Shown here: positions 1 to 64,000 of the stretch, in pieces
Layout: the number at the start of each line of letters is the position of its first letter
Position numbering within the stretch: position 1 is the first letter of the stretch
IMG/VR virus record: IMGVR_UViG_3300045685_000034
Coordinates: 4,507-68,506 of that record
Reading direction: 5' to 3' (one strand)
Length of the DNA: 64,000 bases
From: a virus
Translations under genes and position numbers: made by a program
Notes under the pieces: model-generated
What the model saw: only the letters and a program-made list of their open reading frames with translations
Databases searched by the model: none
What the model was told of the DNA's origin: nothing

Positions 1-513
1 CCTAAAGGCGTTCAGTTCACAGCTAAGTATGTCAGTCGCTTCAACCAAATGGAAAAACACATCAAAGAACAACTAGACACATCAAACTTAAGCCCTGAGC
101 TTCAATTTATGAATAGTGTCGTGCAGTCGTTGGCGAAACAAGAACAAGAAACGAAGCGTATCGAAAACAAAGTAGATAGCATTACTGAAATTGTTGCTCT
201 TAACTCGACCGATTGGCGGAAAGATTCACGCACACTTATCAGTAAGATGGCTAAGGCGCAAGGTGGCTATGAAGCTTACCGGGAAGTCCAAGCGGATATT
301 TACCAAGAGTTAGACCGCAGAGCAGGATCGTCACTGAAGACACGCGTTACGAACAAGCGACGTCGAATGGCTGATGAAGGGGCTTCAAAATCCAAACGCG
401 ACAAGTTGAGTAAGTTGGATGTAATAGCTGAAGACAAGCGTTTACTAGAGATTTACCTAGCGATTGTCAAAGAGTTCGCGGTTAAGTATGGCGTATGGGA
501 TAACGAATTTTAG
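1..513 (+). CDS. Rha-family/ORF6C-type phage antirepressor, 5'-truncated by window
   Basis: Frame open from base 1: PKGVQFTAKYVSRFNQME (Rha-like) followed by a C-terminal domain ending KRLLEIYLAIVKEFAVKYG. Confidence 0.75.
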   Translation, partial: PKGVQFTAKYVSRFNQMEKHIKEQLDTSNLSPELQFMNSVVQSLAKQEQETKRIENKVDSITEIVALNSTDWRKDSRTLISKMAKAQGGYEAYREVQADIYQELDRRAGSSLKTRVTNKRRRMADEGASKSKRDKLSKLDVIAEDKRLLEIYLAIVKEFAVKYGVWDNEF

Positions 514-524
514 GAGGGAATAGT

Positions 525-644
525 ATGAATGAAGAAAAACAAAAACAGCTAGAAAGCATTGCAGACAGACTTTTGGAGAAGGCAGCTGAAATGAACTCTC
601 TAGCAAATGAGATTTATAAATTAATCGGTCATATCGATGACTAA
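525..644 (+). CDS. small hypothetical protein (39 aa)
   Basis: RBS AGGAGG then ATG; MNEEKQKQLESIADRLL... Confidence 0.55.
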   Translation: MNEEKQKQLESIADRLLEKAAEMNSLANEIYKLIGHIDD

Positions 645-812
645 GCAACCTCTATTGATTCCTTGTTTAATAGAGTCGATTGTTTTTTTAGCAGAATCTT
701 TGTAGCGATAAGTTTCACTAGTTGCAACTATCTCATTGTTTGCGGATTTGAGAACAAAGTAGTATTGACCATCTGTCGCTTTTCGAATAACAAAATACAT
801 TTTATTCACCAC
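621..812 (-). CDS. YegP/DUF1508-family protein
   Basis: YFVIRKATDGQYYFVLKSANNEIVATSETY motif; own promoter and leader. Confidence 0.85.
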   Translation of the reverse strand: MVNKMYFVIRKATDGQYYFVLKSANNEIVATSETYRYKDSAKKTIDSIKQGINRGCLVIDMTD

Positions 813-858
813 CTTATCAGCTATTTCAGTCTGTCACACTGATAAGGAAATTATACCA
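812..858 (-). promoter_or_regulatory. TATAAT promoter plus 5' leader hairpin of the YegP-like gene
   Basis: CCTTATCAG...CTGATAAGG inverted repeat; ATTATA (minus-strand TATAAT) at 850-855; near-identical copy at 61433-61479. Confidence 0.7.
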
Positions 859-891
859 AAAATAACCCACACGGAAGGAGTAAACCGTATC

Positions 892-1026
892 TTGGAAGAG
901 ATCTTGATTGTTCTAATTGCTTTAATTATATTCACCCAGATATTTGGAAAATTACTTGGAGTTACTTATAAATTTTTAATTAAATCTATCATATTTAAAA
1001 ACAAAAGAAAAAATGACGAAGAATGA
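892..1026 (+). CDS. small putative membrane peptide (44 aa)
   Basis: RBS GGAAGGAG, TTG start, hydrophobic EILIVLIALIIFTQIFG. Confidence 0.35.
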   Translation: MEEILIVLIALIIFTQIFGKLLGVTYKFLIKSIIFKNKRKNDEE

Positions 1027-1497
1027 AATTACGTTAGTTACTAAAGAAAATGTACTCTCGTCCAACGCTGATGCCAATATCAATGTAGGGTATGATGCTG
1101 CAATAAGTTTTTGTAAAAAAATTGCTATTTTATCCATTTGATTTTTCGTTAGAAATTTTATTGCTTGTAAAACAAGAAGAATTATTACTGAGAACGCAAA
1201 AAATATTAACAACATAATACCTACAAAAAAAGCAGTATTAAATACTGATAACAAATCTATTTTTGAAAAGTTATTAAAAATAGAGTTCTCAACAATCAAT
1301 TCGGAAAACAAAGAAAGATATATTTTTGAGAATCCCCTTAAAGAAAAGCAAGTACCAATAAATATGCAGATTGATATAAAGATTTTAAAAATGTCTGAAA
1401 TTGTAATGATAATTTTTTCTCTCACTCTGACACCACCAGTTTTTAAACAATTATACAACAGAAAGGAAGTACCACATGAAAAATAAAAAAATCGCAC
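976..1497 (-). CDS. multi-pass membrane protein (true start probably GTG near 1425)
   Basis: AT-rich ORF with about four hydrophobic segments. Confidence 0.65.
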   Translation of the reverse strand: MRFFYFSCGTSFLLYNCLKTGGVRVREKIIITISDIFKIFISICIFIGTCFSLRGFSKIYLSLFSELIVENSIFNNFSKIDLLSVFNTAFFVGIMLLIFFAFSVIILLVLQAIKFLTKNQMDKIAIFLQKLIAASYPTLILASALDESTFSLVTNVISFFVIFSFVFKYDRFN

Positions 1498-1937
1498 TAG
1501 GAGTTACCGCTGCATTGTTTCTAGGATCAACTGTAGGATTCGCAGCAGGCGCTGGTTTCTTCGATAACGCAACAACTGTTGAACAGAACATCTACAAACT
1601 GGCTAACATTGCTACGCAGAACAAACAGAAGGCAGCAGACGTTCAAAGCAAACTTGATCAAACGACTGGGCAACAAAAGAACCTGCAAGATCAACTCGAC
1701 AGTTTGAAACAGCAATTGGTAAACAAACAAAACGAGGTCAATGCGAAGCAGTCTGAAATTGAAGCCAAACAACGTGAAGTCGAATCTAAGCAACAGGAAG
1801 TCACGCAGAAACAGCAAGAGGCGGATAAGCTGCGTAATGAACTATCTAACGCTCAAAATGATTCAGCACAAAAAGACGCACGCATGGCGGAGTTGGCAAA
1901 TTTGAGCCAACAAAAAGTAAACGAGTTGGGCCAGTAG
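1476..1937 (+). CDS. exported or membrane-anchored Q/K-rich coiled-coil protein
   Basis: N-terminal signal-like segment MKNKKIALGVTAALFLG followed by heptad-rich helix. Confidence 0.75.
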   Translation: MKNKKIALGVTAALFLGSTVGFAAGAGFFDNATTVEQNIYKLANIATQNKQKAADVQSKLDQTTGQQKNLQDQLDSLKQQLVNKQNEVNAKQSEIEAKQREVESKQQEVTQKQQEADKLRNELSNAQNDSAQKDARMAELANLSQQKVNELGQ

Positions 1938-1947
1938 GAGGATAAAA

Positions 1948-2496
1948 ATGGATCAAAAAGAACTGAACAGCATATTAGCTAAGCACAAGAAATGGTTGTT
2001 TGACGAAGAAGGCGGCGAGCGTGCCGACTTATGGGATGCCGACTTATGGGGTGCCGACTTACGGGATGCCGACTTACGGGGTGCCGACTTATGGGGTGCC
2101 AACTTACGGGATGCCGACTTACGGGGTGCCGACTTACGGGATGCCGATCACGACTCGTCAACGGCTTTTCTACCCATTCAATGTCCGGAAGAGGGATCAT
2201 TCGTTGCCTACAAGAAAGCAAAAGGTTTGGTTGTAAAGCTATTAATCCCAGATGATGCCAAACGGTCAAGCGCCACATCCAGGAAATGTCGTTGTGACAA
2301 AGCGGAAGTTATCGAAATTATGAAACCTGATAAAACGTCTTCGAATCTAACTTCTGTACCTAGCAACTATGATCCGGATTTTGTATACGAGGTAGGGAAA
2401 ACAGTAATAGTTTCTGATTTTGAAGAAGATCGCTTTGTTGAATGTGCGGCAGGGATTCACTTTTTCATCACGTTCGATGAGGCGAAGAAATATTAG
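1948..2496 (+). CDS. pentapeptide-repeat protein with phage C-terminal (DUF5758-like) domain
   Basis: A(D/N)L(W/R)(D/G) repeats; C-terminus SATSRKCRC...[10 protein letters not shown]. Confidence 0.88.
2023..2142 (+). repeat. 8 x 15-bp tandem repeat GCC(G/A)ACTTA(C/T)GGG(A/G)T
   Basis: Read directly; encodes the pentapeptide repeats. Confidence 0.95.
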
Positions 2497-2510
2497 TAGG
2501 AGGTTTAAAG

Positions 2511-2702
2511 ATGAAAAAACTCTATTGGCTCCGTAGAACAGGAGCAATGCTATTGGCGTTCGGGATAGGTGCAGCACTAACAGGAAGTATTCCAGAATGG
2601 TTAAAGGCAGTTTATGTAACTGCAGTGTTCGGATTGGTACTTATCTATGACGTAACTGAATACGAAATAAAAAAGCCAACCGAGGGGGCTGACTATGAGT
2701 AG
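2511..2702 (+). CDS. small phage membrane protein (paralog of 49172-49363)
   Basis: MKKLYWLRR vs MKKIYWLRR; two hydrophobic stretches. Confidence 0.8.
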   Translation: MKKLYWLRRTGAMLLAFGIGAALTGSIPEWLKAVYVTAVFGLVLIYDVTEYEIKKPTEGADYE

Positions 2703-2841
2703 AAAAGAAGCTTTGCAAATTGGGAAAACGATCGCTGATCGGTGGTATCAACGAAACGAATCAACAATCTTAGCAAAACAGAATATCGAGCGCAGGAAAG
2801 CGTGGGAACAAAAAAAGCTCACTACGCCGGCAAGCAATTAG
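2695..2841 (+). CDS. hypothetical protein (48 aa)
   Basis: ATG overlapping upstream stop; MSRKEALQIGKTIADRWY. Confidence 0.55.
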   Translation: MSRKEALQIGKTIADRWYQRNESTILAKQNIERRKAWEQKKLTTPASN

Positions 2842-2880
2842 TGAGCAAACAAAGAAATATTGATTTGAGGTGATTATAAC

Positions 2881-3219
2881 ATGTTTGATTACGATACATC
2901 AATGGCAGATCCCGACAATCACTCATTTATTAATGTCAGTGAGTCTACAAAGGAAACTGTTAAAGAGTCTAGAAAAAATGATCTAGGGCAAAGCCTTGAA
3001 TATTTCCAAGATGATAACGGTGCAACAGTCGCATACAGCGATACAGTGTATCGCTTGTCTATTCAAACAGAATTAGGTCGTATGCATTTTTTAGTTCTTT
3101 TCGAGAGTGCACAAGAGTTGCTGGACGAATTCCAGATAGAATTACTTGAGGCTTCTTTAAATAAATATAGTGACGGGAAAGCTTTTATAAAAGAAATGGA
3201 GGAGATATTCGGTGAGTGA
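2881..3219 (+). CDS. hypothetical phage protein
   Basis: ORF with RBS GAGGTG. Confidence 0.7.
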   Translation: MFDYDTSMADPDNHSFINVSESTKETVKESRKNDLGQSLEYFQDDNGATVAYSDTVYRLSIQTELGRMHFLVLFESAQELLDEFQIELLEASLNKYSDGKAFIKEMEEIFGE

Positions 3220-3922
3220 GAAAAAGACTTTTGAAGAAATATCTCAAATGAATTTCGAGAATGATATAAAAACAAAAGAAGGCGGAACTGACAAAAAGAC
3301 TGGCGAAAAAATCTACCTAAAATATCTAAGCTGGGCAGCAGCGCATAAAATCATGAAGCTCATAGATCCTGATGCTGAGATTATTGAACACGAATTTGAG
3401 CACTACCATGTGATGAGTGGTCAGCAACAAGACTTTCTAATCACTGAATTGAAGCCTTATCGACAAGCGGGAGACGGATATATGGTGAAGGTATCGGTGG
3501 TTCTTTTCGGTAAGATTGAGACTGAAAATTACGCGATTATTAATTTTAGAGGCCAGCCAATCTTGAAACCTACTTCGACAGATATCAATAAAGCATTGAA
3601 GAGGGCTTACGTCAAAGCACTAGCCAAACATGGCATTGCAATTTACCTATATGAAGGAGAAGACCTTCCAGATCAACCAAAAATCGATGTTAAAGAACTT
3701 GAAAAGATAGAAAAATTACTAGCTGGATTAGATGAAACTACAGGTAAAGATAACAAAAAAACATTAATAAACACTGTAAATAAGTATACGGTTCAAGATT
3801 CTCGTCTAGGTAAGAAAGTCAAAGAACTAGGTGAAATGACATATGACCAAAGCGGGCTCTTTAAAATTGCTGTAAACAAAATTCAGTTAGATTTTGAGAA
3901 GCAGTCTAAGGACAAGAAGTGA
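3212..3922 (+). CDS. Sak3/DUF1071-like single-strand annealing protein
   Basis: LKYLSWAAAH, INKALKRAYVKALAKHGIAIYLYEGEDLP motifs; recombination-module position. Confidence 0.8.
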   Translation: MSEKKTFEEISQMNFENDIKTKEGGTDKKTGEKIYLKYLSWAAAHKIMKLIDPDAEIIEHEFEHYHVMSGQQQDFLITELKPYRQAGDGYMVKVSVVLFGKIETENYAIINFRGQPILKPTSTDINKALKRAYVKALAKHGIAIYLYEGEDLPDQPKIDVKELEKIEKLLAGLDETTGKDNKKTLINTVNKYTVQDSRLGKKVKELGEMTYDQSGLFKIAVNKIQLDFEKQSKDKK

Positions 3923-3926
3923 CTCT

Positions 3927-4670
3927 ATGTTAAATATCCGAATCGTAGGCAAGCAGTCTAACGGAGATTTTGTTGTCCGACCGATTGATGACAGTAAAGA
4001 GGAGTTAGAATCTCTCGTCAAACAGCGTAAAACGTTGCTGACGGCACAGGCGTTCAATCCAAATAAAGTAACTCGCCCACAACAGAAAATCGCTCACGCG
4101 TTGATTAGAGACGTTGACAGCTATACAGATAATGAATGGTTTATACAAAATACTGAAGATGATTTAAAAATTAAGTTTTGTATTGATCGTGGTTTTTCGT
4201 ATGAGAAGTTATTCTCACTGTCAAACTGCAGTAAAGATTTAGCAACACAGTTTATCTCATGGTTGGTTGAATACTGCTTTCATTATGATATTCCATTCGA
4301 CGGCAAAGATTTGTATTTGGTCCATGACACAAATAGAAAAATGTTCTTGTCAGCACTCCACAATCGCTGCTTTGTAACTCAAGCTCGCCGTCAGGATGCC
4401 GTTCTACACATCCACCATGTAAATGCTGTAGGGATGGGCAAACGTTCAAAAGTGGATCATCGTGGACGCTACTACATGATATTAAGGGCTGAGCTTCACA
4501 ATGAAATACATCAGCTTGGGTACGACGAGTTTTGCAAAAAATGGCATGTAGGAGCGATCAAACTCTCTGATCAACAAGTATTAGACTTCGGTCTTATGAG
4601 TGAAAAGCACATGAAAGAACTGGATGATAATCCAGATTATGAAATAAAAGATTGGCAGTTGCCGGATTAG
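3927..4670 (+). CDS. putative HNHc nuclease (DUF968-like)
   Basis: QQKIAHALIRD, RCFVT..HIHH..AVGMG; homolog at 51333. Confidence 0.8.
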   Translation: MLNIRIVGKQSNGDFVVRPIDDSKEELESLVKQRKTLLTAQAFNPNKVTRPQQKIAHALIRDVDSYTDNEWFIQNTEDDLKIKFCIDRGFSYEKLFSLSNCSKDLATQFISWLVEYCFHYDIPFDGKDLYLVHDTNRKMFLSALHNRCFVTQARRQDAVLHIHHVNAVGMGKRSKVDHRGRYYMILRAELHNEIHQLGYDEFCKKWHVGAIKLSDQQVLDFGLMSEKHMKELDDNPDYEIKDWQLPD

Positions 4671-4680
4671 GAGGGAGCAA

Positions 4681-5508
4681 GTGTCTGATAAACAAAAACG
4701 TCGCTATTACTGGTTAAAGTTGAAAGAGAACTTTTTCGAAGAAGACACAATTGAATGGCTTGAGGAACAGCCTAATGGAAAAGAATATTGTCTATTTTAT
4801 TTGAAACTTTGCCTTAAGTCGTTAAAAACAGAAGGGTTATTAGTTAGAAACGTAGGCAATCTAATGATTCCGTACGATCCTGAGTCGCTGGCTAAGTTGA
4901 CGAATTCAAAAGCAGATACCGTTAAAGTTGCAATGGATTTGTTTAACAAAATTGGACTCATAGAAATTATGGATAGCGGTGAAATATACCTGAACCAATT
5001 AGGCGAAATGGTTGGTACAGAGACAGAATCTGCTAGGCAAAAACGGCTACAACGATCAAAAGAGGACAATGTCCGGACATTGTCTGGAAAAGGTCGCCTA
5101 GAGTTAGAGAAAGAGATAGAGAAAGAATTAGAGATAGAGAGAAAAAAAGATATTACGCCTTCGAAAACGAAGGCTAAACCTACGCGTCATAAATATGGGG
5201 AATATAAAAATGTTTTATTAAGTGATGAACAACTTGAGAAGCTGAAAAAAGAATTCCCCGCTGATTGGGAAGCGCGTATAGAAAGAGTGTCTTCTTACTG
5301 TGAATCCACAGGCAAATCATATAAGAACTATTTTGCAACAATTAAGAATTGGGCGAAAAAAGATCATGCGGGTAATAGATATGGAAACAAAAGAGTTGAG
5401 AAATTGCCTAGTCATATAACTGAAACACCAAAGAAAGTTGAACCAGAAATAGATTGGGTGGCTGAGGCAGAAAGATCTCTCGCTGAAAGAGGTGAGGATA
5501 GTGAATGA
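4681..5508 (+). CDS. phage replisome organizer / replication initiator
   Basis: KRRYYWLKLKENFF N-terminus; YKNYFATIKNW C-terminus. Confidence 0.9.
   Translation: MSDKQKRRYYWLKLKENFFEEDTIEWLEEQPNGKEYCLFYLKLCLKSLKTEGLLVRNVGNLMIPYDPESLAKLTNSKADTVKVAMDLFNKIGLIEIMDSGEIYLNQLGEMVGTETESARQKRLQRSKEDNVRTLSGKGRLELEKEIEKELEIERKKDITPSKTKAKPTRHKYGEYKNVLLSDEQLEKLKKEFPADWEARIERVSSYCESTGKSYKNYFATIKNWAKKDHAGNRYGNKRVEKLPSHITETPKKVEPEIDWVAEAERSLAERGEDSE
5065..5150. repeat. putative phage origin: 20-bp palindrome plus AGAG(A/T) repeats
   Basis: GACAATGTCCGGACATTGTC (5065-5084) and TAGAGAAAGAG-type repeats inside the initiator gene. Confidence 0.6.
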
Positions 5509-5794
5509 CTTTGAACTGTTGAAGGCTGTTCATAACAAATTGCCACAAGCTTATAAAGAAGTGCAGGTCCCATATCTAAAACGATATAGCCAGTTTCTCG
5601 CTCAAGGTGGAGGCTTTACAGATGAACGTGCGAAGCAACTATTCAGACAGTATTGGGTTGGTTATTTCATCTTTCACTATCAGCAAAAACAGAAAGAATA
5701 TGACTTTTGGGAATTAAACGCCCGGCCATATGAGGTGCAACTTGAATTTGCTAAGAAAATGTATGCGCAACTTGTGGAATCCAACGGAAGATGA
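5501..5794 (+). CDS. hypothetical phage protein
   Basis: ORF coupled to initiator; start uncertain. Confidence 0.7.
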   Translation: MNDFELLKAVHNKLPQAYKEVQVPYLKRYSQFLAQGGGFTDERAKQLFRQYWVGYFIFHYQQKQKEYDFWELNARPYEVQLEFAKKMYAQLVESNGR

Positions 5795-5804
5795 AGGAGA
5801 AAGA

Positions 5805-6212
5805 ATGAGCCTTTACACACTACATTTAGAACCCAAACCTCAGTCAAGACCTCGATTTGGGAGAAACAGAGCTTATGAAGACGGGAAAATGACGCAATGG
5901 AAAAGAAATTGCGAGAGTCAATTACGATTGCTGAATCCTAAAATAATCCCAAATGGGCCTGTATACGTTTCTATGACCTTTTACATCTATCCGCCTAAAC
6001 GGATAGCAGAGGTAAAAAAGAAACACTTAGAACTCGAATCAGAGACGATCTATGTAGACAAGCGACCAGACATTGATAATTACATCAAAGCTATTTTGGA
6101 CTGTAGTAACGAAATCCTTTTTAAGGATGATGGGCAAGTCGCGGCATTGTCATCACAAAAGCTGTATTCACTTGATCCACGAATAGAGATTGAAATTTAT
6201 GAATTGGAGTGA
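5805..6212 (+). CDS. rusA: RusA-family Holliday junction resolvase
   Basis: PQSRPRF, KRPDIDNYIKAILD, KDDGQV. Confidence 0.9.
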   Translation: MSLYTLHLEPKPQSRPRFGRNRAYEDGKMTQWKRNCESQLRLLNPKIIPNGPVYVSMTFYIYPPKRIAEVKKKHLELESETIYVDKRPDIDNYIKAILDCSNEILFKDDGQVAALSSQKLYSLDPRIEIEIYELE

Positions 6213-6494
6213 TTGTACATGAAATTACCTAGAAATGAACAAGAGACGATTTTCACTTATTCAATCAATGAAAATTGGCACCTATATACAGATGTGCCTA
6301 AACATATCAGAAAGTATTTACCTCTCGTAAAATCCCCTAAATTAAAGGAAGAAAACGGGGAAATAATCGCTTTAGAGGGTTTCATTGATGGAAATGTTTC
6401 CGCGCGAGCAAAAAGAGTGATGTCAGATGAACAAAGACAAGCTGCCGGTGAAAGATTAAAAGCAGCAAGAAACAATTCAGAGGAGGATGCATAA
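6213..6494 (+). CDS. hypothetical phage protein
   Basis: RNEQETIFTY...SDEQRQAAGERL. Confidence 0.75.
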   Translation: MYMKLPRNEQETIFTYSINENWHLYTDVPKHIRKYLPLVKSPKLKEENGEIIALEGFIDGNVSARAKRVMSDEQRQAAGERLKAARNNSEEDA

Positions 6495-6950
6495 ATGATC
6501 AACAATGTAGTTTTGGTCGGGCGATTGACAAAAGATCCTGACCTGCGATATACAGCGAGCGGTACAGGGGTTGCTACATTCACTCTAGCGGTGAACAGAA
6601 ACTTTACGAATCAAGACGGAAACCGAGAAGCAGACTTCATCAATTGTGTGATTTGGCGTAAATCTGCCGAAACTCTTGCGAACTATGCACACAAAGGAAC
6701 GTTGCTTGGAGTCAATGGACGTATTCAAACACGCAGCTATGACAATCAACAGGGACAACGCATCTATGTGACTGAGGTTGTTGCTGAGAATTTTCAATTA
6801 TTGGAATCAAGAGGCACGAATCAACAACATAAAAATAACGAATCAAATAACTCAACTGGTAGTCAGCCGGCTAATAGAAATAACAATCAATCTGACGATC
6901 CTTTCAGTGGTTTATCAATTGACATCAATGACGATGATCTACCGTTCTGA
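6495..6950 (+). CDS. ssb: single-stranded DNA-binding protein
   Basis: [15 protein letters not shown]...DDLPF. Confidence 0.97.
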
Positions 6951-6952
6951 TT

Positions 6953-7525
6953 ATGGATCAAAGGAAAAGATTAGCTGAGCTATTAAGCCGGACAGATTAT
7001 TGGACGAACGAAAGAGTCTTTAACGAAGCTGAAAAAATCTATAAAAATATGGTGGCGAAGAAAATGCAAAATAAGAAAAGAGATCGGACAGGCGAAAAGT
7101 ATGGGGAATTCACTATTATTCGACCAGGAGAAATCGACAAAGAATGGGTAGCTAGATGTGCCTGCGGTAAGGAGCGATTAGTGAAGAATCAGAATATGTC
7201 GAAACTCACGCATTGCAAAAGCTGCGCGGCAAAACTTCGAATGCAAAAGCGTACAAAGAAACCTAAAAAGCCGAAGAAAGACAAGTTTACAGAAAGACAG
7301 AACTGGATGGCACCAAAGCGGCCTAAATTCAAATTGGATGTTCTATATGAGTTGAACTACTCTCAATGCAATTTCCCATGTGTAGGAAAATTGATTAATG
7401 AATATGGTAAATCGGCAAGTTTTGAAGTCGTGGAATATCATGACTCGGACAAAGCGGTTTTGCGAATGCTAGGCTATCGTATATCTGTCAAAAAGAAAGC
7501 AGCGTTGGAATTATGCAGGGTATAA
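6953..7525 (+). CDS. hypothetical Cys-motif protein (paralog of 55868-56296)
   Basis: KKRDRTGE.Y, CACG, CKSC shared with the paralog. Confidence 0.75.
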   Translation: MDQRKRLAELLSRTDYWTNERVFNEAEKIYKNMVAKKMQNKKRDRTGEKYGEFTIIRPGEIDKEWVARCACGKERLVKNQNMSKLTHCKSCAAKLRMQKRTKKPKKPKKDKFTERQNWMAPKRPKFKLDVLYELNYSQCNFPCVGKLINEYGKSASFEVVEYHDSDKAVLRMLGYRISVKKKAALELCRV

Positions 7526-7716
7526 AAGAAATATTCTGGTCCAACGTCAACTGGCATCGTGTGAACAAAGACTTAAGTTGGACGGAATTAGTCGGAGGGC
7601 AAACAACAGGAGCAGTGAATAAAACCGGGAATATCACTTTGGAGACGGTACAACAAATCGCGAAAAAGTTAGATATTACTGACTATGCAATTCTTTTTGA
7701 AAGTTGGGAAGAGTAA
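7513..7716 (+). CDS. small HTH-like protein
   Basis: GNITLETVQQIAKKLDI. Confidence 0.6.
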   Translation: MQGIKEIFWSNVNWHRVNKDLSWTELVGGQTTGAVNKTGNITLETVQQIAKKLDITDYAILFESWEE

Positions 7717-7738
7717 TTCTTCTAATGCTTAAGAAAGG

Positions 7739-8749
7739 GTGATAAACGTGGAAATGAAAGAGAGTTTTATAAATTCTGTCATTCGTAACATGGAGCCTGA
7801 ACTTGAAGTTAATCAACTTAAGAAATTGAAAATTGTACTAACGATCAATTTAAATCATGTACGTGTAGAAAAAGAGAACACTGATCTAGTCATATACGAT
7901 GAATCGGGTGACATTGCTGCATACAAACAGTATTTTGTGTCAATGAAACTGCGCAATTTATCTAACGGCACGATAGAACTCGCTATGAGGACGATCGACG
8001 CCTTCCAAAGATCAGTGAAGAAACAATACAAGGACGTAACAACTCAAGATATTCGATTGTACATCGCGTACCGCGACATGAAGGATCATTTATCAAGCGC
8101 CACTTTGAATCGTGAACGCGGGTGCATCTGCAGGTTCTATACTTGGCTGTTCGAGGAAGAATATATCCCTAAGAACCCAGCAAAACGTGTTGAACCTATT
8201 AAGGTGGAGAAACGACTGAAAAAAGCCTTCACACCGATTGAAGTGGAACTAATGCGGAACGCCTGCAGGAAGCCAAAAGAAAAAGCAGTGTTTGAACTAT
8301 TGCTAAGCACGGGTTGTCGAGTCACTGAGTTAACTATGCTAGCAATGGAAAATTACGACCAACAAAGAGGGACCATTACAGTGATTGGAAAAGGCAATAA
8401 GGAGCGCACGGTCTTCGTCAACGCTCGCGCTAAAGTGGCAATTGATAATTACTTAATGATTAAACCGCATTTTGAAGGTTCGATCATTTGCGGCCTTCAT
8501 GGAGTTGGAACACAGATGACTTCGAATGGCATTCAAAAAATGGTCAAAGAGATTGCAAAGCGTGCTCATGTAGCTCACGCGCATCCGCATAAGTTTCGAA
8601 GAACTGCAGCAACATTCGCTCTGAAGAGAGGAATGAGCCTAAACGATGTAAGGCGCTTTCTTGGACACACGGATGTTGATACGACGCTGCAATATATTGA
8701 TACTAGCGGATCGGATCTGAAGTTAGAACATGAGAAGTTTGTCGCATAA
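7739..8749 (+). CDS. XerD-like tyrosine recombinase (no arm-binding domain); candidate cassette recombinase
   Basis: Catalytic set present: TGCRVTEL (R), GKGNKER (K), HPHKFRR (HxxR), LGH, TTLQY; N-terminal core-binding domain. Confidence 0.92.
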   Translation: MINVEMKESFINSVIRNMEPELEVNQLKKLKIVLTINLNHVRVEKENTDLVIYDESGDIAAYKQYFVSMKLRNLSNGTIELAMRTIDAFQRSVKKQYKDVTTQDIRLYIAYRDMKDHLSSATLNRERGCICRFYTWLFEEEYIPKNPAKRVEPIKVEKRLKKAFTPIEVELMRNACRKPKEKAVFELLLSTGCRVTELTMLAMENYDQQRGTITVIGKGNKERTVFVNARAKVAIDNYLMIKPHFEGSIICGLHGVGTQMTSNGIQKMVKEIAKRAHVAHAHPHKFRRTAATFALKRGMSLNDVRRFLGHTDVDTTLQYIDTSGSDLKLEHEKFVA

Positions 8750-8752
8750 AGC

Positions 8753-8776
8753 TCAACAGTTTGGGGCATTAGCGTA
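8753..8776 (+). other. 9-6-9 cassette-boundary site A (spacer TGGGGC)
   Basis: TCAACAGTT-TGGGGC-ATTAGCGTA, 3 bp after recombinase stop; same spacer as site T; arms look inverted relative to other copies. Confidence 0.6.
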
Positions 8777-8795
8777 GGTTTGGAAAGGAACACAT

Positions 8796-9026
8796 ATGTC
8801 ATATAAAGAAAAATGGATCAATGTTGGTTTTGATGAAGGCTATCTTTCCGCCTTGAAGGATGTTCTGAATTACACCATAGAGTTTGAAAACAATTCTGCC
8901 GATTCATTAATAACCAATATGAGACTCAGGAAGAGAGACTTTTTGAAATATTGGGAAGAAAATGAACTAGATTTTATTAAAGAAGACGAACTGAATAAAA
9001 AAGCATTAGAAATTTGGTTAATGTAA
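8796..9026 (+). CDS. hypothetical protein
   Basis: RBS GAAAGG; first array gene. Confidence 0.7.
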   Translation: MSYKEKWINVGFDEGYLSALKDVLNYTIEFENNSADSLITNMRLRKRDFLKYWEENELDFIKEDELNKKALEIWLM

Positions 9027-9304
9027 CTTACACTATCGGAGGATACAGAGGAGGTTTAATTTTGGAAAGACAGTTGCTTGAATGCAAGTATTGTAACCAA
9101 AAGGCGTTAATGCATGTTGACGATGAAGGTTCTTTTGGAGGAATGGGAGTGTCTTGGGATCACTACATTTGCAAAGTGTGCCTTAGCGAAAAAGATGTTT
9201 CAGTCAAATGGGATAACGAAATCATAAAATGGACAAAACGCGATCAATTTATGGTTCGCACTGACGATGATGTACGAGAATTTTATCATTCATCAGTCAG
9301 CTAA
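9014..9304 (+). CDS. hypothetical protein with two CxxC motifs
   Basis: CKYC, CKVC; stop lies in left arm of site C; start uncertain. Confidence 0.65.
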   Translation: MVNVTYTIGGYRGGLILERQLLECKYCNQKALMHVDDEGSFGGMGVSWDHYICKVCLSEKDVSVKWDNEIIKWTKRDQFMVRTDDDVREFYHSSVS

Positions 9305-9320
9305 CGACGTGAATAGAGGA
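9297..9320 (+). other. 9-6-9 site C (spacer GACGTG)
   Basis: TCAGCTAAC-GACGTG-AATAGAGGA. Confidence 0.7.
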
Positions 9321-9329
9321 GGAAAAACA

Positions 9330-16349: not shown

Positions 16350-17790
16350 GATGATCGTACCGTTTTCGGATATTGGTTCTGCAATAGATTACTACTATGA
16401 CAGACCTGTAGAGTTTTGTGAGGATTTGCTTCACTTAGAGCCTGACGATTGGCAAAGAAGTGTTCTGAATGATTTATCTGAACATCCGAAGGTATCAGTA
16501 AGATCCGGCCAAGGAGTTGGAAAGACAGCGCTTGAAGCTGGTGCAATCCTTTGGTTTTTGACGTGTAGACCCTATTCAAAAGTCATAGCTACCGCTCCTA
16601 CTATGAAACAACTTTATGATGTTTTGTGGGCAGAAGTATCAAAGTGGTTGAATGATAGTTTGATAAAAAGTCTTTTGAAGTGGACGAAGACAAAAGTATC
16701 TATGGTCGGGGATGCTGAGCGATGGTTTGCTACTGCAAGGACTGCGACGAAACCTGAAAACATGCAGGGGTTTCATGAGGATCATATGTTGATCGTTGTT
16801 GATGAAGCTTCTGGTGTGTCTGATCAGATTATGGAAGCAATTCTTGGGACCCTTACAGGTTATGACAATAAATTATTGATGTGTGGGAATCCCAACAACA
16901 TTGAAGGTGTTTTCTTTGACTCACACAATAAAGACCGCGATAAGTATCGTGTTCATAAGGTTTCGAGCTACGACAGCAAACGAACCAGTAAAGAAAATAT
17001 TCAGATGCTTATTGATAAGTATGGGCAAGATAGTGATGTAGCGAGAGTTCGGATATTTGGAGAATTTCCAAAAGGAGCGCTTGACTCATTTATCAGCTTA
17101 GAAGTTGTTGAATTAGCAACGAGTCAACAATTGTTCAATGATTATATTGAAGATGCCGTATTTGGAGATATCGGAGTTGATGTCGCTCGTTATGGTGATG
17201 ATTCAACTATAATTTTTCCAAGAATAAAGATGAAGTGTTTGCCATTCAAAAAGTATACGAAGCAAAGCACTATGAACACTACAGGTTATGTTATTGATTG
17301 TGCGAAGAAGCTAATGAAGAAATACCCTAATTTAAAAAAAATCAGGATAAAGGTAGATGATACTGGTGTTGGTGGTGGAGTAACCGACAGATTGAAAGAA
17401 ATAGTATCTGATGAGAAGTATCCATTCGAGATTATCCCTGTTAACAATGGTGAATCATCTACTGATGAGTTTTACGATAATCTGGGTACTCAAATTTGGG
17501 GAAATATTCGTGAAGTTTTAGAGGAAAATATGACAACCAATTTAAACGGCGGTGGACCAATAATTGAATTACCGAATGATTCGAGTTTGATCAAAGAATT
17601 AAGTACACGGAAATTCAAGATGACAAGCCGTGGGAGAATTAGATTAGAAAGCAAAGATGATATGAAAAAAAGAAATATTGGTAGTCCAGATATAGCAGAT
17701 GCTTTAGCTTTGGCATTCTATGAGCGACGAACCCATAAACCAGTAGATGCTAAGTCAGTTATAGACACATACAGAAAGTTAGGATTGTAG
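16342..17790 (+). CDS. terL: terminase large subunit
   Basis: Walker A SGQGVGKT, VVDEASG, GVDVARYGDD, SPDIADAL. Confidence 0.96.
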   Translation: MDKMIVPFSDIGSAIDYYYDRPVEFCEDLLHLEPDDWQRSVLNDLSEHPKVSVRSGQGVGKTALEAGAILWFLTCRPYSKVIATAPTMKQLYDVLWAEVSKWLNDSLIKSLLKWTKTKVSMVGDAERWFATARTATKPENMQGFHEDHMLIVVDEASGVSDQIMEAILGTLTGYDNKLLMCGNPNNIEGVFFDSHNKDRDKYRVHKVSSYDSKRTSKENIQMLIDKYGQDSDVARVRIFGEFPKGALDSFISLEVVELATSQQLFNDYIEDAVFGDIGVDVARYGDDSTIIFPRIKMKCLPFKKYTKQSTMNTTGYVIDCAKKLMKKYPNLKKIRIKVDDTGVGGGVTDRLKEIVSDEKYPFEIIPVNNGESSTDEFYDNLGTQIWGNIREVLEENMTTNLNGGGPIIELPNDSSLIKELSTRKFKMTSRGRIRLESKDDMKKRNIGSPDIADALALAFYERRTHKPVDAKSVIDTYRKLGL

Positions 17791-17798
17791 GTGAGATA

Positions 17799-19418
17799 AT
17801 GGGAAGAAAGATTATTGATTTGCTTGACGGACAACGGTTTGACGATGAGGCGAATCTTGTTTATAAAGTACCAATAGAAAAGTTGCCCAAGAAAAAAATG
17901 TACGATAAAAAGTCTTCAGAAACAACAGAAGAAATCGACTTTGAAGATCCAGAACTATGGAAGGTAATTGTAGAATTTATTGAACACCATAAAACCCATC
18001 AGGTCCCGCGTTTGGAAGAGCTGTTGCGATATTCGGTGGCGGATAATAACATTCACTATAGAAAACCAAAACCAGAAGGACGCGCAGATAACCGGATCGG
18101 AAGTGACTTTGCTAACTTTATTGTGACGTTTAAGAAAGGAGTTCTTCTCGGGAATCCTTTGAAATATAGTGGTAATAAATCAGTTTCTGATAGAGTTAAC
18201 CAGTTTGCAAGTGAATCGAACGAAGATTATCATAATCAGTTAATGGCTGAGGACCTTTTCACTTTTGGTCGTGCGTATGAATGGATTGGGCGCGACGAGT
18301 TCGGCAAGGAAACATTGGCGAAGTTAGACGTAACGAATACTTTCATTATCTATGATACATCTAAAGCGAAGAAGTCAGTCTGCGGTGTAAATTACTACAA
18401 CATTGAATATTTAGATAAGACTACGACGCACATTGATGTTTATGCAAATGATGGTATCAATTATTATTTCGAGTGTGAAAACGAGGATTACGCTGAAGCG
18501 GACATTATTGATCGGGAACAATCCTATTTCAATACTGTTCAGCTTAATGAATGGATAAATAACGAAAAGCGTTTAAGTGATTTTGAATCTGTTCTTGGTT
18601 ACATTGATGCATACGATCTTTCTCAGTCTGAGATGGCAAACTTCCAGCAAGATTTATCGGAGGCTATGCTTGTAATTAAAGGGAACCCTGATACTTTCAA
18701 GAAGGAAGACGGTTCAATTGATACAAAAGGGCTAGACTACACGTTTAAGAATCGCATCATGGTCTTAGGTGATAAAAAGACTTATGATGACAACCAAACA
18801 GGAAGTGAACCGGATGCAAGTTATCTGGTTAAAGAATATGATACGACAGGAACCGAAGCGTACAATAATCGCCTGGTTGCTGACATCCTTAGATTCACAG
18901 CCTTGATTGATTTCACTGATGAAAACATCGGATCAAATCAATCTGGAATCGGATTTAGGTTCAAAGGTTGGGGGTCAGATAACGATCGCAAGAACAAAGA
19001 ACGTATGATAAAAAAAGCGATCATGCGTCGATTAAGATTGCTGACCTATTCCTGGTCTATAAAAGAGGATATTGCAAAGCCCAAAGGCCTCATCAATATG
19101 ATGAAGGCTGTTTTTGTGTATCCGAATAGCAAGCAGCAATCTTTATACGATCGAGTGAATGAGATAGAAATTCTATTTACTCCAAATGTACCGCAATCAG
19201 ACGAGGAAATCATGAACGTGATAAAAGGAATGAACGGCATTATTTCAGAGGAGACACTGTGTGAAATGGCTGAACGGTTGACAGGTGTTCCAGCTGATGA
19301 GGAACTTAAACGTGTGAACAAAGAACGACCGAATGAACCAGTGTTGGACTACGAGTTTCCAATTAGTGATGACGGTTCTAATGAAAAGGATAAAGAAGAA
19401 CCAGTCAGTGAGGAGTGA
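17799..19418 (+). CDS. SPP1-type portal protein
   Basis: Position; FANFIV, FGRAYE, FTPNVP motifs. Confidence 0.93.
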   Translation: MGRKIIDLLDGQRFDDEANLVYKVPIEKLPKKKMYDKKSSETTEEIDFEDPELWKVIVEFIEHHKTHQVPRLEELLRYSVADNNIHYRKPKPEGRADNRIGSDFANFIVTFKKGVLLGNPLKYSGNKSVSDRVNQFASESNEDYHNQLMAEDLFTFGRAYEWIGRDEFGKETLAKLDVTNTFIIYDTSKAKKSVCGVNYYNIEYLDKTTTHIDVYANDGINYYFECENEDYAEADIIDREQSYFNTVQLNEWINNEKRLSDFESVLGYIDAYDLSQSEMANFQQDLSEAMLVIKGNPDTFKKEDGSIDTKGLDYTFKNRIMVLGDKKTYDDNQTGSEPDASYLVKEYDTTGTEAYNNRLVADILRFTALIDFTDENIGSNQSGIGFRFKGWGSDNDRKNKERMIKKAIMRRLRLLTYSWSIKEDIAKPKGLINMMKAVFVYPNSKQQSLYDRVNEIEILFTPNVPQSDEEIMNVIKGMNGIISEETLCEMAERLTGVPADEELKRVNKERPNEPVLDYEFPISDDGSNEKDKEEPVSEE

Positions 19419-19422
19419 TTGA

Positions 19423-20319
19423 ATGACGTCCTCAAAAGATTACTGGCGGAAACGTGAAGAACAACATATTGCTCAAATGATCAAAGATGAGCGACAAATG
19501 AAAAAAGAGATCGCCGAACGATTCCAAAACGCAATTGACAATATAAACAAAGAGATTGATGCTAACTGGTCAAGATTTGCCGGTAAAGAAGGCATTTCTT
19601 TATCTGAAGCCAAAAAGATTTCAATGGAGATGGATGTCAAAGCTTTCGCGAGAAAAGCGAAGAAGTACGTTAAAGAAAAGGACTTCTCGCAGACCGCCAA
19701 CGACGAGTTGCGTCTCTATAATGTCACAATGAGAGTCAATCGTTTAGAACTCCTTAAATCGCAAATAGGGCTTGAATTAATTGCCTTATCTGATGATCTC
19801 GACAAGTACACAGCTGATTTATTAACAAAAGAAGGACTCGCTGAAGCAACTCGGCAAGCTGGCATATTAGGAGAAACCATTTTCGATGGCTACAAGGACT
19901 TTGTAGATTCCGTTGTGAATGGTTCTTTTCATTCTGCAACCTTTTCTCAACGTATTTGGGGCAATATGAATGCGTTCAAAGCTGATCTTGATAAATTATT
20001 AGTACAAACGATTACTCAAGGTAAAAACCCGCGAGACATGGCTAGAAAGCTTCGTAACCTATATGATTCGAAAAAGTATGAAGCGGAACGGCTGATGCGA
20101 ACAGAATCAGCTAGAGTTCAAACAGAGATTCAAAAGCAAAGCTATAAGAAATATGATATCGAAGATTATGAGTTTATCGCTGAACCGAATGCTTGTCCGA
20201 TATGCGCTACGTTAAACGGAAAAGTCTTTAAAGTTAAGGATATGTCAGCGGGAATCAACGCTTGTCCGATGCATGCAAATTGCAGATGTTCCGCTGCGCC
20301 ACATGTAGAAAGAGAGTGA
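19423..20319 (+). CDS. minor capsid / head morphogenesis protein (SPP1 gp7/MuF-like)
   Basis: AERLMRTESARVQ, CPIC, PMHANCRCS. Confidence 0.92.
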   Translation: MTSSKDYWRKREEQHIAQMIKDERQMKKEIAERFQNAIDNINKEIDANWSRFAGKEGISLSEAKKISMEMDVKAFARKAKKYVKEKDFSQTANDELRLYNVTMRVNRLELLKSQIGLELIALSDDLDKYTADLLTKEGLAEATRQAGILGETIFDGYKDFVDSVVNGSFHSATFSQRIWGNMNAFKADLDKLLVQTITQGKNPRDMARKLRNLYDSKKYEAERLMRTESARVQTEIQKQSYKKYDIEDYEFIAEPNACPICATLNGKVFKVKDMSAGINACPMHANCRCSAAPHVERE

Positions 20320-20323
20320 TGAA

Positions 20324-20572
20324 ATGCAAAATTCAGAACAATTTTTAAAAGACATCAAAGAAGTGATTGCTGACATTCAAACTGATGATCGACAACTTAT
20401 TGAAAATGCAAAATTTACAATGGAACACTTCAAAACGACAGATTATATTGTTGGCGGAAAGTTCACTAAGACTGGAAGAGTCGCAAAATTTAACTTCAAG
20501 AAATCAGATGATCAATTTGAATATCTAAGCTTTGTTCAAGATGAGCCTTTCACAGAGATAGAAGGAGAGTAA
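20324..20572 (+). CDS. hypothetical protein
   Basis: ORF with RBS. Confidence 0.6.
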   Translation: MQNSEQFLKDIKEVIADIQTDDRQLIENAKFTMEHFKTTDYIVGGKFTKTGRVAKFNFKKSDDQFEYLSFVQDEPFTEIEGE

Positions 20573-20574
20573 AA

Positions 20575-20793
20575 ATGATGGTTCATCGGCCGAGATACCT
20601 AGATCCAAAGAGAAATAAACCAAAAGAAATGGAGCTCACCTTAAAGAATACACGAATAGAACAAGGTAAATTGATTTTGGACTATTCGAATGGATGGCAA
20701 GTTATCTGCACAAAGGAAATTATCGAGTGCTATGATTCGGGTGGAAAGCTGAAATGGTGGCTTGATGATAATGGAAGAGGTGAGATATTTTGA
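20575..20793 (+). CDS. hypothetical protein
   Basis: ORF with RBS GAAGGAG. Confidence 0.6.
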   Translation: MMVHRPRYLDPKRNKPKEMELTLKNTRIEQGKLILDYSNGWQVICTKEIIECYDSGGKLKWWLDDNGRGEIF

Positions 20794-21104
20794 AAGATTT
20801 CAACGAAGTGATTCTAGTATTAGAAGTTCACAAAGGATTGGGACATGCTTACAAAAAGGCAATCGAAACCGAGAACAGTACACAATGGAAAAAGAATCCG
20901 ATTTACAACTCAAAAAAAGAACTAATTAGCAACGAGTTGAAACCTTCTTGGAATGGTAATCATGTGCATGTTGCGGTAGTCAATAGCGATGATATGGATA
21001 GATTAACAATCTCGATAATTTCCCATACATTACCGAATCTTTTAGAAATAACGAGCTGGTATGAGCGGATGGGTGCGACAGTCACATATAAAAAAATCAT
21101 TTAA
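20790..21104 (+). CDS. hypothetical protein
   Basis: TTGA-coupled ORF. Confidence 0.65.
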   Translation: MKDFNEVILVLEVHKGLGHAYKKAIETENSTQWKKNPIYNSKKELISNELKPSWNGNHVHVAVVNSDDMDRLTISIISHTLPNLLEITSWYERMGATVTYKKII

Positions 21105-21309
21105 AGGAGCTGAACCGTTATGGAAAACACTAACCGAGAATAACGAGAATGATTTTGTCAATTTCTTCAAAAGATTAGACGAAAGTGTACAGACAAATGT
21201 TGCCGGTCAGGCTGGTGATCCTGAATCTCGTTAGCAGTCGATAAAGCAGATTAGTATTTATTGTTGTCCTTTGATTTGGTAATATTGAAATGCCAAAGGA
21301 GAGGATAAA

Positions 21310-22005
21310 ATGACGAATGAACAACTGAATCAACTAATTAATCAGATGACAGAAGATCAAAAATCTGAATTGATCAAAAGAATTACGAGTGATCAATATG
21401 TCGAAGTCGTGAATAAAATGATGGGACAGCAAAATTTTTATGTGACTGTGTGTTTAACAATATTAGGTCTTTTTATCGCTGCATTTGCATTTTATCAGTT
21501 TGGTTTTCGAAAGAAGCAATTGGAACAAATGAAGGCGGAGTCTAGAGATATGGTTCTAAAGGAAATAGCCACAGTATTTGAAGTAAATGATATTCAATCT
21601 TTACGAGAGAAAAATGAACAGTCTCTCAGTAAAATCCGTTCCGAAAATGAGTTATCATTTTCTAAAATTGATAGAAAGATTGTTGAGATTCATACAGATT
21701 TATATAGTCAAATAAGAATTTCTTTAGAATTTGAGTTATTACGAGTTAGTGTACATGATTCACCAATATCCAGATTAATAAACATCTTCGAGACTTACAA
21801 GTACTATTGGGATAAAACCCCATCTTTATTTTTTACGTTTGTCTCTCGTGTATTTAGTATCACTGTTGCAATTAAGAACGATAATAATTTCGATAAAGGC
21901 GATTTAGAAGTTTTAAGAACTTTATTATTCTGGATAGAAGGTTTGGAATCAACTGTTGATCCGTATCCTAAAGATATGGTTAATCAGTTGAAAAATTTGT
22001 TATAA
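21310..22005 (+). CDS. moron-like single-TM protein
   Basis: AT-rich; RBS AGGAGAGG; TM segment FYVTVCLTILGLFIAAFAFYQFG. Confidence 0.75.
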   Translation: MTNEQLNQLINQMTEDQKSELIKRITSDQYVEVVNKMMGQQNFYVTVCLTILGLFIAAFAFYQFGFRKKQLEQMKAESRDMVLKEIATVFEVNDIQSLREKNEQSLSKIRSENELSFSKIDRKIVEIHTDLYSQIRISLEFELLRVSVHDSPISRLINIFETYKYYWDKTPSLFFTFVSRVFSITVAIKNDNNFDKGDLEVLRTLLFWIEGLESTVDPYPKDMVNQLKNLL

Positions 22006-22029
22006 CGAAAAAATATTATTTTGTTTAGC

Positions 22030-22160
22030 CCCGAGCAAGGCGAAAAAAGGCTTTTTTATTTTGCCTTCTTACTGCTTGCAGGCGTTAAAGAGAAAGCTGT
22101 TTCGGGTGATGGCGTAACCATTAAATTATCGGGTAGCGGCGTAACCGTGGAGGATTACAC
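22030..22160 (+). promoter_or_regulatory. structured scaffold leader with four GGCG(T/A)WA repeats
   Basis: GGCG motifs at 22039, 22081, 22111, 22138; the last two in hairpin loops. Confidence 0.55.
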
Positions 22161-22826
22161 ATGAAAAAACGTTTATTAATGCCAATGAACTTACAACTAT
22201 TTGCCGAAGGTGGAGAAGGAGGTAGTGATAATGGTGCCGGTGGAGGAGCGTCGACTAACTCTCAGCAGGGGCAGCAGTCACAAGGTGAAGGCCAGCAATC
22301 CGAAGGCAGTGAAGGTGATCAGGGTACTGGTAAAACTTTTTCCCGTGAGGATGTAGCGAAGATGATTACGGCCGAAACTGCAAAAGCCGTTGCGAAGGCC
22401 CAAGAGGAATGGAAGGCTGAACAATCGGAAGCGACGAAACTAGCTCAAATGAATGCTGATCAAAAAGCAGAATACGAGCGAGAAAAATTGGAGGCCAAGA
22501 TCGCTGAACTTGAACAGCAACAAACGTTGAGTGAGATGTCAAAAACTGCTACGAAAATGCTTGCTGATAAAGGCGTTCAAGCGAATGAAGGTATACTGTC
22601 ATTTGTCGTTAAGGACACCGCAGAGGACACTGCAGGAGCCGTAAAAGGATTTCTTGCACTAATTGATGAACAGCGTGAAATCATCAAGGCTGATTTCGAA
22701 AAGAGACTAGGTGGCAAAGTTCCGCTGGATGGTACAAGTCAATCAGAAACTGTAGGCGAGTATGGAAAAACATTGGCGCAACGTACGAAAGTTGAAACAC
22801 CAAAGAATACCTATTTCAAAAATTAG
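22161..22826 (+). CDS. capsid scaffolding protein (DUF4355-like)
   Basis: MNLQLFAEG, TFSREDV, AKLAQMNADQKAEYE. Confidence 0.9.
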   Translation: MKKRLLMPMNLQLFAEGGEGGSDNGAGGGASTNSQQGQQSQGEGQQSEGSEGDQGTGKTFSREDVAKMITAETAKAVAKAQEEWKAEQSEATKLAQMNADQKAEYEREKLEAKIAELEQQQTLSEMSKTATKMLADKGVQANEGILSFVVKDTAEDTAGAVKGFLALIDEQREIIKADFEKRLGGKVPLDGTSQSETVGEYGKTLAQRTKVETPKNTYFKN

Positions 22827-22840
22827 GAGGAAATGAAAAC

Positions 22841-23233
22841 ATGGAAAAACGAGTATTTGGATCAAAAAATCAGATCTTAGCAGACGTGAGCAATTATAAA
22901 AGCTTGTCAGTCGTTGTTGATTCAACGGGAGTAACAGCAACTAACGGTGAAGGGAAAAAAATTATTCCTGCCGGAACACCTGTAGGCGCTGCTGATCCTT
23001 TCGCTGACGAACAAGCAGCGGTGAAAGTAACGAACGATGTAACTACTGGAGACAAGACGGTTGGGGTATTACTTCATGATGTTGTCTTTGATGCAGATTC
23101 CGCTACAGGCAACGGAACACTGTTGTATTTCGGAACCGTGAATGAATACCGTTTAGATGACAAATTGACAATCGTTAATGAAGCAAAGACTGCGTTGGAT
23201 GGCAAAGTGTATTTTGTCAAACGCAACAAATAA
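22841..23233 (+). CDS. head decoration / capsid-associated protein
   Basis: GKKIIPAGTPVG, GVLLHDV; position between scaffold and capsid. Confidence 0.75.
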   Translation: MEKRVFGSKNQILADVSNYKSLSVVVDSTGVTATNGEGKKIIPAGTPVGAADPFADEQAAVKVTNDVTTGDKTVGVLLHDVVFDADSATGNGTLLYFGTVNEYRLDDKLTIVNEAKTALDGKVYFVKRNK

Positions 23234-23248
23234 GGGAGGAACTGTTAA

Positions 23249-24349
23249 ATGAATGTACGAGTACGAAAAGAAACACTTATGAAAATGAATCTACAAACAT
23301 TCGCGACAATGAACATTTTTGATTTGGTCCAAGCGCCAAATATCGCTACTTATTGGGCTGAAAAAGTGAATGAGATGCAGCCTTATTTAGGCGAGGAGTT
23401 ATTCCCGACTGATAAGCAATTAGGTATGAAGTTATCTTGGTTAAAGGGGAAAACAGGTTCTCCAGTTGCTTTGCGGCCTTCAGCTCTTGATGCAGATGTT
23501 ATTCCTCGTGGACGAAAAGGGTTTGAAGAATTGATCGCAAAAATGATCTTCTTTAAAGAATCATATTACATCGACGAAGAACTACGCCAACAATTACAAA
23601 TGGTGAATCAAACGAATAACGCCGCTTATCGAGATGTTTTACTCAATCGTATTTTCGATGATGTGGCTGAGCTACTTCGTGGGGCAGCTGTGCGACGTGA
23701 AATTATGCGGATGCAAATGTTGACTACTGGTACGATTACGATCGATGAAAACGGTCAAAAGTATAACATCGATTATGATTTACCAGATGGCCATAAAAAG
23801 AAAGCGGCAGTTAAATGGTCCGACGTTGAGAATGCTGATCCTGTAGAAGATATTGACGCTGCTACGACAGCGATGAAAGAAGAAGGTGTCACGCCTGCTC
23901 GTGCAGTTCTAAATAGTAAGACATTCCGTTATTTACGTCAGAACGCTGCAATCAAAGCGACGATCTTAGGAAATAACGCAAATGCACAGGCAGCTAAACT
24001 TTCAAAACAAGCATTGCTAGACTATATTTCTGAGGAATTCAACTTGGAGATTGTAGTTTACGACAAAGTATATACGGACGCTTCAGGCACACACAAATTT
24101 ATTCCTGACGATATTTTCGTATTGTTGCCAGGTCAGACTTTAGGGAAAACTTGGTTTGGTACTACGCCAGAAGAAGCTGACTTGATGTCTAGTCCTAATG
24201 TCGCCAATGTGCAAGTAGTTGATACTGGTGTTGCGATTACCACTATGAAGAAAGCAGATCCAGTGAACGTAGAAACGAAAGTGTCTATGATCTCGTTACC
24301 ATCCTTTGAGCAATCCGAAGCTGTCTGCATTATGAATGTGGGGGAGTAA
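23249..24349 (+). CDS. major capsid protein
   Basis: Position; YLGEELFP, RREIMRMQML. Confidence 0.92.
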   Translation: MNVRVRKETLMKMNLQTFATMNIFDLVQAPNIATYWAEKVNEMQPYLGEELFPTDKQLGMKLSWLKGKTGSPVALRPSALDADVIPRGRKGFEELIAKMIFFKESYYIDEELRQQLQMVNQTNNAAYRDVLLNRIFDDVAELLRGAAVRREIMRMQMLTTGTITIDENGQKYNIDYDLPDGHKKKAAVKWSDVENADPVEDIDAATTAMKEEGVTPARAVLNSKTFRYLRQNAAIKATILGNNANAQAAKLSKQALLDYISEEFNLEIVVYDKVYTDASGTHKFIPDDIFVLLPGQTLGKTWFGTTPEEADLMSSPNVANVQVVDTGVAITTMKKADPVNVETKVSMISLPSFEQSEAVCIMNVGE

Positions 24350-24633
24350 TTATCCCCGTTGAGAGCGTGACGCTCTCTCCTAAAAATTCGGCAGCAGTAG
24401 CGGGGACTGCAGGAAGCAGGCAATTAGCAGCTAATGTATTGCCTGAAAAAGCAACGAATAAAAAAGTGTTCTTCTCGATTGAGCCAGTAACGGAAGGGTT
24501 GGCTGTATCAGAATCAGGATTAATTTCTTGGACAGAGTCAGTACCAGCTGGAACATATACGACATCTTGTATTACGGAAGATGGTTCATTCGCAGATAGC
24601 AACACATTAACGTTATCTGAACCAGAAGGTTAG
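24340..24633 (+). CDS. Ig-like (Big_2-like) domain, probably fused to capsid by -1 frameshift
   Basis: IIPVESVTLSP..NVLPEKATNKKVFFS in -1 frame overlapping the capsid stop; no well-spaced start or RBS. Confidence 0.7.
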   Translation, partial: GGVIIPVESVTLSPKNSAAVAGTAGSRQLAANVLPEKATNKKVFFSIEPVTEGLAVSESGLISWTESVPAGTYTTSCITEDGSFADSNTLTLSEPEG

Positions 24634-24659
24634 TCTTTTGACTAGCCTTCTTTTTTTTG
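24628..24659 (+). terminator. terminator
   Basis: AGGTTAGTC-TTTT-GACTAGCCT plus T-run. Confidence 0.8.
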
Positions 24660-24672
24660 AAAGGAGGCAGTT

Positions 24673-25020
24673 ATGGACGAAATTGAAATTCTAGCTGAAG
24701 TAAAGCGATCGCTTGAAATTGAGGATGATGAAAAACTAGATAATCAATTAACTGATTTCATTAAGCGAATATCTAATCAATTGTGTGTGCGTCTAGACTT
24801 CATTGAAAGCGTACCGAATGTTTTAGAATATATCGTGGTTGAATGTACTATCAAACGATTTAATCGCAAAGGAAACGAAGGAATGGATTCATACAACCAA
24901 GAAGGAGAGTCTATATCATACGGTGCTCTGTTGGATGATTTCGAAGATGATATTGATGTGTACAACAAAAAGCAGAAAGAAAAGAGTATTCCACGAAAAG
25001 GAGTTGCCAGGTTCGTATGA
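24673..25020 (+). CDS. head-tail connector (gp6-like)
   Basis: IVVECTIKRFNRKGNEGMDSYNQEGESISY. Confidence 0.88.
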   Translation: MDEIEILAEVKRSLEIEDDEKLDNQLTDFIKRISNQLCVRLDFIESVPNVLEYIVVECTIKRFNRKGNEGMDSYNQEGESISYGALLDDFEDDIDVYNKKQKEKSIPRKGVARFV

Positions 25021-25355
25021 GATATGACACACAGGTAACTTTCATTATCGAAAAAGAAGGCTATTACGACCCCAAACTCGGAGAGTATGTGGACGGAAAA
25101 AAAACCGAGATTTCAAAGTTAGCCAATGTAACTGATCTTGGAACGGATCGCTCAAAACAGCTTTTTGGAGAGATCAAGCAAGGAGCAAAAGTTATTCGCC
25201 TGCTGCGGCCGTATGTTAAACCTTGGGATTATGTGACAATTCTCAATAAGCTAACTGGTAAAATCCAGTCCTTTGAGATAATTACCGAACGAAACTTAAG
25301 GTTAAAAAACACATTCATCGTACAAGAGGTGTCTAAGAATGAAAGCACATCTTGA
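25017..25355 (+). CDS. head closure protein
   Basis: MRYDTQVTF; position. Confidence 0.75.
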   Translation: MRYDTQVTFIIEKEGYYDPKLGEYVDGKKTEISKLANVTDLGTDRSKQLFGEIKQGAKVIRLLRPYVKPWDYVTILNKLTGKIQSFEIITERNLRLKNTFIVQEVSKNESTS

Positions 25356-25710
25356 GTATAAGGGTATTGATCAGTTAATGAGGCATCTGCAAAACGCAGC
25401 ATCGTTGGATGATGTAAAGAAAGTCGTAAAAAATAATGGAGCACAATTAACCAATCAAATGCAAAAAAGAGCGCAATTCAAAGGCCATTATCACAACGGC
25501 GAGTTTATCAGTCCGACCGGTGCAACCAAACGGTCAATTATTATGCAGATTCAAGAGGCAGGTTTTTCAGTTCTTGTTATGCCAATGACTGAATATAGTC
25601 CTTATTTAGAATTTGGCACACGGTTTATGAACGCACAACCTTTCGTACGTGCGGCCTTCAACTATCAGAAAATTATATTTAAAAAAGAAATGCGAGAGTT
25701 GGTGGCGTGA
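25339..25710 (+). CDS. HK97-gp10-like tail component
   Basis: EYSPYLEFGTRFMNAQPFVRAA. Confidence 0.9.
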   Translation: MKAHLEYKGIDQLMRHLQNAASLDDVKKVVKNNGAQLTNQMQKRAQFKGHYHNGEFISPTGATKRSIIMQIQEAGFSVLVMPMTEYSPYLEFGTRFMNAQPFVRAAFNYQKIIFKKEMRELVA

Positions 25711-26099
25711 TGGTCAAAGAACCAGATCAAGAATTATACGATGAAGTATTTAAGATTTGTCAGGATTTGGGTTATAGCGTTTTTACTTACTTGCCGCCTG
25801 ACAATACACCCTATCCGTTCGTTTATATTGGCGAATCTCAAGAACTCCCATCTGCTACGAAGTCAATTATAGTCGGAACGATTCAACTATCTGTTCATAT
25901 CTACGGCTTGCACACGAAACGTAAACAGGTATCTGATATGAAAGGTGCCATTATGCAGGAGCTCAGAAAATTTCGACAATCAAAAAGCTTTAATTGGAAA
26001 ATATTAAACAATAATACACAGCCACAGATGCTGCAAGACACAACGACAAATACCGCACTCTGGCACTGTGTAATTCCGCTAGAAATGCGATTTTATTAG
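25707..26099 (+). CDS. tail terminator protein
   Basis: YPFVYIGE; position. Confidence 0.78.
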   Translation: MMVKEPDQELYDEVFKICQDLGYSVFTYLPPDNTPYPFVYIGESQELPSATKSIIVGTIQLSVHIYGLHTKRKQVSDMKGAIMQELRKFRQSKSFNWKILNNNTQPQMLQDTTTNTALWHCVIPLEMRFY

Positions 26100-26110
26100 G
26101 AGGAATATTA

Positions 26111-26620
26111 ATGGGAGCAATTCAAGGTAAAGACAAGCTTTTATTAGTTCGTCGTTTAGACGAAGCTGATTCTGTAGCTGCGACAAAGCCGCTTTATCAG
26201 ATTGAACATAAATGGGAATACTCGCGCGATAGCAAGTCGCAGCAGACAAAAGATGGAGCTGTGCCGACATCGGGCGGGTTAGAAGTGTCGCTATCATTGA
26301 AGGGATTAGCGTCACGAGATGACGAAAATGAATACATGCTGAGCGCTGTTGAGGATGGCGCTACAGTAGAGTTTTGGGATGTTGATTTAAAAGGAGTCCA
26401 AAAGGAAGGGAAATACCCCGCTCGATACGCTCGCGGTAAAGTCGGCAAATGGAGTGTTCCTTCGAACGTTGAAGATTTGGACGAAATCGAGACGGAGGCA
26501 ACAATCGAAGGTAAGCCAGTTAAAGGCTATGCAACAGTTTCAGATAAAGTCATTGAAGAAGCGCAATATGCTTTTAGAGACACGACACCAGGTAGTGAAG
26601 AAGAATCGGGACAAGGTTAG
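26111..26620 (+). CDS. major tail protein (TP901-1-like)
   Basis: AIQGKDKLLL, QQTKDG, VEFWDV. Confidence 0.88.
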   Translation: MGAIQGKDKLLLVRRLDEADSVAATKPLYQIEHKWEYSRDSKSQQTKDGAVPTSGGLEVSLSLKGLASRDDENEYMLSAVEDGATVEFWDVDLKGVQKEGKYPARYARGKVGKWSVPSNVEDLDEIETEATIEGKPVKGYATVSDKVIEEAQYAFRDTTPGSEEESGQG

Positions 26621-26656
26621 ACAAACGTCTAGCCTTTTTATTTTAGGAGGAAAATC

Positions 26657-27010
26657 ATGAATCTTGATATTAACGGAAAAGTTATCGAAGTGAAGTTCAC
26701 CATTGGAGCGATTGAAGCGTTAGATCGTGTTTATGAAGTTCAAAATGGCGGAGCTAAATTCGGCATGGGAGTTAGTTCGTCATTAGTTTATTTGCAACAG
26801 TATAACCCTGTTGTTCTTCGAAATATTATTGAAGCTTTACAAGTAGACAAGGCAAAAGTTGGGCGTTCAGAAATTGAAGCATGGCTGATGTCGCAGGATA
26901 TCGAAAAGCTTTCGGAGGAAATGATTGATGAATTGGGAAAGCAGGACTTAACCAAAGCAATGATCAAGAAGTTGAAAAAACAAGCGGCGAAGGTAGCAAA
27001 ACAAAAATAA
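26657..27010 (+). CDS. tail assembly chaperone
   Basis: EVKFTIGAIEALD; position after the major tail gene. Confidence 0.82.
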   Translation: MNLDINGKVIEVKFTIGAIEALDRVYEVQNGGAKFGMGVSSSLVYLQQYNPVVLRNIIEALQVDKAKVGRSEIEAWLMSQDIEKLSEEMIDELGKQDLTKAMIKKLKKQAAKVAKQK

Positions 27011-27390
27011 CTAAAACAAGCCGTCAATTTTATGAAGACTTGGCGATTAATGCTTTTCGTTTTCTGGGTTGTAAATCGTTTAAAGAGATCAATCAGATGA
27101 CCTTGCGAGAATTTGAGTTGCGAATGATTGCTTTCAAGCTTTCTCAAGTTGACGAGGATATGAAGCGTCATGAGCAAGCCTTTTTAAATAACTCTGTAAG
27201 GGCTAGAGATAATAAAGGTAACGCAATTTATAAGGAGTTCATCGATTTTTATGATTACGAAGAACGAATTAATGAAGCCTTAAAAGGTACTGATCTTCAT
27301 AAAAGCAAATTAGACGAAAAACGAATCAATGAGTTGAAACAGATTGCTAGGAACCTTCGTGAGTTTAGAGAGGGGAGGGGGACGATATAG
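26998..27390 (+). CDS. tail chaperone extension, probably reached by -1 frameshift
   Basis: -1 frame open across ...AAA CAA AAA TAA; MTLREFELRMIAFKL. Confidence 0.7.
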   Translation, partial: KTKITKTSRQFYEDLAINAFRFLGCKSFKEINQMTLREFELRMIAFKLSQVDEDMKRHEQAFLNNSVRARDNKGNAIYKEFIDFYDYEERINEALKGTDLHKSKLDEKRINELKQIARNLREFREGRGTI

Positions 27391-29675
27391 CAGAAACATT
27401 TTCAGTTGAGGCTTACCTGAAGGCGACTGACAGCGGATTTGTCCAGACATTCAAGGATGCTCAATCTGCAGTCGAAACCTTCGAAAAAGACTCAAATAGT
27501 ACGATGATGGCCGTTGGATCTACTATGCAAAGTGCTGGGAAGTCGATGACAAAACTGCTTACGGTGCCAATACTTGGTGCTGGTGTTGCTGCTGCAAAAA
27601 TTGGCGGTGACTTTGAAGAACAAATGAGTCGTGTAAAAGCGATCTCTGGGGCGACTGGGGATTCTTTTGAACAACTGAAACAGCAGGCGATTGATCTAGG
27701 TGCGAAAACGGCTTTTAGTGCGAAAGAATCCGCAGCAGGTATGGAAAACCTAGCCTCTGCAGGGTTCGATGCAAATGAGATCATGGCCGCCATGCCTGGT
27801 CTTTTAGACTTAGCAGCTGTTTCTGGTGGCGATGTGGCTTTGGCATCTGAGAATGCAGCAACAGCTTTGCGAGGATTTGGACTTGAGGCAAGTCAAGCAG
27901 GTCATGTTGCGGACGTGTTTGCACGTGCGGCAGCTGACACGAATGCTGAGGTTGCAGATATGGGAGAAGCGATGAAATATATCGCTCCAGTAGCAAATGC
28001 GATGGGAATTTCGCTTGAAGAGGCATCCGCAGCGATTGGTATCATGTCTGATGCTGGTATTAAAGGATCACAAGCAGGGACATCACTTCGTGGAGCCTTA
28101 TCTCGTTTAGCAAAACCAACTGACCCAATGATCGCAAAAATGGATGAGTTAGGTTTGAGTTTCTATGATGCTGAAGGCAACATGAAATCACTAGAGCATC
28201 AAATTGGCATGTTGCAACACGCTTTCCAAGGATTAACACCAGAACAACAGCAAAACGCATTAGTGACTCTTTACGGGCAAGAATCGCTATCAGGAATGAT
28301 GGCATTAATTGAAAAGGGACCAAATGCAATAAATGAATTAACTAACTCATTAAAGAATTCAAATGGTGCTGCTGATGAAATGGCTCGGACAATGCAAGAC
28401 AACATGAACTCATCTATTGAACAAATGATGGGAGCTTTTGAGTCTGCTGCAATAGTAATTCAAGAAATCATGGCACCAGCAATTCGAGGTGTTGCGGATA
28501 CAATTGGTGGATTAGTAGAAAAGTTCGTTAATGCACCGGAGCCTATTCAAAAAATGGCACTGGCAATCGCTGCTTTAGTAGCTGCGATTGGCCCTCTGCT
28601 TTTTGTCGGAGGATCAATGCTCGTATGGTTCGCAAAGCTTAAAGTTGCAGTCGGATTCCTTTCCACTTCATTCCCAGCTTTAGGTGGGGTATTTACAGCT
28701 CTAACCGGACCGATTGGAATAGTAATCGCGATCATTGCTGCATTAGTTGGAGCGTTTATTTTTGCTTGGAACACCAGCGAAGGTTTTCGGAATGCTGTCA
28801 CAACGATTTGGGAATCTATAAAAAATACAATTTCATTTGCTGTTCAAACCGTATCAAACACGATCCAACGAATTTTTGGCGGTGTCGTTGCTTGGTGGAA
28901 AGCTAATAACGAGGAAATCGCTGCTGCAGTAAATACGATTTGGAATGGAAAAATCGGTCAATTTATTCGAAATGCTATGGGTGTGATTCAAGGCATCGTT
29001 GTTGGAGTATGGACTGCGATTAAAGGAATAACCGAAGGGATTTGGACAGCAATTTCGGCAGTGATCGAAGGAGCTCTACGAGTAATCCAAGGCTTGATCA
29101 AGTTTATTCTCGGTATACTTTCAGGGGATTGGTCGATGGCTTGGGAAGGAATGGTGGAAGCCGCGTCTGGAATTTTATATGGACTCGGCGGCATCGTTGT
29201 TGGCGCTTTAGAAGCGGTAATCGGTGTTGTTAGAGGATTTTTCTCTACTTTCAAAAATGCGGGTTGGAATCTGGTCAAGATGATTGCTGATGGAATTTGG
29301 TCAGCAATTAGTTTGCCGGCTAAGGCTATCAATGCGGTTGTTTCAAAAGTTCGTAAATATTTACCATTCTCTCCAGCTAAAGAAGGACCACTTAGCGATT
29401 TAGATAAGTTGAATTTTGGCGGAACAATCTCAACAGGGATTTACTCTGGACAAGATGAGATTAATCGCGCGATGGCATCAGTTTTAGACATTCCTGCGCT
29501 TGCAAATTTAAACGCAAGTTTAGGTGTGAAGCACACTGTCACAAGAAACGAAAACCAGTCAACGAAACAACCAGCTGTAATTAAACTTCGTTTAGGCAAG
29601 CAAGAGTTTAGTGCGTTTGTTCAGGATATTTCAGACGAACAAGGAGATGTAGCAGATCTCAACTTATTATTTTAG
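27387..29675 (+). CDS. tape measure protein (apparent ATA start at 27387)
   Basis: TP901-type core (FEEQMSRVKAISGA..GIKGSQAGTSLR); in-frame (I)AETFSVEAYLKATD right after a strong RBS. Confidence 0.9.
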   Translation: MAETFSVEAYLKATDSGFVQTFKDAQSAVETFEKDSNSTMMAVGSTMQSAGKSMTKLLTVPILGAGVAAAKIGGDFEEQMSRVKAISGATGDSFEQLKQQAIDLGAKTAFSAKESAAGMENLASAGFDANEIMAAMPGLLDLAAVSGGDVALASENAATALRGFGLEASQAGHVADVFARAAADTNAEVADMGEAMKYIAPVANAMGISLEEASAAIGIMSDAGIKGSQAGTSLRGALSRLAKPTDPMIAKMDELGLSFYDAEGNMKSLEHQIGMLQHAFQGLTPEQQQNALVTLYGQESLSGMMALIEKGPNAINELTNSLKNSNGAADEMARTMQDNMNSSIEQMMGAFESAAIVIQEIMAPAIRGVADTIGGLVEKFVNAPEPIQKMALAIAALVAAIGPLLFVGGSMLVWFAKLKVAVGFLSTSFPALGGVFTALTGPIGIVIAIIAALVGAFIFAWNTSEGFRNAVTTIWESIKNTISFAVQTVSNTIQRIFGGVVAWWKANNEEIAAAVNTIWNGKIGQFIRNAMGVIQGIVVGVWTAIKGITEGIWTAISAVIEGALRVIQGLIKFILGILSGDWSMAWEGMVEAASGILYGLGGIVVGALEAVIGVVRGFFSTFKNAGWNLVKMIADGIWSAISLPAKAINAVVSKVRKYLPFSPAKEGPLSDLDKLNFGGTISTGIYSGQDEINRAMASVLDIPALANLNASLGVKHTVTRNENQSTKQPAVIKLRLGKQEFSAFVQDISDEQGDVADLNLLF

Positions 29676-29689
29676 AAGGAGGATGAAGC

Positions 29690-30475
29690 GTGGAAGAATG
29701 GGAAAATCCAATGTATCAATTTAGAGACACAACGAAACGACCCGCTTACAAATCGTGGATTCCGACTTCTGCGATGATATACGGCGGTACAATGATTGAA
29801 AAAATTATTCCCGGATACCAGACACTATTCGTGGAAGGTCGCGAAATGCTGTCACTTGATTTGGAATCCGAGAAGAAGAATGTAGGGGTTCATATATCAG
29901 CACAGCGATTACCTGAACGCTCATTGATAATACACTACAAACTAACAGAGTCTAATCCAGTTGAGTTTCAGCGAAGCTTCAAAAAGCTGATGCGAGTTTT
30001 ATACAAACAAGAAGATGTCGAGATTCATTTTAATGATGAACTCGACACTTTTTATTATGGCCGCTACTCTGCTGCAGAAAAAGTTCCAGGGAATACTGAC
30101 AGCGTAGTTTCTAGTTACACAATTACTTGTCCAGATCCGCGAAAGTATTCAAGACAATTTGAAACAAACGGAGAAATATTCGAGTATATTCCTTACGACT
30201 CTATTCCAGATTCAATAAGCTTTACTGCATCAAAAGACAACAGCGTCAAAGTGACGAACGGTCGACAAATAATTAGCATTTCAAATGCGGCTCTTAAAAA
30301 AGGCGATCGTGTCGAAATGTTAATCCGCGAGGGGAAAATACTGATCAACGGAGAGAACAAAACAAGAGTCCTTGATCTGACTAGCCCATTCAAAAGTTTC
30401 ACTGTACGAACAGGAGAAGTTATCAAAAGTGACAACGGTACTCCTTTGATTAAGTATCGAGGAGTGTGGTTTTAG
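29690..30475 (+). CDS. distal tail protein (Dit)
   Basis: Follows TMP; YTITCPDPRKYS. Confidence 0.85.
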   Translation: MEEWENPMYQFRDTTKRPAYKSWIPTSAMIYGGTMIEKIIPGYQTLFVEGREMLSLDLESEKKNVGVHISAQRLPERSLIIHYKLTESNPVEFQRSFKKLMRVLYKQEDVEIHFNDELDTFYYGRYSAAEKVPGNTDSVVSSYTITCPDPRKYSRQFETNGEIFEYIPYDSIPDSISFTASKDNSVKVTNGRQIISISNAALKKGDRVEMLIREGKILINGENKTRVLDLTSPFKSFTVRTGEVIKSDNGTPLIKYRGVWF

Positions 30476-33354
30476 TGGAAAGTTTCGATAAAGATGTCTT
30501 TTTTTTTGATGACAATCAAAAACTCATCAAAGTAGTAGGTGAAGAAAATTTATTCTCGAATATTCAAGAGATGGAAATCACACCAAACAAAGAAGAATTG
30601 ATCAATGATAAATTGTCGGTCAGCACCGAGTTTGATGAAGAAATTAAAGATGCAGTTTATATGGCGGTTCGCGAAAGCGAGTCGTCTTTTTCTATGTACA
30701 AAATAGCAGGGATTGCTGATCCAGGTTCACTATTAATCTTTACTGGGGTTAATTTCGGACCTGATGAGCTTGAAGGTTACATCATCAATGATATTCGACC
30801 TGCGAATGAGTTCTTTCAAAAAACTATCCAACGAATCATTGACTATACGCTAGGAGAGTGGCGTGTTGGTTATTTGGACTCGACGCTTCCTAAAGTCTCA
30901 ATGAATTTCTATTACTGCAGTGTTCGAGAAGCACTGAAAATGCTCCAAACTTTGGGTTGCGAGATTCTTTTTAAATGCAATCTTACTGGTGAAGGAATCA
31001 CTGACAAGTGGATAGAAGTCCATCGGCAAATCGGTGAATACAGTAATGAACGATACGATTACGGCGATAAAGCTTTAACAATTGAAAAAGAAGTCAACCG
31101 AAGTAATTTATTTACTTCTTTAATTGGGAGAGGTAAAGGAGAAGAAGTGGGGGACGGTTATGGTCGCCGCATTGAGTTTGATCAAGTCTATTGGTCTAAG
31201 TCAAAAGGTGATCCGCTCAACAAACCGACAGGTCAAATCAATTTGGAAATTTCTGAAATGACCGCAAAGTACGGTATTCCAACAAAAAATGGAAAACGTC
31301 GCAAACGAGAAAAAGTAGTCATTTTTGAAGACTGCGAGGAACCGAATGAACTGATTCAGCTCACCTATCAAGAACTGGTGAACTGCTCAAGACCGCTCGT
31401 TCAATTCAAGTCGACTATTTTTGGCGCGGATAAGTTAGGTAATACTATACGGATTCATCGAGAAGATCGCGGCTATCACTATGAAACACGAATCTTCAGC
31501 GTGAAGATTAACCGTTTAACCGGGAAAGTAGATACAGGATTAGGCGACAATTTGAATAATTCTGCTACTCGTCAAGCGTCTAATGTTCAGAACTCCTTGC
31601 AGACTCTGGATGATACTAAAATGACCTTTTATGAATCTACCGAAGTGTCCAAGTTTCAATCTGATATTATCCGCGGTGCAAAAGGCGGATCAATTATCAT
31701 GATGAACCCATCCGATACAGGAAAAGGAACTTCAAGGCAGCCTTATCAGATGGTTTGGATGAATGGCGATTCGATTGCCACTTCTAATCATTTTCTTGTT
31801 GCGAATTCGGAAGGTATCGGCTTCATTGATGGAAAGTTTAACGAAGCCAATTTCAAGACCGCATGGACCATTGACGGTAATTTCAATGCGAACTATATCC
31901 AGTCAGGGCGTATTAGGGCTGATATTTTTGAAACTTCATTTAATGCTGTGGGTGATCAATTAAAGCTCGTAAAAGGTGCATTGCAGGTCGTTAACAGTAA
32001 TAAAAAAATAATGGAGCTAACGAAAAAAGGAATGCAGTTTTGGAGTGGTACCAAAGAAATTGGAACGATCGGAACAACGGACTCTGCCGGCAATCCATTC
32101 CCTGATGCTTCAACGCCAACACCAATTCCTGATAACGCACTGGTAATCCGAACTGAAGGCAGCGGAAAGTACATTTTAATATCACCAAACAAAGGCAAAG
32201 GATTTATCATGCTCGCAAACGGAACCACTATTCATAACGGTGATATGAATATTCAAGGCAAGTTGCGAGTATTTGGTGATTTAGATGTTCAAGGCAAACT
32301 AACCATCAAAGGTCAGGAAGTGTTTCCTGGTCAGGGTGGTGGTACTGATCCGGGAGGGGGCTGGAACGGAGAATACCCACCAGGAGTAACTTCTCAAGCT
32401 GACAAGTTTGCTTGGGAACTATGGGTAATCCTTCTGTCTAAAGGGTACTCCAAAGCAGCTGCTGCAGGTATCTTGGGTAACGTTCAAGGTGAAGCAGGTG
32501 TTTCCATGAATCCGGATATTGCTCAAATCGGCGGGCCTGCCTACGGAATTGTCCAATGGGATGGGAGTGCCTATCCACTTGTTGGTTCTCCTACTTACGA
32601 TGGCCGGACCTATGTCCAACGTTTAATGGCTGCAGCTGGTATCACAGAGGATTATCGAACAATGGCTGCTCAAGGTAAGTTGTTAGATTGGACGATGTAC
32701 AACGGCCAGTGGTTAGGAATCGTTCAACCAACTACTCAAGCAGCATTCAAAGCAATCACTGATCCGTCTCAAGCAGCGTATGCATTTGAAAGAAACTATG
32801 AACGACCAGCAAATACACACCCTGAGCGTCAAGGATGGGCGGTAAATTGGTACAACAAGTTCAAAGATTTGGAAATTTCATCTGGTGGCGGTGGAAGTAT
32901 TTTATCTACTGCGAAAAGTTTACTAGGTTATTTTCATTATTCTATGCCATTAAGAACGCAATTTGGTTCTGTTGAAAATCCAGACAGGAACGGCTATGCC
33001 GATTGTTCTTCGTTCGTTTGGCTGGTTTTAACAAAAGCTGGGTATCGTACGCCACCAGGAGTTGGCTGGTACACAGGTTCCATGACAAGTGATGCACGTG
33101 GTGCTAGAAACTGGCTTACTGAGATTCCTCAAAGCCAAGGAAAAGCCGGAGACGTGTTGATTGTAAACCAAGGTGGCGGAGCTGGATCAAATGGACATAC
33201 TGCGATTCTAGCCGAGGATTGGCACGGCTATACTACATCCATTATCGAGATGGGCGGAATGCAATCTGGCGGTGTCGGAGTAGGACGCGTAGATATGTCG
33301 TTTGGTTGGTTATTAAATGGTGGCGATGTATGTATAGCAAGAGCGAAGAAATAG
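30466..33354 (+). CDS. tail-associated lysin / minor structural protein with lysozyme-like and NlpC/P60-like domains
   Basis: AAAGILGNVQGE..GIVQWD..FERNYERP; DCSSFV..GHT. Confidence 0.88.
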   Translation: MVLVESFDKDVFFFDDNQKLIKVVGEENLFSNIQEMEITPNKEELINDKLSVSTEFDEEIKDAVYMAVRESESSFSMYKIAGIADPGSLLIFTGVNFGPDELEGYIINDIRPANEFFQKTIQRIIDYTLGEWRVGYLDSTLPKVSMNFYYCSVREALKMLQTLGCEILFKCNLTGEGITDKWIEVHRQIGEYSNERYDYGDKALTIEKEVNRSNLFTSLIGRGKGEEVGDGYGRRIEFDQVYWSKSKGDPLNKPTGQINLEISEMTAKYGIPTKNGKRRKREKVVIFEDCEEPNELIQLTYQELVNCSRPLVQFKSTIFGADKLGNTIRIHREDRGYHYETRIFSVKINRLTGKVDTGLGDNLNNSATRQASNVQNSLQTLDDTKMTFYESTEVSKFQSDIIRGAKGGSIIMMNPSDTGKGTSRQPYQMVWMNGDSIATSNHFLVANSEGIGFIDGKFNEANFKTAWTIDGNFNANYIQSGRIRADIFETSFNAVGDQLKLVKGALQVVNSNKKIMELTKKGMQFWSGTKEIGTIGTTDSAGNPFPDASTPTPIPDNALVIRTEGSGKYILISPNKGKGFIMLANGTTIHNGDMNIQGKLRVFGDLDVQGKLTIKGQEVFPGQGGGTDPGGGWNGEYPPGVTSQADKFAWELWVILLSKGYSKAAAAGILGNVQGEAGVSMNPDIAQIGGPAYGIVQWDGSAYPLVGSPTYDGRTYVQRLMAAAGITEDYRTMAAQGKLLDWTMYNGQWLGIVQPTTQAAFKAITDPSQAAYAFERNYERPANTHPERQGWAVNWYNKFKDLEISSGGGGSILSTAKSLLGYFHYSMPLRTQFGSVENPDRNGYADCSSFVWLVLTKAGYRTPPGVGWYTGSMTSDARGARNWLTEIPQSQGKAGDVLIVNQGGGAGSNGHTAILAEDWHGYTTSIIEMGGMQSGGVGVGRVDMSFGWLLNGGDVCIARAKK

Positions 33355-33364
33355 AGGTGATTGC

Positions 33365-33871
33365 GTGATAGATAGAAAAGGATTGAATCATTTAAAAAGT
33401 TTGATGAATCAGCCAGTTGGCAATCATCAATGTTATGCGCTTAGTGCGGAATACGCTGGTGTAATGATCGGACCAGATATGGGAGCTGGTACAAAGTATG
33501 AAATCAAAGTGAGGTATGGCAATGTTTTTTCTGCTGCTGATATTGGTTCTGCTTACCAATGGCCGCTTTATCTTTGGTCAGTAATCGAAGAACCCAGCTA
33601 CGATCAACTAGTAGTCGGAGCGATTATTAATTGGAAGCGCGGAGCAAAGGTAGCAAATTGGTGCGCATCACAAACCTTTGGGCACACAGGTGTAATCAGG
33701 GGGCTTGAAAATGATCGTATTCAAACCTATGAACAAAACGCTGAATCAGGGGAGATTGTTGCTGAATACGATCGAGAGTTTTTTGACTCTGATCAAATCG
33801 CATCTATTTGTATTCCACCTGATTTTGAGAAAGGAGTGATGAACATATGGCAAAATGGAACGTTTCACTAA
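33365..33871 (+). CDS. CHAP-domain protein
   Basis: HQCYAL, FGHTGVI, YEQN. Confidence 0.82.
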   Translation: MIDRKGLNHLKSLMNQPVGNHQCYALSAEYAGVMIGPDMGAGTKYEIKVRYGNVFSAADIGSAYQWPLYLWSVIEEPSYDQLVVGAIINWKRGAKVANWCASQTFGHTGVIRGLENDRIQTYEQNAESGEIVAEYDREFFDSDQIASICIPPDFEKGVMNIWQNGTFH

Positions 33872-34755
33872 GCACAACTGATAGCTTCAATTATGTTGGC
33901 ATTATGACAGTTCGAAATGGTAACCGGAGTTCAGAAGTCATGGAAGCCCTGATCACTGAGAATGGTAAACCATATGACCTGACAGGATGTAAAGTCTACT
34001 TTGAAGCAATTTTGACTAATGACTCTGCGGTGCAGCGATCAGCAAAAATCATCGATGCGAAGAACGGTAAAGTACAGTACACGTTCGATGAGTATTCAAT
34101 GCAGGCTATTCATAAACAAACGGCGAACCTAGTCTTTTACAAAGGCGATGATTTGATTGCTACCACTCAAGACTTCACTTATTTTGTCGTTCGTGCTGTT
34201 TCAAAAACAGAAGGTGAAATGGGGTCTTACTGGCAGACTGTTGAAGATTTGATCATCGACATGATTGCTTTCCTCAATGAAAACAAGGGTGACTTCACTG
34301 ATTGGATGAACGATCGAAAGAAAGAGTTTGAGACTTGGAGCAAATATCAAAAAGAAACTTTTGAATCATGGCGAGCAGGTCAAGAATCAGATTACCTTCT
34401 TTGGTTTGAATCAATCAAAGACATCCTGAAGGGGATTGATCCCGGTGGAACGATGTTGGCGGAGTTGATGGATGCATGTGTGGATATTCAAGGAACACGG
34501 CACAATTCTATTTCAGAACGCTTATTGGCTGATGCTGAATACTTATATAAAAAACTTAGAGCATCCCTTTTCACAATTGATTATGGGGAAATCGAAGTCG
34601 TGGATATTCTGCAAGATGATGTCTTTTCCGATAATCATGAGGTTGAAAAAATCGGAACAGTGAACAATGTGAATGAAGAAGGTGCTCTGGTGATCGCGAC
34701 TATTGATGATCCAAAGCAAAACGTATTCACTCTTGAGAAAGTTGGGGTGATATAA
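33847..34755 (+). CDS. BppU-family upper baseplate protein
   Basis: VRNGNRSS..LITENGKPYDLTG..KNGKVQYTF. Confidence 0.85.
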   Translation: MAKWNVSLSTTDSFNYVGIMTVRNGNRSSEVMEALITENGKPYDLTGCKVYFEAILTNDSAVQRSAKIIDAKNGKVQYTFDEYSMQAIHKQTANLVFYKGDDLIATTQDFTYFVVRAVSKTEGEMGSYWQTVEDLIIDMIAFLNENKGDFTDWMNDRKKEFETWSKYQKETFESWRAGQESDYLLWFESIKDILKGIDPGGTMLAELMDACVDIQGTRHNSISERLLADAEYLYKKLRASLFTIDYGEIEVVDILQDDVFSDNHEVEKIGTVNNVNEEGALVIATIDDPKQNVFTLEKVGVI

Positions 34756-34757
34756 GA

Positions 34758-35555
34758 ATGGCTAAATCAAAACGCATGATGGAAACTGATGAGAAAACAG
34801 GAGTACAACGTCAGTTTTTCCCAATCACTCATATCTCTGCGATTATCGGACTAGATAAAATTATTTCTGGCCAATCGAAAGTGTTATCTGTAAACGGGAA
34901 AATTGGAGCAGTAGTCATTACTAAAGAAGACCTTGGTCTAGGCAATGCTATCACTGAATTGCCTTACGCCAACGAGATGGAAGATGGGATAATCACTGCT
35001 GAAATGTACCAGAAGATTTTAAATTCTGGGGCAGGTGATTACGTGCTGCCGATTGCTGGCATTGATAAGCTCGGTGGGGTGAAAATCGGTGATTTGCTGA
35101 CCATTGATGAAAAGGGGAAACTTTCAGCGATTAAGCAAACCGATTATAACTTTTCTCTCGAAATAAAACAGAAACTTGATTTTCTCCAAAACTATTCCGC
35201 TGGTCAGAACATCAATATCGATGAAGACGGAGTTATCAGTGCAGTGATTGAGTCCGGAGAAGAGTACAACCTGCCAACAGCTTCTGCTGAAGAAAAAGGT
35301 GGTATTAAAATCGGTGATCGCTTGACTATTGACGAGAATGGAAAATTAAGTGCTGATCCACAATTTAACTATACAGCTGGGGCAAATATTTCTATCTCTA
35401 ACACTGGTGTAATTTCTGCCACTGGTGGCGGTGAGGGCGGCGGAGTGAGCCAAGAATATGTTGACGAAAAAGCATCTGAAGCTTATCAAAGTGCTAAAGC
35501 TTATGCAGACTCTAAGATTCCTAGTATGACGTTTGAAAAGGTAGGGGAGGTTTAA
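34758..35555 (+). CDS. tail fibre / receptor-binding module with internal repeats
   Basis: LP.A....GG.KIGD.LTIDE.GKLSA x2; Y.AG.NI.I...GVISA x2. Confidence 0.75.
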   Translation: MAKSKRMMETDEKTGVQRQFFPITHISAIIGLDKIISGQSKVLSVNGKIGAVVITKEDLGLGNAITELPYANEMEDGIITAEMYQKILNSGAGDYVLPIAGIDKLGGVKIGDLLTIDEKGKLSAIKQTDYNFSLEIKQKLDFLQNYSAGQNINIDEDGVISAVIESGEEYNLPTASAEEKGGIKIGDRLTIDENGKLSADPQFNYTAGANISISNTGVISATGGGEGGGVSQEYVDEKASEAYQSAKAYADSKIPSMTFEKVGEV

Positions 35556-35559
35556 ATAA

Positions 35560-35919
35560 ATGACAGATATTGTAAAAGTGAAACAGGATGGGGCGCAGGT
35601 CTATCTTCAATCACATTGGGAGGCAATCGAAGGCAAACCCACATTACTCAAAGGAGATAAAGGTGATCCGGGAAATGCCGCCACAATAACAGTAGGAACC
35701 GTAACAAGTGGAACGACTGCTTCAGTTACCAATGCAGGTACGACTTCAGCTGCAAAATTCAACTTTGTTCTTCCAAAAGGTGATAAGGGTGATCCTGGAA
35801 CTAATGCTACTACGACTGCTGTTGCAACAACTTCAACAAATGGACTGATGTCGGCTGCGGATAAGACTAAGTTAGACGGATTAAACAATATTACATTTGA
35901 GAAAGTAGGCGAAGTTTAA
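35560..35919 (+). CDS. short tail-fibre module with collagen-like GDKGDPG
   Basis: KGDKGDPG x2, NGLMSAADKTKLDG. Confidence 0.78.
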   Translation: MTDIVKVKQDGAQVYLQSHWEAIEGKPTLLKGDKGDPGNAATITVGTVTSGTTASVTNAGTTSAAKFNFVLPKGDKGDPGTNATTTAVATTSTNGLMSAADKTKLDGLNNITFEKVGEV

Positions 35920-36428
35920 TGGCTGATATTGTACAACTAAAAGAAGACGGCGTAGCTAAATATCTTAAAACACATGTTAATGCTATTGACGGAGTTGATG
36001 GAGTTTTAGTTAAAGCAACCGGAAATGAAACAATTTTAGGAACTAAGAATTTTCAGGACGGGATTCAAGTATCTGGAAAAAATCCAGTTTTGACAAAGCC
36101 TACATTAGACAAAGCTTATATTGATAAGAATAATAATGCATCCGTCGTTGCTGACGGTGCTATGCAGTTGTACCGTAGAGGCGACACAGTATTTTTAACA
36201 GGATCAATTCAATTGTCTGCTAGTAAATATAATCAAGGTTTGTGGTTTGATTTACCAGCTTGGGCAGCTCCACCGGAACATGTCAGAATGTATTTTAATA
36301 CTAGTGAAAAAATGATTCTGCTTTCTTTTAACCCATCAAAATTAAATAATATTGTTTGTGTTGATCAAGTTGCTAAAGATGCCTGGATTACCGGGTCAGC
36401 GTGTTGGCTGGCTAAAAACCCATACTAA
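35919..36428 (+). CDS. tail fibre tip / receptor-binding module
   Basis: GNETILGTKNFQDG, LYRRGDTV. Confidence 0.75.
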   Translation: MADIVQLKEDGVAKYLKTHVNAIDGVDGVLVKATGNETILGTKNFQDGIQVSGKNPVLTKPTLDKAYIDKNNNASVVADGAMQLYRRGDTVFLTGSIQLSASKYNQGLWFDLPAWAAPPEHVRMYFNTSEKMILLSFNPSKLNNIVCVDQVAKDAWITGSACWLAKNPY

Positions 36429-36443
36429 TAAAGGGGGAAATGA

Positions 36444-36854
36444 ATGATGAAAACAATTTTTAAAGTATTATATCCGATTGGTTATGAAATCCATGAGGTA
36501 GAAGATGATTTTCCAACAGCGTTGCCATTTGTGGAAGTCGTTCCGATTTCATTTGATAAAAGAGAAGATGAAACCGAAGAAGATTTCGCTCGCAGACAAC
36601 AATCTCAATTCTTCAACTTCACTGAAAATAAATGGGAAGAAGCAGTCACACAAGATTACTCTAAGAAACTTGAATTATTGGAGAATCTTTCTGCAGGACT
36701 TCAAGTTGATAACACTGCTTTAAAAGAATCAAATGCGGCACTAACTGCTAAAACAGATTCGATGGCGCAACTGAATGCCAAATTAATGCTGAATGATGTC
36801 GCAATCAATAAAGAAATTGAAACGCTAAAAACACAAATCGGAGGTGCTGAATAA
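36444..36854 (+). CDS. tail fibre-associated protein
   Basis: Position; coiled-coil C-terminus. Confidence 0.7.
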   Translation: MMKTIFKVLYPIGYEIHEVEDDFPTALPFVEVVPISFDKREDETEEDFARRQQSQFFNFTENKWEEAVTQDYSKKLELLENLSAGLQVDNTALKESNAALTAKTDSMAQLNAKLMLNDVAINKEIETLKTQIGGAE

Positions 36855-36982
36855 TGTTCACTTACACAGACGTTAAGATGATGTTTGATTGGGGCTGCTT
36901 CACAACGAAGCAAGTAAGGGAGTTTGTTCCTGACTGCATTACTGAAGCACAATTTGAGCGAATTACCGGAGAAGCCTTTTAG
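36854..36982 (+). CDS. XkdX-family protein
   Basis: MFTYTDVKMMFDWG..ITEAQFERITGE. Confidence 0.8.
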   Translation: MFTYTDVKMMFDWGCFTTKQVREFVPDCITEAQFERITGEAF

Positions 36983-37040
36983 GCTTATTTTTTAGCTCAA
37001 TTTTTGGTGAGATTCTATTTTTGTAGGAAGTTGGTGGATT

Positions 37041-37271
37041 ATGAATGCTGATGCTTTAATCTCATTTTTGAGTATTGGAGGCACACTGATAGGTACGTTT
37101 GCAGGTATTGTCGTTTCAAATAAACTAACAATTTATCGAATTGATCAACTAGAAAAAAAGGTTGAAAAACACAATAACCTAGTTGAGAGAACTTATAAAT
37201 TGGAGGGAAGGATGACCGAAGCAGAGCACGATCTTCGTGATATGAAGGGAGGTGGTACAGATGCAAAATAA
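37041..37271 (+). CDS. holin-associated small membrane protein
   Basis: One TM segment plus YRIDQLEKKVEKHN. Confidence 0.75.
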   Translation: MNADALISFLSIGGTLIGTFAGIVVSNKLTIYRIDQLEKKVEKHNNLVERTYKLEGRMTEAEHDLRDMKGGGTDAK

Positions 37272-37467
37272 GACGTTTGAAATTCTGAAATGGGTGGCTT
37301 TGATTGTAATACCAGCTTTGGCAACATTTGTTGGTGTAGTTGGCAAAGCGATTAATTGGGAGTACACAGATATCACAGTGATAATCATCACAGCGATTGG
37401 TACTTTCCTAGGTACAGTGCTTGGTGTCTCTAATCGAACGTTTAAGATGTTTTCATCAGAGGAATAG
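37261..37467 (+). CDS. phage holin
   Basis: [27 protein letters not shown]. Confidence 0.85.
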
Positions 37468-37477
37468 GAGGAATCAA

Positions 37478-38776
37478 ATGAAAAAGAAAATTACTTTGTT
37501 GAGCCTTTTAATGGCTCTTTTTTTGTTGCCTTTTTTCCCGAGTACCGCACAAGCGGCGAAAGGGGATCAGGGTGTAGATTGGGCCGTTTATCAAGGGGCA
37601 CAAGGGAAATTCGGGTATGGCTCGGATAAGTTTTCGATTAGTCAAATCGGTGGATACAATGCTGGTGGTTTGTATAATCAGTGGACGTATTCTAGTCAAG
37701 TAGCTTCGACAATCGCACAGGGCAAACGCGCACACACTTATATTTGGTATGATACGTGGGGAAGCATGAGTATTGCTAAAACTACTTTGGATTATTTCTT
37801 GCCAAAAATTCAAACGCCTAAAGGTTCGATTGTCGCACTGGATTTCGAACATGGTGCAAGCTCTAATAAACAAGCCAATACAGACACCATTTTGTACGGC
37901 ATGCGGCGAATTAAGCAAGCCGGTTACACTCCGATGTATTATTCGTACAAGCCTTTCACACTTCAATATGTGTACTATCAGCAGATTTTGAAGGAGTTCC
38001 CTAACAGTTTGTGGATGGCAGCTTATCCAAATTACAATGTGACACCATCACCAGTTTGGAGCGTGTTTCCGAGCATGGAGGGCGTAGCAATATATCAGTT
38101 TACAAGTACTTATGTTGCTGGTGGACTTGACGGTAATGTTGATTTAACAGGTATCACAGATAACGGATACAACGGAGCCATTAAGGACGATGATGGAAAA
38201 GTTACTGTTAAGCCTGACACAGAAACGCCAGCGATTGATCAAGGTCAGCAAGCGAACGAAACACCTAAAAAAGACATTGAACCAGGCTTCAAAGTAAAAG
38301 TGAATTTCTCTGCTTCTACTTGGTCAACCGGACAAGCAATCCCACAATGGGTGAAAGGTAATAGTTACACTGTTAAGGAGGTCAGCGGAACGAAAGTATT
38401 GCTTGACGGAATCATGAGCTGGATCAATCGCAAGGATGTTGAAATCTTGCAAACAACCACTCAAACGCCAAGCACTACTACATCGACACATATTGTTCGT
38501 TCGGGTGAGACTCTATCAGGTATCGCTTCTAAATATGGGACAACCTATCAAACGCTTGCTAGTCTTAATGGTTTATCCAATCCGAATTACATTTATGTTG
38601 GTCAACAACTGAAAGTTTCGGGAGCGGCTAGTACATCGAGAGTTTATATTGTCATTTCAGGTGATAACTTATCCACGATTGCCCAAAAACTCGGGACGAC
38701 TTATTCAAGTTTGGCTCAAAAGAATGGTATTGCGAATCCAAACCTGATTTATCCAGGGCAACGCTTAGCATACTAA
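37478..38776 (+). CDS. endolysin: signal peptide + GH25 + SH3-like + 2 LysM
   Basis: [25 protein letters not shown]; [13 protein letters not shown] and [13 protein letters not shown]. Confidence 0.93.
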
Positions 38777-38925
38777 TAAACTAGACTTCAGCTTAATTGG
38801 ATGCTCTGCACAAATGACCCGAAAGGCAACACGGTTGGCGGATACCAAGACTTCACAGAGACACGCGGGTATCACGACTTGTAAAATAATGTTTGCATCT
38901 AATTTTATTTATGAGTTATACTAAC

Positions 38926-39000
38926 TAACGCTGGTGGCTGATACCAGTATTAGAGACATGCTGATCGACCACCCCCATGGTTGGTCAGCTTTTTGTTTTG
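38926..39000 (+). ncRNA. putative small RNA with C-rich terminator loop
   Basis: TTGCAT-18-TATACT promoter; GCTGATCGACCA-CCCCCA-TGGTTGGTCAGC plus T-run. Confidence 0.45.
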
Positions 39001-39046
39001 GAACCTAAATGGTTGATATAAAACCAGTATACGAATACTATCTAAA

Positions 39047-39115
39047 TAGGGATTCCTGATACAGCACCATTGAGAGAGAAACAGGATATGCTGTGGGGAA
39101 GTTCAGGAATCCCTA
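39047..39115 (-). ncRNA. putative CUUCCCCA hairpin sRNA
   Basis: 13-bp IR TAGGGATTCCTGA/TCAGGAATCCCTA; minus-strand TTGTGC-17-TAAAAT promoter. Confidence 0.55.
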
Positions 39116-39160
39116 ATTTATATTTTAACGCTTTGTATGCTTATGCACAAATGCTCATTC

Positions 39161-39234
39161 GTACTCTTAGCTCAGCTGGTGAGAGCAGACGGCTCATAAC
39201 CGTCCGGTCGTAGGTTCGAGTCCTACAGGGTACA
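39161..39234 (+). tRNA. tRNA-CAT, most similar to Ile2 (lysidine) type; CCA not encoded
   Basis: Full cloverleaf; GACGG-CTCATAA-CCGTC arm resembles Firmicutes tRNA-Ile2 from recall; Met identity not excluded. Confidence 0.9.
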
Positions 39235-39240
39235 TAAAAT

Positions 39241-39278
39241 ATACCCTCTACAGCATTAGTTGGTTGTAGAGGGTATAT
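39241..39278. terminator. strong hairpin between tRNA and csbD (possibly bidirectional)
   Basis: ATACCCTCTACA..TGTAGAGGGTAT. Confidence 0.75.
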
Positions 39279-39306
39279 GTTATTCTAATTACTTTTGTAG
39301 ATTCAA

Positions 39307-39501
39307 TTATTTGTCTAATTTTTTCTTGACGTCATCCGTGATATCTTCAACTTTTTCTTTTGCGTCTGCCGCTACTTCTTTTACCTTACCAACAGCTTGA
39401 TCAAGTAGGCCTTCCGCTTTCTTTTTGTTGTCACCAGTTACTTTTCCTGTGGTTTCTTTCGCTTTACCCTTAGCTTTGTCCGTAAAACCTTTGTCTGTCA
39501 T
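39307..39501 (-). CDS. csbD: CsbD-family stress protein
   Basis: DKAKGKAKETTGKVTGDNKKKAEGLLDQAVGKVKE. Confidence 0.9.
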   Translation of the reverse strand: MTDKGFTDKAKGKAKETTGKVTGDNKKKAEGLLDQAVGKVKEVAADAKEKVEDITDDVKKKLDK

Positions 39502-39685
39502 AATAAAGCCCTCCTTTTATTTCTAATCATATTATAGTAGTAGTTCAAAAGTTAAAGCAAATCATATACATTTAAGGTTAAAAATAATAAATATCTAAGC
39601 AAGCAAGGGCGTTTATTTTTATATCAATAAGTTAGAAAATAAGAAGAGACCGCTTGCAAAAATCCAAGCGCAGAGGTATAAATAT

Positions 39686-39772
39686 AGATAAGGTTTTCGT
39701 TAAACCTTACTTCTTTCATAACTAAGTTTCATCTTGATCGGCAACCAGTCGTGTGCGGGCTGGTTGTTTCTT
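39686..39772 (+). ncRNA. putative small RNA
   Basis: TTGCAA-17-TATAAA promoter; 5' hairpin TAAGGTTT/AAACCTTA; CAACCAGTC/GGCTGGTTG terminator. Confidence 0.5.
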
Positions 39773-39862
39773 TGTGTAGTGTATCACTTTGTCATGAGTG
39801 TATCATTTGCAAAGTAAATGTTTTATGGGTAAGTTAATTTTAATGGGAAGTCACTCGCCCAT

Positions 39863-39930
39863 AAAAAAAGGAACGCCAGATACAGTTACTTGGGGAAGTG
39901 GACTGTGGGGAAGATCTGACGTTCTATTTC
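39863..39930 (-). ncRNA. putative CUUCCCCA hairpin sRNA (two motifs)
   Basis: GAACG.CAGAT/ATCTG.CGTTC stem; TGGGGAAG x2; extended -10 TGT-TACAAT; minus-strand T-run. Confidence 0.55.
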
Positions 39931-39971
39931 TTTATTGTAACACGTTTAAAAAATAATAATACTCATTTAAA

Positions 39972-40043
39972 GTACCCTTAGTTCAATTGGTAGAATACTC
40001 CGGTTCATATCGGAAGATGCGGGTTCGAGGCCTGCGGGGTACA
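39972..40043 (+). pseudogene. degenerate tRNA-CAT paralog (6-nt anticodon loop)
   Basis: GTACCCT/GGGGTAC acceptor, GTTC/GAAT D-stem, TCCGG-TTCATA-TCGGA, GCGGG-TTCGAGG-CCTGC. Confidence 0.7.
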
Positions 40044-40086
40044 TAAAAAGTACATCCTCTTTTAGAGAAGGTACGCGAAAAGATAA

Positions 40087-40836
40087 TTAAATATTTTCCA
40101 GCCACTTTATCTTTTCGGCTGTTAACCAGCTACTAATACATGTAGTATTGTTTTCATACATTTTATAAGTAGTTTGTCGTTGTTTTTCACTGTCATATCC
40201 GGCGTGACTACTTGGTAAAAAAAGATGGTAGAAATCAATAAATAGCATATGAAAAAAATGTTTGTTTTCTTTTTTCTCCCAAAATGATAGTACTCGAATC
40301 TTACCTTTTTCATTTGTAGATTCAACAGTAGCTTTTACTATAAATTCATTCTCTAAAGCCATTGTGAGCTCGCCATTTTCATTTTCAAATAGTGAATCAT
40401 ATTTCTCTAAAACCTTTTTCATATGATCTCTATACTTACCAGAATATCTGATTTTTTGAGCCACTTTTCTATCATAATTTTTTGAAATACATTCACTGTT
40501 TTCTGCTATTCGATTTATTTGATTTTTTGTATCATTATCTATCAATATTCTTTCTGGAAGAAAATTAGTGAAAAGTTCTTCTTTAAAATTTATTGAAGGA
40601 ACTATTTTGTTTTTATACAAATCACAATGGAATTCAGGCTCTTCTTGATAAGAAACCTTTTTTGTAGACAACTCGGTATGCGTAGTTTTTGAAACCGAAG
40701 AGGATTCATTTTCAAGAACCTTTTCTGAGGTAGAAGAAGAGAGTACCTCATTAGTTTTTGAAGTACTCCCATAATTGATAGCTTTTCTTACAGATTGGAC
40801 TTTATTTGCAGAAAGCAAATCTTTGATAGATGCCAT
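40087..40836 (-). CDS. candidate toxin partner of the Panacea protein
   Basis: Stop/start overlap with Panacea gene; Ser-rich N-terminus; C-terminus KIRVLSFW..FHMLFIDFYHLFLP. Confidence 0.6.
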   Translation of the reverse strand: MASIKDLLSANKVQSVRKAINYGSTSKTNEVLSSSTSEKVLENESSSVSKTTHTELSTKKVSYQEEPEFHCDLYKNKIVPSINFKEELFTNFLPERILIDNDTKNQINRIAENSECISKNYDRKVAQKIRYSGKYRDHMKKVLEKYDSLFENENGELTMALENEFIVKATVESTNEKGKIRVLSFWEKKENKHFFHMLFIDFYHLFLPSSHAGYDSEKQRQTTYKMYENNTTCISSWLTAEKIKWLENI

Positions 40837-41372
40837 TAGCCGTTTACCTCTGCAAGAAGAACTTTATATTCGTCAATCAATTCCTCTTGGTCGATTGTAT
40901 TACTTGCATGAGGAATAGATGGATCGAATTTTGTTTTCCAAGCATTATCCTGATGAGTGCGATCGACTAATGCGAAATCACTCATATCTGATAAATCAGA
41001 AACTATACCATCCAAAAATTCAATTACATCTTTTTCATCTCTGTGTTTAAACTTATCAGGTACACTATCGGGGATAGAGTCATACTTTCCTGCTTTATTA
41101 TCAAAGTAAACTTCACGTATCACTGGACCATATGCCCAAGCCTCAATAGAATTTTTAAATAAAAATCTAGGATATGGTGATTCAATCTCTGAAAAACCTT
41201 CCGCATTTTGCATTGATCCGTATGTTGCACCATAAAATGCAAAAAGAAAATACAAAGTTTTTTGAAGTCTTAGAGCGCCCATTTCAGGATTTAAATGCTT
41301 TAAATGTGAGATAAGATCGTTAATATCTTCAAAAAAATAATCTCTTTTATTCATTTTTCCCACCTTCCACAT
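40836..41372 (-). CDS. Panacea-domain (DUF4065/SocA/GepA-like) antitoxin
   Basis: LRLQKTLYFLFAFY, IEAWAYGPVIREVY, LVDRTHQDNAW. Confidence 0.88.
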   Translation of the reverse strand: MWKVGKMNKRDYFFEDINDLISHLKHLNPEMGALRLQKTLYFLFAFYGATYGSMQNAEGFSEIESPYPRFLFKNSIEAWAYGPVIREVYFDNKAGKYDSIPDSVPDKFKHRDEKDVIEFLDGIVSDLSDMSDFALVDRTHQDNAWKTKFDPSIPHASNTIDQEELIDEYKVLLAEVNG

Positions 41373-41781
41373 ATTCTCTGTTATTCTTTAACCTAGTATA
41401 TCCTGAATGAGAGTACTAGTAAACAGATTGATAGATATTTAATACTATTAATAGATTTCCCATCTTTTTTATACAACTATTTTATTTCCGTCCATTTTAA
41501 ATCCAAAAACAGGTATTGATTCAGAACCTCCCCAAATTTTTAAAGATCGTGGTTTGTTGTTCATTAGTGCGATGTAGAAATCTTTCATAGATAGTGCAGG
41601 TTTCTTATTTTCCCTGAACAAAACTAGATTGCTTTCTTTATCAATTTTACAGTAGTGAAAGGAAGAAGATTGCCATTGTACATAGAATAAATTCCCTCAT
41701 AATTATTATCAAAAACATTCGTTGATAATGCTGTTAACAAATCGCTTGCTCTCATTCAAAACAGCTCCTTTCAAAATACAG

Positions 41782-42003
41782 TTAGTCAATAAACCATTCA
41801 GTGTCATCATTTATGCTTGTAGCATAATTTCGAATGTAGAAGTCATAATCGATAAATTTATTTGCTCTGCAACAATAGAAAGCAAAACATTTTTCTCCGA
41901 CTTCATTGATAGCATTTGGACCGAAATCCCAGAGAACTTTTTCGAGTTCTGAGAACGGAATATATCCTTGTTCATACTGCAAAATTAAGTTCATTTCATT
42001 CAC
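41782..42003 (-). CDS. hypothetical protein
   Basis: Follows SRAP with RBS GGAGTG. Confidence 0.55.
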   Translation of the reverse strand: MNEMNLILQYEQGYIPFSELEKVLWDFGPNAINEVGEKCFAFYCCRANKFIDYDFYIRNYATSINDDTEWFID

Positions 42004-42008
42004 TCCAA

Positions 42009-42608
42009 TTATGCAGATTTAACTTTTAAGTTTTCGAATTTATCCATATCACGCTTTAGGTATTCTCTAGCAAAATCTAAATCAAGTACCCATTTATCTA
42101 TATCGCTTTTTTCAATGATTAAGGGCATGCGATCATGAATGGGGGAGACTGCAGCATTCGGCTCAGTTGTCATAATTATTGATTCTGCAACATTCTCATG
42201 AATGCGGTAAAAACCGGCAACGTAGATAACTTCGTTATTACCAGTGAAGAGAAATTTCTTTTTGTCAGAATCCCATTCATAGAAACCGTTCATCGGAAAG
42301 ACAATGCGACGTTCACGGAAATGCTTGCTAAATGTTTTCTTCTCTTCGACTGATTCCGATCGAGCATTGATAAAGAGTTGTCCTTTTTTAAAGCCCTCAA
42401 ATCCCCATTTAGTAATCCCTGGTACAACCTCATTATTTTTATTAGCACCTAGAGTCAAAACGTTGTTAGAAGGGAATACTTCGCCTGTAGCAATTTCCCG
42501 CTCTTTATACTTTTTTTGCTTCTTCGCCACGTCAGCGATAATCTGCCAGTATTCATCCAATTCGCCTGTGAGCGGATCAAAAAGATATCGTCCACACATT
42601 TTAATCAT
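42009..42608 (-). CDS. SOS response-associated peptidase (SRAP/DUF159)
   Basis: MCGRY, INARSESV, GFYEW, IHDRMPLII. Confidence 0.95.
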   Translation of the reverse strand: MIKMCGRYLFDPLTGELDEYWQIIADVAKKQKKYKEREIATGEVFPSNNVLTLGANKNNEVVPGITKWGFEGFKKGQLFINARSESVEEKKTFSKHFRERRIVFPMNGFYEWDSDKKKFLFTGNNEVIYVAGFYRIHENVAESIIMTTEPNAAVSPIHDRMPLIIEKSDIDKWVLDLDFAREYLKRDMDKFENLKVKSA

Positions 42609-42922
42609 TCCTTTCGTAGAAGTCCACGTTTTTCTAAGTCCATTCCTTTGTACGAGTAAACCTTTATTCTTGAATTTTCGCTGATAGGTCGAACATCAAA
42701 ATAAAAAGTATGATCCTGACCATCTACACATCTATATCCAATAATTCGAAAACTTGTCATTTGTCTTTTATGCATCAAGTATAACAGTTCGTCTTGCAAA
42801 GCAAAAAGCGGAACGTCTGTGATGACATAGTTCATAAAATCTTTGGTAAATCTTTCACTGTTTTCGGTGTGATAGTCGAACTCTAAGTCATCTGTATTCA
42901 GCATTAGGAAATACAACTCCAT
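42605..42922 (-). CDS. DUF5960-like protein
   Basis: LEFDYHTENSERFTKDF; usual neighbour in umuC cassettes. Confidence 0.6.
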   Translation of the reverse strand: MELYFLMLNTDDLEFDYHTENSERFTKDFMNYVITDVPLFALQDELLYLMHKRQMTSFRIIGYRCVDGQDHTFYFDVRPISENSRIKVYSYKGMDLEKRGLLRKE

Positions 42923-43308
42923 TTCGCTTGATCAGCAATCTGTATATTATTGATCGCATCAATCGCTACCAGTTGTACACCAAGATCAACATTAGAAACA
43001 TAGAGTGTATTACCATTATGACCTTCGACAACTCCAACTACATCTTCAAAAGCAGAACCTTCACCATTTAGCTCGGCAGTTTGAATAACCACTTGACTAT
43101 GATTCTTAAACGCAGTATCAAGAACTGCACCAATTTCAAAATCGCTCATCGGTTCCTTACGATGCCGAACTTTATTTCTTACTGTATTATCTTTTTCCAT
43201 TTCTGATGTATGCTCGCTTAGATAGAATCCCATCCACTTGGCCATACCGCGATCATCATAACCACGCACATAAGGGTCAGGATGATAACTCATAAACGCT
43301 TCGCCCAT
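42904..43308 (-). CDS. YolD-like UmuC accessory protein
   Basis: YDDRGMAKWMGFYLSEH. Confidence 0.75.
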   Translation of the reverse strand: MGEAFMSYHPDPYVRGYDDRGMAKWMGFYLSEHTSEMEKDNTVRNKVRHRKEPMSDFEIGAVLDTAFKNHSQVVIQTAELNGEGSAFEDVVGVVEGHNGNTLYVSNVDLGVQLVAIDAINNIQIADQAKWSCIS

Positions 43309-43329
43309 ACTAAATCATCCTCTCAAATT

Positions 43330-44681
43330 TTAAAGTCCATCCAAACCGCCAGCACCACCGTTGTGACCTCCTACCAAACCTGCACGTTTGATACTCCGGC
43401 CAGATTCTAGTGTTGAACTCGCACGAACAATGCTGACAAACCCGTACTTTTCTCTAATTAAATCCATAGCTTTATCAATTTTAACTCGTTTTTCCTGGTC
43501 AGTCGGATCTTCGAAAAGGTTTAGTTGATCACCACTTTCGTAAACCAAATCAGAATAAGTGACTCCGATGTGCCTCATGAAGCTACGGCCGTCATAAAAT
43601 TTATTAAATAGAAACAATAAATGCTCTGCTAATAGTTTAGTGTCGTCTGTGGCAGAAACTTTAGTCTGTCTACTAAATCCCTTTTTTCCTTCGTCCTTGC
43701 TGTAACCGATGAAAAGATGAACGGTAGTTGTTTTAGCACCTCGCCGCCGTAATCGGATCGCGACTTGCTCCGCCATTTCTCGTATGAGAAGTGGCATCTC
43801 ATAACCAGCGTAATCGCGAGGGAGTACTTGGCTATTGCCGATATTGCGTCCCTTCGGAACATACGGCTTTTGCAGCCTTGATCGGTCGATCCCGTTGGCA
43901 TGATGATAGAGCTGCAAACCCATAATTCCAAATTTTCTATGTAATCGTTCGGGAGATGCATGGGCTAAATCTTTTATAGACTTAATATTCATGAATTCCA
44001 AATTACGTTTCATACGACTTCCGATTCCCCAAAAATCGTCTAACTCTGGTATTGACCATACTTTAGTCGGTACGTCTTCATAATTCCACAGCGCACGCAT
44101 GTTGTGATTATGTTTTGCTTCATTATCGAGAGCGAGTTTCGCGAGCAGGGGATTGCTGTTTGACATACCGACTGTTGAAAAAATACCAGTTGCTCGTAGA
44201 ATATCTTGCTGGATGCGCTGCGAAACGATATCCAGTTTTTGCGCACGACTTAGGTTTTTATCAGGTACAAAATAGTTAAGAGAGGCAGTCAAATCGACTA
44301 CGCCTTCGTCGATGCTGTACCACATAATGTCTTCGTCAGCAGCATATTTGCGTACAACATTTTGGATTTTCAGATTTTCTTGAATGTAATATCGCATCCT
44401 TGGCGGTGCTACGATCAAATCTCTGACTCGAGGATTCTCCTGCTCGGTTGGGAGATCCCATTTGCGCGCAACATTTCTAACGCCTAGGATTTTTTTTGCC
44501 ATTGGGCTGCTTGCTAGTATTAAGCCCGACGTGTTGTCAGCCGTGCTCATGACAATCAACAAATCACGCAGCGGATGTAATCCACGAGACACTAGCTCGC
44601 AGCTTGCGTAAAAGACTTCATATCAATGAAAGCGTAGTCTCGGTGCGGTTCTAGCTCATATCTGAAATTAACATCATCCAT
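43330..44681 (-). pseudogene. umuC: UmuC-like Y-family DNA polymerase with 1-bp frameshift in motif I
   Basis: Start 44681 reads DYAFIDMKSF then goes out of frame; adding one T at 44610-44613 restores KSFYASCELVSRG; SIDEG intact. Confidence 0.88.
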
Positions 44682-44702
44682 AATAATTCACCTCTCGTTC
44701 AC

Positions 44703-44722
44703 ATTATACGAACAGGCGTTCG
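44703..44722 (-). promoter_or_regulatory. LexA (SOS/Cheo) box abutting the -10 of the umuC promoter
   Basis: CGAAC-AGGC-GTTCG at 44709-44722; minus-strand TATAAT at 44703-44708. Confidence 0.9.
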
Positions 44723-44880
44723 TTTTTGTAAAGCGAACAAACTTTTAAGATTGATATCAAAAGATGTAATTTACTTCTATTTTGACTCTGTCTTGAAGTG
44801 TATAAAAGATTTGAAAGTGCAATAAATTAATGGTCGGATTATTAATTGTAAAGCCCTGTGCATCCTATTGAGGTATAAAT

Positions 44881-45072
44881 TTTTCCACACAAATTTCCAC
44901 AGATTTGTGGGATTATTTATTCATCTTAGATTTAAAGAAATTATGAAAGCTGATTTCATACGGTTTTAATGGTGTTTTTGTTTCTTAGATTTGTATAGGA
45001 TTTCAGATGGGGAGTGGCAACTTGCTTATATATCAACGGTTAAAATCTTGTTTACCACAAATTTACCACAAT
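44881..45072. other. attP-like junction between tandem prophages
   Basis: Paired arm-type repeats TTTCCACA x2 (44882, 44894) and TTTACCACA x2 (45051, 45062); core not resolved. Confidence 0.6.
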
Positions 45073-46221
45073 TTACAAATTATCAATCAACTTCCCCATC
45101 ATATCCGCCGTTTCTTTTTCTTCTTCTTTCAGTACGTCACTGTACACATCTAAAGTAATATTTATATTTTTATGTCCTAAGCGATTAGATACATATTTGA
45201 TATTTGCTCCAGCTTCGATCAAGAAAGTCGCATGAGTATGCCTAAGTCCGTGCACTGTTATATTTGGAACCTTTGCTTCATCACATAACAATCTAAACAT
45301 ATACGTGATTTTAGATTGTTGAATTGGTAGATTTCGAGAACTCAAAATAAAGTAGTCTTCGTCTTTTAGAATTTTTCCTTTTTTAAAAAGCCGTTCTTTT
45401 TCATAAGACTTATATTTTTTGACTAATGCGAGTAGTGAATCATCAAAGTAAACTTTACGAATACTTGTTTTTGTTTTTGGTTTATTCTCACCATAATCTC
45501 CTCGTGTGGAATTGATGTCAAAATATTTCTCAGCTAATTCAATATCTCTCCATCGAAGCCCCATCAGTTCACCTTTTCTCATTCCAGTTTTTAATAGCGT
45601 GAAAAAAATAATTTGGGTTCGGATATTTTTGCCCTCTAAAACCGCTATAAATTTTTGTAGTTCGTCTTTTGTAAACGAACGAACACTATTGCTTGAATCG
45701 AATTTGAAGCCTGTGAGGGTGTTGCTAGGAAGTATTTGATTATTCACAGCAGCATTGATCATTCTCATAACAATTTTATGCCATGTTTGGATAGTAGAAT
45801 CTTTATATTTATTTTCCTGCCGCAGTTTATCAATGAAATTCCGCTTATAAGTGATCTTGTTTAATGATGATAGCTTTTGATTACCAATTAATGGGGAAAT
45901 ATGGTATTTGATAGCAGATTCAATATTTTGTTTCGTCGAGATACTCCAAGCGTCTTGTGCGTAAGGTATCCAAACCTTAATCCATTCATCTATGGTGATG
46001 TTCTTATTTTCAATAAAAGAAGTATTCTGTGTTTCCAACTCATATTGAATTTTAAGAAGAGCTTTATTTGCAGCTCGATCACTATCAAAACCACGCTTAC
46101 TGGCTTCTTTCCGCTGTCCCAGTGAATTGTAAAAGGGAAATCGGTATCCCCAAAAATCACCATTTTTATTTGAATAAGAAAAAACATGCTTGTATTTTTT
46201 TGACCAATTCAGTTTCGCCAT
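45073..46221 (-). CDS. int: tyrosine integrase of prophage 2
   Basis: N-terminal arm-binding segment; TGMRKGE, HGLRHTHAT, LGH, VYS. Confidence 0.96.
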   Translation of the reverse strand: MAKLNWSKKYKHVFSYSNKNGDFWGYRFPFYNSLGQRKEASKRGFDSDRAANKALLKIQYELETQNTSFIENKNITIDEWIKVWIPYAQDAWSISTKQNIESAIKYHISPLIGNQKLSSLNKITYKRNFIDKLRQENKYKDSTIQTWHKIVMRMINAAVNNQILPSNTLTGFKFDSSNSVRSFTKDELQKFIAVLEGKNIRTQIIFFTLLKTGMRKGELMGLRWRDIELAEKYFDINSTRGDYGENKPKTKTSIRKVYFDDSLLALVKKYKSYEKERLFKKGKILKDEDYFILSSRNLPIQQSKITYMFRLLCDEAKVPNITVHGLRHTHATFLIEAGANIKYVSNRLGHKNINITLDVYSDVLKEEEKETADMMGKLIDNL

Positions 46222-46330
46222 ATTTCCACGTCCTTTTACTTGTGTTAAAATAGGCACTGTTGATAAGCCTATAGATTGGTTCTGTTAACATGACACGATC
46301 TGACTCTTAGCGGGGACGGGTCGTGTTTTG

Positions 46331-47221
46331 CTATTGATTAAGGTGCTGAATAGCGTACTCAGCTTCTTCTGGAGTAAATTGGCCACCGTATTCAGAAACT
46401 AATTGATCTCTGATAGCTTCTGGTGACATTGCCATAGTATCTTGATAATTCTTTGCTGATGCCAAAGCATTTGCATTGTAGTCAGCTTTTAAGTTATCGA
46501 CAGCATATTGTGCTGCATCTGCTGCAAACTGGCCGCCGTACTCAGATGTTAATTGATCATATATATCAGCTTTTGACATGTGCATTTGACTTGAATATGT
46601 TTCCGCCTGTCTTAGTGCAGATTTATATTCTGTAGGTATACTTGCTTCTTGAGCTTTTTGTTCTTCCGCTTGTTTTCTTGCTGCCTCATCCGCAGCCTTT
46701 TTTTGTTCAGCAGCGGCTAAGACTTGAGTGTTTGGTTTAATAGTAACTTTTGTGTTCTTTGTATCCCCATCTAATGTAGAATAAATTGTTACTTCTTTAT
46801 TACTATCTCCAGATAGCTCATAGTTTAGTGAAAAATCTCCATTTGAATCTGCTTCGGTTGAATCTCCAACAATTCCCATTCCAACAGAAACGCTCGCTTT
46901 CGGAGATGTTTTTCCAGTTATTGTTGCAACTCCTTTATCATTAGTTTCAATATCCGTGGAGTTTAACGATAGTTGTAAGTTAGATTTCTCTTTTTTACTA
47001 TTATTAGAATCAGTGTCCTTTTTCTTACTGATGGTTTCTTTTTTATTCCCTTCTTCTTCAGTATTTTTATCTGATGAAGGACTAGTAACACCAACTAAAA
47101 GCATCGAAATGATGGCGACTCCAATAGCAATATTTCGGTTGTTTTTGTTAGGCGATTTCTTTATAAAGTACCAAATCCCTATACAACTAATGATGAAAAT
47201 GATTGTAAATAAACTAGACAT
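46331..47221 (-). CDS. Ltp-family surface protein (superinfection exclusion)
   Basis: Two C-terminal repeats MS..AIYDQL.SEYGGQF..EA.QYA. Confidence 0.92.
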   Translation of the reverse strand: MSSLFTIIFIISCIGIWYFIKKSPNKNNRNIAIGVAIISMLLVGVTSPSSDKNTEEEGNKKETISKKKDTDSNNSKKEKSNLQLSLNSTDIETNDKGVATITGKTSPKASVSVGMGIVGDSTEADSNGDFSLNYELSGDSNKEVTIYSTLDGDTKNTKVTIKPNTQVLAAAEQKKAADEAARKQAEEQKAQEASIPTEYKSALRQAETYSSQMHMSKADIYDQLTSEYGGQFAADAAQYAVDNLKADYNANALASAKNYQDTMAMSPEAIRDQLVSEYGGQFTPEEAEYAIQHLNQ

Positions 47222-47305
47222 TCTTTTTCCCCTTTTCTATGTTAAAATATCATTGTTGAAATCCTTTTTTGGAAGGATAAGCTCGTGTTCGCAGCACGGG
47301 CTTTA

Positions 47306-47941
47306 TTAATACACGTTAATAATTCTATAAAAATCTGATCCAAATCCACATTCATACTTGTGTACAAGTTTGTATGCATACTGCGGTGTGCAGTCTCTTT
47401 CAAAGACTAAGAAAGTGCGAACTCGATTTCTATAAGCACCTTTGCTCATAAAAAAGAAGTTGGCCGTACGATAAAAGTTTCTAAATTTATTGATTGCATA
47501 TATCAAGGCCTCATCATTAGCCATTAAGATACCTGCTCCACAATTTGCCCTTTTCTCAGTGAACTCGTCTTCTGCTAAATAGTCCTCTTCTGTCACAAGA
47601 TCCGAAAATGCTCTTCCGCCATTCTCCTTAATCGGATCACAGTATGCATGTATTGTTTCATGCATTTCAGAAAAATATCTTCTTTCTATCATAGATAATT
47701 TGTTAACAGCTAAAACAATAACTCCTTCTACCATTTGTGTGGAACCTAACATTATTCTATCCAAAGGGGGTTTAAAGTAATGTTCTACATAAATGGCAAG
47801 CTTGTCCTCTTCAACAAAATTTTTAATATGAAAATTTTTAACATCCTTAACTTCTATTCCGTAAAAATCTGCAGTTCTCTTCGCAATTGAATTAGCAACA
47901 AAAGACGCTTCTCTATAAGCATCTTCATCATAAAAATCCAT
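47306..47941 (-). CDS. ImmA/IrrE-family metallopeptidase
   Basis: RRYFSEMHETIH (HExxH), EKRANCGA. Confidence 0.85.
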   Translation of the reverse strand: MDFYDEDAYREASFVANSIAKRTADFYGIEVKDVKNFHIKNFVEEDKLAIYVEHYFKPPLDRIMLGSTQMVEGVIVLAVNKLSMIERRYFSEMHETIHAYCDPIKENGGRAFSDLVTEEDYLAEDEFTEKRANCGAGILMANDEALIYAINKFRNFYRTANFFFMSKGAYRNRVRTFLVFERDCTPQYAYKLVHKYECGFGSDFYRIINVY

Positions 47942-47963
47942 AAACAGTTACCAGCCTCAAAAA

Positions 47964-48344
47964 TTATTTATTCTTTCTTGCTTTTCTTTCTCTCGCCTTT
48001 TTAATCAAGAAATCTGTATAGTCAATTAAAGATTCCTCGATTTTTTCTGTCTCATCAGGATCAAACCCAGCAGTGTTAAGTCTGAAATATCCCATTAGAT
48101 CAGTACCGGGGCCTTTATCATGTTCAGCAATTGGTTTAGAATCGTCCGTTCTACCAAGAAGATAATCTACGGAGACATTAAAATAGTCGGCTACTTTTTG
48201 TAATTTATCAGAAGCAGGAGAACTATTTTTCCAACGATATAAAGAATTTTTCCCAAAATCTAATTTTTCTTCAAGTTCTACAATAGAAATTTTCTGTCTG
48301 TCTGCAAGTTCTTTTACGCGATCAAACGTTGTCATATCAATCAC
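47964..48344 (-). CDS. CI-like XRE repressor
   Basis: ISIVELEEKLDFGKNSLYRWK..KVADYFNVSVDYLLGR. Confidence 0.93.
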   Translation of the reverse strand: MIDMTTFDRVKELADRQKISIVELEEKLDFGKNSLYRWKNSSPASDKLQKVADYFNVSVDYLLGRTDDSKPIAEHDKGPGTDLMGYFRLNTAGFDPDETEKIEESLIDYTDFLIKKARERKARKNK

Positions 48345-48632
48345 CTCGTGTAATAGCCAAAGAATATTGCATAATTATATAGAAAAATAATTGACATCTA
48401 TCTTTCTGTATAATATACTTCATTCATAAGCTAGTTATTGAGCTTGAAACAAAACTAAAGAGAACCATTAAAAATTAAACTATTTCGCGGTCGCCAAACT
48501 TAGAAATGTTAATTTAAAGGCTTTTTTGTAGTCTTATTTAGCTATGTACTCATTCTATATAATTATATAGACCAAGTCAATACATAGCTCTAATAAAAGC
48601 TCAAAAACTAGCTATTTTTTTTAAAGGAAGGA
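48345..48632. promoter_or_regulatory. lysis/lysogeny switch region
   Basis: TTGACA..TAATAT promoter near 48393-48420; ATAATTATATAG repeated at ~48370 and ~48559. Confidence 0.6.
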
Positions 48633-48845
48633 GTGAGTGTTTTGTTAATCAAAGATTTTGAGGAAATCGTATTGGTTCAAATGCATCGCCAAGGAAAGAA
48701 TTGGAAAGACTTGGCAACCGTTATCGGGAAATCTGACACATATACGAAACAAGTTGTTAAGGGAATTCAAAACGGCGACAGAGCTAAAGAGTATCGCCAA
48801 CAGATTTCTGAACATTTGGGAATTGTGTTTATTGAGGAGGAGTAA
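48633..48845 (+). CDS. Cro-like protein
   Basis: Divergent from CI; WKDLATVIGKSDTYTKQVV. Confidence 0.8.
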   Translation: MSVLLIKDFEEIVLVQMHRQGKNWKDLATVIGKSDTYTKQVVKGIQNGDRAKEYRQQISEHLGIVFIEEE

Positions 48846-48848
48846 TAA

Positions 48849-49160
48849 TTGGGTGATATCTTGGATTCTTCATCTCAAAATTTTTTGTACAACATCGTAG
48901 AAAAAATTCTTAGGAAAATGTTCGAAAGAGTGATAGATGAAGCTAAAAAGGATTTAACTGAACGCGCAGAATATTTAGATATCAAGCAGTTGTCAACTAG
49001 ATATTCTATGTCCGTTCCTGAGGTAGAACAAAATTTTGTAAAAGACAAAAGAATGCAAATGATCGAAAAAAGGAAGCCTGGAACTCACAAAGGGAAAAGG
49101 TATTGGCAAGCCGACGAAGCAATAAGAATCTGTAACGACATTATGGATCATTGGGATTAA
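48849..49160 (+). CDS. hypothetical protein (possible excisionase-like)
   Basis: EYLDIKQLSTRYSMS. Confidence 0.6.
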   Translation: MGDILDSSSQNFLYNIVEKILRKMFERVIDEAKKDLTERAEYLDIKQLSTRYSMSVPEVEQNFVKDKRMQMIEKRKPGTHKGKRYWQADEAIRICNDIMDHWD

Positions 49161-49171
49161 GGAGATAGCAA

Positions 49172-49363
49172 ATGAAAAAAATCTATTGGCTACGACGACT
49201 ATTGCTACTTATTACAATGTTCGGAGTCGGAGCTGCAGCGACAGGAGTAACGCCTACATGGATCAAATTCATTTTAATTGCTGGAGGTGGCGGCTACTTA
49301 CTTTTGATGGCAGAGTTCGAGTATGAACAACAAAAAAGCCCTACACCGTCTGCAAACGAGTAG
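49172..49363 (+). CDS. small phage membrane protein
   Basis: Paralog of 2511-2702. Confidence 0.8.
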   Translation: MKKIYWLRRLLLLITMFGVGAAATGVTPTWIKFILIAGGGGYLLLMAEFEYEQQKSPTPSANE

Positions 49364-49398
49364 AGCAAAAAATGGAATACATCTAAGGAGATTTTAAC

Positions 49399-49638
49399 AT
49401 GAATGAATTTAATAACGCAATAAGTGTGAGCGGTTTAGGCGATGACATTAACTCAGCTATGATGCAAAACGCACAGCGACAAGTCATCCAAGAAATTATG
49501 AACGCAGCACAAAACGGTAGAACTGAATGCACTACACAATCAAAAGGAGCAACACCATCTTTTCTAGCACAACTTGAAGAAGAGGGTGTATTCAATATTC
49601 CTAAAGGAAACAGTGTCACCTTATTTTGGGAATGGTAA
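49399..49638 (+). CDS. hypothetical protein
   Basis: RBS AAGGAG. Confidence 0.7.
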   Translation: MNEFNNAISVSGLGDDINSAMMQNAQRQVIQEIMNAAQNGRTECTTQSKGATPSFLAQLEEEGVFNIPKGNSVTLFWEW

Positions 49639-49661
49639 ACAAAACGAAGGGTGGAAGAAAG

Positions 49662-50333
49662 ATGACGGAAAAAACTTTCAACGAAAAAGTTGTATCTGTA
49701 CAAAGTAGTTTGAAGGCTCCTAAGGGTCAATTTAATAAGTTCGGTAAATATAACTATCGGTCCTTAGAGGATATTAACGAAGCAGTAAAACCATTATTGG
49801 CTAAAGAAGGGCTGAAACTAACGATTAGCGATGAGCTTGTTTTAATTGGAGATCGAATCTACGTGAAATCCACTGCACATCTCTCAGATGGCAGTGAGTA
49901 CATCAATGTTAGTGGTTACGCAAGAGAGGCAGAATCTAAGAAGGGAATGGACGAGTCGCAAATTACAGGGACAGCTTCATCATATGCCAGAAAATACGCG
50001 CTCAACGGTCTGTTTCTTATTGACGATACCAAAGATGCTGATACAAATGAAAATCAAAATGAACGAAATGAACGGTCTAAAACTCAAAGCAACAAACGTC
50101 CTCCGCAAGAAAGCAAAGGAACAAAATCAGCTGATAAGACTTCTAAAGAATTATCGAACGCTCAGAGAGATATAGCGATCCAAAAAATGACGGAATTTTC
50201 AAATGTGCAATCAATGACTATCCAACAGGCAACAGAAAAACTGTTTCCATATCTGAAAATCAACTCAAAATTATCAGACCTTACGTCAGATGATTACGGC
50301 GTATTAATGAATTACTTAAATCAACATTTATAA
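49662..50333 (+). CDS. ERF-family single-strand annealing protein
   Basis: LKAPKGQFNKFGKYNYRSLEDI, GTASSYARKYAL. Confidence 0.92.
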   Translation: MTEKTFNEKVVSVQSSLKAPKGQFNKFGKYNYRSLEDINEAVKPLLAKEGLKLTISDELVLIGDRIYVKSTAHLSDGSEYINVSGYAREAESKKGMDESQITGTASSYARKYALNGLFLIDDTKDADTNENQNERNERSKTQSNKRPPQESKGTKSADKTSKELSNAQRDIAIQKMTEFSNVQSMTIQQATEKLFPYLKINSKLSDLTSDDYGVLMNYLNQHL

Positions 50334-50345
50334 GGAGGACAAGAA

Positions 50346-51320
50346 ATGACTAATGATGTAACCGTCAATGCTTTAGATTTCTCTGTCGATTTTAAAGAAT
50401 CAGAGATCAATGTTGCTCATAAAGCGCAATTTGAATCAGCTGTTAAAGCATATGCAAAACAATATGAAGATTGGGCTGTAAGTGCTGAAACGCTTCAAGA
50501 TGCTAAAGACGTCCGTGCTGAAATGAACAAAGCTAATAAGCTGATGGATGAAAAACGCAAAGAAATTAAGAAGCAGATTAATAAGCCACTAACAGAGTTT
50601 GAGGACTGGATCAAAGCTCAAAAAGCAGAAATTCAAAAGGTTATCGATCCCATCGACAAAGGCATCAAAGAATTGGAAGCGATGGAACAAGAAGAACGGC
50701 GAAAAAAACTCATGGACGAGATTGCCGAAATCGCGCCAAAATACGGCGTTAAAGTCGACGAGATCACGATTAATCCTTCTTGGTCGAACAAAGGAAATTT
50801 CACCACAAAAGGCAAATTGAACAAGAAAGCTCTAAATGAAATATGCGGCGAGATGAAAGCTGTTAAAGCTGAAAAAGATCAACTTGAAGCGAATAAAACT
50901 TTGATTGCTAACTATGCCAAGGCAGTTGGTCAAGAGCCGGAGTCTTGGGTTGTGCAGATCGAAAACGGTGCAACTCCCCAGGAACTAATGAAGCAAATTG
51001 ATCAAGCTATCAAAGCAAAGAATGAGCGGTTGGAGCAGGAACAAAAGCAGAAAGAATACGAAGATGCGATTGCTGATTTAGAAGCCAATCAAGTTGAAGT
51101 CGACAATAAAATTGTTGACGAGGAAACCGGCGAGATCGTCAATACTGTAGATTTACCTTTCGGAGAACCGGAGGAAGATCCGTTTGCTGATCCATTTCCA
51201 GTAAGTAGACCAGCAATCAAAACTGTTACTTATCGTTTATCTGCTCCTAATCATTTAATCATGCAGGCAACTCAGTATCTTCAAGGATTAGGAATTAAGA
51301 TTGAGAAAATCAGCGAGTAA
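50346..51320 (+). CDS. DUF1351-family protein
   Basis: DAKDVRAEMNK..RKEIKKQINKPLTEFE. Confidence 0.85.
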   Translation: MTNDVTVNALDFSVDFKESEINVAHKAQFESAVKAYAKQYEDWAVSAETLQDAKDVRAEMNKANKLMDEKRKEIKKQINKPLTEFEDWIKAQKAEIQKVIDPIDKGIKELEAMEQEERRKKLMDEIAEIAPKYGVKVDEITINPSWSNKGNFTTKGKLNKKALNEICGEMKAVKAEKDQLEANKTLIANYAKAVGQEPESWVVQIENGATPQELMKQIDQAIKAKNERLEQEQKQKEYEDAIADLEANQVEVDNKIVDEETGEIVNTVDLPFGEPEEDPFADPFPVSRPAIKTVTYRLSAPNHLIMQATQYLQGLGIKIEKISE

Positions 51321-51332
51321 TGGAGTGATTCC

Positions 51333-52013
51333 ATGAGGATATTTGGCAAGTTAATTCAATTGTCAGGCAACAAAATTACTTTAGAACTCGACAATGAAGC
51401 CAATGTAAAGAGAATCGGCACACTTTCTGATGGTGCTGTTCCAACAGTGGAAGTGGAAATCAAAGATGCACGGAAGATTACTGCAGCACAACGTAAATTT
51501 ATCTTTGCTTTATGTCATGACTGTGACGACTGGTCAGGTATTGAACGAGGGTATATGCGTCAGTATTTCAGAGATCAGTTTGAATACTATTTCGGATACG
51601 AAGATTTTAGTCTATCAAATTGTTCAGAAGAGGACGCAACGTTGTTCATTAATATGATTCTAGATTTTGTTTTCAAACATCAGGTTCCATTGCCGAAAGG
51701 AATAGAAATCAATCTGATTCCTGCAAATCAACAGCATTATTTTTACTTGTGCTTGAAATACCGAATCTGCTGCATCAGTGGTCAACCTCACGCTGAGATA
51801 GCACACTACAACGCAGTCGGTAATCGAAAGAGAAAAACGATTGACCATAGAAAGCTATTGTTAATGTCGTTGTCTCACAAATATCACATGGAACAGCATC
51901 AAATTGGAATCAAGGAGTTTATGAATAAATACCACGTGACACCAATCTATCTTGATACTGAAACGGTGATTGATTTAGGACTTATGTCACGGAAACAAAT
52001 AGATAGTAGGTGA
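51333..52013 (+). CDS. putative HNHc nuclease (DUF968-like)
   Basis: CCISGQPHAEIAHY, LSHKYHMEQHQIG. Confidence 0.85.
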   Translation: MRIFGKLIQLSGNKITLELDNEANVKRIGTLSDGAVPTVEVEIKDARKITAAQRKFIFALCHDCDDWSGIERGYMRQYFRDQFEYYFGYEDFSLSNCSEEDATLFINMILDFVFKHQVPLPKGIEINLIPANQQHYFYLCLKYRICCISGQPHAEIAHYNAVGNRKRKTIDHRKLLLMSLSHKYHMEQHQIGIKEFMNKYHVTPIYLDTETVIDLGLMSRKQIDSR

Positions 52014-52017
52014 TTTA

Positions 52018-52710
52018 ATGCAACGGGCTTATTATGCGATCATTCCAGCAAATGTGCGGTATGACAAAAGATTGCCAGCAAATTCAAAGCTACTTTACGG
52101 AGAAATTACAGCTCTCTGTAATGAAAAAGGCTTTTGTTGGGCTGGCGATAAATATTTTGCTGATTTATACGGAGTCAGCAAGACTACAGTTCAAAATTGG
52201 CTCAAGGCTTTGTTCGAGAATAATTACATCTCTAAGGAAATTGAGTACAAAGAGGGTAGTAAAGAAATTTTGCATAGGTATATAAGAATTCTTGAGTACC
52301 CTACCCAAGAAAACTTGCATACCCCTACCCAAGAAAACTTGAGAGATAATAATACACTTATTAATAATACAAAGAATAATATGTCGAGTTCAGAAAAAAT
52401 ACCATACAAAGAGATTATCTCTTACTTGAATCAAGTGACTAACAAAAAATATAAAGTCACTCAAAAATGGAAAGACTTAATCAAGGCAAGGTGGAATGAA
52501 GGACAAAGATTAGATGATTTCAAAAAGGTTATCAATGTAAAAAGTTCGCAATGGTTAAACGATTCAAATATGAATAAGTATCTAAGACCACAAACATTGT
52601 TTGGTAATAAGTTTGATGACTATTTACAGGAATTTAGAGAACCTATTAAACCCAAACAAACGAAAAATGATTTTGAAGGACTAGAAGATTTATTCGGTGA
52701 TCCTGCATGA
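52018..52710 (+). CDS. replication initiator (HTH + conserved phage C-terminal domain)
   Basis: YYAIIPANVRYD..KLLYGEI; YLRPQTLFGNKFDDYL. Confidence 0.9.
   Translation: MQRAYYAIIPANVRYDKRLPANSKLLYGEITALCNEKGFCWAGDKYFADLYGVSKTTVQNWLKALFENNYISKEIEYKEGSKEILHRYIRILEYPTQENLHTPTQENLRDNNTLINNTKNNMSSSEKIPYKEIISYLNQVTNKKYKVTQKWKDLIKARWNEGQRLDDFKKVINVKSSQWLNDSNMNKYLRPQTLFGNKFDDYLQEFREPIKPKQTKNDFEGLEDLFGDPA
52299..52341 (+). repeat. iteron-like direct repeat CCCTACCCAAGAAAACTTG x2
   Basis: Read directly inside the initiator gene. Confidence 0.75.
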
Positions 52711-53939
52711 TTCAGAATTTTGAAATGCAGTTAACGGCAACACTTCTAATTGACCCAAAACAAATACAGTTTTTGGATATTAACCCTGACTGGATCGAAG
52801 GAGATAGCTTTAAACAAGTTATTTCTGCTATTCAATCCAAAAACGGCGAAGAAGAATTGCTTAGTGATATTCAAAAGACCATTAAGCAACTGTATCCATT
52901 ATCTTCTCTAACTGCTGATGATCTGATTGTTCTAAAGACAAGCGAACCAACGGCAAGTCAAGTAAGTTTTTATGCTAACCAAGTCCATAAAGATTACTTG
53001 AAAAGGGAATTGAAACGACTAACTTCCGAATACTCATTATCAGAGGATGATCGCTTCTTGACCCAAATTACTATGTATCAAGAAGAACTTGAAAGTCTAA
53101 AAAAAGTAAAGTCCGATGGTTCAATTGCTAAAGGCTATGCAGATTTCGTTGAACACTTAGAAGCGAAACAAAATCCGTTCATTCGGACTTTTCCGAAACT
53201 AGATACTTCCCTTGGTGGCGGTTTTGGACCTGGTGAGTTAGCTGTCATCGGCGCAAGACCAGCGGTAGGTAAAACAGCTTTTGCTATTAATTTGGCAATG
53301 TCTGCACTAGAAAGGACTAAAGATGTTGCGGTAGACCTATTTACGCTTGAAATGACCACAGAGCAAATGATGTATCGCTTTGTTTCTAAAAAAGCAAAGA
53401 TCAACAATATGCAGATTCGAAATCCTATCAAGTTGCCTAACGAGAAAAAGCGGCAAGCAGCATTAGCCTACAAAGAACTCTCTAAGCTCAATATTCGTAT
53501 TTATGATCAAGAATACACTCAACTTAATGACATCGTTCTAGCAATTAGAAAACGAGCTAAAAAGGGCAAGTATTTGGCGATTATCGACTATGCAGGACTT
53601 GTTGCAGTTAAGGATTCGCGAAAAAACGCAAGGGAAATCTTAAACGAGGTAACACGTCGGTTGAAGTTGTTGACTAATGAGTTAGGAATCACAGTCATTC
53701 TGCTTTCGCAGTTAAGCCGGGATACTGAAAAAACCGGAAAAGTTCCTACGTTGGCAGATTTAAAAGAATCGGGATCATTAGAACAAGATGCCAATATTGT
53801 CATGTTCCTTTACCGTGAAAAACCAGACGATCGTAAACATGTGCAAGTGAAAATCGCTAAGAGTCGAGACGGTGTGATTGGAGAAATTCCATTCAAATTC
53901 ATAGGGCAGTTTATGGAATTTTCAACGGAGGATTACTGA
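52707..53939 (+). CDS. dnaB: DnaB-like replicative helicase
   Basis: GARPAVGKT, IIDYAGL, LSQLSR, LKESGSLEQDA. Confidence 0.95.
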   Translation: MIQNFEMQLTATLLIDPKQIQFLDINPDWIEGDSFKQVISAIQSKNGEEELLSDIQKTIKQLYPLSSLTADDLIVLKTSEPTASQVSFYANQVHKDYLKRELKRLTSEYSLSEDDRFLTQITMYQEELESLKKVKSDGSIAKGYADFVEHLEAKQNPFIRTFPKLDTSLGGGFGPGELAVIGARPAVGKTAFAINLAMSALERTKDVAVDLFTLEMTTEQMMYRFVSKKAKINNMQIRNPIKLPNEKKRQAALAYKELSKLNIRIYDQEYTQLNDIVLAIRKRAKKGKYLAIIDYAGLVAVKDSRKNAREILNEVTRRLKLLTNELGITVILLSQLSRDTEKTGKVPTLADLKESGSLEQDANIVMFLYREKPDDRKHVQVKIAKSRDGVIGEIPFKFIGQFMEFSTEDY

Positions 53940-54265
53940 TGAATTACAAAGAGTTTAAAGAGCTTATGAACGCTGAGGGACTTGAAGAAAGTGAACTTGT
54001 TAAGTTTTACCTAAAGGAAGCAGGCAAGTGTCAAAAATACGCAAAAAAGTTAGAGGCTGTAGAAGCTCGTAGGAACGTCATAGAGAAGCAATTAAGGAAA
54101 AAGGAAGGATATATCTGGTTTGCTTTTTTCACTGCTGTAGACGAAAAAGAACAGGGATTCAGGTACGTTGAAGACGGCGAGAAGGTTTTGCCAGTATTGC
54201 TCCAGCAAATCGAAGACATAAAAGAAAATGCTTATCTCAGAAAGAAGGCCGCTAATGGAAGTTAA
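53939..54265 (+). CDS. hypothetical protein
   Basis: Coupled ORF. Confidence 0.7.
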   Translation: MNYKEFKELMNAEGLEESELVKFYLKEAGKCQKYAKKLEAVEARRNVIEKQLRKKEGYIWFAFFTAVDEKEQGFRYVEDGEKVLPVLLQQIEDIKENAYLRKKAANGS

Positions 54266-54689
54266 GTTCACGGTTCCTGGTCAACCAGTGCCCCAAGGTA
54301 GACCCAGATTTACCACAAAACCATTCATGCGCTCGTACGATCCGCCTAAAAGCGCAAAGTATAAACGGAAAGTAAAAATGTTTGCTGAAAAAATAGCGCC
54401 TGAGAAACCATTGCAAGGCGAACTATATGCGGAAATATTGATCTTTAAAGAGACACTCAAATCATTTAACAAAGCAAAGAAAGTAGCAGCCGAAGCAAGA
54501 GAGTTAAGACCGATTACGAAACCTGACGCTGATAACTATGCAAAAGGAATTTTAGATGCCGTCAAAGGTGTACTTTGGGAGGATGACGGTCAAGTGGTTG
54601 ACCTTGTAACAAGAAAGTTTTATTCAGAAATTCCGAGAGCTGAGATCACGATTAGGGAAATTTCTGATGTACAAGAAAAATTATTTTAG
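54255..54689 (+). CDS. rusA: RusA-family resolvase
   Basis: PVPQGRPRF, KPDADNYAK, DDGQV. Confidence 0.92.
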   Translation: MEVKFTVPGQPVPQGRPRFTTKPFMRSYDPPKSAKYKRKVKMFAEKIAPEKPLQGELYAEILIFKETLKSFNKAKKVAAEARELRPITKPDADNYAKGILDAVKGVLWEDDGQVVDLVTRKFYSEIPRAEITIREISDVQEKLF

Positions 54690-54700
54690 GGGGAATCGTA

Positions 54701-54892
54701 ATGGACTTGGATATGCTTGATCGCATGATTGACGCTTCAAAGAAAGCGCACAACGAATACACAAAATCAGATATTGACTTAGTTTCAATTTATGGAGACG
54801 AAAAATCAGCGACACTAATCACGACCAAGGATGAAATGACAGCAACTATCACATTAAAAATTGGGGGAAATAATAATGACACTACAATTTAA
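54701..54892 (+). CDS. hypothetical protein
   Basis: ORF with RBS. Confidence 0.6.
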   Translation: MDLDMLDRMIDASKKAHNEYTKSDIDLVSIYGDEKSATLITTKDEMTATITLKIGGNNNDTTI

Positions 54893-55421
54893 GGCAGCGT
54901 TGAGAGATAAAGGACAAGCAAATGATGATACGAAAAAATTACTTTTAGAAGTTCCCGTATCTGCGTTGAAGGGAAAAGTGGAAGAATTGACTGGCTTAGT
55001 TAATCGTAAAGTCGATATCAAATTGATTCCTAGATATGTTTTTTACAAGGCACTTTTTGAAAAATCAACTGGGAAACCAATCGAAACCTATGAGCCTGAC
55101 GAAAAAGGAATTTGGGTCAGACACGAGGAGCAACAAATGAATCTAATTGGATCAAACGATGTGGAAGAAAGAGAATTTGAAATCGAGTTCGATGTCATTG
55201 ATGCCTTCATGAGTGCGACAACTTTAAACTACAAAAAGATTCCTAAACTACAAGCAATTGTGAACCAACTTCTTAACCATGAAAGTCTCGATGATGTTGC
55301 ATTGAGTAATAAAATGAGTTCTTTCGAATTAGAAACAGAGTTAAATGCTGCGCGTATTCATTATGCACCTTATGCTGCTGCATGGGACAAACAGCGTCAG
55401 GAGGAGGAACTAGATGATTAA
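54876..55421 (+). CDS. hypothetical protein
   Basis: ORF with RBS. Confidence 0.7.
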
Positions 55422-55857
55422 TAATGTCGTACTGGTTGGGCGTCTTACTAAAGACCCCGACCTCCGTTATACGGGGAGCGGAACACCAGTTGCCAGCTTC
55501 ACACTAGCTGTTAACCGAGATTTTAAGAACGCCGCTGGTGAACAAGAAGCAGACTTTATCAATTGTGTTATCTGGCGGAAGTCAGCTGAAACATTAGCAA
55601 ATACCGTTCGTAAAGGACAACAAATCGGCGTTGTCGGCCGAGTGCAGACACGTAGCTACGAGAATCAGCAAGGTCAAAAAGTCTTTGTTACCGAAGTTGT
55701 TGCAGAGAGATTCAACTATTTAGAAAAACGCGAAGGAAACTCGAATAGTAGCAACAGTCAGAAACAGTCAAATAATCAACAAAATTTTGATAGAAGTAGC
55801 GATCCATTTTCAGGTTCATCAATTGATATTTCTGATGATGATCTACCGTTCGCGTAG
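55414..55857 (+). CDS. ssb: single-stranded DNA-binding protein
   Basis: [20 protein letters not shown]. Confidence 0.97.
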
Positions 55858-55867
55858 GAGGCTCATT

Positions 55868-56296
55868 ATGGAGTATAAGAAACGTGATCGAACAGGTGAA
55901 ATATATTTTGATTGGACGGTTATTGGTGAAGGGAAAGAAAACAGGACTTGGATTATGCAGTGCAAATGTGGTCGCGAGAAAACAGTAAAAGCGGATAGAA
56001 TGCATGCTTCGAGAAGTTGTTTAAGTTGCAGCAAGAAAGCAACTAGCAAGAATTTAGGCAAGTTTTTATCATCAGTAAATAATCTAGCGCCTAGGCGGTC
56101 AACTCTTAAATTCAATGTTATATATCAAATTGAATACTACAAATGCCTATATCCAGTGTTTGGCAGATTAGTCAACGAGTACCAGAATTCAGCTAGTTTT
56201 GAAGTTGTTGAATGTAACAAAAATGATCAAAGAGTGATTAAGGCTTTAGGAAACAGGATAAATGTTAATAAAAAATATGTAGTTGAAGTTCAATAA
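55868..56296 (+). CDS. hypothetical Cys-motif protein
   Basis: Paralog of 6953-7525. Confidence 0.75.
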   Translation: MEYKKRDRTGEIYFDWTVIGEGKENRTWIMQCKCGREKTVKADRMHASRSCLSCSKKATSKNLGKFLSSVNNLAPRRSTLKFNVIYQIEYYKCLYPVFGRLVNEYQNSASFEVVECNKNDQRVIKALGNRINVNKKYVVEVQ

Positions 56297-56314
56297 ACTA
56301 AGCAGGGGGTCACT

Positions 56315-56623
56315 ATGGACGAACTAATACAAATGATCGAAGAGTGGTCGAAAGAACGCGGAATCAATAAAGCAAATCCTCAAAAACAGATGCTTAAACT
56401 GTACGAGGAGATCGGCGAAACGTCAGCCGCTGTTGTCAGAGACGATAAAGATGCCCTTAGAGACGCGATAGGCGATTCGGTTATAACATTACTCAATTTA
56501 AGTTTGCAAACAGATATGAGCTTGTATGAGTGCATGATGCACGCTTACGGAGAAATCAATGGACGAGACGGCAAAATGATCAACGGTATGTTTGTAAAAT
56601 CGGAAGATTTGAGGATTGGATAG
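56315..56623 (+). CDS. MazG-like NTP pyrophosphohydrolase
   Basis: KQMLKLYEEIGE, DAIGD, EINGRDGKMING.FVK. Confidence 0.9.
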   Translation: MDELIQMIEEWSKERGINKANPQKQMLKLYEEIGETSAAVVRDDKDALRDAIGDSVITLLNLSLQTDMSLYECMMHAYGEINGRDGKMINGMFVKSEDLRIG

Positions 56624-56626
56624 CCT

Positions 56627-56815
56627 ATGCCAAGAAAAATAATCAGCGAGATTGCAGCTGAGTACGGTTATCAGCGGCTTAGAAAATACAGACAATGGGA
56701 TGACGTGCATTATTCTGCTGAAGTCAATGGCGTAGTGATCGTCATTAATATTGCAACAAGAGAATTATATGAGCGGAATCCGTTTACTAAAAAGCTAGTT
56801 AAAAAGGTCCGGTAA
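56627..56815 (+). CDS. hypothetical protein
   Basis: Stop lies in left arm of site T. Confidence 0.65.
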   Translation: MPRKIISEIAAEYGYQRLRKYRQWDDVHYSAEVNGVVIVINIATRELYERNPFTKKLVKKVR

Positions 56816-56831
56816 GTGGGGCAATTAAGTA
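56808..56831 (+). other. 9-6-9 site T (spacer TGGGGC), first of array 2
   Basis: TCCGGTAAG-TGGGGC-AATTAAGTA. Confidence 0.65.
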
Positions 56832-56847
56832 GAAAAAAGGTGATCAC

Positions 56848-57114
56848 ATGACCAATAAATTGCCTACTGTTCGAGTCATTAAAAACACTCATGAAAAACT
56901 CAGAAGGCTGGAAAAACAACTCTCGGAGATAATGAGTGAAAAGGGCTTTGATGGTGGATTCACTTATAGAGCAGATGAATACAATCTTTGCTACGAATGG
57001 GAATATGAGCAAATTAGCATGGTTTCAATCGTTGAAAATCAAAAAGAATTGGATTATCTGCTTGAATCTAGTTTTGATGAAGCTGTCAAATTTTTGGAAG
57101 ATCGAAGTGTTTAA
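56848..57114 (+). CDS. hypothetical cassette gene
   Basis: Lies between sites T and J. Confidence 0.7.
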   Translation: MTNKLPTVRVIKNTHEKLRRLEKQLSEIMSEKGFDGGFTYRADEYNLCYEWEYEQISMVSIVENQKELDYLLESSFDEAVKFLEDRSV

Positions 57115-57115
57115 G

Positions 57116-57139
57116 TCAAGTCACGGAGGAAACAGCCAT
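57116..57139 (+). other. 9-6-9 site J (spacer GGAGGA), degenerate right arm
   Basis: TCAAGTCAC-GGAGGA-AACAGCCAT. Confidence 0.55.
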
Positions 57140-57161
57140 AAATGGAGCGATCAAATAGGTT

Positions 57162-57440
57162 TTGAAGGGAGTGATTATTTTGTTTCTCAAGGGTGCAAAT
57201 ATTGACCGAGAAGAATTATTTCGAATCCTAGTTGAAGACTATGAAAATGTAAAAAGCACATATACAAACACGATGCTAGGGGAGCCAAGAGAGATCACTT
57301 ATGCAAAGGGAAAACTCGATGGCGCATGTATGGCTTTAGGAATTGAATATGAAATCATTGAGGAAAAAATAGTATTCAAAACCTTCATGAGCGATAAGAA
57401 AGTTTTTGAATTACCGTTTAAACCAGAAAAACCGTGGTAA
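57162..57440 (+). CDS. hypothetical cassette gene
   Basis: Lies between sites J and K. Confidence 0.7.
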   Translation: MKGVIILFLKGANIDREELFRILVEDYENVKSTYTNTMLGEPREITYAKGKLDGACMALGIEYEIIEEKIVFKTFMSDKKVFELPFKPEKPW

Positions 57441-57446
57441 TTTTTG

Positions 57447-57470
57447 TCAGGTAACGGAGGATATCAACAA
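57447..57470 (+). other. 9-6-9 site K (spacer GGAGGA)
   Basis: TCAGGTAAC-GGAGGA-TATCAACAA. Confidence 0.68.
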
Positions 57471-57485
57471 GGAAGGAGTTCAATA

Positions 57486-57764
57486 ATGATTGAACGCAGA
57501 ACCAAAGGTTTAAAAGTCGGAGACACTATGTATTCATATGATGGCATGTGGTTTCCGTTTGAATCAATAAAAGCGTATTTAGAATACGATCCAAGTGCCA
57601 CGTCAGTTTTGAAAGGCAAGATAAAGTGTTTCGAAGTGGAAGGAATCTCGGATGAAGATACAGCCTATTTTGATAGGATCGAAGATTATCAAGGTAGAAG
57701 ACCGCATTTCATTGTTGATTCTGTCGAATTGGTGAAAGTTAAAAATGAACTAAAGGTCAAGTAA
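57486..57764 (+). CDS. hypothetical cassette gene
   Basis: Lies between K and L; stop in left arm of L. Confidence 0.7.
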   Translation: MIERRTKGLKVGDTMYSYDGMWFPFESIKAYLEYDPSATSVLKGKIKCFEVEGISDEDTAYFDRIEDYQGRRPHFIVDSVELVKVKNELKVK

Positions 57765-57780
57765 CGGAGGATATTACGGA
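57757..57780 (+). other. 9-6-9 site L (spacer GGAGGA)
   Basis: TCAAGTAAC-GGAGGA-TATTACGGA. Confidence 0.7.
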
Positions 57781-57800
57781 CTTAGAAAGGAAAGTAAAAA

Positions 57801-58022
57801 ATGAGTTTAAGAAGTGATTTAGACAATTTTTTTGAATCTGTAGAGCGTGGTTCAAAACTTTTTCCTTCAACTAGAAAAAGAAAAGAAATTGACGTATGGA
57901 TTGATCCCGATAGTGACATTATTTTCCAAATTGATGAAGAAATAGCTATCTTGTCGATAACAGAAGCTAGAGAATTAGGAAATATATTATTAGATAAATC
58001 TATTGAAGCACTAGAAAATTAA
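57801..58022 (+). CDS. hypothetical cassette gene
   Basis: Lies between sites L and M. Confidence 0.7.
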   Translation: MSLRSDLDNFFESVERGSKLFPSTRKRKEIDVWIDPDSDIIFQIDEEIAILSITEARELGNILLDKSIEALEN

Positions 58023-58046
58023 TCCGTAAACGACCACTATCACGGA
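58023..58046 (+). other. 9-6-9 site M (spacer GACCAC)
   Basis: TCCGTAAAC-GACCAC-TATCACGGA; arms dyadic TCCGT/ACGGA. Confidence 0.7.
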
Positions 58047-58062
58047 GAAAGAAGGTTTTAGA

Positions 58063-58467
58063 ATGATTGATCCAAAATATAAAGCAATCGTCGAAATCGA
58101 AGGCGATAAAACAGATTTTGAATACAGAGGTTTTCAATGCCACATTCGGAGAGTGAATCCTGAATACTCAGGTCATCTGTGTGGTTATGTTGAAATACCT
58201 GCAAATCATCCGGTACATGGAATGGATTATGACCAAGTAGAAGAATTCTATAATTACGAGCTACCAGCTCATGGTGGTCTGACCTTCGCAAGTGAAGTTG
58301 AGAATGCATACTGGATTGGATTTGATTGTGCTCACTCAGGAGACCTTTGTCCTGCTTATCCAGAGGGCGGTCAAATTTTTCGATGGTCAGGGGATTCTTA
58401 TAAAACAATGGGGTATGTTGAACAAAATATTAAAGAGATCGTTGATTTCATGGAGGATAGCAAATGA
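58063..58467 (+). CDS. conserved phage protein
   Basis: GHLCGYVEIP, HGGLTF, WIGFDCAHSGD. Confidence 0.8.
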   Translation: MIDPKYKAIVEIEGDKTDFEYRGFQCHIRRVNPEYSGHLCGYVEIPANHPVHGMDYDQVEEFYNYELPAHGGLTFASEVENAYWIGFDCAHSGDLCPAYPEGGQIFRWSGDSYKTMGYVEQNIKEIVDFMEDSK

Positions 58468-58631
58468 TCCAATATCAGATAAAATACATTGCTCATAACG
58501 ATCGTATAAAGACATGTTATCTGCACGCAAATAGTCGCGAAGAGGTAGAAGAGTCAGTCCGAGTATTGCAAGGGTGTAAGCAATTGATATCTATTCGTGT
58601 CTGGCCAAAAGAACAGGAGGACGGCGAATGA
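58464..58631 (+). CDS. small hypothetical protein
   Basis: ATGA-coupled MIQYQIKYIAH..EDGE. Confidence 0.6.
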   Translation: MIQYQIKYIAHNDRIKTCYLHANSREEVEESVRVLQGCKQLISIRVWPKEQEDGE

Positions 58632-58834
58632 TTAGAGTTTGCGAAGCTTTGCTAGGTCAACCTGAAAAAGTTTCCTTTGTTTCAGAAGAAGAAGCCCTAC
58701 AATTGCGTTTGAAATATCAGTTCAAGATGCTTTTAGAAGGCATATATATGAATGATGTTGATGGACGAGATCAGAAGTTTCAGTTAGTAAAAAACGGCAC
58801 TTTGCTGGGCTACTTTTCAATGGAGAAATGGTAA
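58628..58834 (+). CDS. hypothetical protein
   Basis: ATGA-coupled ORF. Confidence 0.65.
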   Translation: MIRVCEALLGQPEKVSFVSEEEALQLRLKYQFKMLLEGIYMNDVDGRDQKFQLVKNGTLLGYFSMEKW

Positions 58835-58838
58835 TAGC

Positions 58839-58862
58839 TCAGCTAACCACGCCTATAAAGTA
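58839..58862 (+). other. 9-6-9 site N (spacer CACGCC)
   Basis: TCAGCTAAC-CACGCC-TATAAAGTA. Confidence 0.7.
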
Positions 58863-58906
58863 AATTCCCTCAATCAAAATACCTGATTGAGGGAGAGAAA
58901 ACTTTA

Positions 58907-59128
58907 TTAATTTTTCTTACGAATGAGTATTTTGTCAAGTGTGTAGGTCTGTTCTTTTCCTTTGACGAAAAATTCTTCAGGGAATACATCTCCTAACAAT
59001 CGAAAAAGTTCATAGTCATTGTCAGTGAAATGAGAGAAGAATTCAGGAGCATTATTCTTTTTAAGTGTATCTCCACCAATTTTGTCTAATGTCTCATAGA
59101 CAAACATTCTGAGTTCAAAAATAGTCAT
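58907..59128 (-). CDS. hypothetical protein
   Basis: RBS AAGGAGGTG; downstream hairpin CCCTCAATCA..TGATTGAGGG. Confidence 0.65.
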   Translation of the reverse strand: MTIFELRMFVYETLDKIGGDTLKKNNAPEFFSHFTDNDYELFRLLGDVFPEEFFVKGKEQTYTLDKILIRKKN

Positions 59129-59243
59129 ATTAGCACCTCCTTAAAAAATCTTTTTTATTTATAAATACACTATAACAGCAAAGAATACCTCTAAACGCTC
59201 TAAATTATTTTTGAGAAATTAGTTTGATAAAGGGGGAAAGTCA

Positions 59244-60011
59244 GTGAGAGCATTGTCTCTTTTTTCGGGAATCGGCGGATTAGATTTAGCAGCGGAATGG
59301 GCCGGGATCGAAACTGTTGCCTTCTGCGAGAACGCCGATTTTCCCAAAAGAGTATTAAAGAAACAATGGCCAACAGTGCCACAGTTTGAAGATGTAAAAC
59401 AGTTAAATATTAAGACGCTAGAAAGTAGTGGGATAGATGCAAGAACAATTGGAATTATTCACGGAGGATTTCCTTGCCAGCCTTTCTCACTCGCAGGAAA
59501 AGGTAAAGCCGAGAACGACGATCGCTATTTATGGCACGAATTCGCAAGACTCGTTAAGGAAATTCGACCTCGTTGGGTTGTCGGCGAGAATGTACCAGGA
59601 ATTCTTAACCGCGGACTCGAAACAACCGTTAGTGACTTGGAAAAAGAAGGCTACGAAGTTTGGGTTTTCAGTGTTGCAGCTAGTGATATCGGGGCAATCC
59701 ACAAAAGACAAAGGTACTTTATCGTTGCTTGCAACACCCACAGCCAGTCAATCATACAAGAGGATTCGCCCACTTGCACCTTCCGAAGCGAACGGCAAGC
59801 ATGGCAAAGTTCTTCCTGGAAGTATTGGCGAGAATTTCGAGAGCTACATCGGAAAGTACCCGAACCCGGCATTTGTCGAGTGGATGATGGGGTATCCAGA
59901 GAATTGGACAAAAATAGATTGATTGCTTTAGGAAATGCGGTCCAACCGCAACAAGTTTATCCGATCTTTAAAACAATCATGGAAATTGAAAGGATGATGA
60001 GAGCTGAATAA
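59244..60011 (+). CDS. dcm: C5 DNA cytosine methyltransferase, alpha-type subunit
   Basis: LFSGIGG (I), GGFPCQPFS (IV), GENVPG (VI), HKRQRYFIVA (VIII), LGNAV (X). Confidence 0.92.
   Translation: MRALSLFSGIGGLDLAAEWAGIETVAFCENADFPKRVLKKQWPTVPQFEDVKQLNIKTLESSGIDARTIGIIHGGFPCQPFSLAGKGKAENDDRYLWHEFARLVKEIRPRWVVGENVPGILNRGLETTVSDLEKEGYEVWVFSVAASDIGAIHKRQRYFIVACNTHSQSIIQEDSPTCTFRSERQAWQSSSWKYWREFRELHRKVPEPGICRVDDGVSRELDKNRLIALGNAVQPQQVYPIFKTIMEIERMMRAE
59437..59922 (+). CDS. nested alternative-frame ORF, probable beta subunit of the C5-MTase
   Basis: 161 codons wholly inside dcm; ends YPNPAFVEWMMGYPENWT (motif IX-like). Confidence 0.75.
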   Translation: MQEQLELFTEDFLASLSHSQEKVKPRTTIAIYGTNSQDSLRKFDLVGLSARMYQEFLTADSKQPLVTWKKKATKFGFSVLQLVISGQSTKDKGTLSLLATPTASQSYKRIRPLAPSEANGKHGKVLPGSIGENFESYIGKYPNPAFVEWMMGYPENWTKID

Positions 60012-60216
60012 GCTAGAGGAAATCCTCAATAATCCTGACAAATACGATCTGTCGCCAGAAACAATAGACGGACTCAGATCACTACTGAGAGCTTTTGATA
60101 CTAATCCATTCTTTCCCATCGGTAGATATGACTATGCTGAGGAGCATTTGAACCGAATGAAACGGTTAGGACAGATCGAAAGTGATTTGATGCGAAGTAT
60201 TCTAAATGATTTTTAA
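60004..60216 (+). CDS. hypothetical protein (CTG start?)
   Basis: Open frame (L)NKLEEILNNPDKYDL..NDF. Confidence 0.5.
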   Translation: MNKLEEILNNPDKYDLSPETIDGLRSLLRAFDTNPFFPIGRYDYAEEHLNRMKRLGQIESDLMRSILNDF

Positions 60217-60230
60217 AAGGAGGAACTGAC

Positions 60231-60683
60231 TTGTCAAAAATATTAGATGCCTGTTGCGGCAGCCGGATGTTCTGGTTTGATAAGGAAAATCCAGACGTAA
60301 CATTCATGGATTGCCGGCAGTATTACGAAGAACTACCAACAGGCCACGTGGTCAATGTTGATCCAGATATTGTTGCTGACTTTCGAGATATGCCGTTTGA
60401 AGATGACGTTTTTGACATGGTTGTTTTTGATCCGCCGCATCTTATTAACGTTGGTGAAAGCTCTTGGTTGGCAAAGAAATACGGTCGACTAGATGAACTA
60501 TGGCCAGAAGACATAAGACAAGGCTTTGCAGAATGTATGCGAGTTCTGCGGCCGGCTGGAACACTAATTTTTAAATGGAACGAGGATCAGGTTCCACTTT
60601 CTGAGGTGTTAGAGGCTATTGGTCAGCAGCCATTATTTGGAAATAAACGAAGCAAAACACATTGGCTGGTGTTTATGAAATAG
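60231..60683 (+). CDS. small SAM-dependent methyltransferase (probable N6A/N4C DNA MTase)
   Basis: ILDACCGSRMFW, VVFDPPHL, GTLIFKWNE. Confidence 0.88.
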   Translation: MSKILDACCGSRMFWFDKENPDVTFMDCRQYYEELPTGHVVNVDPDIVADFRDMPFEDDVFDMVVFDPPHLINVGESSWLAKKYGRLDELWPEDIRQGFAECMRVLRPAGTLIFKWNEDQVPLSEVLEAIGQQPLFGNKRSKTHWLVFMK

Positions 60684-60684
60684 T

Positions 60685-60708
60685 TCCGATAACCACGCCT
60701 ACAGAAGA
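60685..60708 (+). other. 9-6-9 site O (spacer CACGCC)
   Basis: TCCGATAAC-CACGCC-TACAGAAGA. Confidence 0.7.
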
Positions 60709-60721
60709 AAGGATGAAGGAA

Positions 60722-60943
60722 ATGAATAATATTGATGAAAAGAAAAGTGCATATCTGAAAAAATTTGATCGAGAAAATGATTTATCTGAATTGGGCTGGG
60801 GTGAGTCAAAAAGATACGGTGAAGAAATAGTTGAATTGTTGCAAGAAAAAGAAGGCCTAACATATGAGGAAGCATATGCAAGCCTTCAGTACGCATATAA
60901 CTTATTGAAATACAAATCTAATTTTGTGGAACTTCGAAAATAG
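60722..60943 (+). CDS. hypothetical protein
   Basis: ORF with RBS after site O. Confidence 0.7.
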   Translation: MNNIDEKKSAYLKKFDRENDLSELGWGESKRYGEEIVELLQEKEGLTYEEAYASLQYAYNLLKYKSNFVELRK

Positions 60944-61424
60944 AAACAAACTTGACTGATTTAAAAGAATTTAAATCTACAACTGAAATCTTTGGTAAAT
61001 TGGGCATATTTACAAAGGTTACATCATACAAATTGTGTGGTAATTTATTTTCTTCTTGAAGGTCAGTTACTAAAGAGACCATGTAGGAATTCAATAATTC
61101 TAGATTGTTTTCACTGTTAATAAACATAAAAAACTCTTTAACTAATTCAGTTCCAAATGGCTGACGGATTTTTTTGAACAAATCGATTTGTTTAGTCTCA
61201 TCTGATTGAAGAGAGGTACCCATGTATTCAGGTTCTATTACCCGAGTAAACGGGCTGAATGTTGGGATACAAACATAATCATTGTCAAGGCGAACGAAAT
61301 CGCCATACATGAAAGCATCATCACATTTTATAAGAATTTTTAGTGTTGAATTCTTATAAGGTTCTTTTGTAGAGACTGTTCTTTTGAGAATGAAGTCCAT
61401 GGTTTGTAAATCAGAAATTTTCAT
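60918..61424 (-). CDS. hypothetical moron-like protein
   Basis: Own promoter and leader at 61433-61479. Confidence 0.7.
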   Translation of the reverse strand: MKISDLQTMDFILKRTVSTKEPYKNSTLKILIKCDDAFMYGDFVRLDNDYVCIPTFSPFTRVIEPEYMGTSLQSDETKQIDLFKKIRQPFGTELVKEFFMFINSENNLELLNSYMVSLVTDLQEENKLPHNLYDVTFVNMPNLPKISVVDLNSFKSVKFVSIFEVPQN

Positions 61425-61432
61425 TTTTTCAC

Positions 61433-61479
61433 CTCCTTATCAGTATTTCAGTGGACCACTCACTGATAAGGAGATTATA
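61433..61479 (-). promoter_or_regulatory. TATAAT promoter plus SD-containing leader hairpin
   Basis: CTCCTTATCAGT..ACTGATAAGGAG; matches 812-858. Confidence 0.7.
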
Positions 61480-61514
61480 TCAAATAAAAATAGGTCGAAA
61501 CGCTTTAAATTATT

Positions 61515-61538
61515 TCGACTAACTCAGCCTATCAAGTA
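61515..61538 (+). other. 9-6-9 site P (spacer TCAGCC)
   Basis: TCGACTAAC-TCAGCC-TATCAAGTA. Confidence 0.7.
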
Positions 61539-61554
61539 AGAAAAGAGGTATGAA

Positions 61555-62208
61555 ATGAAACAAGAATTATTAAAATAGATTTACGAAAATAAGGTTGGTA
61601 GACCAAGCGTTTTTGGTCTTGGGACCGTTGAAACAGTCTACATGGTTGATCTTATCGAAATGATTAATGAACTTGAAGAACCACAGGTAACCAACGAGCA
61701 AGCGTGGAATAAGATCGCTGAGACATATCCTGAAACTGCTCAGAACTTGAGGATAACTTTAGATCATGCGGTGTACGGTCATGAGGCTGAACCGCAGAAA
61801 GTCAAAGTGCCAGCGGTTGTGGCTAAGTGGATTTCAAAATGTCGGGAATTAAAGTGGATCTTACCTGACTTACTTGCACCAGAAGCTTTTGAATCAAGCT
61901 TTGCTCGTGATACTGAAGAATGGTTGCGACAAGACAAACAAAATTACGATATTCTAGCTCGTGCTTGGCTAAGCGGCTACGAGGTCGAGGAAGAGCCGAA
62001 GTATCAAGTCAAGTTGAAATTTGGTAGACAGTATCTATCTAAAAATGCTGATGGAAATATGCTTGATTTTTACTCATGCATGGTATTTCCTCCAAGCTTC
62101 TCAAAAAAAGAACTTGAATCAATTGAGGATGGAGCATTTTACAAAGCCGATGGCGACAAAGAATGGATAAATCCAATTATTGAACTTGTACCAGTCGAGA
62201 AAGTGTAG
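61555..62208 (+). pseudogene. DUF1642-family gene with in-frame TAG at codon 8 (ORF resumes, ATG 61642)
   Basis: RBS+ATG 61555, TAG 61576-61578, same frame continues; PQKVKVPAVVA, ARAWLSGYEVEE. Confidence 0.7.
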
Positions 62209-62216
62209 GTGGCGGA

Positions 62217-62624
62217 ATGAATACTAGAGACAAAATACACTCAGCAATAAATGAACATATTGATATTGAGGATACTTATGCATATTTCTTAACTAGGGAA
62301 AAAAGTTCATTTTCAGTTGGAACAGTAACATTAGATGACTTCGAGGAATGGACTGATAGTGATGTTGCTGATTTAACTGATTCGATAATGGAAAAGATAA
62401 ACCCCGAACTCAACGAAAACCAGCAGGTCGTGTTGGAGTGGTTGAAGAAAAAATACAAAACTACTGATATAGAACCAATTGAACTAATTTGGCGACTTAG
62501 GGTTAATTCGAATTCAGATAAATGGAGACTTCAACCTCCATATAAAAATTATCGGTATTTGACTGAGATAGCGCAATTCCAACTCCTAGTAGCCTTCGCG
62601 GAATGGGGAATGAAGCAATGCTAA
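62217..62624 (+). CDS. hypothetical phage protein
   Basis: ELNENQQVVLEWLKK..QFQLLVAFAEWG. Confidence 0.75.
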   Translation: MNTRDKIHSAINEHIDIEDTYAYFLTREKSSFSVGTVTLDDFEEWTDSDVADLTDSIMEKINPELNENQQVVLEWLKKKYKTTDIEPIELIWRLRVNSNSDKWRLQPPYKNYRYLTEIAQFQLLVAFAEWGMKQC

Positions 62625-62785
62625 ATAAAAAATATAAAACTAGATATACCAGCATCGTGCCAAAAGGTTCAATCGGTAAATGTGTGGATGTGATTGATTC
62701 AAAAGTTTTAGCAGTGAGATTAGAGTTTCAGAACGGAGAATCTCTATGGTTTATGAAGAGGGATTTAACGGAGGTGGCGGAATGA
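62618..62785 (+). CDS. hypothetical protein
   Basis: Ends in EVAE linker. Confidence 0.6.
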   Translation: MLNKKYKTRYTSIVPKGSIGKCVDVIDSKVLAVRLEFQNGESLWFMKRDLTEVAE

Positions 62786-62967
62786 ATGTAGACTGCTACG
62801 GAATCATGACATGCGCAGGAGTAGGCAAGCCATGGAAACTATTTCCTGAAACTTTTACTACGGGAAAAGAAGCAAGTGCGTTTTACGTAGATCATTTATC
62901 TAGTGAAGGAAACTTGTTCAGGATAATTGAAATTAACATAGTCAGCCAAAATATGCTGTATCACTAA
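62782..62967 (+). CDS. hypothetical protein
   Basis: ATGA-coupled ORF. Confidence 0.6.
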   Translation: MNVDCYGIMTCAGVGKPWKLFPETFTTGKEASAFYVDHLSSEGNLFRIIEINIVSQNMLYH

Positions 62968-62970
62968 AGA

Positions 62971-62994
62971 TCCGGTAACCGAAGCAATAGAGGA
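62971..62994 (+). other. 9-6-9 site Q (spacer CGAAGC)
   Basis: TCCGGTAAC-CGAAGC-AATAGAGGA. Confidence 0.7.
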
Positions 62995-63007
62995 GAAACG
63001 AGGTGCT

Positions 63008-63457
63008 ATGTTGCAAGCAATCTTTACATTGCGTAGAAAAGGTTTTAACAAAAAAATCAAAGTTGGAGAAATTTTTAACTATAAAGATGAAAAATATGTT
63101 TTGACACACATTGTTGAAATTAAACATTTTTATAGTAGTTCCGCGCGGATGGAAGTGGAAGGTGTAGCCCAGCTAGTTGGTGGTAAATCCGATTTTAGCC
63201 AATATGAAAGAACAAGTGAATTTGTAAGAAAATACCCCAAAGGTGAGTTCACAGAAGAAAATCCACTCTACAGGGTTGGAGACATTTTTGTATTTGATGG
63301 AATTTGCGGTGAAATAACGAATCTTGAATCAATTGAGTTTGAGTTCGTTGACTTAGTAGTTACCTATCATTCAAGATTGTTCCGGCCGTGGAGTGACGAG
63401 GAAATGAGTCAAGCGGTCAAAGAGGATCGACTATCAAAGTTTAAAGTAATAGGTTAA
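63008..63457 (+). CDS. hypothetical cassette gene with internal duplication
   Basis: VGEIFNY / VGDIFVF. Confidence 0.7.
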   Translation: MLQAIFTLRRKGFNKKIKVGEIFNYKDEKYVLTHIVEIKHFYSSSARMEVEGVAQLVGGKSDFSQYERTSEFVRKYPKGEFTEENPLYRVGDIFVFDGICGEITNLESIEFEFVDLVVTYHSRLFRPWSDEEMSQAVKEDRLSKFKVIG

Positions 63458-63473
63458 CAAAGCTATTACCATA

Positions 63474-63635
63474 CAAAAAGACTGCCGCGGTATGAAACGG
63501 CAGTCTATGGCTAGGTGGGGAAGCATGTTTACCTAGCTGCGCACAATTGGTGTCTTCTCAAAAGACACTAAAAGCGTAACAAGTAACCGTTTTAGTTTCA
63601 AGCGCGAACGGTAGTTAAGAAGAAATAAGTTATAA
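63474..63635 (-). ncRNA. putative sRNA with CUUCCCCA loop
   Basis: GCTAGGT-GGGGAAGCATGTTT-ACCTAGC hairpin; AGACTGCCG/CGGCAGTCT terminator with A-run on plus strand; 5' end uncertain. Confidence 0.45.
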
Positions 63636-63647
63636 ATAATTTGTAAC

Positions 63648-63738
63648 AAAAAAAGACCGCTGGGGATTGGTCAGCGGTCGTGAGCTGATTAAAATATGCT
63701 TTTAACCCGATTGAAAAAAGGAGGGGCCAGCTCATCAC
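63648..63738 (-). ncRNA. putative small RNA (family of 12168-12250)
   Basis: TACAAT at 63740-63745; GAGCTG/CAGCTC stem with CTCCTTTTTT; GACCGCTG terminator. Confidence 0.55.
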
Positions 63739-63773
63739 TATTGTACAACAAATTAGAAATGGAAGTGAGTAAT

Positions 63774-64000
63774 ATGATACCGAAGTTTAAAGCTTGGGAC
63801 AAAATAGATAAAGTGATTAGAGAAGTGACTGCAATTGATTGGTCGCTTGATCTGGTGGAATTCATGCATGGCGCAATCGAGAGAAGCTTCGGAAATGTGA
63901 TTCTCATGCAGTCAACAGAAATAAATGGTTTAGAAATTTCTGATGGTGATATCGTACACGTATTAGATTCAGAGCAGATCAATCAAAGAGATGAAAACGG
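63774..64000 (+). CDS. YopX-family protein (3'-truncated)
   Basis: MIPKFKAWDK..LMQST. Confidence 0.9.
   Translation, partial: MIPKFKAWDKIDKVIREVTAIDWSLDLVEFMHGAIERSFGNVILMQSTEINGLEISDGDIVHVLDSEQINQRDEN

Follow-up and report, generated by a model that had tools for sequence, protein, structure and literature searches.

Here we report that a series of short repeated elements, found in two co-resident prophages within a window of 64,000 nucleotides of viral DNA (the whole stretch that was analysed), is best explained as a set of position-coded junction elements, which split the accessory region of temperate phages of the Enterococcus avium group into seven slots. Judging from sequence comparison, small accessory genes are swapped at these junctions among related Enterococcus phages. 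The most likely mechanism, to which we assign a probability of about 0.4 and which we favour over annealing at short homologies, would be conservative site-specific exchange between sites that carry the same core. A literature search found no description of these elements.

The element is 26 bp long and consists of a left arm, TCCGGTAAC, a 6-bp core and the right arm WATCAAGGAGG. The cores define seven slots, S1 to S7, namely TGGGGC, GGAGGA, GACnnn, CACGCC, TCAGCC, CGAAGC/CGACCC and GTCGCC. A sequence-only reading had placed nine sites in the array of prophage 2, all of which are present where it put them, on the + strand. Eight of the nine are strong copies, scoring 18.5-27.7 bits with a weight matrix that covers the arms and leaves out the core. 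The site at 57116 is a decayed copy, whose left arm and core closely match those of the site at 57757, with TAAC changed to TCAC and a different right arm. The sites of the array, with their arms-only scores, are as follows.

56808..56833, + strand: S1 site, core TGGGGC, 21.0 bits; its TAA is the stop codon of the ORF at 56627-56815
57116..57141, + strand: decayed S2 copy, core GGAGGA, left arm TCAAGTCAC, 1.8 bits
57447..57472, + strand: S2 site, core GGAGGA, 21.2 bits
57757..57782, + strand: S2 site, core GGAGGA, 18.5 bits; its right arm, TATTACGGA, approximates the reverse complement of the left-arm consensus
58023..58048, + strand: S3 site, core GACCAC, 20.1 bits
58839..58864, + strand: first S4 copy, core CACGCC, 23.1 bits; similarity to phage locus L038 begins at its TAAC
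60685..60710, + strand: second S4 copy, core CACGCC, 18.9 bits; similarity to phage locus L026 begins at base 1 of its right arm
61515..61540, + strand: S5 site, core TCAGCC, ahead of the DUF1642 gene, 19.9 bits
62971..62996, + strand: S6 site, core CGAAGC, 27.7 bits

The array extends past the window: its seventh site, TCCGGCAAC GTCGCC TATCATGTAAC, follows on the same contig, 533 nt after the last window position. The motif is real, with a bias in both strand and position. The strict pattern TCNNNTAACNNNNNNWAY has 13 matches, 9 of them inside the two arrays; shuffled sequences gave an expectation of 2.5, and none of 100 shuffles reached 13. Across the window and 19 loci, 85 matches of at least 12 bits lie on the + strand and 4 on the - strand, and the arms-only matrix, run over the complete 64 kb, found just 2 matches of at least 11 bits on the reverse strand. 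The sites are restricted to one region of 6-8 kb, and a scan of the window detected none in the immunity region of either prophage. This array region is situated between the SSB and RusA genes and a conserved gene block after S7, which includes a 170-aa ORF with no family match, and lies ahead of the late genes. A stop codon directly precedes the sites, in most cases with a gap of 1 nt, and the right arm often serves as a Shine-Dalgarno sequence located 7-9 nt ahead of a start codon.

The slots were compared over 29 non-redundant related phage loci with a total of 160 sites, in which slot order is broken in only 3 of 128 adjacent pairs. The parallel in core order with prophage 1, which had been noticed from the sequence alone, extends to 27 further loci. 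Tabulation of spacer against cargo over these phages showed that the cores keep their order and that the neighbours are unrelated, with 10-20 unrelated flank families on each side of every slot. Together with homology breaks inside the sites, this strongly supports the earlier proposal that the core-coded slots are ancestral and have been filled with different cargo. Slots are occasionally duplicated (S2 S3 S2 S3; S4 S4; S6 S6; S7 S7). In diverged lineages, whose recombinases are 52-59% identical, the arms change in concert over the slots, and the cores and their order persist.

The cargo of the prophage 2 array comprises the following modules.

56848..58022, + strand: four single-gene modules with no family match, at 56848-57114, 57162-57440, 57486-57764 and 57801-58022
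58063..58834, + strand: three-gene module with overlapping stops and starts (58063-58467, 58464-58631 and 58628-58834)
58907..60683, mixed strands: cargo between the two S4 copies, a small gene and two methyltransferases
60722..61424, mixed strands: cargo between the second S4 copy and S5, at 60722-60943 (+, phrog_17280) and 60918-61424 (-)
61642..62967, + strand: cargo between S5 and S6, the DUF1642 gene at 61642-62208 and three small overlapping genes

Each of the four intervals delimited by the sites at 56808, 57116, 57447, 57757 and 58023 contains one ORF, as had been claimed, and the two ORFs flanked by GGAGGA sites are not paralogous. The ORF at 58063-58467 has a match to phrog_2164 and a weaker one to a MazG-like phrog. 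Between the S4 copies, a small reverse-strand gene (58907-59128) with a terminator-like hairpin after it is accompanied by a C5 cytosine methyltransferase (59244-60011; Pfam profile matched in the N-terminal half only) and a second SAM methyltransferase (60231-60683). Overall, modules hold 1-4 genes in either orientation, several of them being reversed.

The positions at which unrelated flanks meet were used to map the exchanges. Where two sites share the upstream flank and differ downstream, identity is 0.93 in the left arm, 0.93 in the core and 0.64 in the right arm; where they differ upstream and share the downstream flank, it is 0.76, 0.95 and 0.90, respectively, against a background of 0.76, 0.85 and 0.65. 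Each arm thus tracks the module next to it, upstream for the left arm and downstream for the right, and exchange therefore maps to the core. A recent clean swap is seen between loci L075 and L099, whose shared flanks are 99.6-99.96% identical and whose differing segment runs from the border of core and right arm in S2 to the TAAC of S5. The window itself has such joints in S6, S5 and both S4 copies, where flanks that match different phages at 98% identity or more come together within the site. At S6, the upstream flank is 98.6-99.1% identical to L024, L025, L041, L049 and L059 and the downstream flank 98-99.7% identical to L005, L008 and L016, the two overlapping only inside the site; at S5, contigs from co-resident phages part at 61520. 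Roughly half of the divergence points that were mapped lie outside the core, in an arm or at its outer edge, which counts against site-specific exchange. Between sites of the same slot whose flanks are unrelated, exact identity has a median length of just 10 bp (at least 23 bp in 3.5%), which is shorter than the minimal pairing segments of Red-beta (23-27 bp) and RecA (31-34 bp), as quoted in a passage of PMC3945230, and this counts in favour of site-specific exchange. A look through public assemblies for an excision joint found none, which again counts against site-specific exchange. A second kind of junction, GGTGGCGGAATGA, occurs in 37 copies in 34 loci and is mosaic on both sides without the arm-core-arm design; two copies lie in the prophage 2 array.

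62208..62220, + strand: GGTGGCGGAATGA junction at a stop/start overlap, where blocks of similarity to other phages start or end
62773..62785, + strand: second copy of the GGTGGCGGAATGA junction in the array

Under site-specific exchange, a recombinase would bind the shared arms in every slot and presumably cut the sites, with the core as the overlap region, and strand exchange would be completed only between sites with identical cores. Modules of 1-4 genes would then be swapped slot for slot between phages, with the joint at the core, and the like-core rule would keep gene order and prevent deletions between different slots. The best candidate enzyme would be the Xer-like tyrosine recombinase of prophage 1, which may work in trans on arrays such as that of prophage 2 during co-residence or co-infection. 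The two tyrosine recombinase genes concerned are given here.

7739..8749, + strand: Xer-like tyrosine recombinase of prophage 1, candidate enzyme in trans
45073..46257, - strand: prophage 2 integrase; no other tyrosine recombinase was found in that prophage

The prophage 1 protein retains all catalytic residues (R, K, H-x-x-R, H, Y), and its best models are XerA, XerC and XerD, all scoring under their cut-offs. The earlier observation that no XerD-like gene precedes the prophage 2 array holds for the whole prophage, and a tblastn search of the entire window with the prophage 1 recombinase gave 7739-8746 as its sole match. An array without a nearby recombinase gene is the usual state. The Xer-like gene lies directly upstream of the first site, co-directional with the array, in a minority of phages; it is missing from about three quarters of the arrays with this window's type of site, being present in 1 of 8 in a viral sample anchored on S5 and in about 5 of 19 in species genomes. 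No homologue at E <= 1e-60 was found anywhere in 5 of 11 array-bearing species genomes, and 4 of 5 near-complete array phages without the Xer-like gene have an integrase only. Conversely, every recombinase homologue at least 52% identical and with enough downstream sequence is followed by an array.

Several observations count against site-specific exchange. The Xer-like gene itself has no bounding sites, and in another phage an unrelated tyrosine recombinase is plain cargo between S4 and S5. The dyad symmetry of the arms is weak, with a mean complementarity of 0.40 at the best axis and values above 0.5 in 2 of 9 arm pairs, and part of this complementarity is supplied by the ribosome-binding GGAGG. 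Gene distribution, the weak dyad and the equally mosaic GGTGGCGGAATGA junctions give some evidence against an obligatory link between the Xer-like gene and the arrays. None of 20 arrays with a cis recombinase contains direct repeats with identical cores, against 5 of 21 arrays that lack one (Fisher p = 0.048); some of the events in this comparison are not independent of each other, and in four of the loci counted as recombinase-less the upstream sequence is too short for the gene to be scored. The restriction of such repeats to arrays without a cis recombinase, together with the concerted change of the arms, provides some evidence for a sequence-specific factor.

Alternatively, the sites may be short conserved linkers, with exchange carried out by the phage annealing proteins (Erf, Sak), RusA, SSB and host RecA, which we consider possible although somewhat doubtful. 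The shared arms would then reflect the birth of slots by duplication together with stop-codon and ribosome-binding-site constraints, and the cores would have diverged because direct repeats are unstable; the slot duplications and the related-looking cores CACGCC, GTCGCC and TCAGCC speak for this. An annealing protein (Sak in prophage 1, Erf in prophage 2), an HNHc_6 nuclease, RusA and SSB are encoded by both prophages, unlike the Xer-like gene. Those located in prophage 2 include the following.

49626..50333, + strand: Erf-family single-strand annealing protein, the candidate enzyme if the sites are linkers
54228-54689: RusA
55414-55857: SSB

The window's recent events share overlaps of 18-27 bp, near the Red-beta minimum, whereas the usual same-slot identity of 10 bp is well under the minimal segments for efficient pairing. 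Divergence points scattered over the whole site, and the fact that GGTGGCGGAATGA, a plain identity of 13-19 nt, also marks exchange points, agree with the linker explanation, for which the PeSL cassettes of T4-type phages are the closest precedent (PMC2839356). Homology alone, however, leaves unexplained why seven slots have common arms, which would favour harmful deletions, why the arms of diverged lineages change in concert with the slot-specific cores kept, and why recombinase-carrying arrays have no identical-core repeats.

It is unlikely that the sites are mainly punctuation for expression or protein binding (a stop signal, start context or regulator site), comparable to mycobacteriophage stoperators or start-associated sequences, and mark mosaic joints only because recombinants must keep these sequences alone. 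Their location on the coding strand after stop codons, the frequent Shine-Dalgarno role of the right arm and the presence of the array region in RNA libraries suit such a function, and stoperators share the asymmetry, the intergenic location and the orientation along transcription, with many per genome (PMC3029335). Punctuation does not explain slot-specific cores in a fixed order, however, and sites are kept beside reverse cargo with no forward gene after them (58839, 9846, 12145). No promoter-like match was found on the sites, their confinement to one region away from immunity is not expected of punctuation, and the two co-resident prophages have unrelated repressors and the same arms.

Compared with the Firmicutes dif sequences known to us, as distinct from the host's own dif, the arms show no 11-6-11 dif-like pattern, which counts against the action of host Xer enzymes. 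Action of the host's chromosome-resolution recombinases (XerC/XerD or XerS) on the sites, like that proposed for pdif modules on Acinetobacter plasmids (PMC7399989), where Xer sites bound gene modules, would account for arrays in genomes without a phage recombinase and for site types that vary with host species, but it is very improbable given that all sites are direct whereas pdif pairs are inverted, that the arm dyad is weak and that direct dif-like repeats would be lost at each cell division.

If, as we favour, a recombinase reads these addresses, the arrays would constitute a new class of gene-cassette system, an integron counterpart that keeps synteny, and a source of natural orthogonal recombination sites for engineering; if none does, they would be among the clearest known cases for the linker version of the modular theory. 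Models of phage mosaicism set targeted exchange at conserved linkers against random illegitimate joining followed by selection, and to our knowledge linkers at phage module joints are usually not found. In the present family of phages, linkers of one common design and with position-specific cores form an ordered series, and recent swaps were mapped to within a few bases; the long-standing question of mosaicism is therefore directly testable in a tractable Gram-positive host.

With respect to known systems, stoperators are genome-wide binding sites of the immunity repressor that co-vary with it and lack a position-specific core; they were rejected on the unrelated repressors and the absence of sites from both immunity regions. 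The pdif sites are dif-like and flank their modules in inverted orientation. The arrays share with pdif modules the Xer-type boundary sites and the absence of a dedicated recombinase gene next to them, and were set apart from them by orientation (all nine sites on the + strand; 85 + against 4 - matches). Like integrons, they are rows of small genes, mostly co-oriented and unrelated to one another, in which a recombination-type site bounds each gene, and a tyrosine recombinase gene heads some of the rows; integrase-less integron arrays also exist. They were not classed as integrons: the prophage 1 recombinase scores 67.5 bits against a cut-off of 265 in the NCBIfam integron integrase model TIGR02249 and prophage 2 has no such gene, attC sites are folding imperfect palindromes of about 57-141 bp whereas these 26-bp elements have a weak dyad and no folded hairpins, and in place of promoterless single-ORF cassettes under a common promoter there are modules of 1-4 genes, some reversed with their own signals. 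The sites here also have fixed slot identities instead of one site per cassette, and the recombinase is Xer-like and co-directional with the array.

Closer likenesses exist. PeSL regulatory cassettes, in hyperplastic regions of T4-type phages, are repeated intergenic elements that bound the insertions, deletions and replacements by which related phages differ (Arbiol et al. 2010, PMC2839356). In both systems, short repeated elements among small non-essential genes act as exchange points for modular shuffling. PeSLs, however, combine a promoter with a terminator stem-loop, are all alike and recombine together by homology to give mini-circles, whereas the elements here are 26 bp, unstructured and bear ordered, slot-specific cores, suggesting position-for-position exchange. 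The conserved boundary sequences (linkers) of the modular theory were reported for lambdoid phages in work cited in a passage of PMC3029335. As expected of linkers, a short conserved sequence sits exactly at the joints of unrelated modules; the difference is that here they form an ordered, family-wide series of seven with a common arm-core-arm design. In engineered recombinase-mediated cassette exchange, heterospecific lox or FRT sites have common enzyme-binding arms and different spacers, and only like spacers recombine, so that the cassette between two unlike sites is swapped and not deleted. There the enzymes are known and the arms symmetric, whereas here the arms are asymmetric and the enzyme is a candidate. 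Common arms with distinct cores are the hallmark of heterospecific exchange; the arrays have shared arms and seven core classes in a fixed order, and we tentatively regard it as plausible that these arrays are its natural form, in which a phage Xer-like enzyme, working in trans, would join like 6-bp addresses only, on an ordered seven-slot platform kept throughout the family.

The 69-kb viral record from which the window derives consists of two tandem prophages, the first of which adjoins the host sufB gene; it encodes a cI-type repressor and has an integrase of its own. Prophage 2 continues past the window end. The two site-specific recombinase genes relevant here are:

7739-8749: Xer-like tyrosine recombinase of prophage 1, additional to its integrase
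45073-46257, minus strand: integrase of prophage 2, marking the prophage start

All nine sites assigned to prophage 2 by the sequence-only reading (56808-62994) were located where it had placed them, and its description of an array was upheld except at 57116, which is a decayed GGAGGA copy scoring 1.8 bits; the other eight score 18.5-27.7 bits. The sites share a common design, comprising the left arm TCCGGTAAC, a 6-bp core (the address) and the right arm WATCAAGGAGG. A stop codon lies one base before most sites, and in many of them the right arm also serves as a ribosome-binding site. The strict site pattern gave 13 matches in the window against 2.5 expected, the nine true matches all being on the plus strand and within the two small-gene regions, and an arms-only weight matrix at a threshold of at least 12 bits recovered 85 plus-strand versus 4 minus-strand matches in the window together with 19 related loci. 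A single ORF occupies each of the first four intervals, as had been read; the two ORFs between the GGAGGA sites are unrelated to each other, therefore no tandem gene duplication is involved. A seventh slot site (core GTCGCC) lies 533 nt beyond the window end; after it comes the gene block also present in prophage 1, namely an ORF of 170 aa without a family match and then the late region. At 62971-62983 the left arm and core of the S6 site form a small hairpin (TCCGG TAA CCGAA) that is absent from the other slots, and the gap that separates the S6 cargo gene from the gene after it (63479-63537) contains two hairpins, one of terminator type and one a TGGGGAAG hairpin.

Related loci were collected with the recombinase protein as query, which returned 19 viral contigs, and with a 17-mer of the S5 site, which returned 44 further contigs, about 21 of them with arrays. 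A 21-mer matched genomes of Enterococcus avium and E. dongliensis, and 25 species genomes were searched within Enterococcus. When both arrays were searched at near identity against cultured phage records, a single 56-nt match emerged, to an E. gallinarum phage. The cores of 160 sites in 29 non-redundant loci sort into seven classes with a common order:

Core classes of the seven ordered slots
S1: TGGGGC or TGGAGC
S2: GGAGGA
S3: GACnnn
S4: CACGCC or CACACC
S5: TCAGCC
S6: CGAAGC or CGACCC
S7: GTCGCC

This order is broken in only 3 of 128 adjacent pairs, and 10-20 unrelated sequence clusters occur on each side beside each core class. Because the core order is conserved while the flanks are unrelated, the proposal of spacer-coded slots filled with different cargo is both correct and general: tabulated across phages, slot order is kept and cargo varies.

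Same-slot site pairs were compared for identity of left arm, core and right arm:

Identity of site parts in same-slot pairs (left arm; core; right arm)
Upstream flank shared, downstream flank unrelated (74 pairs): 0.93; 0.93; 0.64
Upstream flank unrelated, downstream flank shared (38 pairs): 0.76; 0.95; 0.90
Background, neither flank related (1501 pairs): 0.76; 0.85; 0.65

In two phages of one genome (loci L075 and L099) the shared parts are 99.6-99.96% identical, and the sole difference is one clean replacement, running from the border of core and right arm at S2 to the TAAC of S5. In the window, the upstream flank of S6 (62971) is 98.6-99.1% identical to five loci, ending at +17 to +27 of the site, and on the downstream side three other loci match its flank at 98-99.7% identity, starting at -4 to 0. 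Comparable similarity boundaries were found at both S4 copies (58839 and 60685) and at S5 (61515). Contigs from public runs covering 56500-63500 break at sites owing to related co-resident phages, whose contigs part at positions 61520 and 62985; the assembled contigs of these runs over the same interval yielded no clean joint of an excision or a circle. We conclude, with a probability of about 0.9, that the sites are address-coded junctions at which modules are exchanged.

The interval 56500-63500 was present as assembled contigs in twenty public runs, including six metatranscriptome libraries; the runs are mostly ant metagenomes, and therefore the host lives in ant-associated communities. Among the cargo genes, the C5 cytosine methyltransferase (59244-60011, with a nested ORF at 59437-59922) aligns with the 324-position Pfam profile over positions 1-175 only, and its remainder may lie in another frame, as in a frameshift or a split enzyme. 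Within 61556-61645 the DUF1642 gene of prophage 2 has an in-frame TAG as its eighth codon, the long ORF starts anew at 61642, and related contigs differ by 1 nt at 61538; this gene may be 5'-truncated or broken.

A second motif, GGTGGCGGAATGA, lies at stop/start codon overlaps between S5 and S6; the window has three exact copies where 0.04 would be expected:

11805-11817: GGTGGCGGAATGA copy
62208-62220: GGTGGCGGAATGA copy
62773-62785: GGTGGCGGAATGA copy

Related loci hold 37 copies in 34 loci, with differing genes on both sides, so that unrelated upstream proteins share their last four residues.

As to mechanism, we tentatively prefer site-specific recombination of like addresses, for which the Xer-like enzyme is the foremost candidate. 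Lineages with a 53-59% identical recombinase carry a diverged site type, with TCCACTAAC as left arm, T[TA]GAAAGGAG as right arm, and cores that are offset by one or two bases and keep the same order (CAAGGA, CACCAG, TCAGCA, CGACGC, GTCGGC), and a 52% identical relative has a third site type. The arms thus change in concert across slots while the addresses persist, which favours a sequence-specific factor. So does the exact identity between same-slot sites with unrelated flanks, since its median of only 10 bp is below published minimal pairing lengths. Such a factor is further favoured by the confinement of identical-core direct repeats to arrays without a cis recombinase (0 of 20 arrays with the gene vs 5 of 21 lacking it; p = 0.048, with events partly non-independent and four of the recombinase-less loci too short upstream to score the gene). 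Diverged-type arrays without a recombinase also occur, therefore site type follows host or lineage, not gene presence; in a family-wide scan of 134 genomes the diverged pattern was confined to two species, plus one match in genome G002 that resembles chance.

In prophage 2 indeed no recombinase besides the integrase is in view. This is typical, and most arrays of its site type are without the gene: an Xer-like gene accompanies 1 of 8 S5-anchored viral arrays with enough upstream sequence and about 5 of 19 arrays of the window's type in species genomes. Five of 11 array-bearing genomes lack any homologue, among them E. dongliensis K4 with three arrays. Four of five near-complete phages without the Xer-like gene have an integrase alone; the fifth carries an unrelated tyrosine recombinase (about 320 aa) as plain S4-S5 cargo (L104:2123-3103, in the record of locus L026). 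Conversely, an array follows every recombinase homologue of at least 52% identity, given enough downstream sequence. Service of the prophage 2 array in trans is a plausible hypothesis, but so many arrays and genomes lack the gene that the case for an obligatory link is weakened. No site flanking the Xer-like gene itself was found, and the boundary between gene-present and gene-absent forms (L075 vs L099) is a ribosome-binding-type sequence. The protein search returned no named phage with a close recombinase. Site quality gave a hint of weaker arrays in genomes without a recombinase, confounded by distance from the training set. In one related locus (L016:8001-8804) the Xer-like gene looks interrupted, its match ending at about residue 265 and similarity resuming past a stop codon; a pseudogene or a misassembly could account for this.

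Plain short-homology recombination as the driver of exchange is possible and ranks a close second. In both window prophages there are genes for an annealing protein (Sak or Erf), an HNHc_6 nuclease, RusA and SSB, the symmetry of the arms is weak, divergence points are scattered across the entire site, and GGTGGCGGAATGA is equally mosaic with no arm-core-arm design. Expression punctuation or a host Xer enzyme, even taken jointly, is unlikely in comparison with either like-address exchange or short homology. Repressor stoperators were rejected, as the prophage repressors are unrelated while the arms are alike and the sites are limited to one region; a promoter reading was likewise rejected. A zinc-ribbon-like gene lies upstream of both arrays (6953-7525 and 55787-56296, 40% identical), after the SSB gene; its product has a CxC...CxxC pattern, no Pfam match and a presence in only some related phages. 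It was rejected as a universal partner because it is missing from most array loci.

With respect to known systems, an integron was rejected, the integron-integrase model scoring far below cut-off and attC hairpins being absent, and a full-text literature search found no description of the motif or the system. Among published systems the PeSL cassettes of T4-type phages come closest, differing in that PeSLs are without addresses.

Follow-up and report, generated by a model that had tools for sequence, protein, structure and literature searches.

The GGAGGA-bearing repeats J, K and L, which punctuate the early accessory-gene row of an enterococcal prophage, are three copies of one "address" (address 2) of a linker family that occupies intercistronic positions. 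These linkers follow one another in a fixed order and are the places at which related phages exchange genes; the explanation we rank first adds that address 2 was multiplied by stacking and that short-homology recombination is the most likely agent, and we would give this combination an even chance of being right. In our ranking, short-homology recombination thus stands first (about one half), a site-specific recombinase second (about one third) and a pure expression signal third. What is new here is that GGAGGA is recognised as address 2 and as an address that can be multiplied, together with the relic site J' and recent exchanges that have GGAGGA as an endpoint.

The window, meaning the whole stretch of 64,000 nucleotides that was analysed, is part of a 69-kb IMG/VR record and contains two prophage-like regions, and the row described here belongs to the second. 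Upstream of the row lie genes for Erf, DUF1351, an HNH nuclease, a replication initiator, DnaB, RusA, SSB and MazG, and downstream of it lie DNA methyltransferases and DUF1642. Relatives and exact copies came from Enterococcus genomes as well as from gut and insect metagenomes, and the host prophage is enterococcal. Searches of Pfam, PHROGs and the protein atlas returned no function or family for genes 3 to 6. The features that matter for the argument are the following, with scores from a position weight matrix (PWM) where given:

49626..50333, + strand: Erf-family single-strand annealing protein of the same prophage (Pfam ERF, E = 2.4e-37)
56627-56815: gene 2, its stop codon overlapped by site T
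56808..56831, + strand: site T, address 1, hexamer TGGGGC, preceding gene 3; PWM score 19
56848..57114, + strand: gene 3, 88 aa, without known family, a module of the slot from address 1 to address 2
57116..57139, + strand: site J, a decayed address-2 copy, GGAGGA at 57125-57130; PWM score 10.9
57134..57157, + strand: site J', a relic of address 1, TGGAGC at 57143-57148, right arm GATCAAATA; forms the 5' limit of the module that holds gene 4
57180..57440, + strand: gene 4, 86 aa, without known family; a longer ORF from 57162 is less likely
57447..57470, + strand: site K, address 2, GGAGGA at 57456-57461, right arm TATCAACAA; PWM score 21.6
57486..57764, + strand: gene 5, 92 aa, without known family
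57757..57780, + strand: site L, address 2, GGAGGA at 57766-57771; PWM score 22.8
57801..58022, + strand: gene 6, 73 aa, without known family
58023..58046, + strand: site M, address 3, GACCAC at 58032-58037, preceding gene 7

As repeats, J, K and L stand well apart from the rest of the sequence. A 19-mer built on L is found at three places only (J, K and L) when up to three mismatches are allowed, against 0.01 expected from shuffles, and its 16-mer core is confined to the same sites within the whole 69-kb record. K agrees with L at 18/19 bases and J agrees with L at 16/19, the longest exact run being only 14 nt in the first pair and 8 nt in the second. One small gene is enclosed by each neighbouring pair, gene 4 by J and K and gene 5 by K and L. 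The sequence-only reading had described J, K and L as sharing GGAGGA and delimiting two single-gene modules, and this description holds, with the start of gene 4 amended to 57180. That start is more likely than 57162, since the homologues of gene 4 begin at the equivalent position.

A chance likeness of three ribosome-binding sites (RBSs), or the tandem duplication of one gene together with its spacer, could be proposed from the abundance of GGAGGA in the window (41 copies) and from the first coordinates, by which both enclosed ORFs were 279 nt long. The similarity, however, spans 16-19 nt rather than 6, far beyond the shuffled expectation given above, and the sites fit a family present in many phages. 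Gene 4, moreover, is really 261 nt, and its protein is unrelated to that of gene 5 (E = 0.24), which argues against a tandem gene duplication. Between the repeat statistics, the wide family and the unrelated genes 4 and 5, these explanations can be regarded as ruled out, and we attach next to no probability to them.

The family to which the three sites belong has a standard layout, in which a stop codon is followed by TCCGSTAAC, a variable hexamer, TATCAAGGAGG, which holds the RBS, and a start codon. For 95 distinct sites, the consensus reads stop (TAG or TAA), T, TCCGSTAAC, six variable bases that often end in C, TATCAAGGA, GGAAA and start. The linker thus constitutes a complete intercistronic unit, with the RBS in its right arm. 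When the window was scanned with a weight matrix blind to the central hexamer, every site with a PWM score of at least 13 was on the + strand, and all but one fell within two accessory rows; the exception, at 25031 with a score of 14.6, we take for a false hit. The linker family was found in every related phage stretch fetched and in 16/25 genomes of the genus holding Enterococcus pseudoavium. A strict consensus scan returned no viral contigs and three genome contigs, one of E. pseudoavium and two from Syntrophaceae/Syntrophobacterales MAGs, and literature searches returned no description of the family. The relatives used throughout (handles beginning with L for phage stretches and with G for genomes) came from protein look-ups rather than from locus searches, which with genes 3, 4, 5, 6 and 7 found none in the viral or genome collections. 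A scan with the 16-mer core matched the viral collection only singly and at scattered places, at the level of chance, and blastn against a phage database matched the MazG gene alone.

The hexamers of the family fall into seven classes, here called addresses:

address 1: TGGGGC
address 2: GGAGGA / GGAAGA / GGACGN
address 3: GAC.. or GAA..
address 4: CAC..
address 5: TCAGCC
address 6: CGAAGC / CGACCC
address 7: GTCGCC

In 33 prophage arrays of this genus, 198 pairs of hexamers are concordant with this order and 5 are discordant, a result matched by 0/2000 within-array shuffles; the count is descriptive, as the hexamer classes were drawn from the same data, the phages are related and the pairs are not independent, and the effect is still very large. 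GGAGGA itself is in second place in L196, L202, L205, L206, L208, L212, L133 and L141, and also at 9029, in the other prophage of the window. Five independent arrays contain more than one address 2 (the window, L122/L128, L133, L141 and L212), so that the triplet of the window represents a recurrent state and no curiosity. Double sites of the composite form "2 then 1" are present in the window (J.J') and twice in L212, while L141 has three consecutive address-2-like sites, two of which are back to back (2.2).

Individual sites of the window can be placed in this scheme by their homologues. Gene 2 homologues in L199 and L201 likewise have a TGGGGC site 3' of them, as gene 2 has site T. Site J is a decayed copy of address 2; position 7 of its left arm is C, where A is invariant in 95/95 family sites, and it is without the usual right arm, which is overlapped by the relic J'. 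The latter aligns with the TGGGGC + TATCAAGTA site 5' of gene 4 homologues in L139, L140 and L141. K has homologues both in the GGAGGA site that precedes gene 5 in L133-L137 and in the GGAGAA site that follows gene 4 in L140/L141. The left arm of L is formed by the last codons and stop of gene 5, and its right arm, TATTACGGA, travels with gene 6. Finally, the hexamer class of site M occurs directly after gene 5 in L133-L137 and is third in order in L202/L203.

A further means of accounting for the linkers is as expression signals above all, serving translational coupling, stand-by ribosome binding or the binding of a phage regulator. Recombination would then end at them only because unrelated genes have no other selectively neutral sequence in common, and GGAGGA would be an extra or relic Shine-Dalgarno (SD) sequence. 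The sites do lie strictly between stop and start and always run in the direction of transcription, AAGGAGG forms part of the right arm, and GGAGGA, a canonical SD, is the working one, 5-7 nt before the start, in L133-L137 (for gene 5) and in L196. The closest described analogue, the start-associated sequences (SAS) of Cluster K mycobacteriophages, is also thought to be translational (PMC3203893). This reading cannot, however, explain the ordered non-SD hexamers (TGGGGC, CACGCC, TCAGCC, CGAAGC and GTCGCC) that stand beside unrelated genes, nor the sites that have no start codon behind them, found in L212 and ahead of terminators. In the window, moreover, the GGAGGA hexamers of J, K and L are 49, 24 and 29 nt 5' of the next starts, and each gene downstream has an SD of its own 6-8 nt before its start, so the hexamers do not serve as the RBS of the next gene; for gene 5, the real SD is at 57471-57478, directly after site K. 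Nor did a shared structure emerge: J, K, L, M and T have none in common when folded as RNA or as single-stranded DNA, and the folds of J, K and L, taken on both strands, are no better than shuffles (RNA z-scores of +1.6, -1.1 and -0.1), the only low z-scores belonging to an unrelated hairpin over the start codon of gene 5. A role confined to expression is accordingly one that we consider improbable.

The case for exchange begins with the genes themselves. Each of genes 3, 4, 5 and 6 is found by itself in other phages, beside neighbours unrelated to those of the window. Homologues of gene 5 (76-87% protein identity) are found in at least six neighbourhoods, with the GGAGGA site 5' of the gene lying behind five different upstream genes, and those of gene 4 in three neighbourhoods with three different upstream neighbours, each time behind a TGGGGC site. 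For gene 6, a 97% copy exists in one other phage (L154), where it sits between two GGAAGA sites that agree at 21/24 bases, and for gene 3, a 57% homologue exists in another context (L155), with a right-arm + RBS stretch upstream that is also common to both. The blocks of homology end at the sites, running from 57137/43 to 57435/53 for gene 4, from 57471/85 to 57748/68 for gene 5 and from 57763 to 58030 for gene 6. Thus, no breakpoint of genes 4, 5 or 6 was found away from the sites, the homology ending inside or beside them in each case. In L133-L137, an address-3 site of the M class directly follows gene 5, so that the extra segment of the window is exactly gene 6 + L. Judged from these alignments, the linkers are true module boundaries and points of exchange.

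Where within the linker the exchange takes place can be seen from pairs of same-address sites, taken from different arrays, in which one flank only is homologous (n = 28, with 13 sharing the left flank only and 15 the right flank only). In these pairs, the arm beside the shared flank is 0.91 identical and the other arm is at background (0.74 and 0.70, compared with 0.67 and 0.73 for 659 same-address pairs with neither flank homologous), with the reservation that the hexamer classes behind these arm statistics likewise come from the data under test and that the phages are related. The comparison shows that the left arm stays with the upstream gene and the right arm with the downstream gene, the switch being at the hexamer.

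Recent events point to the same places. Two co-resident prophages of genome G012 are identical at 540/540 positions from an address-3 hexamer to an address-4 hexamer, with unrelated DNA on both sides. In G021, two prophages are identical at 1619/1619 positions from a GGAGGA hexamer to an address-5 site, and three prophages share a 318-nt single-gene block, 99% identical, that extends from GGAGGA to address 3. Among the internal ends of blocks that are at least 97% identical, 12/29 lie no more than 15 nt from a site centre, as against 2% expected, and several of the remaining ends are at weaker sites that the matrix had missed. These exchanges in relatives are replacements between two different addresses rather than insertions at one, and no recent exchange was detected between the two prophages of the window.

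It is conceivable that such exchanges are the work of an Xer-like tyrosine recombinase, supplied in trans by a co-resident prophage and acting on 9-6-9 core sites, with the hexamer as the overlap that must match and with J, K and L as the footprints of insertions at address 2, possibly by way of circles. The linkers do have a 6-bp centre and conserved arms common to all addresses, every site is in direct orientation, and the segregation of arms with flanks is exactly what strand exchange inside the hexamer predicts. Same-hexamer direct repeats flank gene 6 in L154 and gene 5 in the window. In 8/34 stretches searched, a gene for an Xer-like recombinase heads the array, immediately 5' of the first site, and G012 and G021, both with 100%-identical exchanged blocks, carry such a gene. 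A small LexA-like protein is encoded 5' of the recombinase gene. There is also an imperfect dyad: in 77 sites chosen without regard to the right arm, that arm mirrors the left-arm consensus at 5/9 or more in 25/77 (32%), compared with 6% by chance. The dyad is enriched but weak, however, scoring about 2/9 in K, 5/9 in L and 3/9 in J around the 6-bp centre, and the commonest right arm in the family is simply a plain RBS. The earlier observation that the right arm of L is nearly complementary to the left arm of M proved sound as far as the bases go, as TTACGGA (57774-57780) and TCCGTAA (58023-58029) form a perfect 7-nt inverted repeat, but such complementarity is a property of the family, as the 32% versus 6% just given illustrates, and is not special to an L-M circle.

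Further evidence weighs on the other side. An Xer-like recombinase gene is absent from the prophage that holds J, K and L and from the fetched stretch in 26/34 stretches searched, and genomes G007, G009, G011 and G020 have arrays without an orthologue. Within one class, the hexamers vary (GACAGC, GACCAC, GAAGAC and others), which a strict rule of overlap identity would tolerate poorly, exchange of like with like would not give the composite double sites (2.1 and 2.2), and the contigs examined contain no excision products or deletion variants. A recombinase acting in trans is the second choice, at about one third.

The same idea can be put more broadly, as a natural form of recombinase-mediated cassette exchange, in which an Xer-like enzyme, in cis or from a co-resident prophage, would join 9-6-9 sites only where the centres match, and seven addresses would let genes swap, stack (as at J, K and L) or drop with the order kept. 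This, too, we treat as a minority view of much the same standing. The best-known examples of such a design, the heterospecific lox/FRT sites used in cassette exchange and Xer/dif with its 6-bp central region, have clearly inverted arms and a proven enzyme. The linkers resemble them in having conserved arms around a short centre that would set the pairing and in the preservation of order and orientation. In contrast to them, the dyad here is weak, the right arm doubles as an RBS, and the enzyme is a candidate. Candidates for dif-like sites, sought with a Bacillus dif pattern, were found in only 2/5 genomes, and their likeness to the linker arms, about 5/9 per arm, is no more than a lead.

The sequence-only reading had gone further in proposing the successive insertion of circular cassettes by a recombinase that requires spacer homology. 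Its core survives, in that the sites are real exchange points at which homology and identical blocks end. The circles and the recombinase fared less well, given the absence of circular cassettes, deletion variants and empty sites from three overlapping sets of 25 contigs and of an Xer-like gene from the prophage. Insertion at matching spacers, moreover, would not produce the composite J.J', an address 2 beside a relic address 1, and the recent events in relatives are replacements between different addresses. Short-homology recombination accounts for such a footprint too.

We therefore return to short-homology recombination at ordered addresses. About seven standardised linkers punctuate the early accessory row of temperate phages of the E. 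pseudoavium genus, and the row of the window may be written 1-gene3-2.1'-gene4-2-gene5-2-gene6-3. The stacking of two "1 to 2" modules (genes 3 and 4) and two "2 to 3" modules (genes 5 and 6) would have multiplied address 2. The agent is most likely recombination between short, near-identical linkers, by way of a phage Erf-type annealing protein or host RecA, and the setting would be co-infection or co-residence of prophages. Erf, which is encoded in the same prophage as J, K and L, is a candidate for such an agent, and for annealing proteins of the Red-beta type a minimal efficient homology of only 23-27 bp and a tolerance of divergence are reported (PMC3945230).

This reading has difficulties of its own. 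Same-address linkers of different phages often share only 14-20 nt exactly, which is below those 23-27 bp. Plain homologous recombination accounts neither for the arms that the seven addresses have in common nor for the imperfect dyad around a 6-bp centre, a layout that fits the core site of a tyrosine recombinase. Finally, the composite double sites (2.1 in the window, 2.1 twice in L212 and 2.2 in L141) imply at least one event of a kind other than crossing-over at matching addresses.

In the present genome, the triplet would seem to be a stable arrangement, as its three copies are too short and imperfect for frequent recombination (exact runs of 14 nt and 8 nt). Look-ups of the exact proteins of genes 3, 5 and 6 gave the three overlapping sets of 25 contigs, all of which carry 3-4-5-6 and none of which has an empty site or deletion variant; these copies are 99.9-100% identical to the window over 56600-58100. 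The contigs of four sequencing runs cover the stretch with no joints or variants, bearing in mind that contigs drop rare forms. The contigs of one RNA run break between 57731 and 57750, beside L, and this was not counted as evidence. Pattern scans of the metagenome and viral collections for the joints J-left/K-right, J-left/L-right and K-left/L-right gave 0 matches, as did the control for the native K/L arrangement, so that these scans carry no weight either way.

Several known systems invite comparison. For lambdoid phages, the modular theory of phage evolution put forward short conserved boundary (linker) sequences, and the summary of that work in PMC3029335 (its refs 21, 22) describes them as unidentifiable at most junctions. 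As outlined in that summary, boundary sequences resemble the linkers in being short junction sequences common to phages with unrelated flanking genes and in providing islands of homology for general or phage-encoded recombination. In the linkers described here, the same sequence is likewise present at junctions with differing genes, and exchange endpoints lie inside it. Compared with the boundary sequences as summarised there, the linkers differ in that all belong to a single family, share their arms and have about seven hexamers, each tied to its place in a fixed order; they also carry the RBS, and very recent exchanges can be mapped to them.

The SAS and extended SAS of Cluster K (PMC3203893) are asymmetric repeats with an SD core, located in one orientation just 5' of the starts of non-structural genes; the upstream stop is sometimes inside the repeat, and different gene families are served. 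The extended form adds inverted repeats with a variable spacer. The right arm of the linker family has the same placement, with its SD core (AAGGAGG) 3-7 nt before the start in a single orientation, and a linker, too, may include the upstream stop and serves genes of different families. At J, K and L, the GGAGGA hexamers are farther from the starts (49, 24 and 29 nt) and are not the working SD. Unlike the linkers, SAS have a single 13-bp consensus, no position-specific centres or fixed order and no reported role as exchange endpoints, and they occur in phages of another host phylum.

Integrons, reported from phages as well (PMC9892861), offer a third parallel, as both systems consist of rows of mostly single-gene modules in one orientation bounded by recombination sites, and a tyrosine recombinase stands at the head in some of the arrays studied here. 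The differences are substantial: there is no attC-like fold at J, K and L and no IntI beside the array, and most arrays are without a recombinase. Furthermore, the centres of the linker sites are ordered by position, and the events are replacements between two sites rather than insertions at attI. The tyrosine recombinase of the window's other prophage scored 67.5 bits against an integron-integrase cut-off of 265 and is a better fit to Xer models.

Whether phage mosaicism arises by homologous exchange at boundary sequences or by random illegitimate joining followed by selection is an old question, and only seldom could boundary sequences be identified. In these phages they are explicit, about 24 bases long, in fixed order and present in many prophages of one genus. 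Since exchanges recent enough to leave 100%-identical blocks end in the linkers, the question of mosaicism becomes testable at the bench in a single system. If the recombinase reading were true, the linkers would represent a natural set of heterospecific sites, of interest to mobile-element biology and as standard junctions for the building of phages. The GGAGGA triplet, for its part, indicates that one address can multiply, so that one slot can hold several genes.

Gene 5 (57486-57764), the single gene enclosed by the address-2 linkers K (57447-57470) and L (57757-57780), begins within a local secondary structure: its ATG sits inside a 7-bp hairpin, GTTCAAT/ATTGAAC, at window positions 57478-57495. 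The hairpin accounts for the sole low fold z-scores around K, and relatives retain a shorter form of it. Just upstream of L, contigs from one metatranscriptome run are interrupted at 57731-57750, with differing depth on the two sides of the break (12 vs 24). The signal is too weak for the break to count as an RNA end.

A further instance of a repeated address, here address 4, is provided by two CACGCC sites that flank a module with two methyltransferases:

58839-58862, address-4 site, CACGCC
60685-60708, address-4 site, CACGCC

Co-oriented single genes are not obligatory for modules, since in a relative stretch, L212 (G020:C2:534000-550000), opposite-strand genes lie between address-1 and address-2 sites at ~7300-10000 in locus coordinates. 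These include one 220-aa ORF and several small membrane-protein-like ORFs, and could be host-benefit or defence cargo.

The Xer-like tyrosine recombinase gene found at the head of some arrays has a small LexA_DNA_bind-type gene in its neighbourhood, located immediately 5′ of it in L134 and two small genes upstream of it in L140:

window 7513-8749, LexA_DNA_bind-type gene/Xer-like recombinase region
L134 741-2007, the same region
L140 4187-5952, the same region

Because an address-1 site directly follows the recombinase gene in both L140 and L142, the gene may itself be another module of the row.

Linker-like sequences also occur elsewhere. One with the hexamer TTGTTC is present in seven identical copies across the genome G015 (e.g., C1:63750 and C1:798670) and probably belongs to an unrelated repeated element. 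The strict 26-nt linker consensus is matched exactly in two Syntrophaceae/Syntrophobacterales MAG contigs (L162 and L164), far outside Enterococcus; these matches could reflect chance, contamination or a wider range.

Finally, prophages residing together within one genome were found to have accessory blocks in common, both in G012 (L202 and L203) and in G021 (L205, L206 and L207). The blocks are identical or nearly so (540 and 1619 nt at 100%, and 318 nt at 99%), and linker hexamers form their boundaries, which means that exchange has occurred very recently within a single cell line.

Follow-up and report, generated by a model that had tools for sequence, protein, structure and literature searches.

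Predicted methylase genes of an Enterococcus-type prophage lie in a variable slot of an ordered intergenic linker series at which related phages probably exchange gene units

Short, conserved intergenic sequences between non-homologous genes are described in lambdoid phages as boundary or linker sequences, in line with the Susskind-Botstein modular theory (as outlined through refs 21 and 22 of PMC3029335). End points of homology coincide with them, and general or phage-encoded recombination is presumed to act there. Integron cassettes, which depend on IntI, attI and attC, are small promoterless genes that are bounded by sites and arranged in a one-directional array, where the same gene can occupy different slots. 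In T4-type phages, PeSL (promoter-early stem-loop) cassettes, which consist of a promoter and a stem-loop, mediate gene shuffling, and these repeated short regulatory elements between accessory genes are the recombination points of hyperplastic regions. Two described groups of enzymes are also relevant. Temperate Firmicutes phages carry orphan methyltransferases (PHROG 363 and 954; PADLOC oMTase) that are small, have no nuclease partner, lie between replication and late-regulator genes and are presumed to counter restriction, and M.EcoHK31I is a natural two-chain C5-methyltransferase (PMC2836561, PMC3404938).

The block of methylase genes analysed here is located in the early operon of a temperate, Enterococcus-type prophage, within a 64-kb stretch of DNA that we refer to as the window. 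The linkers around it are, like the lambdoid ones, short, conserved and intergenic, and coincide with homology end points; they differ from the lambdoid linkers in that at least six of them follow one another in a set order, share one frame (stop, 7-nt core, TAT, ribosome-binding site), carry cores specific to their position and are maintained in many Enterococcus-type phages. They share with PeSLs their position between accessory genes, but have neither a fold beyond chance nor a promoter consensus. As in integrons, small promoterless genes are bounded by sites in one direction and the same gene is found in different slots, yet no IntI-type or universal recombinase was found, the sites are not imperfect palindromes, the order of cores is fixed rather than free, and no circular intermediates are known. 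Compared with the Firmicutes orphan methyltransferases, which they resemble in size, position and lack of a nuclease partner, the enzymes are nothing unusual, and only their packaging between linkers is notable. The methylases are ordinary orphan cargo, and the linker system is the part of interest. Comparison of the 8-kb region with deposited phage genomes gave a single 56-bp match and no close relatives. The features of the region are the following.

58628..58834, plus strand: U6, a 68-aa ORF upstream of the module
58835..58862, plus strand: left D linker, with U6-type left arm TAGCTCAGCTAA, core CCACGCC (58847-58853) and right arm TATAAAGTA
58866..58894: terminator-like hairpin with a 13-bp stem, from a terminator scan, where U6 and the reverse 73-aa gene converge
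58907..59128, minus strand: reverse 73-aa ORF, moron-like
59129..59243: intergenic region between divergent genes; part of it recurs at 61411-61515
59244..60011, plus strand: predicted C5-methyltransferase (C5-MTase) alpha chain, 255 aa, with motifs I-VIII and X
59437..59922, plus strand: nested ORF of the predicted beta chain, 161 aa, in the +1 frame inside 59244-60011, with a motif IX-like EWMMGYPENWT at its end
59985..59995: join of the C5-MTase unit to the 71-aa/DPPH unit, linker lost
60004..60216, plus strand: 71-aa ORF, with no ATG, GTG or TTG start and with CTG where the related locus L075 has ATG
60231..60683, plus strand: predicted DPPH-motif DNA methyltransferase of orphan type, 150 aa, phrog_954 at 4e-82
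60681..60712, plus strand: right D linker, TAG-TTCCGATAA, core CCACGCC (60693-60699), TAC, then the ribosome-binding site AAAGGA
60722..60943, plus strand: 73-aa gene, phrog_17280, downstream of the right D site
60918..61424, minus strand: reverse 168-aa ORF
61510..61549, plus strand: type E linker, TAA (61520-61522), core CTCAGCC (61523-61529), TATCAAGTAAG and a ribosome-binding site; it closes the D-to-E slot
61642..62208, plus strand: DUF1642 gene, PF07852 at 1e-18, the usual 3' neighbour of the E linker

An earlier note on this DNA had described directly repeated sites at 58835 and 60681 around a C5-MTase, its nested ORF, a DPPH-type methyltransferase and two small genes. The sites are real and begin at these positions, and the block between the two D linkers contains the genes described, namely the reverse 73-aa gene, the C5-MTase with the nested ORF, the 71-aa ORF and the DPPH methyltransferase. 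Both sites lie just 3' of a stop codon, and the left 21-nt site (58835-58855, TAGCTCAGCTAACCACGCCTA) is identical to the right one (60681-60701, TAGTTCCGATAACCACGCCTA) at 18 of 21 positions. The exact 12-mer TAACCACGCCTA occurs only at 58844 and 60690 in the whole window; the similarity lengthens to 25 of 32 positions, and a third, weaker copy with the core CTCAGCC is present at 61509-61540. Simulated windows contained about 22 exact 12-mer pairs within 3 kb each, so that the 12-mer repeat alone is not significant. A repeat by chance was ruled out: the 25/32 extension is rare (0.05 per simulated window), and relatives carry the motif as well. The word CACGCC by itself is not enriched, with 8 occurrences observed against 10 expected.

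The first reading of the two sites needs correcting in that they are not specific to the module but belong to a series of intergenic linkers shared throughout the family. The linkers are about 20-35 bp long; each ends the preceding gene with its stop codon or codons, has a 7-nt core specific to its position and provides the next gene with a ribosome-binding site, roughly in the frame (T/A)AG-TTCCGG-TAA, 7-nt core, TAT-(C/T)AAG and ribosome-binding site. Often the last codons of the preceding gene itself, ending in TAA, stand in place of the left arm. Across about 25 related loci the linker types occur in the fixed order A, B, C, D, E, F, with a D-to-E spacing that ranges from 455 to 2676 nt, and several other phages sampled alongside this one have contigs that share the segment 61520-61557. 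TTCC..TAA and TTATGTA resemble the arms of Firmicutes dif sites; a dif-like Xer site was dropped as a candidate, as the spacing does not fit and TTATGTA is present in some variants only. The position-specific cores remain constant beside unrelated genes, which speaks against passive descent as a full account of the series.

In about 18 viral loci the D motif is located 3' of the stop codons of unrelated genes. The flanks of D were found in reassorted combinations, of 11 types upstream and 14 types downstream, and the distinct contexts amount to 21 for D and 24 for E. Homology end points, counted here although they are not independent events, fell within 20 nt of a linker in 64 of 371 cases against 1.6% expected by position, an excess of about 11-fold, and an end point was nearby at 68% of the linker-bearing ORF ends and at 27% of the other ORF ends. 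In the window, homology to L178 begins at 58844, inside the left D linker, and homology to L007, L008, L206 and L207 begins at 60681-60706, in the right D linker. These comparisons of sequence support D sites as places where gene units would be exchanged among related phages.

Relatives of U6, 87-99% identical, were found by protein search, with none in a search of viral contigs; an E-type linker and a DUF1642 gene come immediately after them, except in L174, where a D linker and other genes do. In L165-L172 the U6 left arm is joined to an E core. The E linker with its DUF1642 neighbourhood is likewise present in L165-L176. The hairpin that follows the left D linker has a fold of -23.4 kcal/mol (z = -4.7) and is conserved in L178, where an 81% identical copy of the reverse 73-aa gene occupies the same position, while the reverse 168-aa gene has an identical copy in L006/L073. 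A sigma-70 scan of the divergent intergenic region (59129..59243) gave nothing above chance. Neither the two reverse genes nor the 71-aa ORF matched Pfam, PHROG, NCBIfam or PADLOC, and the 73-aa gene at 60722..60943, whose PHROG is of unknown function, had no match in Pfam, NCBIfam or PADLOC.

The 1.85-kb block had been regarded as a single module, but the whole block was never seen as a unit, and each methylase unit was found separately. L177 carries the C5-MTase unit alone between D and E, and L178 carries D, the C5-MTase and E together with the terminator and the reverse 73-aa gene; the alpha-chain copies in both loci are 94-96% identical and end at the E linker. The unit of the 71-aa ORF and the DPPH methyltransferase is bounded by a D site on both sides in L073, and by D and E in L075. 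By tblastn the 71-aa ORF was found only in L006/L073 and L075, always directly 5' of the DPPH methyltransferase, and the 3' end of the latter gene is joined to four different cores. Homology to L177, L178 and L179 stops at 59991, homology to L006/L073 starts at 59990, and the three junctions were aligned. On this evidence the block is composite: two or more units meet at 59990, and the linker between them would have been lost. This join is not within a linker, which indicates that illegitimate recombination also contributes.

The alpha chain of the C5-MTase matches PF00145 (3e-38, residues 1-173), phrog_363 (8e-73) and TIGR00675, and carries motifs I (FSGIGG), IV (PCQ), VI (ENV), VIII (QRxR) and X (GNAV, residues 230-233). 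The nested ORF is open in the window gene and in 25 of 25 other, non-identical homologues examined; tblastn showed its homologues to be full-length, with the same nesting in phages of Bacillus, Paenibacillus and Lactobacillus. A broken or frameshifted C5-MTase was rejected: neither frame is interrupted in any homologue examined, both are conserved, and a C5-MTase whose second chain lies wholly inside the first gene in another frame has precedent (PMC2836561). By its predicted layout, which is the basis of the likeness to M.EcoHK31I, the nested ORF would encode a conserved beta subunit of that type, and the C5 enzyme would be made as two chains, the second from the nested +1 frame. A model of the alpha-beta complex scored 0.82 against 0.07 for the best control, a score that may mirror the likeness to solved single-chain C5-methyltransferases; the mark applied is reached by 58 of 80 solved complexes and by 2 of 110 mismatched pairs. 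The model runs had at least 73% of contacts in common, with a partner pLDDT of at least 59. In comparison with M.EcoHK31I, the copy in the prophage is phage-borne and orphan, and motifs VIII and X of its alpha chain are separated by no more than about 55 residues of poor conservation, which suggests that the target-recognition part probably also resides in beta.

The DPPH methyltransferase has more than 500 relatives among viral contigs and matches MTase_II (8e-68) and oMTase (1e-58) in PADLOC, and no solved close relative was found. The small N6-adenine enzyme beside the C5-MTase of phage Lily, considered as possible kin, is unrelated. No nuclease family was found in the small ORFs adjoining the DPPH methyltransferase (Pfam, PHROG, NCBIfam and PADLOC), and both predicted methylases are orphan, without a nuclease partner. 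Judged from their families, their most likely role is to shield the phage genome against restriction by the host.

We regard it as somewhat probable that the methylase block is accessory cargo in a variable D-to-E slot, subject to linker-bounded gene exchange that would proceed by short-homology recombination. Related phages would swap the content between linker D (CCACGCC) and linker E (CTCAGCC), most likely when they co-infect a cell or meet a resident prophage, with the short homology of the linkers as substrate. Against this explanation stand the length of the conserved tract, about 13-22 nt at many junctions and so short for homologous recombination, the constancy of the cores beside unrelated genes, the join at 59990 outside any linker, and the 83% of homology end points that lie away from the six catalogued linker types. 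The genes of the prophage include one for an ERF family protein (49626-50330, 2e-37) in addition to SSB, RusA and an HNHc_6 nuclease, and Erf-type recombinases work on short and diverged homology (PMC3945230); we infer that the phage's own ERF annealing protein may help recombination at the linkers. Two separately mobile methylase units, one of the reverse 73-aa gene with the two-chain C5-methylase and the other of the 71-aa ORF with the DPPH methylase, would have been stacked before an older unit (the 73-aa gene and the reverse 168-aa gene), and the linker between them would have been lost at 59990. The two D cores would stand in direct repeat because of this stacking. Recombination between the two D copies may remove the block, as a rare accident and not as a regulated switch.

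The earlier note had proposed an excisable anti-restriction cassette with switchable methylation; in an active form, it would turn phage methylation on and off within a population. Direct repeats with an identical 12-mer on the two sides of the block, and a cargo of two methyltransferases, agree with such a cassette, but the block is composite and never found as a unit, the arms match at 18 of 21 positions only, and a recombinase is not evident. The predicted D-D deletion junction, or empty-site allele, in which U6, D and the 73-aa gene would be directly adjacent, was absent from the viral, genome and metagenome contig collections; a looser junction pattern returned contexts with another upstream gene, or the L073 phage itself, and nothing else. 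The phage is present in four public runs, which are ant metagenomes apart from one; no D-D joint was seen in their assembled contigs, which would hide rare variants. The single joint reported there, 58632 to 61515, was rejected, since it contains unknown letters in between and comes from a co-resident phage of greater abundance that has short segments in common with this one. With no precise-deletion allele in relatives, in the three collections or in the contigs of the four runs, the switch fails on the available data by the earlier note's own criterion, and we consider active switching highly improbable.

Two other readings bear on the linkers themselves. They may be sites of a dedicated recombinase, integron-like, with D-cargo-D representing an inserted circular cassette and the block being excisable. 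The layout of constant flank, variable core and constant flank with a conserved core order agrees with such sites, as do flanks that switch immediately on either side of the core. The arrangement D-cargo-D is found in the window and in L073, and a single D lies directly before the same 73-aa gene, the one at 60722..60943 in the window, in L206 and L207, with no methylase and another upstream gene. A D site is also located directly 5' of a 60-aa ORF and a 316-aa tyrosine recombinase in L018, L024 and L045, and prophage 1 of the record has an early-region XerD-like gene. A count of PF00589 matches per record revealed no dedicated recombinase that co-occurs with all D sites, however: G002, G005 and G014, which are complete and have D sites, each have one match, the integrase; a second, early-region copy is present in some records only; and in prophage 2 no second recombinase was found in the part in view. 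The left arm is often the upstream gene's last codons, and thus not a conserved binding arm, and the arms, as read from the sequences, are not inverted repeats; by inspection, TTCCGGTAA and the reverse complement of TATTAAGTAGG match at few positions only. Strand exchange within a 6-7-nt core would recombine sites with matching cores, but the U6 left arm is paired with a D or an E core, which indicates joins between sites of differing cores. Neither deletion nor circle junctions were found in the collections searched or in the contigs of the four runs, and we hold a dedicated recombinase to be unlikely. Alternatively, the linkers may be chiefly expression signals (tandem stops, a spacer, a ribosome-binding site and perhaps a regulator site), with the D copies having no role in recombination and end points accumulating at linkers because selection removes recombinants with broken genes. 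In favour of such signals, the operon is tightly packed and each linker carries both a stop codon and a Shine-Dalgarno sequence, the full D linker has stops in all three frames, and the majority of homology end points lie away from linkers. Yet a generic stop and ribosome-binding site leaves the fixed core order beside unrelated genes unexplained, what comes after the left D site is a terminator and then a gene on the other strand rather than a gene led by a ribosome-binding site, RNA folding at the linkers gave z values of 0.1 to 1.0, none beyond chance, and a comparison with Rfam gave no family. A chiefly expressive role is also an improbable explanation. The further idea that the linkers of the form TAA, 7-nt core and TAT are recombination sites of an undescribed phage cassette system that captures and releases cargo is quite unlikely in our judgement. 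If it were true, the enzyme responsible for strand exchange in the core would be host Xer, the integrase or a tyrosine recombinase of the early region that acts in trans, and matching cores, for example the two D copies, could capture and release accessory genes of the methylase type.

Under exchange by short-homology recombination at the linkers, which we prefer, this phage group would be an unusually clean natural case of the linkers that modular theory predicts and that are rarely found, with ordered, position-specific linkers at which anti-restriction and other accessory genes would be reassorted. The C5-MTase would add one more phage case of the nested two-chain layout, which is usually mis-annotated as a single gene or a frameshift. 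In a tractable host, the linker series may make it possible to distinguish mosaicism by short-homology recombination from illegitimate joining followed by selection.

The source of the window, a 69-kb IMG/VR virus entry with a G+C content of ~38%, appears to comprise a tandem pair of temperate-phage genomes. Late and lysis genes of the first phage extend up to ~38.8 kb in the window, and the second phage opens with reverse-strand ORFs. Its early operon, on the forward strand, occupies the remainder of the window from 49.6 kb onward. The record appears to hold two different phages side by side (window 1-39000 and 40000-64000) rather than a single 69-kb phage, and a tRNA-Met gene and an odd tRNA-like call divide them. 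The methylase module was located within the second phage's early operon, downstream of genes for an ERF annealing protein, a DnaB-type helicase, RusA, SSB and a MazG-like protein. The features are as follows.

39161, tRNA-Met gene, after the late and lysis genes of the first phage
39972-40043, second, odd tRNA-like call
45073-46257 (-), integrase-family gene of the second phage, PF00589 match
58628-58834 (+), 68-aa gene upstream of the module (U6)
58835-58862 (+), left D site (linker with core CCACGCC)
58907-59128 (-), reverse 73-aa gene
60681-60712 (+), right D site
60722-60943 (+), 73-aa gene right of the module, phrog_17280
61509-61540, weaker third copy of the repeat
61510-61549 (+), E linker (core CTCAGCC)

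An earlier note had described a double-methylase module between direct repeats and proposed that it would be an excisable anti-restriction cassette giving switchable phage methylation. Both repeat sites were found where it had placed them, and ORF and family searches confirmed the genes between them: first the reverse 73-aa gene, then the C5-methyltransferase gene and its nested +1 ORF, and last the 71-aa ORF ahead of a DPPH methyltransferase of 150 aa. The two D sites are identical at 18 of 21 positions and share an exact 12-mer, TAACCACGCCTA, confined to these sites within the window; a 12-mer repeated within 3 kb is frequent by chance, and the extension of the similarity to 25 of 32 positions was expected 0.05 times per simulated window. 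Each copy begins at, or immediately after, a stop codon. A strong hairpin adjoins the reverse 73-aa gene on the left-site side. The reverse 73-aa and reverse 168-aa genes resemble each other at 74-79% over their starts and the DNA upstream of them (59115-59210 versus 61411-61515), which suggests a divergent control region common to reverse 'moron' genes and travelling with them. The 71-aa ORF at 60004, which travels with the DPPH methyltransferase, shows CTG in the window and in the related locus L073 at the position of ATG in L075; either a rare start codon is used or translation was lost.

The frame-0 product of the C5-methyltransferase gene contains motifs I-VIII and X. Full-length homologues of the nested ORF with identical geometry were found in Bacillus, Paenibacillus and Lactobacillus phages, including phage Lily, where it is annotated as 'internal gene', and the frame was open in 25 of 25 other, non-identical homologues, down to ~27% identity. 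This layout is that of M.EcoHK31I, in which the beta chain lies within the alpha gene in a different frame and bears motif IX (PMC2836561; PMC3404938). The predicted alpha-beta complex scored 0.82 (best control, 0.07); of 80 solved complexes 58 attained that mark, as did 2 of 110 mismatched pairs. Three runs had at least 73% of contacts in common, with a partner pLDDT of at least 59. The model places the beta motif IX segment against alpha motifs I and X. The modelling supports alpha-beta binding without showing it, and the agreement may stem from resemblance to solved single-chain enzymes.

The D sites are members of a linker family. An exact-pattern scan of viral contigs yielded 69 matches, by rough estimate about the chance number for a collection of this size; ~18 of them (36-39% G+C) have the common extended context TAG-TTCCG(G)-TAA-CCACGCC-(T/A)AT, usually continued by (C/T)AAG(G/T)AGG and a start codon. 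Other junctions of the window showed the same frame with different 7-nt cores, the set being GTGGGGC, CGGAGGA (three times), ACGACCA (the CGACCAC core read one base offset), CCACGCC (twice), CTCAGCC and CCGAAGC. The core order A<B<C<D<E<F was constant over ~25 related loci, among which D-to-E spacing ranged from 455 to 2676 nt and only the window and L073 had a duplicated D. Clustering of 400 nt on each side of D separated the upstream flanks into 11 types and the downstream flanks into 14, combined in many ways, with one upstream gene paired with various downstream genes and vice versa. The catalogue comprised 21 distinct D and 24 distinct E contexts; the left arm often amounted to no more than the closing codons of the preceding gene, its TAA included, and the invariant elements were TAA, the core, TAT and a ribosome-binding site. 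Inter-locus homology ended within 20 nt of a linker at 64 of 371 end points, which are not independent events, versus 1.6% expected by position; 83% lay away from linkers.

At 57115-57775, three successive B-type linkers (CGGAGGA) each bracket one small gene, and this core includes a Shine-Dalgarno-like GGAGGA, possibly making linker and ribosome-binding site hard to separate. Same-frame sites with other cores occur in the first prophage at 9845 and 12144, such as TTCCAGTAA-CCAATAA-TAT and TTCAGCTAA-CCGACCC-AAT. The E linker of the window is followed at 61550-61577 only by a mini-ORF of 7 or 8 codons (MKQELLK*), which matches the N-terminus (MNKQE...) of the DUF1642 genes 3' of this linker in relatives. 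The DUF1642 gene of the window restarts at 61642 (61642-62208), its original start seemingly removed by a small indel.

The methylase module is composite. Homology to L177, L178 and L179 spans the C5-methyltransferase and ends at 59991, in L178 additionally taking in the D core, the hairpin and the reverse 73-aa gene. In all three this gene terminates in an E linker, and in L177 a D linker lies directly 5' of it, so that there the D-to-E interval holds this one gene as a unit. Homology to L006/L073 begins at 59990 and extends as far as the E linker (61542). That phage has the 71-aa ORF and the DPPH methyltransferase between two D linkers, and L075 has them between D and E. The 3' end of the DPPH methyltransferase abuts four different cores in relatives. 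Comparison of the three junction sequences showed that at the join near 59990 the window is without ~32 nt of linker, with microhomology of just 2 nt.

Relatives of U6 (87-99% identity) have an E linker and DUF1642 immediately downstream, or in L174 a D linker and other genes. The left site of the window consists of U6's own left arm and the D core, which implies that the join occurred within the linker, between sites of differing cores. L206 and L207 have a single D linker after another upstream gene and before the 73-aa gene of phrog_17280, and their homology to the window begins exactly at 60681. These contexts show that units come and go at D. The cassette idea holds at the evolutionary scale, but an excisable switch is unsupported. 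The allele predicted from D-D deletion in this phage was absent from viral, genome and metagenome contigs, and no join across the two D sites occurred among the assembled contigs of four phage-holding runs, in which rare variants are invisible. A regulated on/off methylation switch was without support. Other phages in same-sample contigs share short segments with the window (58567-58631, 60190-60295 and 61520-61557); in the ant-metagenome runs with this phage, contigs of more abundant phages match just these and 61431-61488 and then diverge, so the assembly graph branches there.

The linkers could, on a minority reading, be a site-specific recombination system, and some relatives have a second, early-region tyrosine recombinase directly 3' of a D site. 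In L018 (11572-13882; also L024 and L045), a 60-aa ORF comes first after the D linker, then a 316-aa tyrosine recombinase (PF00589) additional to the integrase, and then an HTH and an N6_Mtase-like protein. A dedicated recombinase was unsupported, since several complete D-site records have the integrase as their only tyrosine recombinase. RNA folding of the linkers was not beyond chance, and they matched no Rfam family. The phage encodes ERF, SSB and RusA, and Erf-type proteins are far better than RecA at recombining short, diverged sequences (PMC3945230). Together these points favour short-homology exchange, by which units would be swapped at linkers, with some illegitimate joining probably contributing, as at 59990. 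The methylase cargo is ordinary; the interest lies in the linker series.

Follow-up and report, generated by a model that had tools for sequence, protein, structure and literature searches.

A predicted two-polypeptide C5 cytosine methyltransferase encoded in two frames of one phage gene

The locus studied here raises the question of where a phage C5 cytosine methyltransferase that carries the catalytic motifs of its family, but next to no recognition region, could hold the remainder of the enzyme, and whether an open reading frame (ORF) nested in another frame of the same gene provides it. The locus belongs to IMG/VR virus record IMGVR_UViG_3300045685_000034, of which we analyzed a stretch of 64,000 nt (the window), and consists of an outer ORF, alpha, and an inner ORF, beta, both found at the coordinates given in Table 1. 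A sequence-only reading of this DNA had proposed that the two ORFs encode the subunits of a single methyltransferase, describing beta as a 161-codon ORF lying entirely within alpha, and its coordinates proved to be exact. It also named M.EcoHK31I as a precedent, which holds as stated: there, the beta coding region sits entirely within that of alpha but in a different frame, and the enzyme needs both chains (PMC2836561; PMC3404938). M.EcoHK31I and M.AquI have been described as exceptional two-polypeptide C5 methyltransferases (PMC2836561; PMC3404938), and our literature searches returned no description of the family beyond these two enzymes.

We consider it likely that alpha and beta are the two polypeptides of one C5 methyltransferase, encoded in two frames of the same DNA, with beta produced by internal initiation and the two chains assembling with each other. 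Both ORFs are present and conserved among relatives, and both frames are under selection. To our knowledge, few long gene pairs in bacteria and phages are fully nested on the same strand, and gene-calling software is designed to discard them.

Table 1. Features of the alpha/beta locus, in window coordinates.
Feature	Position	Strand	Basis
Shine-Dalgarno-like AAGGGGGAAAG, strong, 3 nt 5' of GTG 59244	59230..59240	+	Read from the sequence
Alpha, catalytic large domain of C5 cytosine methyltransferase, 255 aa, GTG start, motifs I-VIII and X	59244..60011	+	PF00145, phrog_363, AlphaFold2 model
Alpha motif I, FSGIGG, SAM binding	59262..59279	+	Translation; G9 and G12 invariant in alignment A1
Weak Shine-Dalgarno-like AGAAAGTAGTGGGATAG ahead of the beta ATG	59420..59436	+	Anti-SD duplex -5.4 kcal/mol; ends in the TAG closing the +1 frame upstream
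Beta, nested polypeptide, 161 aa, ATG start, +1 frame, proposed small domain (TRD and motif IX)	59437..59922	+	ORF list; tblastn; stop avoidance
Alpha motif IV, GGFPCQPFS, catalytic Cys78	59463..59489	+	Translation; P77, C78 and Q79 invariant in A1
Alpha motif VI, ENV	59586..59594	+	E115, N116 and V117 invariant in A1
Beta hairpin, residues 65-85, LVTWKKKATKFGFSVLQLVIS, over the motif VI-VIII region of alpha	59629..59691	+	pLDDT up to 91
Alpha motif VIII, HKRQRYF	59700..59720	+	H153, R155 and R157 invariant in A1
Beta LLATPTAS element, residues 97-104, one copy of the [LW]PTPxAxD repeat	59725..59748	+	T100 98% conserved
Alpha linker, residues 168-214, site expected for TRD and motif IX	59745..59885	+	pLDDT <50 throughout
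Beta motif IX, PNPAFVEWMMGYPENWT, residues 142-158	59860..59910	+	E148 and M151 invariant
Alpha motif X, LGNAVQP, residues 229-235	59928..59948	+	G230 and N231 invariant in A1; helix confidently modelled

The catalytic chain

Alpha matches PF00145 with an E value of 3e-38, and this match covers residues 1-173 (profile positions 1-175 of 324) with nothing beyond, while the match to phrog_363 has an E value of 8e-73. An AlphaFold2 model based on 56 sequences is confident at residues 1-167 and 223-254, with pLDDT <50 at residues 168-214, and superimposes on M.HhaI (e.g., 2i9k) with a Z score of 24.1 and an rmsd of 2.5 Å over ~200 residues at 28% identity. As judged from this model, the superposed part of alpha is the large catalytic domain, with the small domain absent, such that the likeness to M.HhaI extends to the large domain only. 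M.HhaI itself is a single chain of 327 residues, in which the small domain lies in frame between motifs VIII and X. Between these motifs in alpha, we found neither a TRD nor motif IX, as residues 168-214 have no Pfam match in addition to their low pLDDT. Motifs I, IV, VI and VIII on one chain, the large-domain fold and motif X are those of a C5 methyltransferase, and the initial description of alpha as carrying these motifs with almost no TRD or motif IX is borne out by the truncated Pfam match, the low-confidence linker and the fit to M.HhaI.

In C5 methyltransferases, the small domain (TRD and motif IX) provides all specific DNA contacts (PMC3404938), which bears directly on the possibility that alpha alone is a working methyltransferase with relaxed or no specificity, beta being a separate protein, dispensable for catalysis, with a role such as regulation or the modulation of specificity. 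Alpha does carry all the catalytic motifs as well as motif X and folds confidently in the model, and its linker keeps residues of its own, W195 and W203, which are 88% conserved; this indicates that the linker is under some constraint of its own and that the overlap partly serves both proteins. We nevertheless regard an independently working alpha as unlikely: it is without the domain from which specific contacts come, the alpha chain of M.EcoHK31I is inactive alone, and what is conserved in beta coincides exactly with the TRD and motif IX elements found between motifs VIII and X of single-chain enzymes.

The nested frame and the selection acting on it

The C-terminal part of beta reads, in translation, ...LLATPTASQSYK...YPNPAFVEWMMGYPENWTKID, and the +1-frame translation includes FVEWMMGYPENWTK as well as the first of these stretches. 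The end of the nested ORF had been said to resemble motif IX, and it does so in PNPAFVEWMMGYPENWT, in which, besides the invariant E148 and M151, each of P144, F146, V147, W149, M150, G152, P154, W157 and T158 is at least 90% conserved. By eye, LNPAFVEWMMGYPENW aligns with motif IX of M.HhaI (LHPRECARVMGYPDSY). The identification of motif IX in beta is one of motif-level similarity, without a profile match: Pfam searches with beta return no family even at E 10, as do searches with the longer +1-frame products of four relatives (L113, L218, L219 and L115); a beta profile run against PDB sequences gives a chance match only (E 0.33); and a search of the ESM Atlas retrieves clusters of viral "hypothetical proteins" and nothing else. 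Beta does match phrog_1008, labelled "DNA methyltransferase", with an E value of 4e-26.

The beta profile also matches long single-chain enzymes of actinobacterial type (P0152, 818 aa; P0154; P0155; P0166; and P0174 from Bifidobacterium boum, 672 aa), in which motifs IV and VI are followed by PTP repeats, then by "..P.F.EWMMGLP.GW", and ~20 residues further on by motif X, all in one frame. Repeats of the [LW]PTPxAxD type are a typical element of recognition domains in this methyltransferase family, and are also found between motifs VIII and X of single-chain enzymes. Since the same module is in frame in these enzymes, the C-terminal two thirds of beta match their TRD and motif IX region, and on this comparison the C-terminal half of beta is homologous to that region. 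Beta seems to hold the whole small domain, that is, the TRD together with motif IX, beyond motif IX alone. While the window locus and the single-chain enzymes (P0174, P0152) share the module of [LW]PTPxAxD and "..P.F.EWMMG[LF]P.GW" between motifs VIII and X, the latter differ in having all motifs in one frame and one chain, and a much longer recognition domain, with no need for dual coding. We note in addition an 869-residue beta-like protein from a JGI metagenome (P0145), which begins MPEQLTLF, carries PTP repeats and NPEFVEWMMGFPRGWTDL at residue 292, and continues for ~570 unrelated residues; either a fusion or the loss of a stop codon accounts for the extra length.

Folded alone, beta is modelled with a mean pLDDT of 57, residues 65-85 being the sole high-confidence part. 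Its first ~25 residues are modelled as disordered, and the codon entropy of alpha over them is ~0.9 (see below for this measure), so that beta itself is under little selection there; they may be dispensable as a leader. The N-terminal likeness of beta among relatives is, as read from the sequences, partly an echo of the conserved motifs IV-VI of alpha. In M.EcoHK31I, the N-terminal part of beta helps to bind alpha (PMC2836561; PMC3404938).

We assessed selection on the +1 frame in 103 non-redundant genes sharing <70% alpha identity, which were chosen on the alpha N-terminus only, counting stops over a fixed span that starts at motif IV and ends 25 codons short of motif X and taking the expectation from synonymous shuffling of alpha. 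The +1 frame contains 9 stops across these genes compared to 493 expected, and 96 genes have no +1-frame stop at all (1.9 expected), while the +2 frame, used as a control, has 1172 stops against an expected 1230. For the window gene alone, the +1 frame was open over the span of beta in none of 500 synonymous shuffles, with no stops in the actual sequence against 5.9 expected, and the +2 frame has 9 stops (12.1 expected).

Synonymous sites give a corresponding picture. At conserved alpha columns, the normalized synonymous codon entropy of alpha reaches 0.96 in the alpha-only stretch at the 5' end and 0.90 in that at the 3' end, but only 0.71 across motifs IV-VIII and 0.33 where the C-terminal half of beta (TRD and motif IX) overlaps; over the alpha linker region it was 0.21-0.33 across two runs of the codon-freeze analysis. 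The first of these runs was biased at motif IX, as its loci had partly been fetched with the pattern FVEWMMGY, and the analysis was rerun on loci selected on the alpha N-terminus. Over motif IX of beta, the codons of alpha are frozen to GGG at G216 (89 of 98), CCC at P218 (67 of 69), GAC at D222 (77 of 78) and GTG at V213 (60 of 65). Upstream of this, A146 is encoded by GCT in 99 of 101 genes and L132 by TTG or CTG in 100 of 102, the latter choice keeping W68 of beta and its LFQLxPS strand, such that frozen codons also underlie the beta hairpin at residues 65-85.

The direction of this constraint can be read at motif IX, where the alpha sequence CRVDDGVS is forced by beta. The beta residues E-W-M-M-G (GAG TGG ATG ATG GGN) fully fix alpha as x-V-D-D-G and the converse does not apply; because VDDG leaves beta free in this way, beta is the driving, selected frame here. 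Codon by codon, in both L115 and the window gene, EPxLGRVAxGVPxRVDRLK is the -1-frame image of LNPxWVEWLMGFPxGWTDL in beta. The former spans alpha residues 207-225 (59862-59918) and is common in annotated phage cytosine methyltransferases. The sequence of the alpha linker is largely dictated by the beta frame. Compared pairwise with its three closest relatives, the window gene shows too few substitutions to tell the frames apart, and one of these relatives (L006) is recombinant at its 5' end.

On these codon-level measures, beta is a selected frame and not a chance ORF. A nested layout does resemble a double frameshift, and could in principle reflect a single-chain methyltransferase broken by two compensating indels or by sequencing errors, or else an inner ORF arising by chance from the composition of alpha. 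We find this hardly credible, since the deficit of stops and the frozen synonymous sites rule out chance, and the same layout recurs in more than 100 lineages with <70% alpha identity, spanning phages, plasmids and bacterial genomes. Sequencing error and a pseudogene were rejected on the grounds of this conservation, and the check proposed at the outset, namely whether the nested ORF is conserved, came out in its favor, with purifying selection in more than 100 diverged relatives.

The start of beta is under similarly visible constraint. In the window, its ATG lies at -9 codons from motif IV, directly after the +1-frame TAG, and the next in-frame starts of beta are ATG 59590 and a GTG at beta codon 79. 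Of the 103 genes, 98% have a +1-frame ATG between -25 and +22 codons from motif IV, compared to 7% for frame 0 and 28% for the +2 frame, and the +1-frame ATGs cluster at -13, -10, -9 and +18 codons. A start codon stands behind a Shine-Dalgarno-like site of -7 kcal/mol or lower in 71% of the 103 genes. Sites at the same place in relatives are often stronger than that of the window (-9 to -14 kcal/mol), with the strong ones, such as GGGAGGTG or GAAGGAGGA, reaching -13 to -14 kcal/mol. As read from these signals, beta is probably made by internal initiation. The conserved starts and Shine-Dalgarno-like sites fit such a mechanism. In M.EcoHK31I, beta starts internally, and the enzyme loses its activity when the internal Met codons of beta are removed by changes that are silent in alpha (PMC2836561).

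Relatives of the window gene and variants of its layout

Searches with beta by tblastn give matches at 98% coverage and 40-52% identity, always in the +1 frame relative to alpha, and these fall within genes annotated as cytosine methyltransferases in Bacillus phage yong1, Harrison-group Paenibacillus phages, phage Lily and plasmids of the Bacillus cereus group. Annotators had been suspected of dropping the inner frame, and this is indeed what the records reflect: among the phage and plasmid records, the inner gene is annotated solely in phage Lily (KP296792.1), and the others list alpha only. The Lily entry, LILY_63 (L003:1480-1971), is a "hypothetical protein" that carries the note "g62 internal gene".

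The same two-frame layout is found at ~110 loci from IMG/VR and other sources, part of which had been retrieved via beta-derived patterns. We therefore drew another 160 loci, taken from both bacterial genomes and viral contigs, with patterns from the N-terminal 162 residues of alpha only. A strict motif test scores 101 of the 146 scorable loci in this sample as nested; of the 25 loci classed as having no motif, most have a variant form of the motif (e.g., VAEMMGFPPNWT or FWEEMMGFPIGWT), and at a few loci the +1 frame extends through motif X. None has motifs IX and X both in the frame of alpha, and among the 160 loci we found no close relative with one uninterrupted frame running through motifs I-VIII, the TRD, IX and X. 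Overall, the nested ORF is present in nearly all relatives, and its stop usually falls ~60-160 nt 5' of the alpha stop.

One set of loci stands out in that an alpha of 345 aa and a +1 frame of 281 codons (with the beta tail NPDWVEWLMGFPKGWTDVSSGPPNRKESPA) are near-identical in L170, L172-L177, L180, L181 and L185-L189, the hosts being Gemmiger, Blautia, Coprococcus, Flintibacter, Moryella and other gut Clostridia. The presence of nearly the same alpha and beta sequences in many genera points to transfer between gut Firmicutes on a mobile element or prophage.

A different arrangement is seen in L113 (Brevibacillus ruminantium), L218 and L219, which have an AquI-like split: alpha ends after motif VIII, and the +1 frame continues via PTP repeats to motif IX and motif X. 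M.AquI (Agmenellum quadruplicatum, CYCGRG) is divided into an N-terminal catalytic chain and a second one that bears the distal variable region and motifs IX and X (PMC3404938). The window pair resembles M.AquI in its predicted division into two chains, but unlike M.AquI its motif X stays on alpha and its beta is fully nested, which sets it apart from the AquI type. In L113:2075-3208 (CP098755.1), the frame beside the motif X region reads EWQRA*RIGWRD*, which resembles a degraded EWLMGFPIGWTD and would fit a duplication having undone the overlap. In the AquI-like and single-chain variants, then, the overlap seems to have been undone or rearranged.

Fused forms also occur in the databases. In P0011, P0019, P0128 and P0133, the N-terminus of alpha is fused to the C-terminus of beta, without motif X, and the joins differ between them (a 1-nt change or a deletion); differing joins and the lack of motif X indicate that these fused proteins are sporadic mutations or assembly errors rather than a programmed product. 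At L114:1272-2036, on a contig from a JGI metagenome, a frame change of one base shortly after motif IV joins the first ~86 residues of alpha to the beta frame, giving P0128, which is an example of the chimeric "methyltransferases" produced by gene callers.

Such forms (P0011, P0133) speak for the possibility that alpha and beta are joined into one normal single chain by a double programmed frameshift, with the ribosome shifting by +1 past motif VIII and by -1 past motif IX, close to a run of five A residues (A5, 59905-59909). It is the case both that the motifs fall into canonical order once the frames are joined and that the A5 run of the window phage lies at the beta-to-alpha junction. We consider this route very improbable. 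The +1 frame is open and selected from before motif IV, as seen at A146 and L132, which a shift after motif VIII does not require; a +1-frame ATG near motif IV is almost universally kept; beta ends at a variable distance past GWT in relatives, leaving no conserved shift site; and the fused database forms differ in their join points, through loss of 1 nt or a deletion, and are missing motif X. We rejected the frameshift on the basis of the selection and the start codons upstream of motif VIII.

The proposed two-chain enzyme

Returning to the reading of alpha and beta as two chains of one enzyme, alpha would provide SAM binding, the catalytic Cys78, motifs I-VIII and the motif X helix. Beta, separately initiated at ATG 59437 just 5' of motif IV, would bring the small domain, comprising a helix and hairpin, TPTAS-type recognition loops and motif IX; that beta supplies this domain is supported by alpha alone being incomplete by Pfam, the AlphaFold2 model and the M.HhaI fit. 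The two chains would then join into the usual C5-methyltransferase shape as an obligate heterodimer, as in M.EcoHK31I. We infer from the patterns described above that beta is translated and that both chains are needed; the complex would have a target sequence, and, as an orphan methylase, would shield phage DNA from host restriction.

The likeness to M.EcoHK31I (E. coli HK31, YGGCCR), with beta inside alpha in another frame, is one of layout. The window pair shows the features of that type: a nested ORF on the same strand, motifs I-VIII and X on alpha, and motif IX on beta. There are, however, two differences. In M.EcoHK31I, the predicted TRD has been placed in alpha by the literature, whereas in the window the TRD-like elements are on beta, and the alpha linker is 47 residues long. 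Furthermore, M.EcoHK31I is a member of a restriction-modification system, whereas the window enzyme is encoded by a phage, with no nuclease gene adjoining the alpha/beta locus among the neighboring genes of the window.

We think it probable that the arrangement extends well beyond this phage, in that the short (~250-350 aa) "DNA cytosine methyltransferase" genes of Firmicutes phages, prophages and phage-plasmids all encode obligate heterodimers, with a recognition subunit that is unannotated and overprinted over 480-900 nt. By the same account, the annotated C-terminal alpha sequence EPxxxRVxxGxPxRxDRLK would be largely an out-of-frame shadow of motif IX of beta, the placement of the TRD in M.EcoHK31I might need revision, and these would be among the largest and oldest same-strand nested pairs in prokaryotic viruses. 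If true, the two-frame methyltransferase would be a whole family and no longer a single E. coli oddity, and the complete set of genes behind a common anti-restriction methylase would have been identified. The subunit that probably sets target specificity is absent from nearly all records, which makes it unreliable to predict specificity from alpha alone. The nested methyltransferase family would also offer a natural case of two folded proteins sharing one DNA sequence.

The surroundings of alpha and beta in the window form a phage replication and DNA-metabolism module, with a DnaB-like helicase, an HNH endonuclease and a MazG-like protein. A second DNA methyltransferase gene (60231-60683, plus strand, 150 aa) is located 220 nt downstream of alpha; its product matches phrog_954 with an E value of 4e-82, as well as the Pfam families Methyltransf_11 and Methyltransf_25. 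The phage therefore has a two-methylase module, beside which a nuclease gene is absent, with both methylase genes on the same strand.
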